Below are positions 1-64,000 of a DNA stretch of 64,000 nucleotides, one piece after another. A model generated the notes under the pieces. That model did not search any database and was not told where the DNA came from. It saw nothing but the letters and a program-made list of their open reading frames with translations. Origin of the DNA: a bacterium (GTDB lineage: Bacteria; Patescibacteriota; Patescibacteriia; UBA9934; GWF2-40-263); assembly GCA_021789915.1 (NCBI GenBank), contig JAJYIV010000002.1:613-64612 (forward strand), in the 5' to 3' direction. Position numbers and translations under genes: made by a program. Numbering within the stretch: position 1 is the first letter of the stretch; each line of letters begins with the position of its first letter.

Positions 1-23
1 GCACGGACGCCGCGCGCACGCAG

Positions 24-1502
24 GTGAAGGATCCGGCGAACTGCCCGGCCGGCTCGGCGGCGCAGACGAAGTACGTCTGCACGAACGGTCAGACGGTCGA
101 CGACCCGTCCGCGTGCGAGCACGTCTGCCGCGGCGGGTACGCGCTCGACGAATCGACCGGCGCGTGCGTGAAAGTCTGCCCCGAAGGGCAGACGCTGGAT
201 TACGCTGGCGACTGCGAACCGCTGCCGCCGAACGACTGCCATGCGGACGCGGACTGCAGCGCCGGCGAGCGCTGCAACGTGAATGGCCACTGCGTCGTCC
301 CGTGCCATCGGGACGCGGATTGTCATGATCCGTCGCTCTGGTGCAACGCGCCGACGATCGTCGGCGACGACACGATGGGAAGCTGCCAGCCCGCCCCGTC
401 GGAAACGACGGGGACGGGGAAGCTCACCGTCACGACGGACGGAACGTCGCCGAAGTCGTCCATCGTGCTCGGCGGCAGCACGAGCGTTCCCGCCGCCGTG
501 TACGCTTTGGAAGCGACGAACAAGAACGCGACGATCCGCGGTCTGACGCTGTTCAACTGCGTCGGCATGCAGCCGGAACCGAAAGACGACTGCAGCGGCG
601 CAAACGAAAGCCACGAGGACGACGCGGCCGTCGAGGCCGTGTATCTGCACTACTTCGGAGCGGACGGGAATTCCGTAACCAAAACGGGGTTCCTGCAGTT
701 CGGCAAGGTGACGTTCGTCGGGCTCGACATGCCGGCGAACGTCGACGTGCACACGCTGCTGACGGTGACGGTGGACGCCGGCCTTGTTTCGTCCGTGAAC
801 GGCGTGCCGTCCGGCACGAAGTTCCAGCTGAACCTCGTCGCGACGGACTTCGATGCCGTCGCAACGGACGACGGGACGCCGATCCAGGCGACGTTCACGG
901 CCGCCGGCGACGCACAAGCGGTCGCCAGTCCGATGACGTTGCGCAAGACCAAGCCGACCGTGACGCTCGCCTCGGGTTCCCCGAGCGGCGCCGGAGTGCC
1001 CGGGTTCTCCGAGGTGCTTCGGTACAACGTGTCGGCGGCGTCGACCGGCTTCGTCGGCCTCGACATGATCACGTTCAAGCTCACGTCGACGGACATGGCT
1101 GGCAGCGGCTGGAACACGGACGCCCGGCTTGAGGGCAAGTTCCAGTTGTACGACATGGCGGATCCGTCGGCAGCAATCGGCGCGGCCGTGTGGCTGCACA
1201 ACTCCACCGGTGCGGTGGCGGGGCCGAATGACGTTGTGACCTACGTCACGTTCGTCTTCGACCCGGGCGAAGTACAAGTCTCCGCCGGCATGACGTCCAC
1301 CTTCTCGCTGAAGATGGACACGACGGGCGCGAACTCCGCGGACAACGACATCATCCGCATCGACATCCCGGCCCAGAGCGAGCTCGACCAGCTCGCGACG
1401 CCGCAGACATCGATCCGGTGGGAAGATGATATCGAAGCGCAAAGCCTCGACGGGACGCTCGTCAACAATCTTCCGATGACGGGCGGAACGATCGTCTTCT
1501 AA
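24..1502 (+). CDS. Secreted/surface protein; Cys-rich N-terminal module then Thr/Val-rich beta-type domain. Probably 5'-partial, since the frame stays open to the window start.
   Basis: Long ORF with natural (non-Arg-rich) composition. N-terminal 120 aa hold many Cys in CxxC/CxnC spacing. TAA stop at 1500-1502. No stop upstream in frame back to nt 3. Confidence 0.5.
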   Translation: MKDPANCPAGSAAQTKYVCTNGQTVDDPSACEHVCRGGYALDESTGACVKVCPEGQTLDYAGDCEPLPPNDCHADADCSAGERCNVNGHCVVPCHRDADCHDPSLWCNAPTIVGDDTMGSCQPAPSETTGTGKLTVTTDGTSPKSSIVLGGSTSVPAAVYALEATNKNATIRGLTLFNCVGMQPEPKDDCSGANESHEDDAAVEAVYLHYFGADGNSVTKTGFLQFGKVTFVGLDMPANVDVHTLLTVTVDAGLVSSVNGVPSGTKFQLNLVATDFDAVATDDGTPIQATFTAAGDAQAVASPMTLRKTKPTVTLASGSPSGAGVPGFSEVLRYNVSAASTGFVGLDMITFKLTSTDMAGSGWNTDARLEGKFQLYDMADPSAAIGAAVWLHNSTGAVAGPNDVVTYVTFVFDPGEVQVSAGMTSTFSLKMDTTGANSADNDIIRIDIPAQSELDQLATPQTSIRWEDDIEAQSLDGTLVNNLPMTGGTIVF

Positions 1503-1512
1503 GGCGCGAACC

Positions 1513-1568
1513 CCTCCGCCTGCCAAAAAGGAAGCCAGCAGGCATCCTCCCCTTGGCAGGGGAGGTTC
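1513..1568. repeat. Palindromic repeat element, copy E1, intergenic, reverse orientation relative to E3/E13
   Basis: ctccgcctgccaaaaaggaagccagcaggcatcctccccttggcaggggagg is near reverse-complement of the element at 15582-15645 and 63802-63870. Confidence 0.6.
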
Positions 1569-1696
1569 TGCCGCGGACACTCTCTGCCGGCTCACGTGCG
1601 TGCAACGCGCGCGTGGGCCGGTTTTTCTTTTTGCCCACGTCAGTCTTGCCAATCGCCCTTTTTCCGGCTACATTTCCGTCCGTTCCCGCCTTGCGT

Positions 1697-1767
1697 TCGG
1701 GGGTCGTCTAACGGCAGGACAGCAGCCTTTGAAGCTGTGAATCGTGGTTCGATTCCACGCCCCCGAA
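1697..1767 (+). tRNA. tRNA-Gln (anticodon TTG)
   Basis: Folded by hand. Acceptor TCGGGGG/CCCCCGA, D-stem GTCT/GGAC, anticodon stem GCAGC/GCTGT with loop CTTTGAA, T-arm CGTGG-TTCGATT-CCACG, discriminator A. CCA not encoded. Confidence 0.75.
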
Positions 1768-2117
1768 CGTAGAGCAGGAACGCATCCGACCGGACAACCG
1801 GCCGGATGTTTTCGTCGCCTGTTGATATCTCGCGCCGACGGGAAAAATGCGGCTTGTGGATAAGGTCGCCGACCGTCCGTTTTTCAAGCATTGACGGCAC
1901 GTTGAGAGGTTGCACGCGCGGCGGTATCCTAAAGAGTGTTCGATGCGATGACGCCCCGTCGTCCGATGGCCGCTGCCGCTCATGCGTGTTTCCCGCCGAG
2001 GAACGCCGCGGAGCGTTGGCTTGAAATCGCCCAGGGAGGCACCGCGAAGGTTCCCCTTGTTCCTCTGGCGGTTTTTTTGCGCCGCCGATTCCCCTTTTTT
2101 CCGCGTTTATTCATCGT

Positions 2118-3944
2118 ATGTCCACCCAGACCCTCGTCCATCAAGACCCCGTCGTCTGCTCCATCGACCCGATCTCGACCATTGACGAGTATATCCACCA
2201 GGCCGACTGGCGGGTCAACGCGAACGCCAACCAGGGGTATTCGCTGGGCGGCATGATCCTGAACACCGTCGGCAAGGTGGTGGCGAATTACTGGCTTAAC
2301 AAGATTTACACCAAGGACATACGCGACGCGCATGTCCAGGGGGATTTTTACATCCACGATTTGGACGTGTTCGCCGGCTACTGCGCGGGGTGGAGCCTGC
2401 GCCAGCTGCTGGAGGAGGGCTTCAACGGCGTGCCGGGCAAGGTGGAATCGCTGCCGCCCAAGCACTTGGAGACGGCCGTGGCGCAGATGGTGAACTTCTT
2501 CGGCACGCTGCAGAACGAATGGGCGGGCGCCCAGGCGTTCTCCTCGTTCGACACGTACCTGGCGCCCTTCGTGAAGAAAGACCAGATGACCTACGAGGGC
2601 GTGAAGCAGTGCATCCAGCAATTCGTCTTCAACCTCAACGTCCCGTCGCGCTGGGGCACGCAGACGCCGTTCACCAACATCACGCTGGACTGGGTGTGCC
2701 CGGAGGACATGCGCGAGCGCCATCCGCTGGTCGGCGGCGAAGAGCAGCCGTTCACGTACGGCGATTGCCAAAAGGAGATGGACGCCATCAACAAGGCCTT
2801 CATCGAAGTCATGATCGCAGGCGACGCCAAGGGCCGCATCTTCACCTTCCCCATCCCGACCTACAACATCACGCGCGATTTCGACTGGGAAAACCCGAAT
2901 GTCCAGGGCCTGTTTGAAATGACGGCCAAATACGGCACGCCGTACTTCCAGAACTTCATCAATTCCCCGCTCAATCCGAGCGATGTGCGCAGCATGTGCT
3001 GCCGCCTGCAGCTCGACCTGCGCCAGCTGCGGCAGCGCGGCGGCGGCCTCTTCGGCTCGGCGGAGATGACGGGCTCCGTCGGCGTCGTCACCATCAACAT
3101 GGCGCGCCTGGGCCACGTTTCCAAGTCGAAAGAGGAGTTCTTCACGCGGCTGGACCGGCTGATGAAGCTGGCGAAAGAATCGCTGGAGCTCAAGCGCGAG
3201 ACGGTGGAGGACAATGTCCGACGCGGCCTGCTGCCGTTCACGCGCCGCTACCTGCCGTCGCTGCACAATCATTTTTCGACGATCGGCTTGAACGGCGTAA
3301 ACGAGGCGTGCCGGAATTTCTTCGGCGGCGACACGGACATCGCTTCGCCGGAAGGCAAGCAGTTCGCCGCGGACATCCTGGACTTCATGCGCAAGCGCTT
3401 GGCCGATTTCCAGGAAGAGACGGGGCACTTCTACAATCTCGAGGCCACGCCGGCGGAGGGCACGACGTACCGCTTCGCCAAGGAGGACCAGAAGCGCTTC
3501 CCCGACATCATCCAGGCCGGCACGACGGAGAATCCGTACTACACCAATTCGACGCACCTGCCCGTGACGCACACGGACAATCCGCTGGAAGCGCTGGACC
3601 ACCAGGACAGCCTGCAGACGATGTACACCGGCGGCACCGTGCTGCACCTGTTCCTCGGCGAACGCGTGCAGGATTGGAAGACGTGCCGCGCATTCGTGAA
3701 GAGCGTCGCCTACGGCTACCGCCTGCCGTATTTCACGATCACGCCGACGTTCAGCGTCTGTCCGTCGCACGGCTACCAATCCGGCGAACACCAGTGCTGC
3801 CCCACCTGCGGAGCCACCTGCGAAATCTGGTCGCGCATCGTCGGCTATTTCCGCCCTGTCGACCAGTGGAACCGCGGCAAGAAAGGCGAGTATGCCGAAC
3901 GCAAGGAATACGCGGTGCCGAACGCGTGCGAGACCTGCGTATGA
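2118..3944 (+). CDS. nrdD: Anaerobic ribonucleoside-triphosphate reductase (class III RNR)
   Basis: 608 aa. C-terminal Zn ribbon CPSHGY...CCPTCGATC and glycyl-radical motif RIVGYFRPV. Overall NrdD-like sequence. Confidence 0.9.
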   Translation: MSTQTLVHQDPVVCSIDPISTIDEYIHQADWRVNANANQGYSLGGMILNTVGKVVANYWLNKIYTKDIRDAHVQGDFYIHDLDVFAGYCAGWSLRQLLEEGFNGVPGKVESLPPKHLETAVAQMVNFFGTLQNEWAGAQAFSSFDTYLAPFVKKDQMTYEGVKQCIQQFVFNLNVPSRWGTQTPFTNITLDWVCPEDMRERHPLVGGEEQPFTYGDCQKEMDAINKAFIEVMIAGDAKGRIFTFPIPTYNITRDFDWENPNVQGLFEMTAKYGTPYFQNFINSPLNPSDVRSMCCRLQLDLRQLRQRGGGLFGSAEMTGSVGVVTINMARLGHVSKSKEEFFTRLDRLMKLAKESLELKRETVEDNVRRGLLPFTRRYLPSLHNHFSTIGLNGVNEACRNFFGGDTDIASPEGKQFAADILDFMRKRLADFQEETGHFYNLEATPAEGTTYRFAKEDQKRFPDIIQAGTTENPYYTNSTHLPVTHTDNPLEALDHQDSLQTMYTGGTVLHLFLGERVQDWKTCRAFVKSVAYGYRLPYFTITPTFSVCPSHGYQSGEHQCCPTCGATCEIWSRIVGYFRPVDQWNRGKKGEYAERKEYAVPNACETCV

Positions 3945-4627
3945 GGATCGCTGGGTTCCAGCCGCTGTCCCTGCTCGATTTCCCCGAACGCCCCTGCGCC
4001 GTCGTCTTCACGCAAGGGTGCCCCTTGCGCTGCCCGTTCTGCCATAATCCGGGGCTCATCCCGAACGGCCCGGGGAAGATGCGCGCGGACGAGGTCCTTT
4101 CCGAGCTGGAACGCCACGCGAACACCGTCGCCGCCGTCTGCGTCACCGGCGGCGAGCCGACCGTGCAGCCGGACCTTCCGGCCTTTTTGCGCCTGCTCAA
4201 GCTGCGCGGCTTCGCCGTGAAGCTTGACACCAACGGCGTGCACCCGCGCATGGTCGCCCGCCTGCTCTCCGACCGTCTGGTCGACTACGTCGCCATGGAT
4301 TTCAAACACCGGTGGAGCGCCTACGCGGGGCTTACGAAGGCCGCGGCGCCGGCCGTCGAACACATCCGCCGGACGTTTTCCCTGCTGCAGCAAAGCGGCG
4401 TTCCGCACGAGTTCCGCACGACCGTCGTCCCCGCCTTCCACACGGCGGAAGACCTTGAACGCATGGCCGTGGAGCTTGCGCCGGGAACGTCGTGGGCCTG
4501 GCAGCCGGTGCGCTACGGCATCACGTACGATCCGAACCTCCCGAAGGGGGAAATGCCGCCGCTGGAAGAGATCCGCAGCCGCATCCTGGCGGCGCATCCC
4601 GATCTCTCGATTACGATTCGCCGCTGA
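3941..4627 (+). CDS. nrdG: Anaerobic RNR activating protein (radical SAM)
   Basis: ATGA start/stop overlap with nrdD. CPLRCPFCHN radical-SAM cysteine motif. 228 aa. Confidence 0.85.
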   Translation: MRIAGFQPLSLLDFPERPCAVVFTQGCPLRCPFCHNPGLIPNGPGKMRADEVLSELERHANTVAAVCVTGGEPTVQPDLPAFLRLLKLRGFAVKLDTNGVHPRMVARLLSDRLVDYVAMDFKHRWSAYAGLTKAAAPAVEHIRRTFSLLQQSGVPHEFRTTVVPAFHTAEDLERMAVELAPGTSWAWQPVRYGITYDPNLPKGEMPPLEEIRSRILAAHPDLSITIRR

Positions 4628-4666
4628 CAAAAACGGATCCGCGCGCGGATCCGTTTTTGTTGCCTT

Positions 4667-5584
4667 TCACACCCGCAGGTACCGCCGCATGGCAAGCGAC
4701 GTCGCGATCAGGTTCAGGATGGCGAGCGCGGCGAATTGCCCGCCGAAGATGAGCAGCCAGTTCTGCTGGAAATACGCGACGAGCCCCGTCTGGTAGCCGG
4801 CGCCGAGGAACACGTCGAGCTTCGGCTCCATCACGGCCACGGTCGGCAGCACGATGGCGACGACCACGAGCGTCGCGAGCAGGCTGTAGAACACGGCCTC
4901 GGCCAGGAACGGCCCCTTGACGAAGCGATCGGTGGCGCCTACCAGCTTCATGATGCCGATTTCCTCGCGGTGGATGAAAATGCCCATGCGCACCGTGTTG
5001 AACACGATGAGGACGGCGATCGCGAGGAACAACGCGGCGATGCCGATGCCCAGCGCGCGCGCCCGGTCCGTCAGGAAGCGGATGCGGTCGATGAGCTGGG
5101 AATAATTGCCGAAGTCCTTCTCGCGGATCTGGTCCTGGAATTGCGGATCCTGCAGCGCCTGGAGGATCACCGGAAAATCGTCCGCCGCGCGCGCCTTGAC
5201 GATGAGCGACGGCCCGAACGGATTGCCGCCCACTTCCGCGAGCGATTTCATGATGGCGTCCTCGCCGGCGTGCCGCGCCTTGAACTGGGCCAGGGCCTGA
5301 TCCGCCGTGACCGTCTCCACGTCCCGCACCTGCGGCAGGTTGCGCAGCTGCCCGGCGGCGGCCGTCAACTGGTCCGTCGTCACCTCCGGCTTGAAGTATA
5401 CGGACACTTCGACGCGGTCCTCGACCGCCTGGATGGCTTTCTGCGCCACGTGGTTCAGGACGACGAGGATGTTCACTGACAGAAGCGTCAGGGCAAGCAT
5501 GCTGACGGTGACGACGGACAGCCAGAAATTGCGCCAAAAGTTCTGGAACGCGAATTTCAGCACGCGCAGGAGGGGCGCCGTCAT
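4667..5584 (-). CDS. ftsX: Cell division ABC transporter permease FtsX
   Basis: 305 aa. N-terminal TM, large periplasmic loop, three C-terminal TM helices. ATGA overlap with ftsE stop. Confidence 0.8.
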   Translation of the reverse strand: MTAPLLRVLKFAFQNFWRNFWLSVVTVSMLALTLLSVNILVVLNHVAQKAIQAVEDRVEVSVYFKPEVTTDQLTAAAGQLRNLPQVRDVETVTADQALAQFKARHAGEDAIMKSLAEVGGNPFGPSLIVKARAADDFPVILQALQDPQFQDQIREKDFGNYSQLIDRIRFLTDRARALGIGIAALFLAIAVLIVFNTVRMGIFIHREEIGIMKLVGATDRFVKGPFLAEAVFYSLLATLVVVAIVLPTVAVMEPKLDVFLGAGYQTGLVAYFQQNWLLIFGGQFAALAILNLIATSLAMRRYLRV

Positions 5585-6261
5585 AGTCGGTATTTTCCCT
5601 CTTCGACGTCCGAGACGATCCGGCCGCCGTCGAGGGCGATCACGCGCTTTTTGAGGCCGTTCACGACTTCGCGATTATGCGTCACCAGCACGACCGTGGT
5701 GCCGAACTCGTTGATCTTGCGCAGCAGCTCCATGATTTCGCGCGTGTTGATGGTGTCCAGGTTGCCGGTGGGCTCGTCGGCCAGCAGGATTTTGGGGCGG
5801 TGGACGAGCGCGCGGGCGATCGCGATGCGCTGCTGTTCGCCGCCGGACAGCTGCCTGGGGAAACGGTCGGCCTTGTCCTGAAGGTTCACGATGCGCAGGA
5901 CCTGCGGGACGATGTCGCGCACGCGCTCCAGCGGCAATCCGGAGACTTCCAGCGCGAACGCGATGTTCTCCGCCACCGTTTTGCGCTGGAGGAGCTTGAA
6001 ATCCTGGAACACGACGCCGATCTGCCGGCGCAGGAGCGGAACGTCGCGCTCGCGGATGCGGGTGATGTCCCAGCCGCCGACCACCACCTGACCTTCCGTC
6101 GGATGCTCCTCCGCGAACATGAGCTTGGCGAGCGTCGTCTTGCCCGTGCCGCTTTGGCCCACGATGGAAACGAATTCCCCGGCCTTGATATGCAACGAGA
6201 CGTCGCGCACGGCCGCGACGTTCGGATGGTAGATTTTGGTGACGTTCTTGAAGCGGATCAT
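5581..6261 (-). CDS. ftsE: Cell division ATP-binding protein FtsE
   Basis: Walker A GQSGTGKTT, ABC signature LSGGEQQR, Walker B ILLADEPT. Start moved to MIRFKN (ATG about 6259-6261). The ORF-track start further upstream looks too N-terminally extended. Confidence 0.85.
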   Translation of the reverse strand: MIRFKNVTKIYHPNVAAVRDVSLHIKAGEFVSIVGQSGTGKTTLAKLMFAEEHPTEGQVVVGGWDITRIRERDVPLLRRQIGVVFQDFKLLQRKTVAENIAFALEVSGLPLERVRDIVPQVLRIVNLQDKADRFPRQLSGGEQQRIAIARALVHRPKILLADEPTGNLDTINTREIMELLRKINEFGTTVVLVTHNREVVNGLKKRVIALDGGRIVSDVEEGKYRL

Positions 6262-6311
6262 GCCGTCTTGCGATTGGTCGGAACGTCGGCTATTATAGCG
6301 CACGCCATCGC

Positions 6312-6385
6312 GCAGGTATAGTTTAGTGGCAAAACGACTGCTTCCCAAGCAGTAGTCGCGGGTCCGATTCCCGCTACCTGCTCCA
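6312..6385 (+). tRNA. tRNA-Gly (anticodon CCC), CCA encoded
   Basis: Acceptor GCAGGTA/TACCTGC, D-arm GTTT..AAAC, anticodon stem ACTGC/GCAGT with loop TTCCCAA, T-arm GCGGG-TCCGATT-CCCGC, discriminator T then CCA. Confidence 0.8.
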
Positions 6386-6510
6386 AAAATCCCCGACTTG
6401 GTCGGGGATTTTTGCTTGTAAACGGGATGGGGGGCGCAAAAAACGCCGCCTGTTCCAAGAGGGGAACGGGCGGCAGCGTCAGTCGGCGGAGGGCGGCGGC
6501 CGCAGAAACG

Positions 6511-7686
6511 CTATGGTTCGCCGCGCGGGCGCAACAGCCACAGGACGGCGGCGACAGCCGCGAGCAGCGCGCCGCAAACCGTCCATGTCAATCGGATCGT
6601 GTCCGGCCCGTCGAGAAAGCGGCGGTCGGCAAGCCACAAGACAAGCGGCACGACGGTGAAACCGGCTTTCGCGGCGAATGAATGAAGCGATCCGGCGGTG
6701 GCGCGGTAGGCGCTTTCCACGCGACGGTGGATGAAGCGGTCCGTAAGCGGTTGGAAGGATCCGCGCGGCAGCTCGTGCAGCGCGAGCAGCGCCAGGAAGC
6801 CGACGCGGCCGCCGGAGAGCGGCAAGGCCAGCATTGCCAGCCCTGCGACGCCCATCGATACCGCCGTCGCGGCCGCGTCGTGCATGCCGGCGTCGGCCAA
6901 CCGCGGCATCAACAGGCCGCCGATGGAAGAGGCGAGGCACATTCCCGCAAAGACCAGGCCCAGGCGCGCGCGGCCGAACAGCCGTTCGGCATACGGCGCC
7001 CAAAAATAATTGATCCCGGCCACGAGGCCAAACGCGAACAGGCAGGCGGCGATCCATCGCAGCGCGCGCTGCGCGCGCAGGGCGCCGATCGCGCGTGCGA
7101 ACGCCTCCGTGCATGGCAGGCGATGCGCCGGATCGCCACGTCCGCGCATGCGCGTGCGCACGAACGCGACGAGTACGGGCGCGCACAAGAGTTCGGGAAC
7201 CCAGATCGCCCGTAGATGCCATGCGCCCAGCCAGCCGCCAAACGCGCCACCGGCCATCATGGCCAGGCCGCGCGCCGCGGACGCGCGGCCAAGAACGCCG
7301 CCGATATTTTCTCCATGGCCTTCGGCATGCAGCGTATCTACGAGCCATGCCTGCAGCGCGCCCGACTCGAACGCGAGACCGGCGCCTAGGACGATCTCCG
7401 CCGTCAGCGCCGAACCGAGCCCGCGCGCCAGCAGGTACGCGAGCGCGCCGGCGAACCGGATGACAGCACCCACGGCTAGCGTTCGCGCGCGCCCGAAACG
7501 ATCCGCCGCGAGACTCGTCGGAACGTCCATGGCAATCACGGCCGCACTGAAGAAACCGTTGATGAGCGCCACCTGGCCCAAGGTCAGGCCGATGGATCGC
7601 AGGAACGGCACGTAGTCCGCCATGGACATGGCAATGCCGAACGTGCTCAAGAATGCGAACGTCACGTACGTGCGCGCAGCGCGCAT
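6511..7686 (-). CDS. MFS family transporter
   Basis: 391 aa, about 12 predicted TM segments. MFS-like motif DRFGRAR after TM2. Confidence 0.7.
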   Translation of the reverse strand: MRAARTYVTFAFLSTFGIAMSMADYVPFLRSIGLTLGQVALINGFFSAAVIAMDVPTSLAADRFGRARTLAVGAVIRFAGALAYLLARGLGSALTAEIVLGAGLAFESGALQAWLVDTLHAEGHGENIGGVLGRASAARGLAMMAGGAFGGWLGAWHLRAIWVPELLCAPVLVAFVRTRMRGRGDPAHRLPCTEAFARAIGALRAQRALRWIAACLFAFGLVAGINYFWAPYAERLFGRARLGLVFAGMCLASSIGGLLMPRLADAGMHDAAATAVSMGVAGLAMLALPLSGGRVGFLALLALHELPRGSFQPLTDRFIHRRVESAYRATAGSLHSFAAKAGFTVVPLVLWLADRRFLDGPDTIRLTWTVCGALLAAVAAVLWLLRPRGEP

Positions 7687-7965
7687 GGTTCCTCCTTGGA
7701 AGGATCAAAAACGGCCGGGGGGTTTCCCGGCCGTTCGGGTCCTGATGCGCGTCACGCGCCCATCAGACCCCTGCCGCCGGGAAACGAAAAACACATAGAC
7801 GGGCGTCAAGAAGAATGGTCAGATCTCTCAAACGGCCCTTGTCCGACCGGACGTTTCTTGATATGGTGCCCGCGCTCAAGACGGGTCAGTATATACATAC
7901 TGACCTCTCGTCGTTCGGGCACGACTAATGCGTTTAGAACGCATTGGTCGCACCGCTCACTCCTT

Positions 7966-8040
7966 GGGTCAGTAGCTCAGTGGTAGAGCCAGGGCCTTTT
8001 AAGCCCGCGGTCGTGGGTTCGATCCCCACCTGACCCACCA
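7966..8040 (+). tRNA. tRNA-Lys (anticodon TTT), CCA encoded
   Basis: Acceptor GGGTCAG/CTGACCC, D-arm GCTC-AGTGGTA-GAGC, anticodon loop CTTTTAA, T-arm GTGGG-TTCGATC-CCCAC, discriminator A, CCA. Confidence 0.85.
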
Positions 8041-8041
8041 G

Positions 8042-8165
8042 AAAACCGCCTAAAGCAGCGATCTATCGGCTCAGGCCTCGCGTGCTCGCTCACCGTACAT
8101 ATCAGTACGGCTCGCTGCGCCCGCTTCGGCCTTCACCGATATCTCATCTGCTTTAGGCGGTTTTT
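8042..8165 (+). terminator. Large structured hairpin element right after tRNA-Lys, followed by TTTTT
   Basis: aaaaccgcctaaagcag (8042-8058) pairs perfectly with ctgctttaggcggtttt (8148-8164), 17 bp. About 90 nt internal region with further partial palindromes. Ends in a T run. Confidence 0.5.
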
Positions 8166-8402
8166 AAGATGGGATCGAACCGGAAGCCGGAGAATGGTCG
8201 AGTCTTGCAACGGTCTCAGTGCAGAAGCTTGACGGAATCCTCATTCCTGGTATCTTTCGTCCTTGCTCTTTTTATGTTTTCAACGTTTGATTGAGCCATG
8301 AGGCAAGCGTTTTTCCGATCTTTTCGAAGGCCGGCAAGCCGCTTGTCTCATGGAAATGAGTCAGCCGCACCGGGAGTCCCCCGACTGCGAAACAAAAGGA
8401 GA

Positions 8403-9296
8403 ATGACGATGCCGGCCACGCCGATCACGTCACCTCAGAAGCGCAAGATCGCAGCCCTCGTCTCCGAAGCGACCGAGAAGGTCATCGAGGAGATGGGACT
8501 CGACAAGGAAGGCGCACAGTGGGTCATAGAGATGAACGGCGACGAATTCGCCGCCGCCGTGCGCGAGAAGGTTCGCGAGCTGCTCACCCGTCTCTCCGTC
8601 TCCGACCAGTTCGCCGACGAGGAAGTCGCCTCGAACTACGGCTATCTCTCCGGCTACAAGCAGCCGAAAGGGATCACCGAGCAGACCAACCGCCTGCGTG
8701 AGCTGATCCGAGGCGTCGGGTTCGCGGACGAGAAGTTGGCGGAGCTCCCTCTGCCGAAGCTCGCGGAAGGCTTCTTCGCCATCCCGAAGTGGGAGACGGT
8801 CGCCCCGACCTACGGCGAGGCCGTCCAGAAGGTGCAGGATCTCCTGAGGGCCCAGCGCGGCGGCAAGTTCTACAGCTACCGCGAAGGCCAGCTCGGACCC
8901 CTGCACCTCCGGCAGAGCGCCCGCTCCGTCGCGTTCTGGAAGCGGCTCGCCGACGCGCAGAAGGGCTACGACATCCTCGTCGTTCCCGCTCAGTTCGGCA
9001 AGCGCGACGGGATCTCTCGTTCCGTCCGCCGCTCTCGTGTGGTCTTCACGGCGCAGGAGTTCGGTCTCGGGGCGTTCGCTTCCGGGATCATGCTCCTCAC
9101 CCACCCGGAGCGTCTGCAGCACTACGACGATCTCTGGATCGACTGTGCCGGAGACGAGTACGCTCCGGGGGCTGACGACCAATTCGTCAACGCGCCGTAC
9201 TTCTACTTCGACGTTGACGGGCTCGAGTTCGACGCGTTCGGTGTCGGCAGCTACTACGACTTCTGCGGGTCTGCGTCGGCCTTCTCCCCGGAGTAG
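8403..9296 (+). CDS. Hypothetical protein (297 aa); cassette-like gene downstream of tRNA-Lys
   Basis: Good SD AAAGGAG 8394-8400 then ATG at 8403. Natural composition. No recognisable motif. Flanked by direct repeats ttgcaacggtctc (8213 and 9559). Confidence 0.6.
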   Translation: MTMPATPITSPQKRKIAALVSEATEKVIEEMGLDKEGAQWVIEMNGDEFAAAVREKVRELLTRLSVSDQFADEEVASNYGYLSGYKQPKGITEQTNRLRELIRGVGFADEKLAELPLPKLAEGFFAIPKWETVAPTYGEAVQKVQDLLRAQRGGKFYSYREGQLGPLHLRQSARSVAFWKRLADAQKGYDILVVPAQFGKRDGISRSVRRSRVVFTAQEFGLGAFASGIMLLTHPERLQHYDDLWIDCAGDEYAPGADDQFVNAPYFYFDVDGLEFDAFGVGSYYDFCGSASAFSPE

Positions 9297-9363
9297 AGTC
9301 CTCGTCCCTCAGTTCCTTTGTTACTCTTTCCGTTCTTTCCGTCTTGTCCCTTTTCGGGACACT

Positions 9364-9406
9364 ACCGGCGTTCGTTTCAACAAACGCCGGTATTTCTTTT
9401 TCTTCG
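9364..9406 (+). terminator. Rho-independent terminator of the 8403-9296 gene
   Basis: accggcgtt...aacgccggt stem (8 bp) followed by atttctttttcttc. Confidence 0.5.
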
Positions 9407-9435
9407 GCGGGGATCGGAGAGTGTTGTAAATCTCC

Positions 9436-9553
9436 TTTTCTCGTCATTGCGAGGAGCTGGTCCCAGTCGTGGCGACGAAGCAATCCTGCAGTTTCCTTCG
9501 AGAACGGAAGGATTGCTTCGCTCCGGCCTCCGGCTTTCGCTCGCAATGACGAG
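9436..9553. repeat. Nested perfect inverted repeat (MITE-like or structured RNA)
   Basis: Outer IR ctcgtcattgcgag / ctcgcaatgacgag (14 bp). Inner IR cgaagcaatcct / aggattgcttcg (12 bp). Innermost tccttc / ggaagga. Confidence 0.5.
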
Positions 9554-9659
9554 TTTTGCAACGGTCTCTGATCGAACGCTTGACGCGGCGCTTGACGCTC
9601 CCTTCCCTCCCGTTCAACGTCCTTTATAATGAAGGGATACTCAATCATCCTTTCATCCT

Positions 9660-9797
9660 ATGAACGATTTCGGGACGTGCGAAAACTGCGGTGCGGAAGA
9701 TCAGGAGCTTGACGAGAACGGCCTGTGTCCGGACTGCAGCGCGCAGGGACACACGGAGCGCGGCCCCGACATGGGCGACGAAGAAGAGAGCGCCTAG
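9660..9797 (+). CDS. Small zinc-ribbon protein (45 aa), not in the ORF track
   Basis: ATG at 9660. Translation MNDFGTCENCGAEDQELDENGLCPDCSAQGHTERGPDMGDEEESA has two CxxC pairs. TATAAT at 9624-9629 upstream. TAG stop overlaps the murG stop convergently. Confidence 0.4.
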   Translation: MNDFGTCENCGAEDQELDENGLCPDCSAQGHTERGPDMGDEEESA

Positions 9798-10885
9798 CGT
9801 CCGGCCAGGGCGCGCACGCGTTCCGCCAGGCGTTCCGCGGCGCCTCCCGGGAACAGCGCCCCGATCCGTTCGGACAGGCGGCGCTGTTTTTCTTTGTCTC
9901 CGACAAGCGCCGCGACCTGCGCGACGAGCGCGGTCCCGCCGCGCGCCTGCTCCACGGCCACCGCCGCCCCGCGGCGCAGGACGGCGCGCGCGTTTTCCTC
10001 CTGCGGCGAGCGCGGCAGCGGCACGAGCACGCACGGCTTGCGCAGCGCCGAGAGCTCCGCAAGCGTGCCCATGCCGGCGCGCGCGACCACGACGTCGGCA
10101 GCCGCCAAGGCGTCGGCCAAATCGCGGCCAAGGAGCAGCTCCACGGCGGCGTAGCCGGGCCCGGCCGCGCGCAGGCCCTCGGTGACTTTCCCGCGGCCCG
10201 TCACGTGGATGACGTCGGCGACGGCGCGCATGCGCTCCATCCCCGCCTCAAACGCCCGGTTGATCCACGCCGATCCGCCCCCGCCGCCCAGCACGAGCGC
10301 CACCGGACGCGCGCCGGAAAAGCCGTAGCGCGCGCGGGCGGCCGACGCATCGCCGCGCAGGATCGACGGCCGCACGGGCTGGCCGACGACGAGCGTTTTG
10401 TCCTTCGGGAACGCCGCGGCCGTCTCGGGCCACGCGACGGTGATGAGCGACGCGGCGCCCGCACACAGGCGGTTGGACAAGACCGGCCGCACGTCGGGCT
10501 GATGGATCCACGACGGAATCTTGAACCGGCGAGCCAGCAGGACGAACGGCACGCCGGTGAAGCCGCCGGCCGAGGCGACGACGTCCGGCCGTTCGCGGCG
10601 GAGCAGGCGCCACGCGGCGAACAGCGCCGCGGCGGCTTTGAACGGGAACACCAGCCACTCGGCGGACGCGTAGCGCGTCAGGCGCGCCACGGGCACGGCG
10701 TGGAACGGAATGCCCGCCTGCTCCACCAGCGCGCGCTCCGGCCCGCGCGCCGTTCCCGCCCACGCGAACGACGCGTCCGGATCGGACGCGCCATGCCTGT
10801 CGGCAGGCAGGCGCAACGCTTCGGCGACGGCGAGCAGCGGCGTGACGGGACCAAGCGTTCCTCCGCCGGCAAAGAGGATTTTCAT
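9794..10885 (-). CDS. murG: Undecaprenyldiphospho-muramoylpentapeptide beta-N-acetylglucosaminyltransferase
   Basis: MKILFAGGGTLGPVTPLLA N-terminus typical of MurG. GT28 C-terminal domain. Start trimmed to MKILF (about 10885). The track ORF extends 19 aa further upstream. Confidence 0.85.
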   Translation of the reverse strand: MKILFAGGGTLGPVTPLLAVAEALRLPADRHGASDPDASFAWAGTARGPERALVEQAGIPFHAVPVARLTRYASAEWLVFPFKAAAALFAAWRLLRRERPDVVASAGGFTGVPFVLLARRFKIPSWIHQPDVRPVLSNRLCAGAASLITVAWPETAAAFPKDKTLVVGQPVRPSILRGDASAARARYGFSGARPVALVLGGGGGSAWINRAFEAGMERMRAVADVIHVTGRGKVTEGLRAAGPGYAAVELLLGRDLADALAAADVVVARAGMGTLAELSALRKPCVLVPLPRSPQEENARAVLRRGAAVAVEQARGGTALVAQVAALVGDKEKQRRLSERIGALFPGGAAERLAERVRALAGR

Positions 10886-10911
10886 AGCGGTAAGCCAACA
10901 GCCGTCAGCCG

Positions 10912-11280
10912 TCAGGGATTGGCCTTCGGCCTCGAAGAACACAAGACGTTCAACATACGCAAAACTTCATGCAAGAGACAGTCGGCTCGATCGTAATCGA
11001 GTGAACCGGTTCTCGGAAGCCGCCGAGCGATCGAGAGTTGCGTCTGAAGCTCGGCCGCCGAACCGTAAGCGATCGAGAGGAACCTGGCAAACTCATTGTC
11101 GTAGCCGCGCATCTTCCCTTCCGCGATATTCGATGGAATGGAAACCGCTGCTCGTCTCATTTGGCTTGTTAAACCGAATCGTTCGTCCGTCGGGAAAGAG
11201 TCGGTCAAGAGGTAAATCTCAAGGGAAAGATCCATGGCTTTTTGCCAGACAATGAGATCTTCGTATGGTCCTGTCGACAT
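10912..11280 (-). CDS. Four-helix-bundle protein (23S rRNA intervening-sequence protein family, TIGR02436-like)
   Basis: 122 aa: MSTGPYEDLIVWQKAMDL...IAEGKMRGYDNEF...AYGSAAELQTQL matches the conserved pattern of this family. ATG verified at 11278-11280. Lies in the C-terminal part of a long artefactual ORF. Confidence 0.8.
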   Translation of the reverse strand: MSTGPYEDLIVWQKAMDLSLEIYLLTDSFPTDERFGLTSQMRRAAVSIPSNIAEGKMRGYDNEFARFLSIAYGSAAELQTQLSIARRLPRTGSLDYDRADCLLHEVLRMLNVLCSSRPKANP

Positions 11281-11360
11281 ATTGGTTCGCATGGTTGGCG
11301 TCAAATACGCGAGACGCTCGTGCCTGATGGCTGATGGCTGACGGCTGACGGCCCGCCCCA

Positions 11361-12536
11361 TCACGCTATCTTCCGATGCTTCGAAATGTTCAGCACGACG
11401 CCGATCGCCGAGAGCAGCACCGCCAGCGACGTGCCGCCGTAGGAGACGAACGGCAGCGTAATGCCCGTCATCGGCATGATGGCGAGCATGGAACCGACGT
11501 TCACGAAGGCCTGCACGATGATCCACGCGGCGATGCCGACCACAACGTATTTCGAAAACGCGTCCGGCGCGCGCTTCGCCACCGTCAGCAGGCGCTGGAA
11601 CAGCAGGAGGAACAGGCCGATCAGGACCGCGCAGCCGATCAGGCCGAGCTCCTCGCCGATGACGGCGAAGATCGAGTCGCTGACGGCTTCCGGCAGGTAC
11701 TGGAATTTCTGGCGCGAATGGCCGTAGCCGAGCCCGAAGACGCCTCCGGAACCGATGGCCAAGAGCGCCTGGTTGACGTGATAGCCGATGCCCTGCGGAT
11801 CGAGCTGCGGGTTCAGGAACGTCATCAGGCGCGCGGCGCGGTACGGCGCGATCTTTATGAGCAGCGCCAGGCCGGAGGCGCCGGAAACCACCAGCCCCGC
11901 GATATACGGCAGCGGCGCGCCGGCGACGAAATACACCGCCAGGGCCTGCACGACGACGACGGACATCGTCCCGATGGCCGGTTGCGCGATCAGCAGGAGA
12001 AGGACGGCGCCGAGCGCGACGAGGAAGGGGACGAGGCCCGTGGAAAAACGGCGCATGCCGTCGGCGCCGCGGCGCTCGAGCCAGGCGGCGAGATAAAACA
12101 GAAAGGTCAGCTTGACGATTTCCGACGGCTGGAAGGAAAACCACGGACCGATGGAAATCCAGCTGTGCGCGCCGTTGATGTTGCCGGAGGAAATACCCGG
12201 GACGAAGACGAGCACGAGGAGTCCGAGCGAAGCCGCGAAGATCTTCATGGCGTGCCGGCGCCAGAACGTGTACGGCACGCGGCTGCACGCATACAGGCCG
12301 ATCAGCCCCGGCAGCAGGCCGAACACGAACTGGTGCTTGACGTAATAGGACGCGTCGCCGAACTGGTCGAGCCCCATGCCCGTGCCCGCCGACGCGAGCA
12401 TCAGCAATCCGAAAAGAAGGAGCGCCGCGACCAGGGCGAGCAGGACATAATCGACGCGATGAGGATCTTTCAGCGGCATGAGAACGGAAAGATGCTGAAC
12501 AGGCTCTTGGGCGTTGGCTAATGGCGAACGGCTCAT
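11361..12536 (-). CDS. ftsW: Peptidoglycan glycosyltransferase / lipid II flippase FtsW (SEDS family)
   Basis: 391 aa, about 10 TM segments, SEDS-like conserved blocks. True start may be downstream (MPLKDPH), because the first 12 codons overlap a TTAGCC-type repeat. Confidence 0.8.
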   Translation of the reverse strand: MSRSPLANAQEPVQHLSVLMPLKDPHRVDYVLLALVAALLLFGLLMLASAGTGMGLDQFGDASYYVKHQFVFGLLPGLIGLYACSRVPYTFWRRHAMKIFAASLGLLVLVFVPGISSGNINGAHSWISIGPWFSFQPSEIVKLTFLFYLAAWLERRGADGMRRFSTGLVPFLVALGAVLLLLIAQPAIGTMSVVVVQALAVYFVAGAPLPYIAGLVVSGASGLALLIKIAPYRAARLMTFLNPQLDPQGIGYHVNQALLAIGSGGVFGLGYGHSRQKFQYLPEAVSDSIFAVIGEELGLIGCAVLIGLFLLLFQRLLTVAKRAPDAFSKYVVVGIAAWIIVQAFVNVGSMLAIMPMTGITLPFVSYGGTSLAVLLSAIGVVLNISKHRKIA

Positions 12537-12543
12537 GACTTTT

Positions 12544-13602
12544 TCAAATCAGCGCGTCCAGCAGGGCAAGGGCGACGCCCAGCGCCGCGGCGACATACGC
12601 GACGACCCACAGGCGCATGACGATTTGCGGCTCCGGCCAGCCGCGCGCTTCCAAATGATGGTGGAACGGCGCGGACAGGAAGAGCTTGCGCTTGAACAGG
12701 CGCCGCCAGGCAAGCTGGAGCAGCACGGACAGCGATTCCAGCACGAACACGAATCCGATCACCGGCAACAGCAGGGCGGCGTTCGTCAGCATGGCGATGA
12801 CGCCCAGCGTGATGCCGAGCGACATGGATCCCGTATCGCCCATGAAGAAACGCGCCGGGTGGATGTTGAACCACAGGAAGGCGAGCAGGCCGCCGATGAC
12901 GGCGGCGCAGAAGACGGCCAAATCGTATTTGCCCTGCGCGAACGCGATCAAGGCGTAGGCGGCATAGGCGGGAAACAGGACGCCGCCGGCCAGGCCGTCC
13001 AGGCCGTCCGTCTCATTGACGGAGAAGGCCGTCGCGATGAGGACGGCCATGAAGACCGGCACGTACCACCAGCCGATGTCGAAGGTGCCGAAGAACGGCA
13101 CGTGCAGGATGCGCCAATCGAGCTTGACCGTGAACCACCAGGCGCCGACGGCGGCGATGGCCGCGTAAATGAGCAGGCGGTGGCGGGCGCGCAATCCGCC
13201 GCCATGCGCGCCGATGCGGCGGATGTTGAAATAATCGTCCACCAGGCCGACCAGCGCCGAGGCGACGAGGGCGCCGAGCGGCAGCAGCGTCTGCGCGCGC
13301 GTCAGGAAAGACAGCCGCGCGAACGCCGAATCCGGCAGCAGCCAGCCGAGCAGCGCGCACAGGAGGATCACGGCGAGCACCGTTCCCCACACGAGCAGCC
13401 CGCCCATGGTGGGCGTGCCCGCCTTCCTGGCATGCAGCCTGGCATAGACCGGCGTCTCTTCCGCCAGACGGATCGATTTGCCCATCTTGTGCGATTCCAG
13501 CCAATGCAGCAGCGCCGGCGCCCACAGGAACGCCAGCAGGAACGTAAGCGAGGCGATGACCAGAAGGCGGATCAGCTGGAAAGACGCGAGAGGGAGAGTC
13601 AT
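12544..13602 (-). CDS. mraY: Phospho-N-acetylmuramoyl-pentapeptide transferase
   Basis: 352 aa polytopic membrane protein. Conserved MraY blocks (DDxxD-type acidic motifs, NIHPARFFMGDTGS). Confidence 0.9.
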   Translation of the reverse strand: MTLPLASFQLIRLLVIASLTFLLAFLWAPALLHWLESHKMGKSIRLAEETPVYARLHARKAGTPTMGGLLVWGTVLAVILLCALLGWLLPDSAFARLSFLTRAQTLLPLGALVASALVGLVDDYFNIRRIGAHGGGLRARHRLLIYAAIAAVGAWWFTVKLDWRILHVPFFGTFDIGWWYVPVFMAVLIATAFSVNETDGLDGLAGGVLFPAYAAYALIAFAQGKYDLAVFCAAVIGGLLAFLWFNIHPARFFMGDTGSMSLGITLGVIAMLTNAALLLPVIGFVFVLESLSVLLQLAWRRLFKRKLFLSAPFHHHLEARGWPEPQIVMRLWVVAYVAAALGVALALLDALI

Positions 13603-13725
13603 ACACGCTGAGACCCCTGAAAAACCGATGGGTGTTCGTTGTCCGCCGGAGGCGGATCCGGCTCTGCCGGAAATGGACTGCGGAACCCGCGAGACGAACA
13701 GGCGCGATTTTGCAGAGGTCTCACA
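13596..13725. repeat. TIR-bounded structured element, copy A (5' leader region of mraY)
   Basis: gagacccctgaaaaaccgatgggtgttcgttgtccgcc...ttttgcagaggtctc. Terminal inverted repeat GAGACC(C/T)CTG / CAGAGGTCTC. Second copy at 24256-24415. Confidence 0.45.
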
Positions 13726-14116
13726 GGTTAAGCAGCACCATGAAGGTGGACGCGATGAGCAAGACGGTTTCGACGAACACGGTCAGGCCGAGAAAAAACA
13801 AGGCGATGAGGCGCTCGCGGCGGAAGGCCCAGGCGCCCACGGCGACATTCACCGCAAGGACGGCCAAGCCGAAGGCGGCCGGCGTGAAGAGCCGCCACCA
13901 CGGCCCGAACTGGTCCACGCCGAAATAAACCGTGCCGTGCAGCGGCACGTACATGCCCGGCGTCGCGCGCGGAAAGACTTTCCAAAACGGCAGGAAGGCC
14001 GTGAGCGCGACAAGCAGGAGAGAGACGGCGGTCAACCACCGGTAGGCGCGCGAACGGGCGAACAGATCGCGGAGAGAGGCGGCAGCGGCCCCCGACGCGT
14101 GACGGAGCGCGCGCAT
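13721..14116 (-). CDS. Small integral membrane protein (131 aa, 4 TM)
   Basis: Hydrophobic helices (LLLVALTAFLPFW, AAFGLAVLAVNVAVGAWAF, LIALFFLGLTVFVETVLLIA). No assignable family. Confidence 0.5.
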   Translation of the reverse strand: MRALRHASGAAAASLRDLFARSRAYRWLTAVSLLLVALTAFLPFWKVFPRATPGMYVPLHGTVYFGVDQFGPWWRLFTPAAFGLAVLAVNVAVGAWAFRRERLIALFFLGLTVFVETVLLIASTFMVLLNL

Positions 14117-14117
14117 A

Positions 14118-14402
14118 CTACTCGGCCGCAGGGATTTTTCGCCCGGCAGGGCCCGGGATGCCGACGTCTTCCGCCGTGGCCGACGCCGTCACTTCCTTCA
14201 CCCACGGCAACGCTTCCTGCAGCGCCATCTCAACGCCCATCCTGAGCGTGATCGCCGACATCGGGCAGCCGTGGCAAGCGCCCTGCAGGCGGACGCGCAC
14301 GACGCCCGTGGATTCGTCGAAATCGACCAGTTCGATGTCGCCGCCGTCCATGCGGAGCGCCGGCCGCACCCGTTTCAAGATTTCCTCGATTCGTTCGCGC
14401 AT
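14118..14402 (-). CDS. NifU-like Fe-S cluster assembly domain protein
   Basis: MRERIEEILKRVRPALRMDGGDIELVD...CHGCPMS matches the NifU C-terminal (Nfu) domain with CxxC. Start chosen at MRER (ATG 14400-14402). Confidence 0.7.
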   Translation of the reverse strand: MRERIEEILKRVRPALRMDGGDIELVDFDESTGVVRVRLQGACHGCPMSAITLRMGVEMALQEALPWVKEVTASATAEDVGIPGPAGRKIPAAE

Positions 14403-14445
14403 AGGCGTGCAGAGTATAGCCCGAGGCGGGTCTTTGGCGCAATCA

Positions 14446-14480
14446 AAACGCCCCGTCTGCATGCAGGCGGGGCGCGTTTT
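14446..14480. terminator. Bidirectional hairpin terminator downstream of rpmA
   Basis: aacgccccgtctgcatgcaggcggggcgtttttc, a near-perfect palindrome with GCATGC centre. Same motif family as 24424-24447 and 42872-42899. Confidence 0.55.
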
Positions 14481-14482
14481 TC

Positions 14483-14761
14483 TTACTTCGTTTCGACGCG
14501 GGCGAAGGTGCGCGTCTGCAGCTTGCCGGCGAAATTCGGCATGCGCTTCTTGGCGAACTTCACGATGCCGTCGACGGCCGCATACAGCGTGTCGTCGCCG
14601 CCTTGGCGCATGTTGGCGCCGGGATGGATCTTGGTGCCGCGCTGGCGCACCACGATCTGGCCGGCCTTGGTGACCTGTCCGTCGGCAATCTTCACGCCCA
14701 GGCGCTGACCATGGGAATCGCGGCCAAGGGTTGTGGAACCTGTCGCTTTTTTGTGAGCCAT
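14483..14761 (-). CDS. rpmA: 50S ribosomal protein L27
   Basis: [24 protein letters not shown]... canonical L27. ATG verified at 14759-14761. Confidence 0.9.
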
Positions 14762-14885
14762 AAAGGAAAGCTTTTAGCCATTAGCCTTTAGCCATGAGCC
14801 GGAAAAACCGACAGACTGGCAAGCGAATGCGGGCAGTGTAGAGGAAGGACGGCCGGACGTCAAGGCACAACCTTAGAGCACAACC

Positions 14886-16211
14886 TTAGAGCCTGTTCAT
14901 CCGGCAGACGAAGCTCTTCAAATACGCCGCCTCGGGGAAATACACGGACAACGGATGATCCGGGCTCTGACGCACGACCTCGAGCACCTGCAGGTCGACG
15001 CCCGCCTGCACCGACGCGCGGCGCAGCAGGAAGACCAAGTCCTCCTCCGGCAGGAAATGCGAACAGCTGGACGTGATGAAGATGCCGCCGTCCTTCACGA
15101 GCTTGAGCGCGGCGCGGTTCAGGAAATGATAGGCCTTCTTCCCTTCCTCGGCGTCCTTCATCGACTTGATGAGCGCCGGCGGATCCATAACGACGACGTC
15201 GAAAGCGCCGGCAACCCCCTCAGACTCCCCCTTGGCAAGGGGGAGATGGTGCGGGTTGGCGAGCCACTGGAAGACGTCCGCTTTCTCCGTCGCGCAGACC
15301 TCGTCGGACAAGCCGGCCGCCGCCGCCTGCGCGCGCAGCGATGCCAGCGCTTCCTCGGATCCGTCGACGTTCAGGACGGATTTCGCCCCGCCGGCGAAAG
15401 CGGCGAAGGACGTGGCACCGGTGTATGAAAAGAGATTCAGAACCGTCTTCCCTTGCGCGAGCGCGGCGACCCGGTCGCGCAGGTCCTTCTGGTCGAGGAA
15501 GAATCCCGTCTTTTGTCCGTGAAGAGGATCGGCGACGCAACGCCGGCCGTGCTCGAGAAATTCGACTTGACCCAATGCGCGTCCTCCCCTTTCCAAGGGG
15601 AGGCTGCCTGCTGGCCGCTTTTCAGCAGGCGGAGGTGTTGCCGGCGTGTGAATTCTGACGACCGCCTCCAGGTTCTCCTCGCGCCGGCTCGGCATGTCGC
15701 TGCGCTCGACGATCGCGCGCGGCTTGAACGTCTCTTCCAGCGCGGCGACGACGTCGTCACGCAGCGCGTCGAGACCGGCGGTTGCGATCTGGCATACGAG
15801 CACGTCGCCGTAGCGGTCGACGACCAAGCCCGGAATCCCGTCGGACTCGCCGAACACGCAGCGGTAGCCGGTCGTGAACTTCTCCCCCTTTTCAAGGGGG
15901 AGACTCTGCTCCAGAGGGGGTCGAGGGCCGTATCCCATCAAAACCCGTTTCTGGTGCGCATCCGCGATCTTGGCCGCCAGCCAGGCGCGGTCGATGACGG
16001 CCTCTTTGAACGCAAACACGCGCACGGCGATGGACGAGCTGGCGGAGTACGTCCCCGTGCCGATGATGCGCCCCTGGCGGTCCGCGACGTGCACGAGGGC
16101 GCCATGCTCGGGTTTCTTCTGACCGTCGGCCAGCGCGCGCGAAAAAATCCACGGATGGCGGAAGCCGACATTGGCCTCCTTCCCTTCTTTGAGCTTCAGG
16201 ACGGGGTACAT
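14886..16211 (-). CDS. rlmI: 23S rRNA (cytosine-C5) methyltransferase RlmI-like (PUA + class I SAM methyltransferase), carrying three in-frame repeat insertions
   Basis: MYPVLKLKEGKEANVGFRHPWIF N-terminus (ATG 16209-16211). SAM motif LNLFSYTGATS and VVMDPP. The upstream 265 codons of the track ORF are Arg-rich artefact. Confidence 0.75.
   Translation of the reverse strand: MYPVLKLKEGKEANVGFRHPWIFSRALADGQKKPEHGALVHVADRQGRIIGTGTYSASSSIAVRVFAFKEAVIDRAWLAAKIADAHQKRVLMGYGPRPPLEQSLPLEKGEKFTTGYRCVFGESDGIPGLVVDRYGDVLVCQIATAGLDALRDDVVAALEETFKPRAIVERSDMPSRREENLEAVVRIHTPATPPPAEKRPAGSLPLERGGRALGQVEFLEHGRRCVADPLHGQKTGFFLDQKDLRDRVAALAQGKTVLNLFSYTGATSFAAFAGGAKSVLNVDGSEEALASLRAQAAAAGLSDEVCATEKADVFQWLANPHHLPLAKGESEGVAGAFDVVVMDPPALIKSMKDAEEGKKAYHFLNRAALKLVKDGGIFITSSCSHFLPEEDLVFLLRRASVQAGVDLQVLEVVRQSPDHPLSVYFPEAAYLKSFVCRMNRL
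15215..15246. repeat. Palindromic element E2, in frame inside rlmI-like (encodes LPLAKGESEG)
   Basis: ccccctcagactcccccttggcaagggggag. Confidence 0.55.
15582..15645. repeat. Palindromic element E3, in frame inside rlmI-like (encodes PPAEKRPAGSLPLERGGR)
   Basis: tcctcccctttccaaggggaggctgcctgctggccgcttttcagcaggcggaggtgttgccggcg. Nearly identical to 63802-63870. Confidence 0.65.
15881..15928. repeat. Palindromic element E4, in frame inside rlmI-like (encodes PPLEQSLPLEKGEK)
   Basis: ctccccctttcaagggggagactctgctccagagggggtcgagg. Confidence 0.55.
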
Positions 16212-16333
16212 AGGAAATTCGTGAAGATAGATGCGCGAGAAGAAAGCGAGTATGACAGAACGCCGCCGTCTTGTCGAGGAGAAGGCCGCGCCAAGAAAAA
16301 GCCCTCGTCCAGCGCTGGACGAGGGAGAGTCTT

Positions 16334-18099
16334 TCAAGTGGCGTTCCCGATGTTGTGCCGGCAGTGATCCGGCAGCATCGGCTGCAGCTTCCTGCGGAAG
16401 GCGGACGGCACGCGCTGCCACAGCAGGCGCGCCGCTTCGGGCTCGGCGGCGAGTCCCCAGAAGAGATCCTTCCATCCGTCGAGGCCGACGCCCTTCACGA
16501 AATCGTCCGGCTGGTCGCGGGTAAGGAACGCGAGCAGCCACGCCAGGAAGCGGAAGTCCCCGCCCCACCGGACGCCGAATCCCGGACCGACGGCCTGTAC
16601 AAGTCGGTGCGGCGTCAGAGATCCGTCGAACGCGCCGGACGCGAACAGCGCGAGGATGCCGTCGCGCAGCGGTTGTTCGCCGGCTTCCCACGCGTGCATC
16701 CAGAACCCGAGATCGAGGCGCTTGTTGTCGGGCCGCAGAATTTCCGGACCGAGATGACGCACCGCCACGTTGAGGCACGCGTGCACATCCGACGGCGGCA
16801 GATCGCTCGCGATGACCGCCGCCCACGGATACTCGTCTCGCATGCGCCGCTTCACGTCCGACGGCCATCGTTCGGCCCCGCCGAGGTATTGGCGCAGCAG
16901 CTTGGGCGGCAGTCGCAGCAGCACGTTCGCGTCCGCCGTCGCGACGACCAGGTCGGCGATCGTGCGCGACGCGCCGACGCCGTGGACGAAGATCCAGGCC
17001 GACCACGTGCGCAGCACTTCCTCTTCGCCCACGTCGATGTCGTCGCTCGCGAGAAACCGCGCCTTCACGGCGTCCACGAACGCGAGGAACGACTCCCTGG
17101 CGAACGCGACGAACGCGTCTTCGTCGCGCGAATCGTCCAACGGAACCTTGTCAAAGATGCGCTCCGGTTCCATGCACACGGTCGACAGCCGCAGCCATCG
17201 GCGCAGCGCGTCGACGGCCGCCGGCAATCGGCGCGCCACGGCCTGCGGCTCGAAGAACGTCCGCTCGACCAGATCCTTGAGCGCCAGCGGCTCGACCTGG
17301 AAGTTCAAATCCATGAAGCGGTCGAGGGACGTGCCGAGCCCGCCCGACACCGGGAGGAACAACGCATCCGGAAGCGTGAGCGCCCGGACGAAGTAGCTGC
17401 GGACGAACAGGTCCAGCAAGCCGCCGTGCGGGCACGGCGCGTCGACAGCCGGACGCCGGAACAGCCGGCGGACGTACACGTTGATGATGTCGTCGCCGCT
17501 GAACCAGCCTCGGATCGGGAACTGCTCCGCCGCCCGGCGCAGCAGCCGTTCGTTCTCGTCGCACGAAGCGACAGCGGCCAGGTACGCGGCGCGATCGGAC
17601 GGCGCGGACGCGCCGCGCGCGAGCGAGGCCAGCGCCTGCTCGCGCCCGACGCTCAGAAGCCCGAAGGCCGAGCCGCTGAGTACGACGACGTTCCGCCGCG
17701 ACAGGGACGCGGCGCGCACGGCGAGCTCCGAAAGGAGCGCGGCGCCGACACCGTACATCTCGAACAGCGACGCGGCACGCAGCATCACGACCGCGGCGTC
17801 CGCGTCGCCCTCCGCCGCTTCTTCGAGGCCGAGCGACAGGCACGCGCCGACGCGTTCCATGGCGGCGCGCCGGCCGTCCGGCTGCAGGAGATCGAGCTTC
17901 CGCTCGGCCGCCGCCTGAACAAGGCAGGCCTGCACGGCGTCCGCATCCGCGTCGCGCGCGGCGAGCTCCGCGTCCTGCCGGGCCCGCGCGTACGCGGCGC
18001 GGAAGAACGCGGAGGCGGTGCCCGGCTCTCGGCATTCGGCGCTCGGCGCGCGGAACGACCGCGCGAGCGCGCCTCCCGCTTGAACAATCGCCGTGTTCA
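16334..18099 (-). CDS. Hypothetical protein (about 588 aa), GTG start overlapping the upstream stop
   Basis: Natural composition from VNTAIVQAGG onwards. GTGA start/stop overlap with the upstream gene at about 18097-18099. No known motif. The N-terminal 149 codons of the track ORF are Arg-rich artefact. Confidence 0.5.
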
Positions 18100-18939
18100 C
18101 GGCCGCTCCTTCTCCGCGACGACCGCCTGCGCACGCAGCCGCTCGATGAGCGACTTCGCACTGACGGCGCTCGTGCGCGTCTTCGCTTCCTCCTGCGTCC
18201 GGCGCAGCAGCGCGGCGGCGCCCTCGGTCACCTCGACCGTCGCCGGGTGCGCGTCGAGCCAGTCGAACCGCTCTTCGAGCACGTGCAACGCGAGCGTCTG
18301 CCGATCGCCGGTGTTCATCCAGTAGACCACGGCGGAAGCGGCATTGAACGCCGCGGCGGCGATCTGCGTCACCCGCTCTTCCGCGTCTTCCGCGTCCAGC
18401 AAGGCGAGCGCCCAGTACTCGGCAGGCATCGCCTCGAGCGCCGCGCGCTTCCACGCGGCGTCGTTGCCGCTGTCCAGGACGGCGACGAGACGCTCGTACG
18501 CCTCGCTCGCGCGCACCTGGCACGGAAAGTTGCGGACGCCCCACAGCGTCACGGACGTCCCGACTGGATTGAAGTGGAGCGGGACGAGCCGGTTCCCCAG
18601 CGTCTTCACGAGCCCGCGCGCCTTGAGCGCCGCGTACTCCGCCGCCGACAGCTCGAAGTACCCGCCGTCCGCCAGCTCGTCGCCAAACCGGCCGAAGACC
18701 GGATCGAACACGTGCGCATCGCGCCGCAACACCTCTGGCACCTGCCCGGTCGCAAGCGCGGCGATGACGGCGCTGCGCGCGCTGCGCGTCGGCAGCGTCA
18801 GGAGCGCGGCGGCGACCTGCACGGCCGGCAGCGACGCGACGGCCGCCAAGCCTTGCGGCGTGTCGAGCCGAACGATCGAAACCGGCACGCCCGCCGGACG
18901 CGCGAGAGCTTCCGTCTGGTTTTGAAGGGTCTCACCCAT
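18097..18939 (-). CDS. Hypothetical protein (about 280 aa)
   Basis: ATG at 18937-18939 (MGETLQNQTE). Natural composition. Translationally coupled to the downstream 588-aa gene. Confidence 0.5.
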   Translation of the reverse strand: MGETLQNQTEALARPAGVPVSIVRLDTPQGLAAVASLPAVQVAAALLTLPTRSARSAVIAALATGQVPEVLRRDAHVFDPVFGRFGDELADGGYFELSAAEYAALKARGLVKTLGNRLVPLHFNPVGTSVTLWGVRNFPCQVRASEAYERLVAVLDSGNDAAWKRAALEAMPAEYWALALLDAEDAEERVTQIAAAAFNAASAVVYWMNTGDRQTLALHVLEERFDWLDAHPATVEVTEGAAALLRRTQEEAKTRTSAVSAKSLIERLRAQAVVAEKERP

Positions 18940-19051
18940 CTGTCTTCCTCCGAGGAAGCCTGGGCACCCGGGAATCGGATGCGCAGGCGGCCGAAGGAAG
19001 ACGGCGGACCATAACAATAAAACCGCCGCGTGTCAATCAAAAGCCGTCCGC

Positions 19052-26949: not shown

Positions 26950-28212
26950 TCATTCATATCTCAGCGCCTCGATCGGATCCAGCCGCGCGGCCTTGAGCGC
27001 CGGATACAATCCGAAGCCGACGCCGGTCAGGACGGAGATGACCAGCGCCAGGACGACGGAAAACGGCGAGACGACATACGCCCACTCATAGCCCAGCGCG
27101 TGCATGACGAGAGCGGCTGCGAGCGCGATCGCGGCCCCGAGCGCGACGCCGACGAGCCCGCCTGCGCCCGTGAGCGCCGCGGCCTCCAGCAGGAATTGCC
27201 GTGCGATGGCGCCGTTGGTGGCGCCGACGGCCTTGCGCAGCCCGATCTCGCGCGTGCGCTCGGCCACCGTCACCAGCATGATGTTCAGGATGCCGACGCC
27301 GCCGACCACCAGCGAGATGGCCGCCATCGCGGCAAGGAACAGGCTGAGAGCCGACGTGATGGATGACAGGATGTTCATGATGTCGGCCTGGCTGCGCACC
27401 GTGAAATCCTCCTGGTCCTGCGTCCGCACGTGATGGCGTTCGTCCATCACCCGCGTGACGTCCGCGATGGCCTGCGGCACGTGCGCGGCGGCGTCGACCT
27501 TCAGGTCGATGAGCTGCAGATGGCGGATGCCGAGCAGCTGCTGCTGGCCGATCGGCAGCGGGAGGAAGACCTGGTCGTCCATGTTCACCACGGCGATGTT
27601 GCCGCGCGGATTGATCACGCCGACGACGCGCAGCGGCACGCCGCCGGCTTGCGCCTGCGCCGCGTTGCGCACCTTGATGACCTGCCCCACCGGATCCACG
27701 CCGCGGCTGCCGAACAATTCGTCGGCCACGGTGGAGCCGAGCACGGCGACGTTGGCGCCTGCGTCCGCCTGGGCGACGCTGAAATACGTCCCTTCGCGCA
27801 TGGTGAACGTCAGCACGTCCGGATGATAGCCGTCCGTGCCGAAAAAGTTGGTGTCGATGCTCTGATTGCCCCACGTCACCGTGGCCGTCCCGAGCACCAT
27901 CGCATCCGCCGCCTTGATGTGAGGCACGCGGCGCAAGGCGTCCGCGTCCGCGTTCGTCAGCGTCGTGACGACGATGCCGAAGAGCTGGACGGGCGGGCCC
28001 TTCTCGTTGCTCTTGCCCGGCTGCACGCTGAGCAAGTCGCTCCCAAGCTTGGTCACCTGCCCCAGGATGAGAGACTGCGCGCCGGCGCCCAATGCCAAAA
28101 TCACGATGACGCCGGAGACGCCGATCACGATGCCGAGCATGGTCAGCAAGGACCGCCCCTTGCGCGCCAACAGGGTGCGGGAGACGAGGCCGAACGTGTC
28201 GCGGACGTTCAT
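26950..28212 (-). CDS. ABC transporter permease (MacB/FtsX-like), second copy
   Basis: 420 aa. Same architecture as the first copy. Ends ...KAARLDPIEALRYE. Confidence 0.8.
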   Translation of the reverse strand: MNVRDTFGLVSRTLLARKGRSLLTMLGIVIGVSGVIVILALGAGAQSLILGQVTKLGSDLLSVQPGKSNEKGPPVQLFGIVVTTLTNADADALRRVPHIKAADAMVLGTATVTWGNQSIDTNFFGTDGYHPDVLTFTMREGTYFSVAQADAGANVAVLGSTVADELFGSRGVDPVGQVIKVRNAAQAQAGGVPLRVVGVINPRGNIAVVNMDDQVFLPLPIGQQQLLGIRHLQLIDLKVDAAAHVPQAIADVTRVMDERHHVRTQDQEDFTVRSQADIMNILSSITSALSLFLAAMAAISLVVGGVGILNIMLVTVAERTREIGLRKAVGATNGAIARQFLLEAAALTGAGGLVGVALGAAIALAAALVMHALGYEWAYVVSPFSVVLALVISVLTGVGFGLYPALKAARLDPIEALRYE

Positions 28213-28225
28213 AGACAGGAGTCAA

Positions 28226-28939
28226 CTATTTTCCCAACTCCCCTCGGTCCCCTGCCCGCGTGCGCTTTTTCACGACGACGTCCGAAACGACGAGGCCGTC
28301 CTTGAGGCGGATGATGCGCTTGGCGTGGTTGGCGGTGTCCGTCTCGTGCGTCACCAGGATGATCGTGCGTCCCTGGTCGTTCAGCGTCTGCAGGATGTCC
28401 ATCACGACGTTGCCGGATTTGGAGTCCAGATTGCCCGTCGGCTCGTCGGCGAAGATCACGGCCGGATCGCCCACGAGCGCGCGGGCGATCGCCACGCGCT
28501 GCTTCTCGCCGCCGGAGAGCTGGTTGGAGAGATGGCCCAGCCGATGCGTCAGCCCGACCGCCTCCAGCGCCCGGCGCGCCAGCGCGTCTTGGTTCCTCTT
28601 CGTCCCGTACAGCAGCGGCAGGCGCACGTTGTCGAGCACGGTCGTGCGCGGCAGCAGGTTGAACGCCTGGAACACGAAACCGACCCGCTCGTTGCGCAAG
28701 CGGGCCAGCTCGGCGTCCGTGAACGTGCGCGTGTCGCGGCCTTCGAAGAAATACGCGCCCGCCGTCGGGCGGTCCAGGAACCCGAGGATGTGCATCAGCG
28801 TGGATTTTCCAGAACCGGACGGTCCCATGACGGCGAGAAATTCGCCCGGCTCCACGGTGAAGCTGACGCCGTGGAGCACGGGCGTCACGACGTCCCCGTT
28901 GACGTAGTCCTTGCGCAGGTTTTCGACGCGGATGAGCAT
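28226..28939 (-). CDS. ABC transporter ATP-binding protein (MacB/LolD-type)
   Basis: Walker A GPSGSGKST, signature LSGGEKQRVAIARAL, Walker B IFADEPTGNLD. Confidence 0.9.
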   Translation of the reverse strand: MLIRVENLRKDYVNGDVVTPVLHGVSFTVEPGEFLAVMGPSGSGKSTLMHILGFLDRPTAGAYFFEGRDTRTFTDAELARLRNERVGFVFQAFNLLPRTTVLDNVRLPLLYGTKRNQDALARRALEAVGLTHRLGHLSNQLSGGEKQRVAIARALVGDPAVIFADEPTGNLDSKSGNVVMDILQTLNDQGRTIILVTHETDTANHAKRIIRLKDGLVVSDVVVKKRTRAGDRGELGK

Positions 28940-28947
28940 GGGGGGAG

Positions 28948-30501
28948 TCAGTCAATCGCCACCACGACCGTCTGCCCTTCCGACAGGCCGCGGACAATCT
29001 CGTCCAGACCGTCGTCGGCCATCAAGCCGACCGTCACCGGCACCTCGTGGTAGGCGCCGCGCGCGGCATCGTCCACGACGCGCACGACCTGGGAGCCGTT
29101 GCGGTCGATCACCGCCGCCGACGGCACGGCCAGAACCTGCGAACGCTCGGCCGTGAGCACCGTCAGGTTGGCGGTCATGCCCGGCTTGATGTCCGGCGCA
29201 CCCTCGATGGACGCCTTCACCTTGTAGTCCACCACGCCCGCGATCACGGTCGAAGCGGGATTGATGGACGTGACGACGCCGGAGAAGTGCCGGTCCGGGC
29301 CGAGCGCGTCGAACGTGTCGTCGACGCTCTGGCCGACCGCAAGCGACGCGATGTCGGCCTCGCTGACCTGCGCTTCGGCGTACAGGTCGCCCACGTCCTG
29401 CAGCACCATCGCCTCCTGCAGCGCCGTCGCCTGCTCGCCCGCCTTCACGCTGACCGACGTGATCGTGCCGTCCGCCGGCGAGGCCAGCACCGTGTTGTCG
29501 AGCGCGGATTGCGCCGTCTCCACCTGGCCCTGGGCCGACAGCACGGCGGCGGCGGCCGCGGCGAGATCCGCCTGCGTCGGCGCCGCCTGCGCCTGCGCGA
29601 GCGACGCCTGCGCCTGCGCGCGCGACGCCTGGGCGGCGTTCACGCTCGCCTGCGCCGCGGCGACCTGCGTGTCGCGCGTCTTCTGCGCCGCGTCATACGC
29701 GTTCCTGTTCGTCACGTACGAGGCGTCCGTCGTGTTCGGCACGGCGATGGTCCAGGTATCGTTCGAGGAAGGCGACGACGTGCTGAATTTGATGAACAGC
29801 CCGTGCGTGCCGAGCGCCACCGGCTGCGTGCTGACGAATCCGTTGGCCGTCTCGAGGCCGGTCGCGTTGAATTGGATGCCGTTGCCGGTCTGGTACAGGA
29901 CGACGTCGTACGTCCCCTGCGCGGTACCGGCGTACGTGCCGCTCACGGTGATGGCCGCGCCGTCCGCATTGGCCGTGCCCGGCACGGCGGTGAACGTCGT
30001 GTTCATCAGCGCGGCTTGCGCGTTGGCGACGGCCGTGTCCTGCTGCGCCTGGACGGCCGCCAGATTGTCCTGCGCGTTTTGCAGCGTCACGTTGGCCGCA
30101 TCGACGGCTTTCTGCGCCACGGCGATCTGCTCGCTCGTACTGCCTTGCCGCACCTTCTCTTCGTTCGCCTGGGCCTGGGCGAGCGCGCCTTGCGCCGTGG
30201 TCAGCGCCGCGTGCGCGGACGCCTGGTCGATCACGGCGAGCGTCTGTCCCTTTTTCACGCGGTCGCCTTCGGCCACGTCGACCTCCCGCACCAGGCCGCT
30301 CGTCTGAAACGCCAGCGACAAATCAACCGTGCTCGTCACCTGTCCGGTGGCGAGAACCGTCGCGCGCAAATCCTGCCGCGTCACGGCGGCCGTCTGCAGC
30401 TTCGGCGCCTTTCCGCGGCGCGCCCAAGCGGCGATGCCGCCGCCGGCGACAAGGACGACGAGCATCCAAAACCACCAACGCTTGAGGAAGGAGAACTTCA
30501 T
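28948..30501 (-). CDS. HlyD/MacA-family periplasmic adaptor subunit with an inserted beta-rich domain
   Basis: ATG at 30499-30501 (MKFSFLKRWWFWMLVVLVAGG signal anchor). Biotinyl-lipoyl-like GDRVKKGQTLAVID. Long coiled coil (AQ-rich). C-terminal beta-barrel and MP domains. Upstream 193 codons of the track ORF rejected as artefact. Confidence 0.75.
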   Translation of the reverse strand: MKFSFLKRWWFWMLVVLVAGGGIAAWARRGKAPKLQTAAVTRQDLRATVLATGQVTSTVDLSLAFQTSGLVREVDVAEGDRVKKGQTLAVIDQASAHAALTTAQGALAQAQANEEKVRQGSTSEQIAVAQKAVDAANVTLQNAQDNLAAVQAQQDTAVANAQAALMNTTFTAVPGTANADGAAITVSGTYAGTAQGTYDVVLYQTGNGIQFNATGLETANGFVSTQPVALGTHGLFIKFSTSSPSSNDTWTIAVPNTTDASYVTNRNAYDAAQKTRDTQVAAAQASVNAAQASRAQAQASLAQAQAAPTQADLAAAAAAVLSAQGQVETAQSALDNTVLASPADGTITSVSVKAGEQATALQEAMVLQDVGDLYAEAQVSEADIASLAVGQSVDDTFDALGPDRHFSGVVTSINPASTVIAGVVDYKVKASIEGAPDIKPGMTANLTVLTAERSQVLAVPSAAVIDRNGSQVVRVVDDAARGAYHEVPVTVGLMADDGLDEIVRGLSEGQTVVVAID

Positions 30502-30596
30502 AATGAATGCGCCCATTCTAGGCCGGCGGGCGGCCAAAAACAAGACGCCGGATCGCTCCGGCGCCTTGGGAATCCGTTCTTCTTCGTCCTGCGCGC

Positions 30597-33353
30597 TCAC
30601 GGCCTGACATTGCGGCTTTCCAACGCCTGCGAAAGCGTACGGATGTTCCGTTCGTTCATGTCCACCAGGTTTTGCCAGTCGGCCTTCAGGGTGAATGGAG
30701 CGGATGCCAGGGATCGTTGCGCTTGAGCCAATTGCTGATGGGCCGTCTCCAATGCCTGTTGGAGATGCGGCACCGTCCATGCGGAGATGTCTTCGCCGGT
30801 GCGCTGAGTGATGTCGGTAACCCCCATGGCCTGTTCCGCACCGCTTGACGTCTGCGTCTCGACGACCTTGTCGCCTGACACGCGTGACACAGCCGTTGGG
30901 CGTTCGAAGAATGAAGAGCTGGCGGCATGTCCAGCTGCTGTGTGCGCGGCCGCGGTTTCGGCGACAGGATGCGCGGCGGCAACCGTCTCCGCGGCGGTCT
31001 GCGCGCGCGCCGCGACCGCGGCGGCCGCCTGTTCGTGGAACGGCGCGACGGCGGGAATGCGCGCCAGCCTGTCCTGCCATCCTTGCGGAAGCAGACGGCC
31101 GAACGGCCCATGTTGCAGCGCGAGGACTTGCTGCGTCAAGGCATCGACCAACGGTTCCCTTTGACCAGGCGCGGCGGCAGTGGCCTGCTCCAGCGTTTCG
31201 CGGACCTCCATGAGCTGTTTTCCGAAGGCGGCCTGATCCGCGGCGGACAGATGCTCGAACGCGTTCTTCCCCAGCATCGCCTCGCCCGCGGCATGCTCGT
31301 GCGCGGCGACCTGCGCCAGCACTTCCGCGTGGTGCTGCGCGAGCTGCGCGGCTTCCGCAGCCTGGTCAATGGCCGCGTGCGGCACGGGCGCCGCCGTCTC
31401 TACGGCTGCATGCGTGGCCGTTGCTGTTTTCGCCGCCGTCTCCACGGCTGCCTGCGCGTGCGTTCCGACGGCCGCCGCCGCTTCGGCCGCGTGGCCTTGG
31501 AGTTCCGCCAGGGTCTTCCCCGGCGCCAGGAATCCTTCCTTGACCGCTTCGGCGACGCTCATGCGGACGCCCTTGGCCGATTCCAGCACCAGCTTGCCGC
31601 CGACTTCGCCGACTTGGAAATTGCCGATCGCCTTGCTCGTGAGAAACAGGTCCGGCACGCCGCCTTTGCCCCACGCGCCGGCCGCTTCGACGACGTCGTG
31701 CGCGTGCTGCGCCGCGTCGATGTCCGTCGGATGCAGGCGCTCGATGATGCCGCTCAAGCTGTCGCCCTTGTGCACCATGACGAAGCCCTGGGCGCCCGCC
31801 TCGACATGCGCGCCCGCCGCGGCCGCGCCGGCCTCCGCGGCATGATGCGCCGGCGCACCGGCCGCCGCACCCGCCTCGCGGGTGTGACCCAGCAGACGAT
31901 GAAGCGTGTCGCCCAAAACGCCGCCGCCGACGAAGAGGCCCATCATGGTGCCGAAGAGCTTGGCGCGGCGTTCGTTGACGTTGTTCTTTTCACGCAAATC
32001 CGCCATCTGCCCGTCGGTTCTGTTCATCGCCTCGGTCATCTGTCTTTCGGTGCCCTGGAATGTTTTTTCCGCGAGCGCTTGTTCGAGTTTCCTGTACTGG
32101 GCGCGGAAATGTTCCTGGGTTGCATCGACTTTGCCTTCAAGGCCTTCTTTTGGTTCCCCAAGACTTACACCGTCGAAAACCGCGCGCTCGTTCATCCGCG
32201 TGAGCCGCGTCATGATGTCCTCGGCGCTCATCTTTGAGATATCCGCATCGGTAAACTTCTCGGCGTCGCGATTTTCGCCCGCTCTGCGGACGGCGTCCAT
32301 GCTGCCGTAGCCCATGCCGAGCCCGGAAGCGGCGCGGTTCATGGCCATGATGCCTCCCGTTACCGCAAGTCCGGCGCCGCTCACGGCAGCAGCGCCCATG
32401 AGTCCGTAGGTAATTGCCGTGCGCGCGTTCAAGGCCTTCTCACTGATTTTCGTGATGCCGTATCGAAGCGCTTGCGCGTACATGAGCGGATTGAACCAGC
32501 TCTTTTCCCTGATATCCGCCCGCACGTTCCGCATGCTCTCCTCGTACAGTTCCTTCTGTCTCTTTCCAAACAAATTCGAAATATTGAACGCACCGAGCTT
32601 GCGATAGCCCTCGTAGAATTTGCGGCCGAATCCTTTGTCCTTGCTCAATTTCCCGGCACGGACATCCGCGAGTTCGCGCAGTTCTTCGGTAAACTTTTTG
32701 GCATCGGCGCCAATCGCTTCCGAGCGCATGCCGAGATATTCCTGGCGCGCCGCCTCGAGCTCCGCTTGCGCCTGAACGTATCCCTTTTTCGTCTCTGAGA
32801 AAATGCCTCGGCGCACGCCGCCGGTTACGCCGCCGTATGTCTTTTCCATCTGGGCAAGCAACGTCGCATAGCGGTCGCGAGCGTTGGAAAGACTTTCACG
32901 CGACGGCTTGGGGGGTTCTCCCTCAATGACGTCCACATATCCAGGCGGATGCGGATCGCGCCCACCTCCAGGGGTCGTCTCTCCACCTCCGCCTTGCGGC
33001 TCGACAATGGTTGGCGGCTCTGTCTCTCCGCCTCCGCCTGGCGGCGTAGGTTCATCTTGTTTCAACGCCGACTTTTCCCGCGCCGTGGCAATCTCATCAT
33101 CGATTTTGGCAAGCGCAATTTCATAGCTCAGCACGTCCTTGAACAGTTCCGTGTGTCCGTAGATCTCCTGTCGCCGCTTGTTCAATGCATCCATTTTCGC
33201 CTTGATGGCGTCTGTCGAATCCTTCGGCCTTTCCGCTTCGTCCGCCTTAAGATCCGGCGCTTCCACGCCGTTCAACTCCCGCGGATCCCCGAATTTCCTT
33301 CCGGGCTCCAAATCCGGGGCCATCCCCATGTTCGGTCCCTCGTACCCTGCCAT
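30597..33353 (-). CDS. Giant membrane protein (918 aa): cytoplasmic N-domain, 3 TM, LysM-like segment, Ala/His-rich C-terminal region
   Basis: TM helices ITYGLMGAAAVSGAGLAVTGGIMAM and LFGTMMGLFVGGGVLG. FVMVHKGDSLSGIIERL resembles LysM. Gly/Pro repeats PPGGGGETEPP. First gene of the exporter operon. Confidence 0.5.
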   Translation of the reverse strand: MAGYEGPNMGMAPDLEPGRKFGDPRELNGVEAPDLKADEAERPKDSTDAIKAKMDALNKRRQEIYGHTELFKDVLSYEIALAKIDDEIATAREKSALKQDEPTPPGGGGETEPPTIVEPQGGGGETTPGGGRDPHPPGYVDVIEGEPPKPSRESLSNARDRYATLLAQMEKTYGGVTGGVRRGIFSETKKGYVQAQAELEAARQEYLGMRSEAIGADAKKFTEELRELADVRAGKLSKDKGFGRKFYEGYRKLGAFNISNLFGKRQKELYEESMRNVRADIREKSWFNPLMYAQALRYGITKISEKALNARTAITYGLMGAAAVSGAGLAVTGGIMAMNRAASGLGMGYGSMDAVRRAGENRDAEKFTDADISKMSAEDIMTRLTRMNERAVFDGVSLGEPKEGLEGKVDATQEHFRAQYRKLEQALAEKTFQGTERQMTEAMNRTDGQMADLREKNNVNERRAKLFGTMMGLFVGGGVLGDTLHRLLGHTREAGAAAGAPAHHAAEAGAAAAGAHVEAGAQGFVMVHKGDSLSGIIERLHPTDIDAAQHAHDVVEAAGAWGKGGVPDLFLTSKAIGNFQVGEVGGKLVLESAKGVRMSVAEAVKEGFLAPGKTLAELQGHAAEAAAAVGTHAQAAVETAAKTATATHAAVETAAPVPHAAIDQAAEAAQLAQHHAEVLAQVAAHEHAAGEAMLGKNAFEHLSAADQAAFGKQLMEVRETLEQATAAAPGQREPLVDALTQQVLALQHGPFGRLLPQGWQDRLARIPAVAPFHEQAAAAVAARAQTAAETVAAAHPVAETAAAHTAAGHAASSSFFERPTAVSRVSGDKVVETQTSSGAEQAMGVTDITQRTGEDISAWTVPHLQQALETAHQQLAQAQRSLASAPFTLKADWQNLVDMNERNIRTLSQALESRNVRP

Positions 33354-33385
33354 AGGACAAGAACATTAAAAAGTAAGGTCTGCTC

Positions 33386-33721
33386 TCAGACGGCCGGATG
33401 ATGTTCGGCGTTTTCCACCAGTTCGGCCTTGACCTTTTCGGTTTCTTCGGACAGGAGTCTTGGCATGTCGAACCTTTCGCTTAAAAATGCCATGAGCTTA
33501 TCCGAATCATCCGACAGATCCTCGGCTTTTTTGGCGTCCGCCCCATCGAGCTGGGTCATGACGTCCAGCATCACCCGCTTAAGGACGAGATCGGCCATCT
33601 GATCCAAAAGAGCGACTTTCTTCTCATCTGGCAAGGCCTCAATTCCGAGCAAAGCAATGATGTTTTGGTTTTCCGTGCTCGTTTGTTCGGTCATAAAATG
33701 AGAGAGTGAATAAGTTTCCAT
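33386..33721 (-). CDS. Small acidic protein (111 aa)
   Basis: ATG at 33719-33721 (METYSLSHFMTEQ). Acidic, helical. Immediately upstream of the giant protein. Confidence 0.45.
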   Translation of the reverse strand: METYSLSHFMTEQTSTENQNIIALLGIEALPDEKKVALLDQMADLVLKRVMLDVMTQLDGADAKKAEDLSDDSDKLMAFLSERFDMPRLLSEETEKVKAELVENAEHHPAV

Positions 33722-33833
33722 TAAGATTAAACTGGCACATTGTCGGGAAACGTTAAGAATGCCCGTATGGTAAAACAGCCGCGCGGACTTCGCAATGGAA
33801 AAGACGCAAACGGCGGCGCACGGCGGTCTTCCG

Positions 33834-34736
33834 TCACGCCTTGGTCGCGTGCCCGCCGAATTGGCCGCGCAGCGCGGAGAGCAGCCGGCCGGCATAGCTC
33901 GGCGCGGCGGCGGAATCCTTGCGGAATTGCAGGGCGTCCGCAATGACGGGCACGGGCACGCCAAGATGCCTTGCCGCCTCGACCGTCCATGCGCCTTCGC
34001 CCGTGTGCGCGACGGAGCCCGTGACGCCTTCCATGTCCGGTCCGTAGGTTTCAAAAGCGGACTTCATCCAGCCAACGAGGCGCGACTCGACGACGCTGCG
34101 GTGCTGGTACACGTCGGCGACGCGGGCCAAGTCGAGCTGGAACGGCGCGGCTTTCATGACGGCGAAGCCTTCGGCGATGGCCTGCATCATGCCGTACTCG
34201 ATGCCGTTGTGGACCATCTTCACGAAATGCCCGGCGCCGGCCCCGCCGAAGAATCGATAGCCGTCCGGCACGGCCGCGTCCTTGAACAACGGTTCGAGTT
34301 CCGCGAACGCCGCGCGGTCGCCGCCGATCATGAGACAGGCGCCGGCGCGCGCGCCGCCGGGGCCGCCCGACGTGCCGCAATCCAGAAAGCGTATGCCTTC
34401 GGCCGCAAGCGCCGCGGCATGGCCCGCGTCATCGGCGTAATGCGTGTTGCCGCCGTCGACCACCGTGTCGCCGGGCGCGAGCAGCTCCGCCAGTTCCGCG
34501 ACCGCCTCGTCCGTCGGGGCGCCCGCGGGCAGCATGAGCCAGACGGTGCGCGGCGCTCCCAGAGCGGCGACGAGATCCTGCGGCGTACGCGCGGGGACGA
34601 GCCCTTCCGCCGCCATGCCTTCGGCGACCGTGAACGTGCGGTTCCATCCGATAACGCGCCAGCCCCGTTCCATCCAATGCCGCGCGAGGTTCGCTCCCAT
34701 CTTTCCGAGGCCGATGATGCCAAGTTCTTTGCGCAT
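33834..34736 (-). CDS. gnd: 6-phosphogluconate dehydrogenase, decarboxylating (short-form, about 300 aa)
   Basis: IIGLGKMGANLARH NAD(P)-binding Rossmann N-terminus. ATG at 34734-34736. C-terminal 6PGDH domain. Confidence 0.8.
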   Translation of the reverse strand: MRKELGIIGLGKMGANLARHWMERGWRVIGWNRTFTVAEGMAAEGLVPARTPQDLVAALGAPRTVWLMLPAGAPTDEAVAELAELLAPGDTVVDGGNTHYADDAGHAAALAAEGIRFLDCGTSGGPGGARAGACLMIGGDRAAFAELEPLFKDAAVPDGYRFFGGAGAGHFVKMVHNGIEYGMMQAIAEGFAVMKAAPFQLDLARVADVYQHRSVVESRLVGWMKSAFETYGPDMEGVTGSVAHTGEGAWTVEAARHLGVPVPVIADALQFRKDSAAAPSYAGRLLSALRGQFGGHATKA

Positions 34737-34779
34737 AGGTTCTGACAGGACCTGTCGGTCCAAGAGGTTTACGTCTCTC

Positions 34780-36015
34780 TCACACCGGTTCCGTTCCGGG
34801 CGCATACGTCCCCAGCGGCGTTTCGTTATTCCTCCACGCGCGCTCGATCGGATCCGTCCATGCCCACAATGCGTCGATTTCCTCCACGCTCAGGAACGGC
34901 GTCTGGTCGCCCGCGAAGGCGGCGAGGAACAGGGATTCGTACTCAACGACGTATTGCGCCCGCGCCTGCCTGGAATAGTCGAAGTCGAAGGTCTTGGACG
35001 AGCCGTCCTTGAAGGTGACGACGACGTCCTTTCTGGTCTCCGGCATGCGCTTGCCGGCTTCCAGGATGATCTCGACGCCCTGCCAGCGGCGCGGCGACAG
35101 CCAGGTCTTCGCGCGGAAATACGTTTCCGTGTCCGAGGCCGGGTCGACGCCGACGATGGCGCGGTAGCCTTCGTACTGCGCGCGGAACGTCTCGGCCGGC
35201 TGCGGCGGGACGAGGCCGCGCAGCAGTTCCACGCGCCGCGCGCGGACGGGGGCCGCGTCGAAGGACGCGGGCTTTTCCATCGTCGCGTACGCCAGCATTT
35301 CCAGCAGATGGTTCTGGCCGACGTCGCGCAGCGCGCCGAGGCGGTCGTAGAAGGCGCCGCGCTTCTCCACGCCGAGCGTCTCCCACAGGCGCACGCGGAT
35401 GCGCGCGACGCGCTCCGCATTCCAGCGCGGCTCGCCAGGGCCGTCCGCGAAACGGAAGCCGGCGAGCGCGCGCAGGGCGTCCTTGGCCAGATAGTGGTCG
35501 ACGCGGTAAATCTGCTCCTCCGCGAAGCAGCCGGCGAGCGCGGCGTCGAGGGCGCGGGCGCTCTCGCCGTCCCAGCCGATCGGCTTCTCCAGCATGACGC
35601 GCGTCCATGCGCCCGGCCGCCGCCCGATGCACAAGCGGGAGAACTGGGACAGGATCGGCGGCACGGACGCCGTCGGGACGGACAGGTACAGCAGCGCGTT
35701 CTGCCCCTGGATGTCCCGCCGCAGGCGGTCATATCCCTCCGGCGCTTCAAAATGCCCGCGGACATACGCGCACCGCCCCAGGAACGCATCGACGCTTTCC
35801 GCATCCGCCCGGGGCGCATGGCCGCGGAGGATGCCGCGCACGTGGACGCGGAAATCCTCGTCCGACCAGTCGCGGCGGGCGAAACCGATCAGCCGGAAAT
35901 CCGCCGGCAGGCGATGTTCCGCGTGGAGCTGGAACAAGGCGGGGGCGATTTTTCTGGCCATGAGGTCGCCGGTGGCGCCGAATACGACGAAAGCGGTGGG
36001 CAAAGAGGCAGACAT
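34780..36015 (-). CDS. zwf: Glucose-6-phosphate 1-dehydrogenase
   Basis: FVVFGATGDLMARKI (GxxGDLA), EKPIGWD, RVDHYLAK signature. ATG at 36013-36015. Confidence 0.85.
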   Translation of the reverse strand: MSASLPTAFVVFGATGDLMARKIAPALFQLHAEHRLPADFRLIGFARRDWSDEDFRVHVRGILRGHAPRADAESVDAFLGRCAYVRGHFEAPEGYDRLRRDIQGQNALLYLSVPTASVPPILSQFSRLCIGRRPGAWTRVMLEKPIGWDGESARALDAALAGCFAEEQIYRVDHYLAKDALRALAGFRFADGPGEPRWNAERVARIRVRLWETLGVEKRGAFYDRLGALRDVGQNHLLEMLAYATMEKPASFDAAPVRARRVELLRGLVPPQPAETFRAQYEGYRAIVGVDPASDTETYFRAKTWLSPRRWQGVEIILEAGKRMPETRKDVVVTFKDGSSKTFDFDYSRQARAQYVVEYESLFLAAFAGDQTPFLSVEEIDALWAWTDPIERAWRNNETPLGTYAPGTEPV

Positions 36016-36598
36016 AGGCGAGAAGATGATGGGAACATCGAACCGAAACGGCATGAACGCCGGATGAAGCGGCGGAACCATTCTACCTTGCGATACGGCG
36101 GCGTCGAGGGATGAAAAACGCCCGGAAAAACCAGGCGAGACGTCCGTCGAGATACGGCGCGGCCAAGATCAGACCGGCGAGCGCATCCGCCTGGACACAG
36201 ATGAACAAAGCGTCCGGCAGGCCGGCGACGCCTCGCAAGCAGCCGCGGACGTATCGTGCAGGACGTCCACCGGCTTTTCCGGAGCGTTCGTCGATCCTCC
36301 TTGCTCCGCACGATGACGAAGCGCCCCGACCCTATGCCGTGCGCCGGGAAAAGAAAAAGCGCCGGGAACCCTTGCGGGAACCCGACGCAAGAAGCGTCGC
36401 GGCGTGAAGCGCCTAGAACTTCGGACCGCGCGGCGGGACGCCCTCCTCGCCGAAGGCGTCGCGGCGCGAACGGCCAACGGACGGCCTCGGCGGCGCGCCG
36501 GTTCCGACGAGCGCCGCCCACGGGATGGTCGCGCCGACCTGGCGCACGCCGATGACGGCAGGAAGGCCCGCTTCTTCTTCGTCGCCGAGGAAGGCCAC

Positions 36599-37354
36599 AT
36601 GGTGTGGTTCGACCTCAACCCGAATGCCGATGGTCCCCACGAGGTGGCCGCGCTTGTCTCGGCCCGGGGCGTCAACGCTCTCACGGGCCAGCGCCTGACC
36701 CCGCCGCCGCGATTGGAGCAGTACGCGCACCAGTGTCCCGTGCACGCCGTGCCGTTCACGCGCGTGGGGACGGAAACGAAGTTCTGCCCGACCTGCAACT
36801 TCGGCTGGGCGCCCCAGAACTACTTCTCGACCACGTCGGTCGGCCGCGGCCTCTTCTGGCGCGACGGCTTTCGCGGCCCCGACGGGAACACGCGCGAATT
36901 CGTCTTCACCGCGGAGCGGAATCGCGGCGTCGCGCGCGCCGTGATCGGCGACGACGCCGTGGACGCGTTCGGCGTCGCGCTGTTTCGCTCCGCGAAGTCC
37001 AAGGCGCCGCCCGTCGCATACCGCACGCCGTACGCGTTCAAGGGTTCGCCCTTTTCATTCGGAGGCGAATTCGGCGGCGTCCGACTCGAATCGTCCGCCA
37101 GTCACCGTCGGCACCTCGGGATTGCCGAACGGAACGAAGCGCTCGAGGTAGCCGCCGGCGCCGTCGTCGATCAGGGTGTCAGGCCGGACGAACACCGGCT
37201 CGACTTTTGGAGGGAAGCGCCCGACGCCTGCCTCATCCTGTACTACGTCGGACCGCATGCCTTCCGCGACATCGCCGGTTTCGACGGCACGGAAAATCCC
37301 GCCGACGAAGGCTGGCTCGGCAAAGCCGGCGTGCCGGTGGGCAACGACGCGTAG
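36599..37354 (+). CDS. Hypothetical protein with Cys/His cluster (about 251 aa)
   Basis: ATG at 36599 (MVWFDLNPN). Alternative GTG start at 36404. CPVH...CPTC motif. Confidence 0.45.
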   Translation: MVWFDLNPNADGPHEVAALVSARGVNALTGQRLTPPPRLEQYAHQCPVHAVPFTRVGTETKFCPTCNFGWAPQNYFSTTSVGRGLFWRDGFRGPDGNTREFVFTAERNRGVARAVIGDDAVDAFGVALFRSAKSKAPPVAYRTPYAFKGSPFSFGGEFGGVRLESSASHRRHLGIAERNEALEVAAGAVVDQGVRPDEHRLDFWREAPDACLILYYVGPHAFRDIAGFDGTENPADEGWLGKAGVPVGNDA

Positions 37355-37741
37355 AGCCTGTTCTCCCTTCCGCCCGTGCCATGTGCACGGGCTTTTTTAG
37401 AGCCTGTCCAGCATCTTTCTTCCAGGGACATTCGGATGACGTTTTGTGCGAAACATGTGATGGCTGACGAAGCGTAGCCAACGCTACGGTGAGGAGGCCA
37501 GCGCATGTTGCAGCCAAAACGGCGCCAAATGGAGCCGGGAGAGGAGATGTTGAACAGGCTCTTACGGACGCGCAAGACCGAAGGCTTGCCCTATGCGCGC
37601 CGATGCGCCGGCCCGCGAAGCTGCCATGGGCCGTACGGGATCGACCCGCCGCCCTTCTCTTCTCTTCCGCCGCCTCTTCCGGACCGGCGGTTTTCAGATA
37701 ACGAAAGGCACCCTCTCGCACGAGAGGGTGCCTTTGACAGG

Positions 37742-38857
37742 CTAGGATCGTGGCGCGGCCGCGGCTTTCACGGCGGCGTCGCGCGTCGAGCGCGCGGAGG
37801 CGAGGGCGGCTTGCTCATCGCCGTATGCCTTGGCCAAGGCCTGGCGATACGACGCCTGCGCCGACCTCACGGCGGCGAGATAGGCCTGGAGGGCGGCCTT
37901 CCGGGAAGCGGCGTCCTTCGCGGATGCGCGCGCGGCGGCCAGGGCCGTGCGGGCGGATGCGAAGGCCTGCTGTCGGGCCGAAAGAGCGGAGGCGTCGGCG
38001 CTGCGACGAGCGCTCACGGCCGCGGCGACCGCCTTTTCGAAGGCGCCGTGCGCCGCCTGAAGCGCGGCTTTGCGAGCTTGGACGGCGGCGGCAGCGGCCG
38101 TCTTTGCGGAAGCCACGGCCGCCTGCAGCGCCTGCTTCGCGGAAGCGACGGCGGCGTCATAGGCGTCCTGCGCGGCCTTCAGCGCGGCGCCGCGGGCCGT
38201 ACGGGCGGAGGCGAGCGCGGCCTGCTCGTCGCTTTGGGCTTTGGCGACGGCCTGTTGGAAAGCCGTCTGCGCCGCCTTCACCGCGGCGAGATAGGCCTGG
38301 CGCGCCGTCGTTTGAGCGGACGCGTCCGTTCCGGCGCAGGCGCTCTGCCAGGCGGCGAGCGCGGCGTCCACGGCATCTCGGCGGGCCTTCAAAGCCGCAT
38401 CCACGGCATCTCGGCGGGCGCTGACCGCGGCGTCCTGCGCCGCGCGGAACGCGTCGACGGCCGTCTTCACGGCTGCCTCGCGCGTCTGCGCCGCCGACTG
38501 GACGGCCGCCTGAAAGGCGGACACGGCCTCTCCGACGGAGGCCGGCGCCTTCGACGTCTCCCGTTTCTGCCACGCCGCCGTCAGGCGTTGCGCCAGCTTC
38601 GCGGGCGCATCCGCCGAACGCGCGTCCGCGGCTTCACGCGCCGACGCGATCCTCGCGTCGATGTCCGCGCGCCGCGACGCGAGCTTGGCGTCGGCGTCCG
38701 CGCGGGCGGCGTCAAGCGCATGTTCGCGATTCATCAGAGCCGACGGACAGGCGGCCGGAACCCTGGATGGCGCGCGCCCGGGCGGGGCCGCAAAGGCGGG
38801 AACGGCGAGCGACAGCACGGACGAAACCGTCACGATGGAAGCAAGGAGCTTCTTCAT
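37742..38857 (-). CDS. Secreted Ala-rich tandem-repeat protein
   Basis: Signal peptide MKKLLASIVTVSSVLSLAVPAFA. Then about 330 aa of A/Q/K/R-rich degenerate repeats (AAVxSAxxA...). Confidence 0.55.
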   Translation of the reverse strand: MKKLLASIVTVSSVLSLAVPAFAAPPGRAPSRVPAACPSALMNREHALDAARADADAKLASRRADIDARIASAREAADARSADAPAKLAQRLTAAWQKRETSKAPASVGEAVSAFQAAVQSAAQTREAAVKTAVDAFRAAQDAAVSARRDAVDAALKARRDAVDAALAAWQSACAGTDASAQTTARQAYLAAVKAAQTAFQQAVAKAQSDEQAALASARTARGAALKAAQDAYDAAVASAKQALQAAVASAKTAAAAAVQARKAALQAAHGAFEKAVAAAVSARRSADASALSARQQAFASARTALAAARASAKDAASRKAALQAYLAAVRSAQASYRQALAKAYGDEQAALASARSTRDAAVKAAAAPRS

Positions 38858-38932
38858 AGAAAGATGGAAACGGCCCGAAACGGGCGTATGCCATATGATA
38901 CCCGTCCCGCCGCCAAAACGTTACTGAGACCT

Positions 38933-39523
38933 CTACCGTCGGTTCCGATCTTTCGGAACGGAGGAACTTTTCAACAGCGTGGCGTCGGGCCGAGGCCCGC
39001 GATCCGGCTTCTCAAGACGGCGCCGGATGCGCACTTCGAGATCGGCCGTCGCCGGGTCGTCCCGGTCAAGCTTCGCGGAAACCGTGCGCAATCGCGTCTT
39101 GAGGGATTTGATCTCGGCTTCCGTCATGCGCGTCGATTTATGTTCGATCCGTTCCACGACGGCCTCCGATTCGCGCTTCCGTATCGTCTTCAAATAGAAT
39201 TCCGCCTTGGCATTCGGCGTGCGCTGCAGACGCTCCTCGACGGTTTCGATCTGGCGTTTGACCGGATACAGGATGGAATCGGGCCCGACCGTCGGACTGG
39301 CATAGGCGTATGCGCCCGTGGCAAAGCTCGCGCAGACGGCCAGCGAGGAAAACGAGGATATGGCCAGGCGGAAGCCGCGCGTGCGGTACCAGACGGACGA
39401 CGGCACGCGCCGCGCCTGCAGGGTCGCCGAAAGACGCCCCCACAGACGGCGGCGGAACGGGCGGGACGGGACGGCGCGGCGGCGGGCGAGCCGGAGGCGC
39501 GCGCGGAACAGCCAGGAGTTCAT
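38933..39523 (-). CDS. Putative anti-sigma factor (membrane-anchored) coupled to the ECF sigma gene
   Basis: ATGA overlap with the sigma gene stop. Single TM (LAISSFSSLAVCASFATGAY). Start probably downstream of the Arg-rich N-terminus. Confidence 0.45.
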   Translation of the reverse strand: MNSWLFRARLRLARRRAVPSRPFRRRLWGRLSATLQARRVPSSVWYRTRGFRLAISSFSSLAVCASFATGAYAYASPTVGPDSILYPVKRQIETVEERLQRTPNAKAEFYLKTIRKRESEAVVERIEHKSTRMTEAEIKSLKTRLRTVSAKLDRDDPATADLEVRIRRRLEKPDRGPRPDATLLKSSSVPKDRNRR

Positions 39524-40059
39524 ACGGAAGACCGAAGGCGCTTCAAGGCGCGGTGGACGGCGACTTTGACGGCCGTCTCCGTCATGCCGACGGCGGCGGC
39601 GACGTCCTTGTATCCATACCCGTCCAGATAGTGCATCGTTACAAGTTCGCGGTCTTTCGCGGGCAGGAGGCCCAGCAGCCAGGCGAGTTCGCGGACGGCC
39701 ACGTCGCGGGACTGGTGCAGCAGGCTGCGGGCCAGCAAAAGCCGGTCGGCCTCCAGGATCGCCTCTTCCCCGTCCGTCTTTTCCTCAACCAGGGACAAGG
39801 TCTCCTTGCGCGCGCGCCAAAAATTGATGAGATGGTTGCGCGCGATCGTCATGATCCAGGCGCTGCGGCTGATGGACGGATCATAGGCGTCGAAATGATC
39901 CAGGGCCTTCAAGAAAACGTCGGAGGTCAAATCCTCGGCTATGGCCCGGTCCTGCCCGCAGCGGAAAAACAGGAACCGATACACGCGGTCCATGTGGCGG
40001 CGATAAAACGCTTCGAACTCGCGGGCGTCGCGCATGCCGACGCATGGTCGAGGAAACAT
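39520..40059 (-). CDS. ECF (sigma-70 family) RNA polymerase sigma factor
   Basis: Region 2 (FEAFYRRHMDRVYRFLFFRCG...DLTSDVFLKA) and region 4 (MHYLDGYGYKDVAAAVGMTETAVKVAVHRALKRL). Confidence 0.8.
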   Translation of the reverse strand: MFPRPCVGMRDAREFEAFYRRHMDRVYRFLFFRCGQDRAIAEDLTSDVFLKALDHFDAYDPSISRSAWIMTIARNHLINFWRARKETLSLVEEKTDGEEAILEADRLLLARSLLHQSRDVAVRELAWLLGLLPAKDRELVTMHYLDGYGYKDVAAAVGMTETAVKVAVHRALKRLRSSV

Positions 40060-40114
40060 CCGGATCCGTCAAGGACGGACCAAAACCCCGCCGTCTCCGG
40101 CGGGGTCGGCGGCC

Positions 40115-40348
40115 TCAAGCCTTGGCCATCTTTGCCAGGTCGTATGTCTTTCCCTCCGCGTCCCACTTTTTGAGCGTGCGCAATCCGCGGGACGTAATGA
40201 ACACGCGGACCATCCGGCCGGTGGCCGGATTGCGCAATCTCCGCTGCTGCAAATTCGGATACAAGCGGCGCTTTGTGTGGCGGTTGCTATGGCTCACGTT
40301 GAAGCCCGTGGTGACTTTCTTGCCGGTGACGACGCAGGATTTGGTCAT
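40115..40348 (-). CDS. rpmB: 50S ribosomal protein L28
   Basis: MTKSCVVTGKKVTTGFNVSHSNRHTKRRLYPNLQ matches L28. ATG at 40346-40348. The upstream 1.6 kb of the track ORF is artefact. Confidence 0.85.
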   Translation of the reverse strand: MTKSCVVTGKKVTTGFNVSHSNRHTKRRLYPNLQQRRLRNPATGRMVRVFITSRGLRTLKKWDAEGKTYDLAKMAKA

Positions 40349-40470
40349 AAACGTGGAACGTAGAGCGTAGAACGGCGGGACGGGGAACGGGGATGTTCGC
40401 GAATGAGATGGCGGAAGGATAACAAGAAGGAAAAAACTTGGCAAGGGGAGCAGAGATGTGAGACAGGCTC

Positions 40471-41613
40471 TCAGGAGACGAGGGGACGCGCGATCGCGGC
40501 GGCGAGCGCTTCCATCCCCTGCCCCGTCGCCGCGGACACCGGCGCCACGGCCGCGAAGGCCCCCGCGTCGAACGCCGGGCCAAGGCGTCGCCGCCAATCG
40601 GCGCCGGCGGCGTCGATCTTGTTCACCGCGAGCACGCGCGGCGTTTCCGCGGCGCCCAAGCGCTTCAGGATCTCGTCCACCACGCGCAGATGGTCCGCCG
40701 CATGCGCGTCGGCGGCATCCACGACCTGCACGAGCACGTCGGCGTCCGCCGCCTCCGAGAGCGTCGATGCGAACGCGTTCAAGAGCTCGGGCGGCAGATT
40801 TTGGATGAAGCCGATCGTGTCGGAGACGAGCACCTGGCGCGGCGGCTCGTTCTCTTTCCTTGCGACGTACAGCGAGCCAACGCGCGTGTCGAGCGTGGCG
40901 AAGAGCTCGTCGGCCGCATACTCGCGCCGGCGCGTGAGCCGGTTCAGCAGCGACGTCTTGCCGGCGTTCGTGTAGCCGACGAGCGCCGCCGTGGGCAGGC
41001 CCTGCCGCCGACGCCGTTCCTGGCGCGCGCGACGCATCGTCTGATACCGCGCGAGCTTCTCCCCGACCGCTTCGGCGCGCTCGCGCAGGTGCCGGCGCAT
41101 GATCTCCGTGTTCGTCTCGCCCTTGCCGCGCGTACCGGTGCCGCCGCCCTGGCGCGACAATTCCAGGCCCATGCCGTAGATGCGCGGGCCCATGTGCCGG
41201 ATGCCGGCCAACTCGATCTCCAGCCGCGCCTCCGTCGTGCGCGCGTGCTTGGCGAAGATCTTCAAGATGAGATCGAGGCGGTCCCACACCTGGAGGCCGG
41301 CCGGGCGCAGCGCTTCCGAGAGAAGATAGACTTGCCGCGGCTTGAGCCGGTCGTTGATGACCACGAGCGCCGCCCCGAGCCGCTTCCCTTCCTCGGCCAG
41401 CTGCTCGATCTTTCCCGTACCGAGGAATGTCGCCGGATGCGGCGCCGCGCGGCGCTGATGCGTCTTCACGACGACGATGCCGCCGTACGTGCGCACGAGT
41501 TCTTCCAATTCCTGCAGCCGATCCAAACTCTCCGCCTTCGTGAGCCGCGGCGGGATCAGATCGACGAGAATGGTTTTGAGGAGACGGTCGGCCATGCGGA
41601 GACAGCGTTTCAA
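40471..41613 (-). CDS. hflX: GTPase HflX
   Basis: HflX N-domain, G1 GYTNAGKTSLLNRLT, G3 DTIGFI, G4 NKID. Confidence 0.85.
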   Translation of the reverse strand: MKRCLRMADRLLKTILVDLIPPRLTKAESLDRLQELEELVRTYGGIVVVKTHQRRAAPHPATFLGTGKIEQLAEEGKRLGAALVVINDRLKPRQVYLLSEALRPAGLQVWDRLDLILKIFAKHARTTEARLEIELAGIRHMGPRIYGMGLELSRQGGGTGTRGKGETNTEIMRRHLRERAEAVGEKLARYQTMRRARQERRRRQGLPTAALVGYTNAGKTSLLNRLTRRREYAADELFATLDTRVGSLYVARKENEPPRQVLVSDTIGFIQNLPPELLNAFASTLSEAADADVLVQVVDAADAHAADHLRVVDEILKRLGAAETPRVLAVNKIDAAGADWRRRLGPAFDAGAFAAVAPVSAATGQGMEALAAAIARPLVS

Positions 41614-41624
41614 AAAGATTGACG

Positions 41625-41668
41625 GGCGTCAAACGAAAAAAGCCCGGCGGTTCGCTCAACCGCCGGGG
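41625..41668 (-). terminator. Hairpin plus T-run (minus strand) upstream of hflX
   Basis: cccggcgg ttcgctcaa ccgccggg, with an A-run on the plus strand at 41631-41642. Confidence 0.4.
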
Positions 41669-42074
41669 CGTGGACGTCGTCGCGGCGGTTTGCGTCATCT
41701 GCCGAACGCTCGACGCCGTTCCCGTGCCTGCGCGTTCAAAAGCGCCGTCAGCTCTTCGGCCATCGTACGATCGTCCTCGGCCACGACGGGGACTGACGCC
41801 GACGGCAGGTCCGGATGCCCCAAGTAATCGAGGAAGTGGGTTACGCCTCCGTCTCGCCGACGGACGACGGTTTCCCGCGGGACGAAAAACGTCTGCTTCG
41901 TCTTGCCCGTGCTTCGCCTCCTTTCTAGACGCGGATACGTGCCTGCACAAAGGTACCCGACGCAGCATGTTCCGACAAACTCGCGTCCGCGCCCATCAAA
42001 AATCCCCGCGCGAGCAGTGCCAAACAAAAAACGCTCCGTCCTTGTCCGGTGAGAGACGAGAACGGAGCCGTCGT

Positions 42075-42731
42075 TTAATCAGCCATGAAGACGCGGACTG
42101 TCTCGGCCAGAGACCGGCAGTCGTCCATGTCGGCGAGCCCGTACAACCGATGCCCAGTCCGCAAAACAATCAGGCAGTGGGCGTACACGTTCCCGCGCGG
42201 GCCTTGGAAACCGGGAGCGAAGTAATCACAGCTCCGATCGACCGGTTCGAGTCCCCTCGGGAACATCTCGCTCTCGAACAGCGCCCGCAGGACGTTGGAA
42301 GGCAGGCAGCGCGGCGAGCGCAGCGCCTTCACGAAGACGTCCAAGTCGAACCGACGGAGTCCCTTCGCATCGTCGAAGGGGTTGCGGGGCCAATACGCCT
42401 TGCCGTCGATGCTCACGCCAGTTTTGCCTGGCCCGATGGATTGAACGGCGACCCAGTGCGGCTCTTTCACTGGCTCATCCGGCGGATGCGGCGAACCGAC
42501 GACGGTTTCGTCGAACCACTGCGGACAATTCAGATCGACTTCCACCGTCTCCGCATCCGCGAGCCGCCACCTGGGAAAGAACTCGCGCTGAAGCGCGGCG
42601 AGCGCGCGTTCCACGCCATTCCTCCGGCGGATCTCACGGCCAAGCGCGGCCGTGAAACGGAAGTCGTGCACGAGCTGCACAACCGTTTCGAGCCCTTCGC
42701 CGAAGGGCCTGTCGAGCAGGCGTGCCGTCAT
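42075..42731 (-). CDS. Hypothetical protein (about 218 aa)
   Basis: Natural composition from MTARLLDRPFGEG onward. No motif recognised. Confidence 0.4.
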   Translation of the reverse strand: MTARLLDRPFGEGLETVVQLVHDFRFTAALGREIRRRNGVERALAALQREFFPRWRLADAETVEVDLNCPQWFDETVVGSPHPPDEPVKEPHWVAVQSIGPGKTGVSIDGKAYWPRNPFDDAKGLRRFDLDVFVKALRSPRCLPSNVLRALFESEMFPRGLEPVDRSCDYFAPGFQGPRGNVYAHCLIVLRTGHRLYGLADMDDCRSLAETVRVFMAD

Positions 42732-42871
42732 GGCGTACCTCTCTTCCTTTGCGCATGCCGTCGGCGTACCACGGACGAGACGCATTCCCGTCGAGGTGGC
42801 GTACCCGTTTGTTGAATACGGCACCAACGTCGTATCACGACCGTGAACCTGCGTCAAGAATCGCGTCCATC

Positions 42872-42899
42872 AAAAATCCCCGCATGCGCGGGGATTTTT
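42872..42899. terminator. Perfect palindromic terminator downstream of HU
   Basis: aaaaatccccgcatgcgcggggattttt. Confidence 0.6.
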
Positions 42900-42909
42900 C
42901 TGTCGACGT

Positions 42910-43191
42910 TTACAGCAGCGCGTCCTTGGCGGCCTTCGCGACGCGGAACTTCACCACCGTCTTGGCCGGGATCTGGATCGTGGCGCCCGTGGCCGGGTTG
43001 CGGCCCTGGCGCGCGGCGCGATGGACCTTCACCAGCTTGCCAATGCCAGGCAGGGCGAACTCGCCGGAAGACTTCACTTCCTTGTACGCCAGGTTGACGA
43101 GCTTCTCCATGAACATCGCCACGTCTTTTTTCGACATGCCGGACGCGTCCGCGAGAGCGCTCATCACCTGACTCTTCGTCATCTTGGCCAT
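42910..43191 (-). CDS. hup: DNA-binding protein HU
   Basis: MAKMTKSQVMSALADASGMSKKDV...RNPATGATIQIPAKTVVKFRVAKAAKDAL is canonical HU. 93 aa. Confidence 0.9.
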   Translation of the reverse strand: MAKMTKSQVMSALADASGMSKKDVAMFMEKLVNLAYKEVKSSGEFALPGIGKLVKVHRAARQGRNPATGATIQIPAKTVVKFRVAKAAKDALL

Positions 43192-43262
43192 AAAGGCTGT
43201 GGATAAGATTAATTTTACGCAAATAGTATAGCAAGGCCTCTGAAAACGGGCCAGAAACGCCG

Positions 43263-43844
43263 TCAAGAGGATCTCGAGGGAACGGCCTTCCGATGCCCGA
43301 AGACGTATTCCATGCCCTTGCGCAGGATCGGGATCATGTCCGAATAACTGGAGGCCTGCAGAACCCGCTTGGCATTGACCCATCGCGCTTCGTACGCATG
43401 CTGGGTCGGATCCGGATGCAAGGCCGCCTGTTCCGGAGCCTCGAACAGATAATAATGAATGTCCTTGTGGACAAGGGCGCCGTGCTTCTCGAAGCGATCC
43501 CTGAACCAGATGTCAATCTTGCCCAGGTATTCCAGCAGGCGTATCTGCTCGAGGCCGAGCTCTTCCAAGGTCTCGCGCGCCGCGGCCTCCTCCAGCGTCT
43601 CCCCGTTTTCCACGCGGCCCTTCGGGAAGGCCCACTTGCCGTAGGAGTCGAGCATCACGGCGAAAAACACGCCGCGGGAAGTGCGCTTGAAGACGACGCC
43701 GCCTGCCGACACTTCCTGCACCGCCCGCTCGCCCGCCTGCCGGCCGCCGGACGGGCGGCCGGACAAGGAACGATCAACGCTTCCCGGCAAGGGCGGCCTG
43801 GATGATCGCAACGGCTTTTTCCTTTTGTACATCCCGCTTGTCAT
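43263..43844 (-). CDS. NUDIX hydrolase
   Basis: Nudix box GRVENGETLEEAAARETLEELGL. N-terminus of the track ORF overlaps the ctpA stop, so the true start is probably downstream. Confidence 0.7.
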   Translation of the reverse strand: MTSGMYKRKKPLRSSRPPLPGSVDRSLSGRPSGGRQAGERAVQEVSAGGVVFKRTSRGVFFAVMLDSYGKWAFPKGRVENGETLEEAAARETLEELGLEQIRLLEYLGKIDIWFRDRFEKHGALVHKDIHYYLFEAPEQAALHPDPTQHAYEARWVNAKRVLQASSYSDMIPILRKGMEYVFGHRKAVPSRSS

Positions 43845-45042
43845 GAATGTCCTTGTCCGTGAGGGCGACGACGACGTCCGGCGTGATGCCCGTGCCGTTG
43901 ATGCTGCGGTCTTTCGGCGTGTGCCACGCGGCGATGGTGACTTTCACCGCCGAGCCGTCGGAAAGGTCGATGAGATCCTGCACGGAGCCCTTGCCGAAGG
44001 TCTGCGTGCCCACCAGGGTCGCGAAGCCGTCATCCTGCAGGGCGCCGGCGACGATTTCGGACGCGGATGCGGATCCGCCGTCCACCAGGACGACGGTCGG
44101 CAACCCTGCCAGGCGCGCCGGCCCGTGGCCGTCGTATGTCTGGTCGTCGTTCGGCCCCTTCTCGCGCACGACGGTCCGGTCGCCCACCCAAGCGGACGCC
44201 ACGTCGATGGCGTCCGTGAGCAAGCCACCCGGATTGCCGCGCACGTCGAGGATGACGCCCTTCGCTCCCTGGGCCAGGGCGTCGGTCACCGCTTTGGAAA
44301 ACAGCGATGGCGTATCCGGCCCGAAGATGGAAATGGTGATGGTGGCGATCCCGTGATCCACGTTCGACGTCACGCTGTCCACCGTGATCGTGGCGCGGGT
44401 GATCGCGACGTCCTTCGGCGCCTCCTTGCCATGGCGCACCGTCAGGGTCACCTGCGTCCCGGCCTGGCCGCGGATCTTGCTCACCGCCTCGTCGACGGAC
44501 ATGCCCTGCGTGGACGCCTTGTCGATGGCCAGGATGGCGTCCCCGGCCGCCAGGCCGGCGCGCATCGCCGGCGTGTCCGGCAGCGGGGCGATGATCTGCA
44601 GCTGGCCGTTCTTGACGCCGATCTCGGCGCCGATGCCGTCGAAGGCGCCGTCCAGATCGTCCGTGAACTGCTTCGCTTCGTCCGGCGTCATGAACAGCGT
44701 GTAGGGGTCGCCGGCGCCTGCCACCAGCCCCTTGACGGCGCTGTCGTACAGGTTCTTGTCATCGAGCGGTTTGTAGAACCGCTGTTTCAGGATGCCCCAC
44801 ACCTCCCAAAACTGGTTGAAATCGACGTCTTTGCCGAGATGCAGGGAGGCCGGAGCCGATGCGCCCTGATTCGCGACGTCCGACGGGCGGGCGGAGGCGG
44901 GGGGCGCTTCCCCGCGGCCGACGACCATGCCGCTTGCGAATGAAAGCCCGACGGCAAAAAGGACGATCAGGGCGAGGAGCGCGCGCGGGAACGGCGGGCG
45001 CGGGCGTGGAAGGAAGGCGGAGTCGGGCATGGGCCACAGCAT
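43774..45042 (-). CDS. ctpA: Carboxyl-terminal processing protease (S41 family) with PDZ domain
   Basis: Signal/TM N-terminus, PDZ, S41 catalytic region GGSASASEIVAGALQD...K dyad. Confidence 0.85.
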   Translation of the reverse strand: MLWPMPDSAFLPRPRPPFPRALLALIVLFAVGLSFASGMVVGRGEAPPASARPSDVANQGASAPASLHLGKDVDFNQFWEVWGILKQRFYKPLDDKNLYDSAVKGLVAGAGDPYTLFMTPDEAKQFTDDLDGAFDGIGAEIGVKNGQLQIIAPLPDTPAMRAGLAAGDAILAIDKASTQGMSVDEAVSKIRGQAGTQVTLTVRHGKEAPKDVAITRATITVDSVTSNVDHGIATITISIFGPDTPSLFSKAVTDALAQGAKGVILDVRGNPGGLLTDAIDVASAWVGDRTVVREKGPNDDQTYDGHGPARLAGLPTVVLVDGGSASASEIVAGALQDDGFATLVGTQTFGKGSVQDLIDLSDGSAVKVTIAAWHTPKDRSINGTGITPDVVVALTDKDIHDKRDVQKEKAVAIIQAALAGKR

Positions 45043-45108
45043 ACCGGAACGGACGCGCTTCCGTCAAAAACTTCTCTTCTTCCCGCCGGCGCGTTACACT
45101 GCCTCGGT

Positions 45109-46440
45109 ATGTCCACGGGGATGCGCCGCGGCCTGGCTTGGGCGTTTGTCATCCTGTTCCTCATCAGCGCCCCGGTTGTCGTCCTGTACACGGCCGGGTA
45201 CCGGCTCAACCTCCCGTCCGGCCGCCTCGTGCAGACCGGCATCCTTTCCATCAGCAGCGTCCCGTCCGGCGCGCGGGTGCTGGTGGACGGCGTTTTGTCC
45301 GGCACGACGTCGGCGCTCGTCAAGAATCTGCTGCCGGGATCCCACCGCGTCGAGCTGCGCAAGGACGGCTATCTGCCGTGGAGCAAGACGCTGCCGATCG
45401 AAAGCCAGCGGACGACGTTCGTGCAGAACGCCGTCCTGAACGCGGACAAGCCGGCCGTGCTGCAACGCGCGGCTTCGGCCGGCGCGGGCGCGTTCGCCCG
45501 CGCGACGGGAAACGCCGCGTACGTGCGGCAGGGCAAGGTCTGGAATGAGATCTGGTCCTATCAGCCGCAGGACGGCGGCGACCGTTTGGTCGCGCGGCGG
45601 CCGTCTTCCGACGGCATGCCGGCGCTCGCCTGGTCGCCGGACGGCACCACGCTGGCGATTTCAACGGGTTCCGGCCCGTCGCGTTCCGTCTCGCTGGTCA
45701 ACGTGGACGACGGACGGCGCTTCGACCTTCCCGCCAAATCGGGAACGCCCGCCGGCTGGGATGCGGGCACGGGCGCGGCGTATCTTCTTTCGGCGAAGGA
45801 CGGGATCTCGAGCGCGGACGTGGACGGCGACGTGGTTTCCATCGCGCCGTCGCCCGCCCTGGCGCTCGAAACGTCCGCGGACGGCTCCTATGCCATCGTG
45901 GCGGCGGAAGGCGAGCGCCTTGCCGTCGTCCATCGGCAGGCGAACGGCGTTTCGCTGGTCGGCTATGTCCCGATGGGGAATTACCGGTTCGCGCCGGCGC
46001 CGGACGGCTGGCTTGCGCTGGACGACGCCGACCGCCAATCGCTCATCGTCCTGGACGGAAACGGATCGGGGGCCGCCGTGCTGACGGCGAATGCGTCGCA
46101 ATGGCAGTGGGAGCCGAAGGGACGCCGCCTGCTGTACACCGACGGACATGAGTTGCACCTGTTCGATCCGCTCGGCGGCGGAGACGAGACCTTGACCCGC
46201 GTCTCGGATCCCATCACCGGCATCGCCTGGCGCGTCGGGCTTGACGCCGCCTTGTACGCGCAAGGGGCGCAGCTCGTTTCGATCGAGTTCGACCGGCGCG
46301 ACGGGCGCGAAACGGCGACGCTGGCGCAAGGCAACGGCTTCCAAAGCCTGTGGACGGACCCGTCGGGAAAGACGGCATTCACGTTCGGAAGCTTGGACGG
46401 CGGAAAGACGAGCGGGCTGATCAGCCGGGGGCTGGAGTGA
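45109..46440 (+). CDS. PEGA domain-containing membrane protein with C-terminal beta-propeller-like region
   Basis: N-terminal TM, PEGA motif region SSVPSGARVLVDGVLSGTTSALVKNLLPGSHRVELRKDGYLPW. Confidence 0.65.
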   Translation: MSTGMRRGLAWAFVILFLISAPVVVLYTAGYRLNLPSGRLVQTGILSISSVPSGARVLVDGVLSGTTSALVKNLLPGSHRVELRKDGYLPWSKTLPIESQRTTFVQNAVLNADKPAVLQRAASAGAGAFARATGNAAYVRQGKVWNEIWSYQPQDGGDRLVARRPSSDGMPALAWSPDGTTLAISTGSGPSRSVSLVNVDDGRRFDLPAKSGTPAGWDAGTGAAYLLSAKDGISSADVDGDVVSIAPSPALALETSADGSYAIVAAEGERLAVVHRQANGVSLVGYVPMGNYRFAPAPDGWLALDDADRQSLIVLDGNGSGAAVLTANASQWQWEPKGRRLLYTDGHELHLFDPLGGGDETLTRVSDPITGIAWRVGLDAALYAQGAQLVSIEFDRRDGRETATLAQGNGFQSLWTDPSGKTAFTFGSLDGGKTSGLISRGLE

Positions 46441-46442
46441 TG

Positions 46443-46560
46443 GAGTCAGAAGTCAGAAGTCAGAAGTCAGGGCGGAGGAGTAGCCAGGAGCATGTAGTTC
46501 GTAGTCAGGGCGAGACACGCGGGCTAAAGCCTAACACCTGCCGAATGCCGAATGCCGCCG
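46443..46560. repeat. Cluster of short tandem repeats (AGTCAGA x4, TGCCGAA x2, AACCTNN x3) in an intergenic region
   Basis: agtcagaagtcagaagtcagaagtcagg ... gccgaatgccgaatgccg ... aaacctagaacctgaaacctaaagcc. Confidence 0.5.
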
Positions 46561-46659
46561 GCTGAAACCTAGAACCTGAAACCTAAAGCCCAACGCCTCA
46601 CAAAAAATCGCCCCGCCTCCTCGTCGTGAGGAAGCGGGGCTTTGCGTTGGAGCGCCGGT

Positions 46660-47568
46660 CTAGACGAGCGGCGGGAACACGTCGGGCTGCCGCGCGACGG
46701 CGCGCGTGTAGCGGTGCAGAGCCGCGAGCGTGAAGCCGTCGTAGAACGCGCCGCGCTCCTCGAGTTCGTCCGCCTGCGCCTGCGTGAAGTACTGCACACG
46801 CAGGATGGCCTCGTTGGGGTCGGTCATGTCCGGCGGCAGCGTGCGGGACGGATCGACGACGGCCGCCATCAAGTCCACGAGGTGGACCGACTGGCCGGTG
46901 TTGTCGCAGACCTGGCCGAGCGAACCGACGACGCGCACGGCCGTCCCCATCTCCTCCTGCGCCTCGCGGACGGCCGCGTCCGTACCGGCCTCGCCCGCCT
47001 TGGCGTAGCCGCGCGGGATTTCCCAGACCTCGCGGCCGAGCACGTCGCCGACGAACAGGCCGTCGAACGCCCGTCGAAACGCGCCGGCGGCGTACGCTCC
47101 GTTCTGCGAATCCGCAGCGAACGCCTTGGCGAAGGAGGAAAACCCTCCGGCCATCGCGAAATCGGCCAGCTCGCGCTTGAAACGCGCCCAAGCCGCGCGC
47201 ACGTCTTCCTCGCGCTCGGGCTTGATCTGGTAGCGCACGCGCTTCTGCAGGCCGAGCAGGCCGCCCGCTCGCACGTCGGCCTGGTCGATGAGTTTGACGA
47301 CGAGGGTCGCGCCGCCGCCGGCCTCGAGCCGCATGAGGTGCCTGTACTTGTGGCGCTCCACGCCGTCGGCACCGACGTCCACGAAGTCCAAACCGAGATA
47401 CCCCACCGGCACGGCGGGCTTCAGCAGGAGCAGAGCGGAGTCCACCCCCTCAGGACACAGCACCCACTCAGGCTTGTCGAAGAACGCATTGCCGCGAACT
47501 GCCTTGATTGCTTCCGTCATCGTTCCTCCCGTTCCATCCGGACCCCATGTCAGGACTCGGCCTGCCAC
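46660..47568 (-). CDS. NUDIX-domain protein (302 aa, two-domain)
   Basis: Nudix box REAQEEMGTAVRVVGSLG in the C-terminal half. Confidence 0.6.
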   Translation of the reverse strand: MAGRVLTWGPDGTGGTMTEAIKAVRGNAFFDKPEWVLCPEGVDSALLLLKPAVPVGYLGLDFVDVGADGVERHKYRHLMRLEAGGGATLVVKLIDQADVRAGGLLGLQKRVRYQIKPEREEDVRAAWARFKRELADFAMAGGFSSFAKAFAADSQNGAYAAGAFRRAFDGLFVGDVLGREVWEIPRGYAKAGEAGTDAAVREAQEEMGTAVRVVGSLGQVCDNTGQSVHLVDLMAAVVDPSRTLPPDMTDPNEAILRVQYFTQAQADELEERGAFYDGFTLAALHRYTRAVARQPDVFPPLV

Positions 47569-47655
47569 TCAGGGCAAAACCGAGGCGGTACTTTAGCAAG
47601 CACGCCGAATCCGTCAATGGACAGGATGCGAGAGCATTGTTAGCATGGCCGGGCT

Positions 47656-48579
47656 ATGCGCATCATCCTTCTCGGCGCCGACGGGCGGCTCGGCACGGCG
47701 CTGCGGCGCGTGCTGCCGCAGTATGCGTGGATCGCGCCGACACGCGAGGCGCTCGACGTCCTCGACCGCGCGGCGGTCGACGCGTATCTTGCGGCGCATC
47801 CCGCGGACGTGCTCGTGAACGCGATCGCGGACAACCGCGTGGACGATGCGGAGACGGATCCGGCGCCGGCGCAGCGGCTCAACGCCGACCTTCCCGGCCT
47901 GCTCGCGGAAGCCGCGGCCGCGCACGACATGCCGTTCGTCCACTTCTCGACGGACTACGAGTTCGACGGGACGAAGCGCGACGGCTATGTCGAGAGTGAC
48001 GAACCGCATCCGCTCAGCGTCTACGGCCGCACGAAAGCGGAAGGGACGAAACGCGCGCTCGGAAAAAATCCGCGCGCGTACGTCGTCCGCCTCTCGCGTC
48101 TCTACGGCGAGCCTGGGACGTTCCCGGGCGCGAAGCGCAGCTTCGTGGAAATCATCCTGGACCAGGCCTCGCGCGAAGCGCGCTTCGAGGTGAACGACGC
48201 GGAAGTTTCCGCGCCGACGTGGGTGGATGACGTCGCGCGGCATTTGGACCAGTACATCCTGCAGCCCTCGTCCCTTCTACCCACTACCCACGACCCAAGA
48301 CCCCTTTCCCCCGGCCTCTACCACATGGCCAATCAAGGCGGCGCCACATGGTACGAGTGGGCCAAGGCGATCATCGAGCTGAAGGGGTTGCCCAACGAGA
48401 TCGTGCCGCGCGCGCCGACGGCGCGGCCGGCCAAGCGTCCGGCGTTTTCCGCGCTGCGCTCGACGAAGATTCCGCCCATGCGTCCGTGGCGCGAAGCGCT
48501 TGAGGAGTATCTTTGTTGTCATCCCGAGGGAGCACAGCGACCGAGGGATCCGCTAGATTCTTCGCTTTGCTCAGAATGA
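47656..48579 (+). CDS. rfbD: dTDP-4-dehydrorhamnose reductase
   Basis: MRIILLGADGRLGTAL Rossmann N-terminus, YGRTKAEG catalytic YxxxK. RmlD-like length. Confidence 0.8.
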   Translation: MRIILLGADGRLGTALRRVLPQYAWIAPTREALDVLDRAAVDAYLAAHPADVLVNAIADNRVDDAETDPAPAQRLNADLPGLLAEAAAAHDMPFVHFSTDYEFDGTKRDGYVESDEPHPLSVYGRTKAEGTKRALGKNPRAYVVRLSRLYGEPGTFPGAKRSFVEIILDQASREARFEVNDAEVSAPTWVDDVARHLDQYILQPSSLLPTTHDPRPLSPGLYHMANQGGATWYEWAKAIIELKGLPNEIVPRAPTARPAKRPAFSALRSTKIPPMRPWREALEEYLCCHPEGAQRPRDPLDSSLCSE

Positions 48580-48588
48580 CAAAGGATT

Positions 48589-49152
48589 ATGCCCATTCTT
48601 CCTCCCATCGAACTCGGCATCGCCGGCTGCCGGCTGGAACCCCAGCCGCTGTTCGGCGACGCGACCGGCGGCGTGCAGCACATTCTTTCCGGCGGCGAGA
48701 AAAACCCGCAATGGTTCGGCGGACCGATTCTCGACGTCTACGCCTGCTTCAGCACGCCCGGTACGTCGCGCGGCGGGCATTATCATCCCGTCCTAAACGA
48801 GCTGTTTGAAACGGTGTCCGGCACGTCGTTGTGGATCGTTTCCGATTTCCGAGACGATTCCCCGACCAAGGGGAAGACCGCCGCGTGCATCATAGGATGG
48901 AAGAAGCCGGCGGACGCGCACGGGCTTCCCTGCCACACGTTCGAAGGCGAAGGATCGCTCGCGCGCCTGCGCATCCCCGCCGGCGTGTATCACGCCGTCT
49001 TCGCGCTCGGCACCGGGCCTTCCTTGTCCGTGGCGCTCGGCACCACCGGCTTTGACGCGAACGATTACCGCTACCCCGCTCCCGAGGACGTCCCCGGCAT
49101 GAAAGAAATCCTGGACCGTTTCGGCCTGAAGATGCCGGCGAAGAAAACATAA
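48589..49152 (+). CDS. Cupin-fold sugar epimerase/isomerase-like protein (RmlC-like)
   Basis: 187 aa. GGHYH...LWIV...AGVYHAVFALG cupin motifs. Confidence 0.45.
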   Translation: MPILPPIELGIAGCRLEPQPLFGDATGGVQHILSGGEKNPQWFGGPILDVYACFSTPGTSRGGHYHPVLNELFETVSGTSLWIVSDFRDDSPTKGKTAACIIGWKKPADAHGLPCHTFEGEGSLARLRIPAGVYHAVFALGTGPSLSVALGTTGFDANDYRYPAPEDVPGMKEILDRFGLKMPAKKT

Positions 49153-49198
49153 AAACCGCGTCTCTGACGATTGAGACGCGGGGAGGTTCATCGACGAG

Positions 49199-50092
49199 TC
49201 AGCCGGCGATTTTTTCGTCCGCGGACCGAACCTCGAGACGCTGCACCTCGAACAGTTCCGCTGTACGGGGACAGCGCTTCCACAGATCACTGATCAATGC
49301 GCACACATCCTCACCCTCACGGAAGAGGAGGTACGGCGGAGCGCCGTAGCGCCAGCGGCAGGCGATGATACCCGTCGTATGCCCGTGAACCGGCTGATGA
49401 CGCCGCCAACTCGTGTAACAGTAACTGTCCCAGTGTGCCTTCCGTCCATCATGCTCCGAGAGCTGTTCGACCGTCTTCTCCGGATCGCCGTCGTCGGCGC
49501 CCTGTTCCGGCAGATCGACGGCTTCGACATGCAGTTCCTCCGACGTCGGGTGCTCCACGGGCGGCGGGACGTTCAGGCTGCACACCGCGAACAGCTTGGC
49601 CGTGCGGGGGCAAAGCCTCCACAGCTTTTCGTACACTTCGTCGGGACTTTCGCCGAAAAGGAGAAACGGCGGGGCCCCGTAACGCCACCGACAGGCGAAC
49701 CATCCTTCCGCGTGTCCGTTGATCGGCCGTTGATCTCGCCACGACGCGTACTCCCTGCTGAGGTAAAGCACGCGCGTGCCGTCCTCCAAGAGCTGCTCGG
49801 TCGTCCTCTGCGGATCGCCCCTGTCGCCGCCCATGTCTGGAAGATCGACGGCTTCGACATCCATGGCATGAGCATCGTTCACGTTCACCGGCAGGCTTAC
49901 CTCGTCGCACTCGAGCCTTTCGCCCGTTCTGTGCGCCGTAAGGAAGACGCGCCAGCGCAGAACATCGACGGCGCTGTCGAGGTTTCCTTCCCTTCGCCAC
50001 ACCTCCATCATGGCCGTAACGAGGCTCTTGGTGAACCTCTTCTCGAAGAAGAGCGCCCAGAAAATCCTGACCTTCCAAAAGAACGCTCGCAT
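49199..50092 (-). CDS. Hypothetical protein with internal tandem domain duplication
   Basis: Two repeats of about 130 aa (CRWRYGAPPFLLFGESPDEVYEKLWRLCPRTAKLF / CRWRYGAPPYLLFREGEDVCALISDLWKRCPRTAELF). Confidence 0.45.
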   Translation of the reverse strand: MRAFFWKVRIFWALFFEKRFTKSLVTAMMEVWRREGNLDSAVDVLRWRVFLTAHRTGERLECDEVSLPVNVNDAHAMDVEAVDLPDMGGDRGDPQRTTEQLLEDGTRVLYLSREYASWRDQRPINGHAEGWFACRWRYGAPPFLLFGESPDEVYEKLWRLCPRTAKLFAVCSLNVPPPVEHPTSEELHVEAVDLPEQGADDGDPEKTVEQLSEHDGRKAHWDSYCYTSWRRHQPVHGHTTGIIACRWRYGAPPYLLFREGEDVCALISDLWKRCPRTAELFEVQRLEVRSADEKIAG

Positions 50093-50235
50093 GACGGCCT
50101 CCAGACCGCCGGATGGCGGTCGAATCCTTCGGCTGTCGGACGACGCGCCGACCGCCTGGCCATACCGTAGAAAAAGGCGGCGGCCCTGTCAATCCGCGTC
50201 GCTTCGGTGTCGCTTCGGCCTGCCGCTGCCGGTGT

Positions 50236-51348
50236 TCACCACCTTACGATCGCCAGCACCAGCGCCTTGAAGGCCGCCAGCAGCGGATCGACCAGCGCGC
50301 GCTTCCAGGCGGGCGACACTTGCGCGGATTCCACCGTCGACGCCATCAGGCGCAGGAGATCGCGGTCAGGCACGGTGCGGATCTGCGCGGCCAGCGCCCG
50401 ACGCTCGGCGATCCACGCCCACGTACTCGGCTTCCAAAAGAACGCCCACGCCCGCAGTTTCTTGCCCGCCCAGCCGGAACGCAGCGCGAAGAGAAACGTC
50501 ACGGCGTCCGCCGCGAGCATCGGCAGCAGCAGCACGGCGAGCGTCTTCGCCTTGAGATTGGACAGCGCGCACACCCAGCGGTTGCGCTCCATCCAATAGA
50601 ACTTCTTCATGCTGCGGTTGAACTCGTAGTGATGGGACACGACCGACCGGTCCGCATAGCCGATGCCGAGCCCCGCAAGCCGCGCGCGCCACGAGAGGTC
50701 CGTGTCCTCGTGGTACATGTAGTAGCGCGCGTCGAAAATCCCGCCGATCTTTTCGAGCGCGGACATCCGCACCAGCACCGCGGCGCCGGACGCGTAGAAT
50801 ACGGGCGCCTGCCTGCCGGCAGGCAGGTCTTTGATCTTCGCCGCCGCCTCGGGCGTCAGGTTTTCGCCAAGCGCATAGCCGTAGCCCAGGATCTGCAGCG
50901 CGTTGCCGATCGAGTTGAGCTTCTCCGGATCCTGCAGCAGCATGAGACGCGACTGGATGACGGCGTCCTGGGGATGCATTTCCGCGTACGCGACAGCCTC
51001 GCGCAGAAACCCAGGATCCACCGCCGTATCCTGGTTGAGCAGATAGACGTACTCGGCGCCCCAGGCACGCGCGTGCTCCACGCCGACGACGTTCGCGCCG
51101 GCGTAGCCGAGGTCGCGCACGTTCGGATGCAGCTCCATCTCCGGCAACGTCTTCCCTGCTTTGGGCAGCCAGTCGCTCGTGAGGAATGGGATGGACGCCC
51201 CGTGCGGCGACGGATTCTCCACGTCGATGATGCGCCAACATTCCTTTGGGTAATCGACATGCTCGAGCGACGCCAAACATCGCCCGATTTCCTCCGGCGA
51301 GCTCGGCGTGTAGTACGAAAGGTAGATGACGGCGACCTTGGGAGGCAT
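50236..51348 (-). CDS. Glycosyltransferase family 2
   Basis: ATG at 51346-51348 (MPPKVAVIYLSYYT). GT-A fold with DxD region (YLLNQD). Single-nt spacer to the upstream GT2 gene. Confidence 0.75.
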   Translation of the reverse strand: MPPKVAVIYLSYYTPSSPEEIGRCLASLEHVDYPKECWRIIDVENPSPHGASIPFLTSDWLPKAGKTLPEMELHPNVRDLGYAGANVVGVEHARAWGAEYVYLLNQDTAVDPGFLREAVAYAEMHPQDAVIQSRLMLLQDPEKLNSIGNALQILGYGYALGENLTPEAAAKIKDLPAGRQAPVFYASGAAVLVRMSALEKIGGIFDARYYMYHEDTDLSWRARLAGLGIGYADRSVVSHHYEFNRSMKKFYWMERNRWVCALSNLKAKTLAVLLLPMLAADAVTFLFALRSGWAGKKLRAWAFFWKPSTWAWIAERRALAAQIRTVPDRDLLRLMASTVESAQVSPAWKRALVDPLLAAFKALVLAIVRW

Positions 51349-51349
51349 A

Positions 51350-53398
51350 TCACCGCACGCGCGTCCGGAACAGCTCGTCCGGCCACTTGGCGAAATACTT
51401 GAGGAAGCTGATCGAGTGCGCGCGGGCCATCCGGTTGACGAGCAGCGTGCGCAGCAGGCTGCCCTGGCGCACCGATCCCTTGCCGTAGGCATGCTGCAGC
51501 GCCGCATCGGCCACATAGTACACCGGCCGGTGCATCGCCCACGAGCGGCGGCACAGATCCACGTCCTCGAAGTACATCCAGAAGCGCTCGTCGAAGCCGC
51601 CCAGCGCGCGCCAGTGCTCCATCGGCAGGAACAGCGCGGAGCCCTGCGCCCAATCCACCATGCGCGTTTCGCCTGGCGGCGTGTCGCGCATCAGGAAACG
51701 ATGGAGGTAGCGGCGGCCGAAGGCCGTGCCGCCGAGCGTCGTGCGCTGGACGAGCGGCAGCGGCCACGACGGGAAGCGGCGCACGGTTTCCTGCGCCTGT
51801 CCGTCGGGATAGACGATCTTGGGCGCGGCGATGCCGGCGCGCGGATGCGCGCGCATGAACGCGACGAGCTTGGCGAAGAGCCGATCGTCGACGAGTTCCG
51901 TATCCGGGTTCAGCACGAAGAGGAACTCGGCGTCGAGCTCGGCGGCGCCGCGGTTCACGGAGCTGCCGTAGCCGGCGTCCCAGTTGCGCTGGACGACCAC
52001 GCCGTCGGGAATCGCGTCCCACAGCACGGCCGCGGCATCGTACGCCGTCGACGCGTTGTCCACGACGACGACGCCGACGCGCAGGCCGGACGCCTTGCGC
52101 GCGCGATCGAGCGAACGCAGACACGCGGCGCTCAAATCGTCGTGCGAGACGATGACGACGGCGATGTCGAGGTAAGTAGCTGGCGGCTGGGGGCTGGCGG
52201 CTGGGGGAGAAAACGGGAGCGGGGCCTGCGCGCGCGCCGCGTCCGCGGGCGACGGCACGGCGCGAACCGCGCCGAACCGCGCGGCGTACGCGCGCCGCTT
52301 CGTGATCAGCTCATGCCGATGCTCCCACGTTTCCCGCCACGCCTCGGTGCACACGCGCGGCCGCATGACGAGCCAATATGCCGCCTTCGCCGCCTCATAC
52401 GGAAGCACGGCCCATGCGCGCGCCGGCGCCGAACGGAACTCCCCCTGGCTCCCTCTTGAAAAGAGGGGGAAGTGCATCGCCAGCGTCCAAAGATGGTTGC
52501 GGTACGAGTGGAACACCGGCCGCCAGGTTTGCGCGGTGCGGCCGATTCCCCCCCTGCCTGCCTCGCATACCCCCCGCCTGCCAAAATGCGGCCAGCAGGC
52601 AGCCCCCCTTGGCAGGGGGGCAATCCTGGCCGTGCCGAAGCTGCGGCGATGGTACGCGACGGCGTCGGACACGACGCCGGAGGCGAAGCCCGCGCGGCGC
52701 AATCTCCACGCAAGCTCGACGTCTTCCTTGTACGAGACGAACGACGGGTCAAACAAATTCCCGTCCAACGACGCCGCCTCTACCGCCGCACGGCGATACA
52801 TCGGCAGGCAGCCCGACACCCCGAACGCCTCGTGCACGCCCTCATGCAGCTGCGCCGTCGAAACACGCTCCCCTGCTCCGATGTCGCGCACGGCGCCCGT
52901 TGCCGACATCGCCAAGCCGAAACTGTCGATCACGTCCGTGCGCCCGCCGGACCCCTCTGCCCAGCTGAGCTGGGCCGTCCCCCCTTGGCAGGGGGGGACG
53001 ACACACGCCGCCCGATCGAAATCCCATCGATACACGCGCCCGGCGACGGACCCGAGCCGCGCGTCCGCGTCCAGCGCGGCGACGAGCCGCTCGAGATACG
53101 CCGGTTCCAGGATCGCATCGTCGTTGTGCAGCATCACGTACGCCGCCTGATGCTTGGAGAACAGCAGGTTATGCGCGCCGGCAAAGTCGACGTTGCGCGG
53201 CCCGACGTCCACGTACACGGCGCGGTCGCCGAGTTCCCGCGCGAACGCGCGCACCGCCTCGGCCTGCACGGGATCCGACGCATTGTCCGTCACGTACAGC
53301 GTCCAATCGCGGAACGTCTGCGCGCGCAGGGACGCCAAAATATGCGGCAGGTACCGCGCGCCGTCGTAGCAGGAAAGTTGGATGGCGAGTTTGGACAT
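51350..53398 (-). CDS. Two-domain glycosyltransferase family 2 protein (682 aa) carrying in-frame palindromic elements and a tandem-repeat linker
   Basis: Two GT-A domains (MSKLAIQLSCYDG... and IAVVIVSHDD...). Linker PPAASPQPPA is encoded by the tandem GCTGGCGGCTGGGG. Elements E5-E7 lie inside the CDS in frame. Confidence 0.75.
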   Translation of the reverse strand: MSKLAIQLSCYDGARYLPHILASLRAQTFRDWTLYVTDNASDPVQAEAVRAFARELGDRAVYVDVGPRNVDFAGAHNLLFSKHQAAYVMLHNDDAILEPAYLERLVAALDADARLGSVAGRVYRWDFDRAACVVPPCQGGTAQLSWAEGSGGRTDVIDSFGLAMSATGAVRDIGAGERVSTAQLHEGVHEAFGVSGCLPMYRRAAVEAASLDGNLFDPSFVSYKEDVELAWRLRRAGFASGVVSDAVAYHRRSFGTARIAPLPRGAACWPHFGRRGVCEAGRGGIGRTAQTWRPVFHSYRNHLWTLAMHFPLFSRGSQGEFRSAPARAWAVLPYEAAKAAYWLVMRPRVCTEAWRETWEHRHELITKRRAYAARFGAVRAVPSPADAARAQAPLPFSPPAASPQPPATYLDIAVVIVSHDDLSAACLRSLDRARKASGLRVGVVVVDNASTAYDAAAVLWDAIPDGVVVQRNWDAGYGSSVNRGAAELDAEFLFVLNPDTELVDDRLFAKLVAFMRAHPRAGIAAPKIVYPDGQAQETVRRFPSWPLPLVQRTTLGGTAFGRRYLHRFLMRDTPPGETRMVDWAQGSALFLPMEHWRALGGFDERFWMYFEDVDLCRRSWAMHRPVYYVADAALQHAYGKGSVRQGSLLRTLLVNRMARAHSISFLKYFAKWPDELFRTRVR
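52547..52622. repeat. Palindromic element E6 (double core), in frame inside the GT2 gene
   Basis: cccccctgcctgcctcgcataccccccgcctgccaaaatgcggccagcaggcagccccccttggcaggggggc. Confidence 0.6.
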
Positions 53399-53409
53399 AG
53401 ATCGCTGGC

Positions 53410-53540
53410 AACCCCTCCGCCTGCCGATGGTCGGCCAGCAGGCAGCCTCCCCTTGGGGGGGCGCGTTTTTCCGCGTCCCCTCTTTTCCAAGAGCCTGTCC
53501 TGAGCGAGCGGAGCGAGTCGAAGGAAGGGGTCAAGGGGTG
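53410..53540. repeat. Composite palindromic element E8 (intergenic), includes the GCCTGTCCTGAGCGAGCGGAGCGAGTCGAAGGAAGGGG module
   Basis: cccctccgcctgccgatggtcggccagcaggcagcctccccttggggggg ... gcctgtcctgagcgagcggagcgagtcgaaggaagggg. The second module recurs at 60412-60445 and 62672-62705. Confidence 0.55.
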
Positions 53541-53551
53541 GTTGCCGCATT

Positions 53552-54418
53552 TTACGCTCTCGCCTTTCCCTTCAGGCCGAGCTCGTCCACGACGCAGGCG
53601 CCCAAGATCATCGGCCATCGCAGCGCGGCGAAGACGGCCGCCTGCCACCACGGATGCCACTTCGCAAAGTAGTGGACCATGCTGGCGGTGAAGATCGCCT
53701 GGGTTTCCGCGCGCGGCATCTTGGACGTGCCGCGGCCGACCAAGTCGTGGCAGGACACGTCCGCCAGATAACGGACGCGCAGCCCCGCTTCCTTCGCGCG
53801 CCGGCAATAGTCCACTTCCTCGAACCAAATGAAGTAGCCTTGGTCGAGATAGCCGACGCGGTTCAGCATCTCGCGCCGGAAGGCGAAGAACGAGCCGCGC
53901 ACCGCGTCGACGTCCTGCGATTTCGCGTAGTCGAAATCCGCCGGGATGTAGCGATCCAGCGCGTGCGGAAACAGATGCGGGATCTTGAGCAGCGTGACGA
54001 GCTGGTCGGCGAAGCCGGGAAAACGGCGGACCGACTTCAGCGGCTTGCCTTCCGCGTCGTTGAGCCGCACGCCGAGCACGCCGATGTCGCGCGCGGCCGT
54101 CAGCGTCTCGTACGCCGCATCCACGGCGCCGTCGCCCACGATCATGTCGGGGTTCAGCAGGATGACGACCTCGCCTTGAGCCAACCGCAACGCCTGGTTG
54201 TTCGCGTGCGAAAATCCGCTCCCCCAATCGTTTTGGACGTACTTTACCTGCGGAAATTCCTCGCGCACCATCTTCCCCGTCCCGTCGGCGGACGCGTTGT
54301 CCACCACGAAAACCTCAAAGGAATGCCGCGGCGGGTGCGCAAACAACCGGGCCAGGTTTTCGCGCAAATGCTCCCGGACGTTCCAGCTCACGATGACGAT
54401 CGAAATGTCCTTGACCAC
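53552..54418 (-). CDS. Glycosyltransferase family 2
   Basis: MVKDISIVIVSWNVREHL start, DxD (NPDMIV), 288 aa. Confidence 0.8.
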   Translation of the reverse strand: MVKDISIVIVSWNVREHLRENLARLFAHPPRHSFEVFVVDNASADGTGKMVREEFPQVKYVQNDWGSGFSHANNQALRLAQGEVVILLNPDMIVGDGAVDAAYETLTAARDIGVLGVRLNDAEGKPLKSVRRFPGFADQLVTLLKIPHLFPHALDRYIPADFDYAKSQDVDAVRGSFFAFRREMLNRVGYLDQGYFIWFEEVDYCRRAKEAGLRVRYLADVSCHDLVGRGTSKMPRAETQAIFTASMVHYFAKWHPWWQAAVFAALRWPMILGACVVDELGLKGKARA

Positions 54419-54463
54419 AAAGGTGTTTGGCGTCTAGGATAAGCCTGTTATCGTCCGAATCCT

Positions 54464-55273
54464 ATGGAAACAGCCGCCGTCCGTCAACCCGTGCCCGTCG
54501 TCATTTTCTGCGGCGGCAAAGGCTCGCGCCTGAAGGAAGAAACCGATTTCCGCCCGAAGCCGATGGTCACGATCGGCGGCCGGCCCGTCCTCTGGCACAT
54601 CATGAAGGGCTTCGCCCGCCACGGGCACAACCGGTTCATCCTGGCGCTCGGGTACAAGGGCCAGATGATCAAGGAATATTTCCTGAACCACCGGCTGCTG
54701 GCGTCGGATTTTCACCTGGAAACCGGCAACGGCTTCGTGACGCTGCCGCACGGGTCGGCGCGGGATGATTTCCAGATCACCTTCGCCGACACCGGCGAGG
54801 AGACGCTGACCGGCGAGCGCCTGCTCAAGGTGATGAAATACATCCCGGGCGACCGCTTCATGGCGACGTACGGCGACGGCGTGACGGACTTGGACATCAA
54901 TGTCCTGCTCGCGCACCACGAGGCGCAGCGCACGACATACGGCACCGTCGGCATCGTCACGGGCGTGCATCCGCGCTCCAAGTACGGCCTGGTGCAGACG
55001 GACGAGCGCGGCGTCATCCGCGAGTTCCGCCAATATCCGGTGATGAAGGAATACACCAACGGCGGCTTCATGGTGTTCGAGAAGGCGGGCATCCTGCCGT
55101 ACCTCAAGGAGGGCGAGATGGTCGAGGACGCGCTGATGCGCATGGCGGCGGACGGCAAGCTCGCCCTGTACAACCATGACGGCTATTGGCACTGCATGGA
55201 CACGTACCAGGACATGAAGGAGCTCAACGCGCAGTGGGAAAGCGGGCCGAAGTGGAAAACGTGGACGGAGTAA
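54464..55273 (+). CDS. rfbF: Glucose-1-phosphate cytidylyltransferase
   Basis: VVIFCGGKGSRLKEETDFRPKPMVTIGGRPVLWHIM nucleotidyltransferase N-terminus. 269 aa, typical RfbF length. Confidence 0.85.
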   Translation: METAAVRQPVPVVIFCGGKGSRLKEETDFRPKPMVTIGGRPVLWHIMKGFARHGHNRFILALGYKGQMIKEYFLNHRLLASDFHLETGNGFVTLPHGSARDDFQITFADTGEETLTGERLLKVMKYIPGDRFMATYGDGVTDLDINVLLAHHEAQRTTYGTVGIVTGVHPRSKYGLVQTDERGVIREFRQYPVMKEYTNGGFMVFEKAGILPYLKEGEMVEDALMRMAADGKLALYNHDGYWHCMDTYQDMKELNAQWESGPKWKTWTE

Positions 55274-55319
55274 AACAACACCGCCTCTCTTCCGTGTCAC
55301 AGGGAGAGGCGGTGTTTTG

Positions 55320-55757
55320 TCATTCCAGCGGCCAGGTTTCCAGCGGCAGGTTCACGCTTTCGTCCGGCTCCCAGGCGACGGTCGCCCCGTTGCAGACGAT
55401 CGCGGCGCCTTCGCCGGCGCAGCGCCACGCATAGGCCACGCCCGGCGGGATCGTCAGCAGGAAGGACTTCCCTTCCGCCGGCGCCAGCTCGTACGTCTCC
55501 GCCGCGCCCCTGGCCGGCGAACCGTCGCGCTCGTCGCGGATCCAGAAGCGCATCGCGCCGGAGACGACCGCCATGTTGGACGTGGAACGGGCGTGCCGTT
55601 TCCATCCTTTCGTCACGCCCGGGTTCACGGTCGAAAAATACACCTCGCCGAAGCGCGTGAACGGCGCGCGCCCCTCGCGCAGGAAATGCATCACGCTTCC
55701 CCGCTCGTCGCGGACGATCTTGAGGGGCGTCAGCAGGACGCCGGGAATGGAGGACAT
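55320..55757 (-). CDS. Cupin-fold sugar-nucleotide epimerase-like protein (RmlC/WxcM family)
   Basis: 145 aa. VMHFLRE...GEVYFSTVNPGVTKGWKRH...IPPGVAYAW cupin pattern. Confidence 0.5.
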   Translation of the reverse strand: MSSIPGVLLTPLKIVRDERGSVMHFLREGRAPFTRFGEVYFSTVNPGVTKGWKRHARSTSNMAVVSGAMRFWIRDERDGSPARGAAETYELAPAEGKSFLLTIPPGVAYAWRCAGEGAAIVCNGATVAWEPDESVNLPLETWPLE

Positions 55758-55769
55758 AGAAGTTCGCCG

Positions 55770-55850
55770 TTAGCCGTTAGCCGTTAGGAAAAAGGACGCG
55801 CAGCCCCCCAAAGCCAAAGGCTAATGGCTAATGGCTTTTTCTACGACATC
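55770..55850. repeat. Inverted pair of TTAGCC-type heptamer tandem repeats at a gene junction
   Basis: gccgttagccgttagccgttagg ... ccaaaggctaatggctaatggc. The two arms can pair with G-U wobbles. Confidence 0.55.
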
Positions 55851-56854
55851 AGCGCGTCCGGGCTCGCGACCGCCGCGTGGTCCTGCGCGCGGAAATAATT
55901 CTTGTACCACTCGACCGTCTCGGCCAATCCTTCCTCCAGCGTATACGACGGCTTCCAACCGAGCAGCCGGCCGGCCTTCTCGCTGGAGAGCGTCTGGTCG
56001 TGGATTTCCGCCTTGGCCTGGTTCAGGATGACGGGCTGCAAGTCCGAACGGCCGACGGCGCGCAGGACGGCGCCGACGATCTCCGTCACCTTCATCCCGT
56101 TGCCCGTGGACAAATTGAACGCCTGGCCGGCGATTTCCGGACGATCCATGTTCTCGGCGATCGTGAGATAGCCGAGCGCCGCGTCGCGCATGAAGAAATA
56201 GTCGCGCACGAAGGTGCCGTCGGAACGAATGACCGGCGCCTCGCCGGCGAGCGCGTGCTTGATCGTCTCGGGCACCACGCGGCTGAAATTCAGGTCGCCA
56301 GGGCCGTAAAGATTGCCGCAGCGCGTGACGCACACGGGCAGCTTGTAAGTTTTGACGTACGCCTGCGCCAACAGATCGGCGCAGGACTTGGAGACGTCGT
56401 ACGGATGCCGCCCCTGCAGCGGCGCGTCCTCCGTGTACGGCAGCACCGGCTGGTCGCCGTAGGCCTTGTCGGAGGAAGCGACGAGCACGCGCTTCACCGT
56501 CGGCGCCAGGCGCGCGGCTTCCAGTACGTGGGCCGTGCCCAGGATGTTCGTGCGCAGCGTCGGCAGCGGCGCGCGGTTGGCGATCGGGGCGATGGCCTGC
56601 GCGCCCACGTGGAAGACCGTCTCGATCTCGTAGTCCGCGAGCGTGCGCAGGACGAGATCGAAATCCTCGAAGTCGCCGCGCACGACGGCGACCTCGCCGT
56701 GCGCGCCCGTCTCGAACAGGCGGCTGGTCGGGACGTGGTCGCGCTGCAGCACGACGACGGCGGCGCCGCACTCGACGAGGAACTCCGTGATGGTGGAGCC
56801 CAGCAGCCCGAAGGCGCCGGTCACGAACGCGCGCCGGCCGTTCCAGAACGCCAT
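55841..56854 (-). CDS. rfbG: CDP-glucose 4,6-dehydratase
   Basis: AFVTGAFGLLGSTITEFL Rossmann, YDVSKSCADLL catalytic YxxxK. Start at MAFWNG (ATG 56852-56854). Confidence 0.8.
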   Translation of the reverse strand: MAFWNGRRAFVTGAFGLLGSTITEFLVECGAAVVVLQRDHVPTSRLFETGAHGEVAVVRGDFEDFDLVLRTLADYEIETVFHVGAQAIAPIANRAPLPTLRTNILGTAHVLEAARLAPTVKRVLVASSDKAYGDQPVLPYTEDAPLQGRHPYDVSKSCADLLAQAYVKTYKLPVCVTRCGNLYGPGDLNFSRVVPETIKHALAGEAPVIRSDGTFVRDYFFMRDAALGYLTIAENMDRPEIAGQAFNLSTGNGMKVTEIVGAVLRAVGRSDLQPVILNQAKAEIHDQTLSSEKAGRLLGWKPSYTLEEGLAETVEWYKNYFRAQDHAAVASPDALMS

Positions 56855-56971
56855 CCGCTCCTTGGTTTTGAACGCGGGTTTCATGGGCATAGGAAGAAAG
56901 GAGAGTCCAACCTTAAACCAGCGGGCCGGCATCCGTCAAAAAAACGCCGCCCATCCAGAGGGAACGAGCGG

Positions 56972-57382
56972 CTAGGGATCGAAGAGCACCAGGCGCACGG
57001 CAAACTCCCACCGCTTCGGCGCTGGATCCGCGCCGGATTCCGGCGGCGGCGCGGGCGGCGTGGCATCGGCGAGCTTGAGGCGGCCGTACAGGACGGCGGC
57101 GGCGAGCCGCACGGCCGCGTCGCCGACGAGCCAGGCGAGATGGAACTCCTGGTGCGCGTCGAACGTCACGCCGGGCGGAAAGACGAAGTCGGTGTTTTCC
57201 CTCAGCACGTGGTCGAGCGCCACGTCATTGCCGCCCCCGTCCACGCGTTTCTGGACCTGCGCGTCCAGCCGCGCAAGAAAGGAGCTGAGAACGGCGAAGC
57301 GATGCCGCGCGTTTTCGATGCGTTCCTTGGCCGTGCTCCCGTACGGCGTCCCCGGGACGGGCGTGCCTTTCGTCGCGATCAT
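56972..57382 (-). CDS. Small hypothetical protein, paralog A (MIAT... family)
   Basis: C-terminal about 135 aa of the track ORF. Paralogous to the adjacent gene (TDFVFPPGVTFDAHQEFHLAW vs VDFRFPDGTLIDDEDAFDPSW). Start position uncertain. Confidence 0.35.
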   Translation of the reverse strand: MIATKGTPVPGTPYGSTAKERIENARHRFAVLSSFLARLDAQVQKRVDGGGNDVALDHVLRENTDFVFPPGVTFDAHQEFHLAWLVGDAAVRLAAAVLYGRLKLADATPPAPPPESGADPAPKRWEFAVRLVLFDP

Positions 57383-57473
57383 GTCTTCCTCCTTCCGGAT
57401 CGTCTGGAAACCGGCGGACGGCATCGTGCCGCAGACGTAAAAAGACGTCAAGAAAAAACCGCCCGAAGGACGG

Positions 57474-64000: not shown

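What the first reader, a model, noticed from the sequence alone, without database searches (positions are those of the whole stretch)
14886..16211. rRNA methyltransferase gene with three independent in-frame element insertions
The rlmI-like CDS carries three different copies of the palindromic family (15215-15246, 15582-15645, 15881-15928). Each is a multiple of 3 nt, and each lies between conserved blocks (PUA / linker / MTase). An essential-type housekeeping gene tolerating three insertions argues that the elements target, or are selected to land in, surface loops.
Basis: partly seen in the sequence, partly recalled or inferred. Interest (0 to 1): 0.6.

Follow-up and report, generated by a model that had tools for sequence, protein, structure and literature searches.

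The report
In-frame hairpin repeats inside rlmI gene
An intact rRNA methyltransferase gene of a likely candidate-phyla-radiation bacterium carries three short GC-rich hairpin repeats, built like the 'triplex motif' (BoxC) repeats that sit between genes in E. coli, and each is read through as an extra surface loop, much as Rickettsia palindromic elements are.

Summary
The 441-aa RlmI-like gene (14886-16211, minus strand) carries three copies of one repeat family. They add 13, 20 and 13 codons that the closest syntenic ortholog lacks. The gene looks functional. All 65 family-invariant residues are kept, including DPP and the SSCS cysteine. It deviates at 2 of 139 highly conserved columns, the family median. 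The model (pLDDT 89.9) matches RlmI crystal structures (TM 0.89), and the inserts are low-confidence coil in three lengthened loops.

The element is more than a palindrome. It has a 9-bp C-run/G-run hairpin, an optional second hairpin, and a G-rich tail that mirrors the hairpin's 3' arm. That is the architecture of BoxC/PIT 'intrastrand triplex motifs', which are always intergenic in E. coli MG1655. Here about 15 copies lie in 64 kb, 12 of them inside genes, and two further genes carry two or three in-frame inserts each.

Best reading: non-autonomous selfish repeats, filtered by selection to in-frame, stop-free, loop positions, as with Rickettsia palindromic elements. Active targeting of loops is not shown. 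One insertion recurs at the same nucleotide position in a distant lineage, which remains unexplained. Verdict: new variant of a known kind, moderate interest.

The parts
14886..16211 (-). RlmI-like PUA + class I SAM-dependent rRNA m5C methyltransferase CDS, 441 aa, intact
   Evidence: Translation. Pfam PUA_3 1.2e-15 and Methyltrans_SAM 9.4e-14. phmmer to E. coli RlmI 3c0k gives 5.8e-63 over the full length. Foldseek TM 0.89 to 3c0k. The rlmI-rpmA-nifU synteny is shared with orthologs.
15879..15925 (+). Insert A. H1 hairpin 15882-15902, small second hairpin CTCTGctcCAGAG 15904-15916, mirror tail GAGGGGGT 15914-21. Translated on the minus strand as ..PPLEQSLPLEKGEKF.. (residues about 96-110).
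   Evidence: 13 codons (net gap 15876-15914) are absent from L001 and from all but 2 of 120 homologs at this loop. Modelled as coil with block-mean pLDDT 73-82, between helix 75-91 and strand 115-120. The DNA fold shows both hairpins, -14.6 kcal/mol, z -2.6.
15580..15646 (+). Insert B. 67-nt two-hairpin unit: H1 15583-15603, H2 CTGCCTGCTGGCCGCTTTTCAGCAGGCGG 15604-15632, tail GGAGGTGTT 15631-15639, then GCCGGCG. Translated as ..TPATPPPAEKRPAGSLPLERGG.. (residues about 189-208).
   Evidence: 20 codons are absent from all aligned homologs. It is 94% identical over 67 nt to the copy at 63800-63866, with unrelated flanks (D6). Modelled as coil with block-mean pLDDT 54-66, between strands 184-188 and 216-220. 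DNA fold -21.3 kcal/mol, z -3.3.
15206..15246 (-). Insert C. Canonical triplex-motif unit on the coding strand: CTCCCCCTTGCCAAGGGGGAG-TCT-GAGGGGGTT-GCCGGCG. Translated as ..HHLPLAKGESEGVAGA.. (residues about 319-335).
   Evidence: 13 codons are extra against L001. The tail mirrors the 3' arm 9/9, counting T.A-T triplets, with loops of 3 and 3 nt (sequence). Modelled as coil with block-mean pLDDT 57-76, between helix 313-318 and the strand 337-342 that leads into DPP. The same element sits at the same nucleotide position in L127/L129 and L005.
1505..1564 (-). Intergenic two-hairpin copy, starting 3 nt after the stop codon of ORF 3-1502
   Evidence: D9; DNA fold z -3.75.
52433..53008 (-). Three copies inside the double-GT2 glycosyltransferase gene 51350-53398 (-): 52961-53008, 52541-52624, and 52433-52468 (27 nt net, as two gaps of 5 and 4 codons)
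   Evidence: In-frame inserts of 48, 84 and 27 nt are absent from all 10 aligned orthologs (alignment A3; codon alignment against L128).
53405..53535 (.). Two intergenic copies just upstream of that gene's start: 53405-53464, and 53470-53535. The second has the other repeat family nested in its H1 loop.
   Evidence: D9; sequence.
59238..59290 (+). Copy inside the hypothetical ORF 58621-59460 (-)
   Evidence: The ORF has GC3 of 0.84 and no Pfam hit. Its status as a gene is not confirmed by homology.
60398..60875 (+). Two copies (60398-60482 with a nested second-family repeat, and 60809-60875) inside the ArnT/PMT_2-like membrane glycosyltransferase gene 59523-61409 (-)
   Evidence: Inserts of about 36 and about 40 aa are absent from the closest homolog P0223 (alignment A4; sequences).
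62611..63866 (+). Three copies (62611-62653, 62653-62735, 63800-63866) inside a long membrane-protein-like ORF, 62026 to beyond 63999 (+)
   Evidence: The ORF has no Pfam hit and was not checked by homology.

Best explanation
The gene is a working RlmI-family rRNA methyltransferase that has been colonised three times by members of one family of short, non-autonomous, GC-rich repeats.

Each unit has three parts: a 9-bp hairpin with a C-run arm and a G-run arm; an optional, variable second GC hairpin; and a G-rich tail that is the mirror image of the hairpin's 3' arm. This is the architecture of the BoxC/PIT 'intrastrand triplex motif' repeats.

The units are copied to new places by a mechanism that leaves no target-site duplication and whose enzyme is not in this window (inferred). 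In a gene-dense genome most landing sites are inside genes. Purifying selection keeps only insertions that are a multiple of 3 nt, have no stop codon, and fall in loops that tolerate extra residues. C-runs and G-runs translate to Pro/Leu and Gly/Lys/Arg/Glu, which are coil-forming peptides such as LPLAKGE, so the protein folds around them (inferred).

Shown: the insertions, their in-frame state, their absence from orthologs, the loop positions in the models, the intact motifs, the shared architecture, and the dispersal of near-identical copies.

Inferred: mobility, filtering by selection, and retained enzyme activity.
For: Insertions:
- 13, 20 and 13 extra codons against the closest syntenic ortholog. 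They are absent from nearly all of 120 homologs.
- Deleting the 46 residues raises every NCBIfam score by 25-36 bits.

Gene integrity:
- All 65 invariant columns are kept.
- Deviations occur at 2 of 139 highly conserved columns, equal to the family median.

Structure:
- AlphaFold pLDDT is 89.9, with the inserts as low-confidence coil.
- The insert-free ortholog P0002 has the same order of helices and strands, with loops of 10, 6 and 4 residues where the window protein has 23, 27 and 18.
- Foldseek TM 0.89-0.90 to RlmI, PH1915 and RlmO.

A DNA-level family, not a peptide module:
- About 15 copies in 64 kb, in both orientations and in different frames.
- The 15580 and 63800 copies are 94% identical over 67 nt, with unrelated flanks.
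- Two other conserved genes carry 3 and 2 in-frame inserts that their orthologs lack.

Architecture:
- The tail type follows the hairpin type in 36/56, 21/28, 16/22 and 11/30 metagenome copies, against 0-2 for the wrong types.
- This matches the class II triplex motif of Holder et al. 2015 (PMC4666352).

Ease of in-frame survival: 88% of element frames are stop-free.
Against: - No mobilising enzyme was found: no transposase-like Pfam hit in about 46 ORFs. No target-site duplication was seen at copies with well-defined ends.
- No empty-site polymorphism was seen, so mobility is inferred only from dispersed near-identical copies.
- Pure random insertion plus selection does not easily explain an identical junction in rlmI of a lineage whose protein is only 58% identical. 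The element there is 90% identical in DNA, against 62% for the gene.
- Activity of the protein was not tested. The NCBIfam RlmI equivalog cut-off is not reached (233 vs 712 bits), so the rRNA target is uncertain.
- The rest of the genome was not available, so the intragenic share (12 of 15) rests on one contig. Two of the host ORFs were not confirmed as genes.
Confidence: 0.78

Rival explanations
1. Site-directed insertion (homing). The elements recognise particular DNA sequences or structures, for example a G-rich tract resembling their own tail. They therefore land repeatedly at the same places, which happen to encode loops.
For: - The same subfamily sits at the same nucleotide position (19 nt upstream of GAT CCN of the DPP motif) and in the same orientation in L127/L129 and L005. 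In the NJ tree these are far from the window's clade.
- The element is 90% identical where the gene is 62% identical.
- L127's copy is closer to the window's copy than to the copy in its own sister L005, which suggests turnover at one site.
- The closest empty site, L001, reads GAGGGGGTA exactly where the tail lies.
- Nested insertions of a second family always sit in the H1 loop.
Against: - There is only one recurrent site. The tail plus GCCGGCG is also carried by copies in unrelated contexts (15631-15646, 63851-63866), so it belongs to the element, not the target.
- An EG dipeptide is common at that loop, so GAGGGG may be chance.
- L006 has a decayed PLTKGE at the same site inside the window's own clade, which fits an old insertion better.
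- No common flank motif is seen at the other copies.
Confidence: 0.2
2. The site C insert, and perhaps others, is an old insertion kept by selection or by gene conversion for a DNA- or RNA-level role. Candidates are a hairpin/triplex that pauses replication or transcription, or that modulates translation of the methyltransferase. On this view it is not junk.
For: - The element ties for the highest DNA identity of any 39-nt stretch of the gene between two distant lineages.
- Hairpin-tail covariation across many unrelated contigs implies selection on structure.
- The BoxC motif forms a stable triplex as single-stranded DNA in vitro, and such structures can stall polymerases (PMC4666352).
Against: - Most orthologs lack the insert and are otherwise conserved.
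- The elements occur in both orientations relative to transcription within one gene.
- The E. coli motifs showed no promoter or terminator activity and no triplex in vivo.
- L006's copy has lost the palindrome.
- Conservation can come from gene conversion among copies.
Confidence: 0.12
3. The gene is a decaying pseudogene, or the insertions are assembly or chimera artefacts of a metagenome bin.
For: - The contig is from a metagenome assembly.
- Palindromes can cause assembly errors.
- The exact protein could not be traced to a record by the contig look-up.
Against: - The frame is intact through all three inserts, with no excess of changes at conserved columns and all motifs present.
- Inserts of the same kind occur in independent assemblies from other samples (L005, L127, L129, L130).
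- The same contig shows in-frame inserts in two more genes.
Confidence: 0.03

Closest known systems
Rickettsia palindromic elements (RPE; Ogata et al. 2000, 2002, as summarised in PMC10969869 and PMC1779305)
   Same: - Dispersed palindromic repeats found in both intergenic DNA and conserved protein-coding genes.
- Inserted in frame and translated, in a way compatible with the protein fold.
- Some inserts are shared by whole lineages, such as the RPE-7-like insert of PheT. This parallels site C here.
- They occur in small, reduced genomes.
   Different: - RPEs are 100-150 bp, against 27-84 nt net here.
- RPEs are Rickettsiales-specific sequence families, and each encodes a conserved peptide. 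Here the frame, and so the peptide, varies between genes.
- The hairpin-plus-mirror-tail architecture is not an RPE feature as far as I know.
- The host is a high-GC, probably Patescibacteria, organism.
[quoted passage not shown] 2015, PMC4666352; Hoyne et al. 2000 as cited there)
   Same: - C-rich stem, short loop, complementary G-rich stem, 3-nt loop, then a second G-rich stem that mirrors the first. This is the purine motif with G.G-C, A.A-T and T.A-T triplets.
- Both single and back-to-back 'palindromic' arrangements occur.
- Dispersed, highly similar copies.
- No associated transposase was found.
- Copies are deleted or degraded between relatives.
   Different: - TM_ECO is 'always located intergenically' in E. 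coli MG1655. Here 12 of about 15 copies are inside genes.
- The stem sequence differs (CCCTCNCCC against C[CT][CT]CCCCTT).
- Many copies here have a whole extra hairpin (13-29 nt) between the hairpin and the tail, beyond the 1-6 nt loop of the ITxF definition.
- Triplex formation was not tested for these sequences.
REP/REPIN elements mobilised by RAYT transposases (PMC3733652, PMC3116915)
   Same: Short GC-rich imperfect palindromes, sometimes paired in inverted orientation, non-autonomous, with no target-site duplication.
   Different: - REPs are extragenic, carry a GTAG or CGTC tag, and come with a RAYT gene.
- Here a CGTC precedes only 3 of about 15 copies, most copies are intragenic, and no Y1-transposase domain was found in the window.
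GC-rich double-hairpin elements and GC clusters of fungal mitochondria (my own knowledge; not checked in the paper library)
   Same: Short mobile GC-rich hairpin pairs that also occur in frame inside protein-coding genes.
   Different: They are organellar, sit in AT-rich genomes, and are unrelated in sequence. No mirror tail has been reported, to my knowledge.

Membership tests
RlmI-like PUA + class I SAM-dependent rRNA m5C methyltransferases | N-terminal PUA domain and C-terminal SAM-dependent methyltransferase domain | tested here: met
   Pfam PUA_3 1.2e-15 (residues 5-68) and Methyltrans_SAM 9.4e-14.
RlmI-like PUA + class I SAM-dependent rRNA m5C methyltransferases | Full-length sequence and fold similarity to solved RlmI-type enzymes | tested here: met
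   phmmer against 3c0k gives 5.8e-63 over residues 5-438. Foldseek target-normalised TM is 0.89 (3c0k), 0.90 (2as0) and 0.90 (4dmg RlmO).
RlmI-like PUA + class I SAM-dependent rRNA m5C methyltransferases | Catalytic and SAM-binding motifs intact (FSYTG, DPP, SSCS cysteine) | tested here: met
   D343, P344, P345, S381, S382, C383 and S384 are invariant columns. F261, G265 and D283 are kept. Deviations occur at 2 of 139 conserved columns.
RlmI-like PUA + class I SAM-dependent rRNA m5C methyltransferases | Equivalog-level assignment to RlmI (23S C1962) rather than a sister specificity | tested here: not met
   NCBIfam RlmI scores 233 bits against a cut-off of 712. Rlm_2499C5 at 224 bits and a second C1962 model at 218 bits are nearly as good. 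The rRNA target is therefore unassigned.
Intrastrand triplex motif repeats (BoxC/PIT/TM, class II purine motif) | C-rich stem, loop of 3-6 nt, complementary G-rich stem | tested here: met
   All three copies have 9-bp stems with 3-nt loops.
Intrastrand triplex motif repeats (BoxC/PIT/TM, class II purine motif) | Second G-rich stem that mirrors the first (G.G-C, A.A-T or T.A-T triplets) | tested here: met
   Site C matches 9/9 (GAGGGGGTT against AAGGGGGAG). Site A matches 8/9, site B 8/9, and its twin at 63800 matches 9/9 (sequence). Across metagenome copies the tail type tracks the hairpin type.
Intrastrand triplex motif repeats (BoxC/PIT/TM, class II purine motif) | Second loop short (1-6 nt in ITxF; 3 nt in TM_ECO) | tested here: inconclusive
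   Met at site C (3 nt). Not met at site A (11 nt between arm and tail) or site B (27 nt). In both, the spacer is itself a hairpin.
Intrastrand triplex motif repeats (BoxC/PIT/TM, class II purine motif) | Forms a triplex as single-stranded DNA (CD/NMR) | not testable with these tools
   The folding tools model Watson-Crick pairs only. This was shown for TM_ECO in vitro but not in vivo (PMC4666352).
Intrastrand triplex motif repeats (BoxC/PIT/TM, class II purine motif) | Intergenic location (TM_ECO in E. coli MG1655) | tested here: not met
   12 of about 15 copies are inside ORFs, and 8 of these are confirmed as inserts against orthologs. Elsewhere the family is mostly outside long ORFs: 35% of hits against 71% of random positions.
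Rickettsia palindromic elements (RPE) | Palindromic repeat inserted in frame in conserved protein genes and compatible with the fold | tested here: met
Rickettsia palindromic elements (RPE) | 100-150 bp units of the RPE-1 to RPE-10 sequence families, each encoding a conserved peptide, in Rickettsiales | tested here: not met
   Units here are 27-84 nt and frames differ between genes. The host's best-named homologs are Patescibacteria/Uhrbacteria. Sequence comparison with RPE models was not run.
REP/REPIN with RAYT | GTAG or CGTC tag at one end, extragenic location, cognate RAYT gene | tested here: not met
   A CGTC precedes 3 of about 15 copies. Most copies are intragenic. No transposase-like Pfam hit was found in about 46 ORFs. 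The rest of the genome was not available.
MITE | Terminal inverted repeats plus target-site duplication, derived from an IS | tested here: inconclusive
   Units are palindromic, but no consistent direct repeat flanks the two pairs of copies with well-defined ends (15580/63800 and 60809/52562). No parent IS was seen.

The most novel reading that the evidence does not exclude
These hairpin-plus-mirror-tail units may be a distinct class of site-seeking mobile DNA. On this reading their potential triplex-forming structure is under selection, and they repeatedly insert or overwrite at the same positions of conserved genes across divergent candidate-phyla-radiation lineages. That would make them a general engine of loop gain in the proteins of these reduced genomes. 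The identical rlmI junction in two lineages, with 90% element identity against 62% gene identity, would be its footprint.
Probability: 0.15. Interest if true: 0.8.

Novelty: new variant of a known kind. Interest (0 to 1): 0.52.

Why it matters
Two things that have been described separately meet here. One is the BoxC/'intrastrand triplex motif' repeats, so far treated as intergenic curiosities linked to genome instability. The other is the Rickettsia-style colonisation of protein-coding genes by palindromic repeats.

If the pattern holds genome-wide, three things follow:
- A second, unrelated bacterial group with small genomes tolerates translated selfish DNA in conserved genes.
- There is a simple source of Pro/Gly-rich loop insertions that inflate and diversify proteins in candidate-phyla-radiation genomes. 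This matters for annotation, alignment and structure prediction of metagenomic proteins.
- The intragenic copies are a natural experiment on which loops of a conserved enzyme accept 10-30 extra residues.

The recurrence at one exact site would, if it reflects targeting, point to an undescribed insertion mechanism.

Tried and rejected
- **Rfam.** Nothing at the elements at gathering threshold (only 4 tRNAs in the window). With permissive settings, only a weak chance hit to a mycobacterial sRNA model (27 vs 70 bits).
- **Genome collection scan.** A search of 185,579 species genomes for the H1/H2 junction gave one hit. On inspection it has no hairpin and is a chance match. The source genome and this subfamily are therefore not in that collection.
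- **Contig look-up.** Taxonomy rests on the names of homologs only.
- **Plasmid megablast** of the gene: no match.
- **Target-site duplications.** None consistent. A GCGAGG repeat flanks the 60809 copy but not its twin at 52562.
- **Transposase or RAYT in the window.** None found.
- **G-quadruplex reading of G-arm plus tail.** Rejected as the driver. Only two long G-runs are present, and the 9-bp GC hairpin would dominate. It also does not predict the position-specific A/T covariation that the mirror rule does.
- **Tail as host target rather than part of the element.** Rejected for the two-hairpin subfamily, because the tail plus GCCGGCG travels with the unit into unrelated contexts.
- **Intron-, intein- or bypass-like removal.** Not favoured. 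Every intragenic copy checked keeps the frame and lacks stops, which would be unnecessary if the segments were removed. The segments are also far too short for inteins.
- **Three copies in one gene as a significant cluster.** Not significant by itself (P about 0.2).
Full report
**1. What is at the locus**

The gene runs from the ATG at 16211 to the TAA at 14886-14888 on the minus strand and encodes 441 aa. It has a PUA_3 domain (residues 5-68, E 1.2e-15) and a SAM-dependent methyltransferase domain (E 9.4e-14). It aligns end to end with E. coli RlmI/YccW, PDB 3c0k (E 5.8e-63).

Downstream on the same strand lie rpmA (L27) and a NifU-like gene. Orthologous contigs L001, L002 and L006 show the same rlmI-rpmA-nifU order, so these are true orthologs. 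The best-named homologs of this and two other genes come from Patescibacteria/Uhrbacteria. The window is 65.6% GC. The organism itself could not be named.

**2. The observation**

Three 21-nt palindromes sit at 15225-15245, 15583-15603 and 15882-15902. They match CTCCCCCTTNNCAAGGGGGAG or its one-base-shifted variant. The pattern gives 5 matches in the window against 0.03 expected, and the 15-nt core gives 9 against 0.12. On the coding strand each is translated as LPL[AE][KR]G[EG].

The nearest homologs (62-67% BLASTP identity, 390-403 aa) lack all three segments. A codon alignment with the closest syntenic ortholog gives net extra lengths of 39, 60 and 39 nt. Removing the 46 residues raises all NCBIfam scores by 25-36 bits.

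**3. Is the gene still good?**

All 65 columns invariant in a 60-sequence alignment are kept, including DPP (343-345) and SSCS (381-384). The protein deviates at 2 of 139 columns that are at least 90% conserved in the others, which is the median for the family.

AlphaFold gives mean pLDDT 89.9. Three of the four blocks below 70 cover the inserts; the fourth, 231-240, is a conserved loop (PLHGQKTGFF). The inserts are coil apart from a 4-residue helix (99-102) in insert A. The insert-free ortholog P0002 (pLDDT 93.0) has the same order of helices and strands. Its loops are 10, 6 and 4 residues long where the window protein has 23, 27 and 18. The model superposes on RlmI, PH1915 and RlmO crystal structures with target-normalised TM of 0.89-0.90.

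- Insert A follows the PUA domain and its helix.
- Insert B is in the linker before the methyltransferase domain.
- Insert C is inside that domain, in the loop before the strand leading to DPP.

The gene is not a pseudogene. Its exact rRNA target is open, because no NCBIfam equivalog cut-off is reached.

**4. Anatomy of the element**

Putting all copies in one orientation shows a modular unit:

- H1: C[CT][CT]CCCC-TT-NNN-AA-GGGG[AG][AG]G.
- An optional second GC hairpin, H2, of 0-30 nt.
- A G-rich tail followed by T.

The tail is the reverse, not the complement, of H1's 3' arm.

- Site C is CTCCCCCTTGCCAAGGGGGAG-TCT-GAGGGGGTT. That makes nine possible G.G-C, A.A-T and T.A-T triplets, with 3-nt loops.
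- Sites A and B have H2 between H1 and the tail.
- Sites A and B are canonical on the + strand. Site C is canonical on the coding (minus) strand. The gene therefore holds both orientations.

In those copies the tail type follows the hairpin type:

| H1 5' arm | Tail | Copies with the matching tail |
|---|---|---|
| CCTCCCC | GG[AT]GGGGT | 36 of 56 |
| CTCCCCC | GAGGGGGT | 21 of 28 |
| CCCCCCC | GGGGGGGT | 16 of 22 |
| CTTCCCC | G[AT][AT]GGGGT | 11 of 30 |

Only 0-2 copies in each row carry a tail of a wrong type.

This is the published 'intrastrand triplex motif' (BoxC, PIT, TM_ECO): C-stem, loop, G-stem, 3-nt loop, mirrored G-stem. That motif forms a triplex as single-stranded DNA in vitro. 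It has not been seen as a triplex in vivo and has no promoter or terminator activity. It is associated with local instability and is 'always located intergenically' in E. coli MG1655 (PMC4666352). Rfam has nothing at these sites. The hairpin-plus-tail motif also occurs in 31 viral contigs.

**5. A genome-wide habit**

The window holds about 15 copies:

- 3 in rlmI.
- 3 in a double-GT2 glycosyltransferase gene.
- 2 in an ArnT-like membrane glycosyltransferase gene.
- 1 in a hypothetical ORF.
- 3 in a membrane-protein-like ORF.
- 3 intergenic.

For both glycosyltransferases, alignment with orthologs shows that the copies are lineage-specific in-frame inserts. They measure 48, 84 and 27 nt in one gene, and about 36 and about 40 aa in the other. 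Frames and orientations differ between genes (PPCQGG, APLPRG, FPLFSRG, LPLAKGE), so the unit is a DNA element and not a protein module.

The copies at 15580-15646 and 63800-63866 are 94% identical over exactly 67 nt, with unrelated flanks. The 60809 and 52562 copies behave the same way. Discrete units have therefore been copied around.

A second repeat (CCTGTCCTGAGCGAAGTCGAAGG) is nested in the H1 loop three times. In the metagenome sample only 35% of H1 hits lie in long ORFs, against 71% of random positions. The intragenic load seen here is therefore unusual for the family.

No transposase-like domain was found in about 46 ORFs, and no target-site duplication was seen.

**6. Mechanism**

The best-supported account is selfish, non-autonomous repeats plus a selection filter.

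- The elements are stop-free in 88% of frames, against 77% for random 60-mers of this genome. About three in ten random insertions would therefore keep the frame.
- C- and G-runs encode Pro/Leu and Gly/Lys/Arg/Glu, which are coil-forming residues.
- The same loops vary in length in other orthologs. Several orthologs carry other GC-rich inserts there, such as GSGQGTF, GRSGQAAREQ and KPGQASP.
- Three copies in one 1.3-kb gene is not beyond chance at the local density (P about 0.2). Two such clusters in the window are (P about 0.01).

**7. What does not fit neatly**

At site C the same subfamily (no H2, tail GAGGGGGTT, then GCCGGCGC) occurs at the same nucleotide position and in the same orientation in L127/L129. 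That lineage's protein is 58% identical and falls in a distant clade of the NJ tree.

- Over the element the two genes are 90% identical in DNA, against 62% overall. This ties for the highest identity of any 39-nt stretch, level with one conserved protein motif.
- L127's close relative L005 has a more divergent version with two H1 hairpins.
- L006, in the window's own clade, has a non-palindromic PLTKGE at the same place.
- The empty site of L001 reads GAGGGGGTA exactly where the tail lies.

Homing, an old insertion with losses and gene conversion, and horizontal transfer all remain possible. The Rickettsia PheT insert shared by all species is a precedent for the 'old insertion' reading.

**8. 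Comparison and verdict**

In behaviour this is the Rickettsia palindromic element phenomenon. In architecture the units belong with the BoxC/triplex-motif repeats. They are not members of the RPE sequence families, nor of REP/RAYT or classical MITEs (see the membership table).

I found no paper in the library describing such repeats inside genes of candidate-phyla-radiation bacteria. That is not proof that none exists.

I rate it a new variant of a known kind, of moderate interest.

Noticed in passing
window 10883-10923, 14759-14799, 21862-21902, 26856-26896, 55755-55795, 59455-59495: Two or three tandem heptamers, GGCTAAN on the gene strand, lie 8-12 nt upstream of the ATG of six minus-strand genes, including rpmA, CTP synthase and a MacB-like permease. 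This could be a shared leader or promoter motif (family D2).
   Followed up: no
window 14865-14892: A perfect 13-nt tandem duplication (GCACAACCTTAGA, 2.2 copies) spans the rlmI stop codon.
   Followed up: no
window 60414-60437, 62670-62693, 53487-53520: A second repeat family, CCTGTCCTGAGCGAAGTCGAAGG, is nested each time inside the loop of an H1 hairpin. By frame it reads PVLSEVEG, STSLRTG or FDFAQDR. Related 'SGQA'-type peptides appear as inserts in other RlmI orthologs (P0091, P0079, P0084).
   Followed up: partly
window 19235-19333: A perfect 27-nt tandem repeat, 3.7 copies, lies inside a long ORF.
   Followed up: no
window 22626-22706 and 25181-25261: An 81-nt repeat, 96% identical, includes a small hairpin (GTGAGCCCGACGCTCAC) and lies near the ends of two ORFs (D10).
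   Followed up: no
L160 (IMG/VR contig IMGVR_UViG_3300032160_001195), 4073-11350: A viral contig carries nine copies of the poly-C version of the hairpin-plus-mirror-tail unit (CCCCCCCTTCGCAAGGGGGGG-CA-GGGGGGGT), several at about 200-nt spacing. In all, 31 viral contigs hold the motif, against well under one expected by my rough estimate.
   Followed up: partly
L129 8218-8260: The genome that shares the site C insert also has a hairpin-plus-tail unit inside a 1068-aa ORF. Intragenic copies are therefore not confined to the window's organism.
   Followed up: partly
L035 13654-13890; L078 32-290; L069/L126: Some metagenome contigs carry the H1 hairpin in regular tandem arrays with periods of 72, 119 and about 62 nt, a different arrangement from the dispersed copies.
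   Followed up: no
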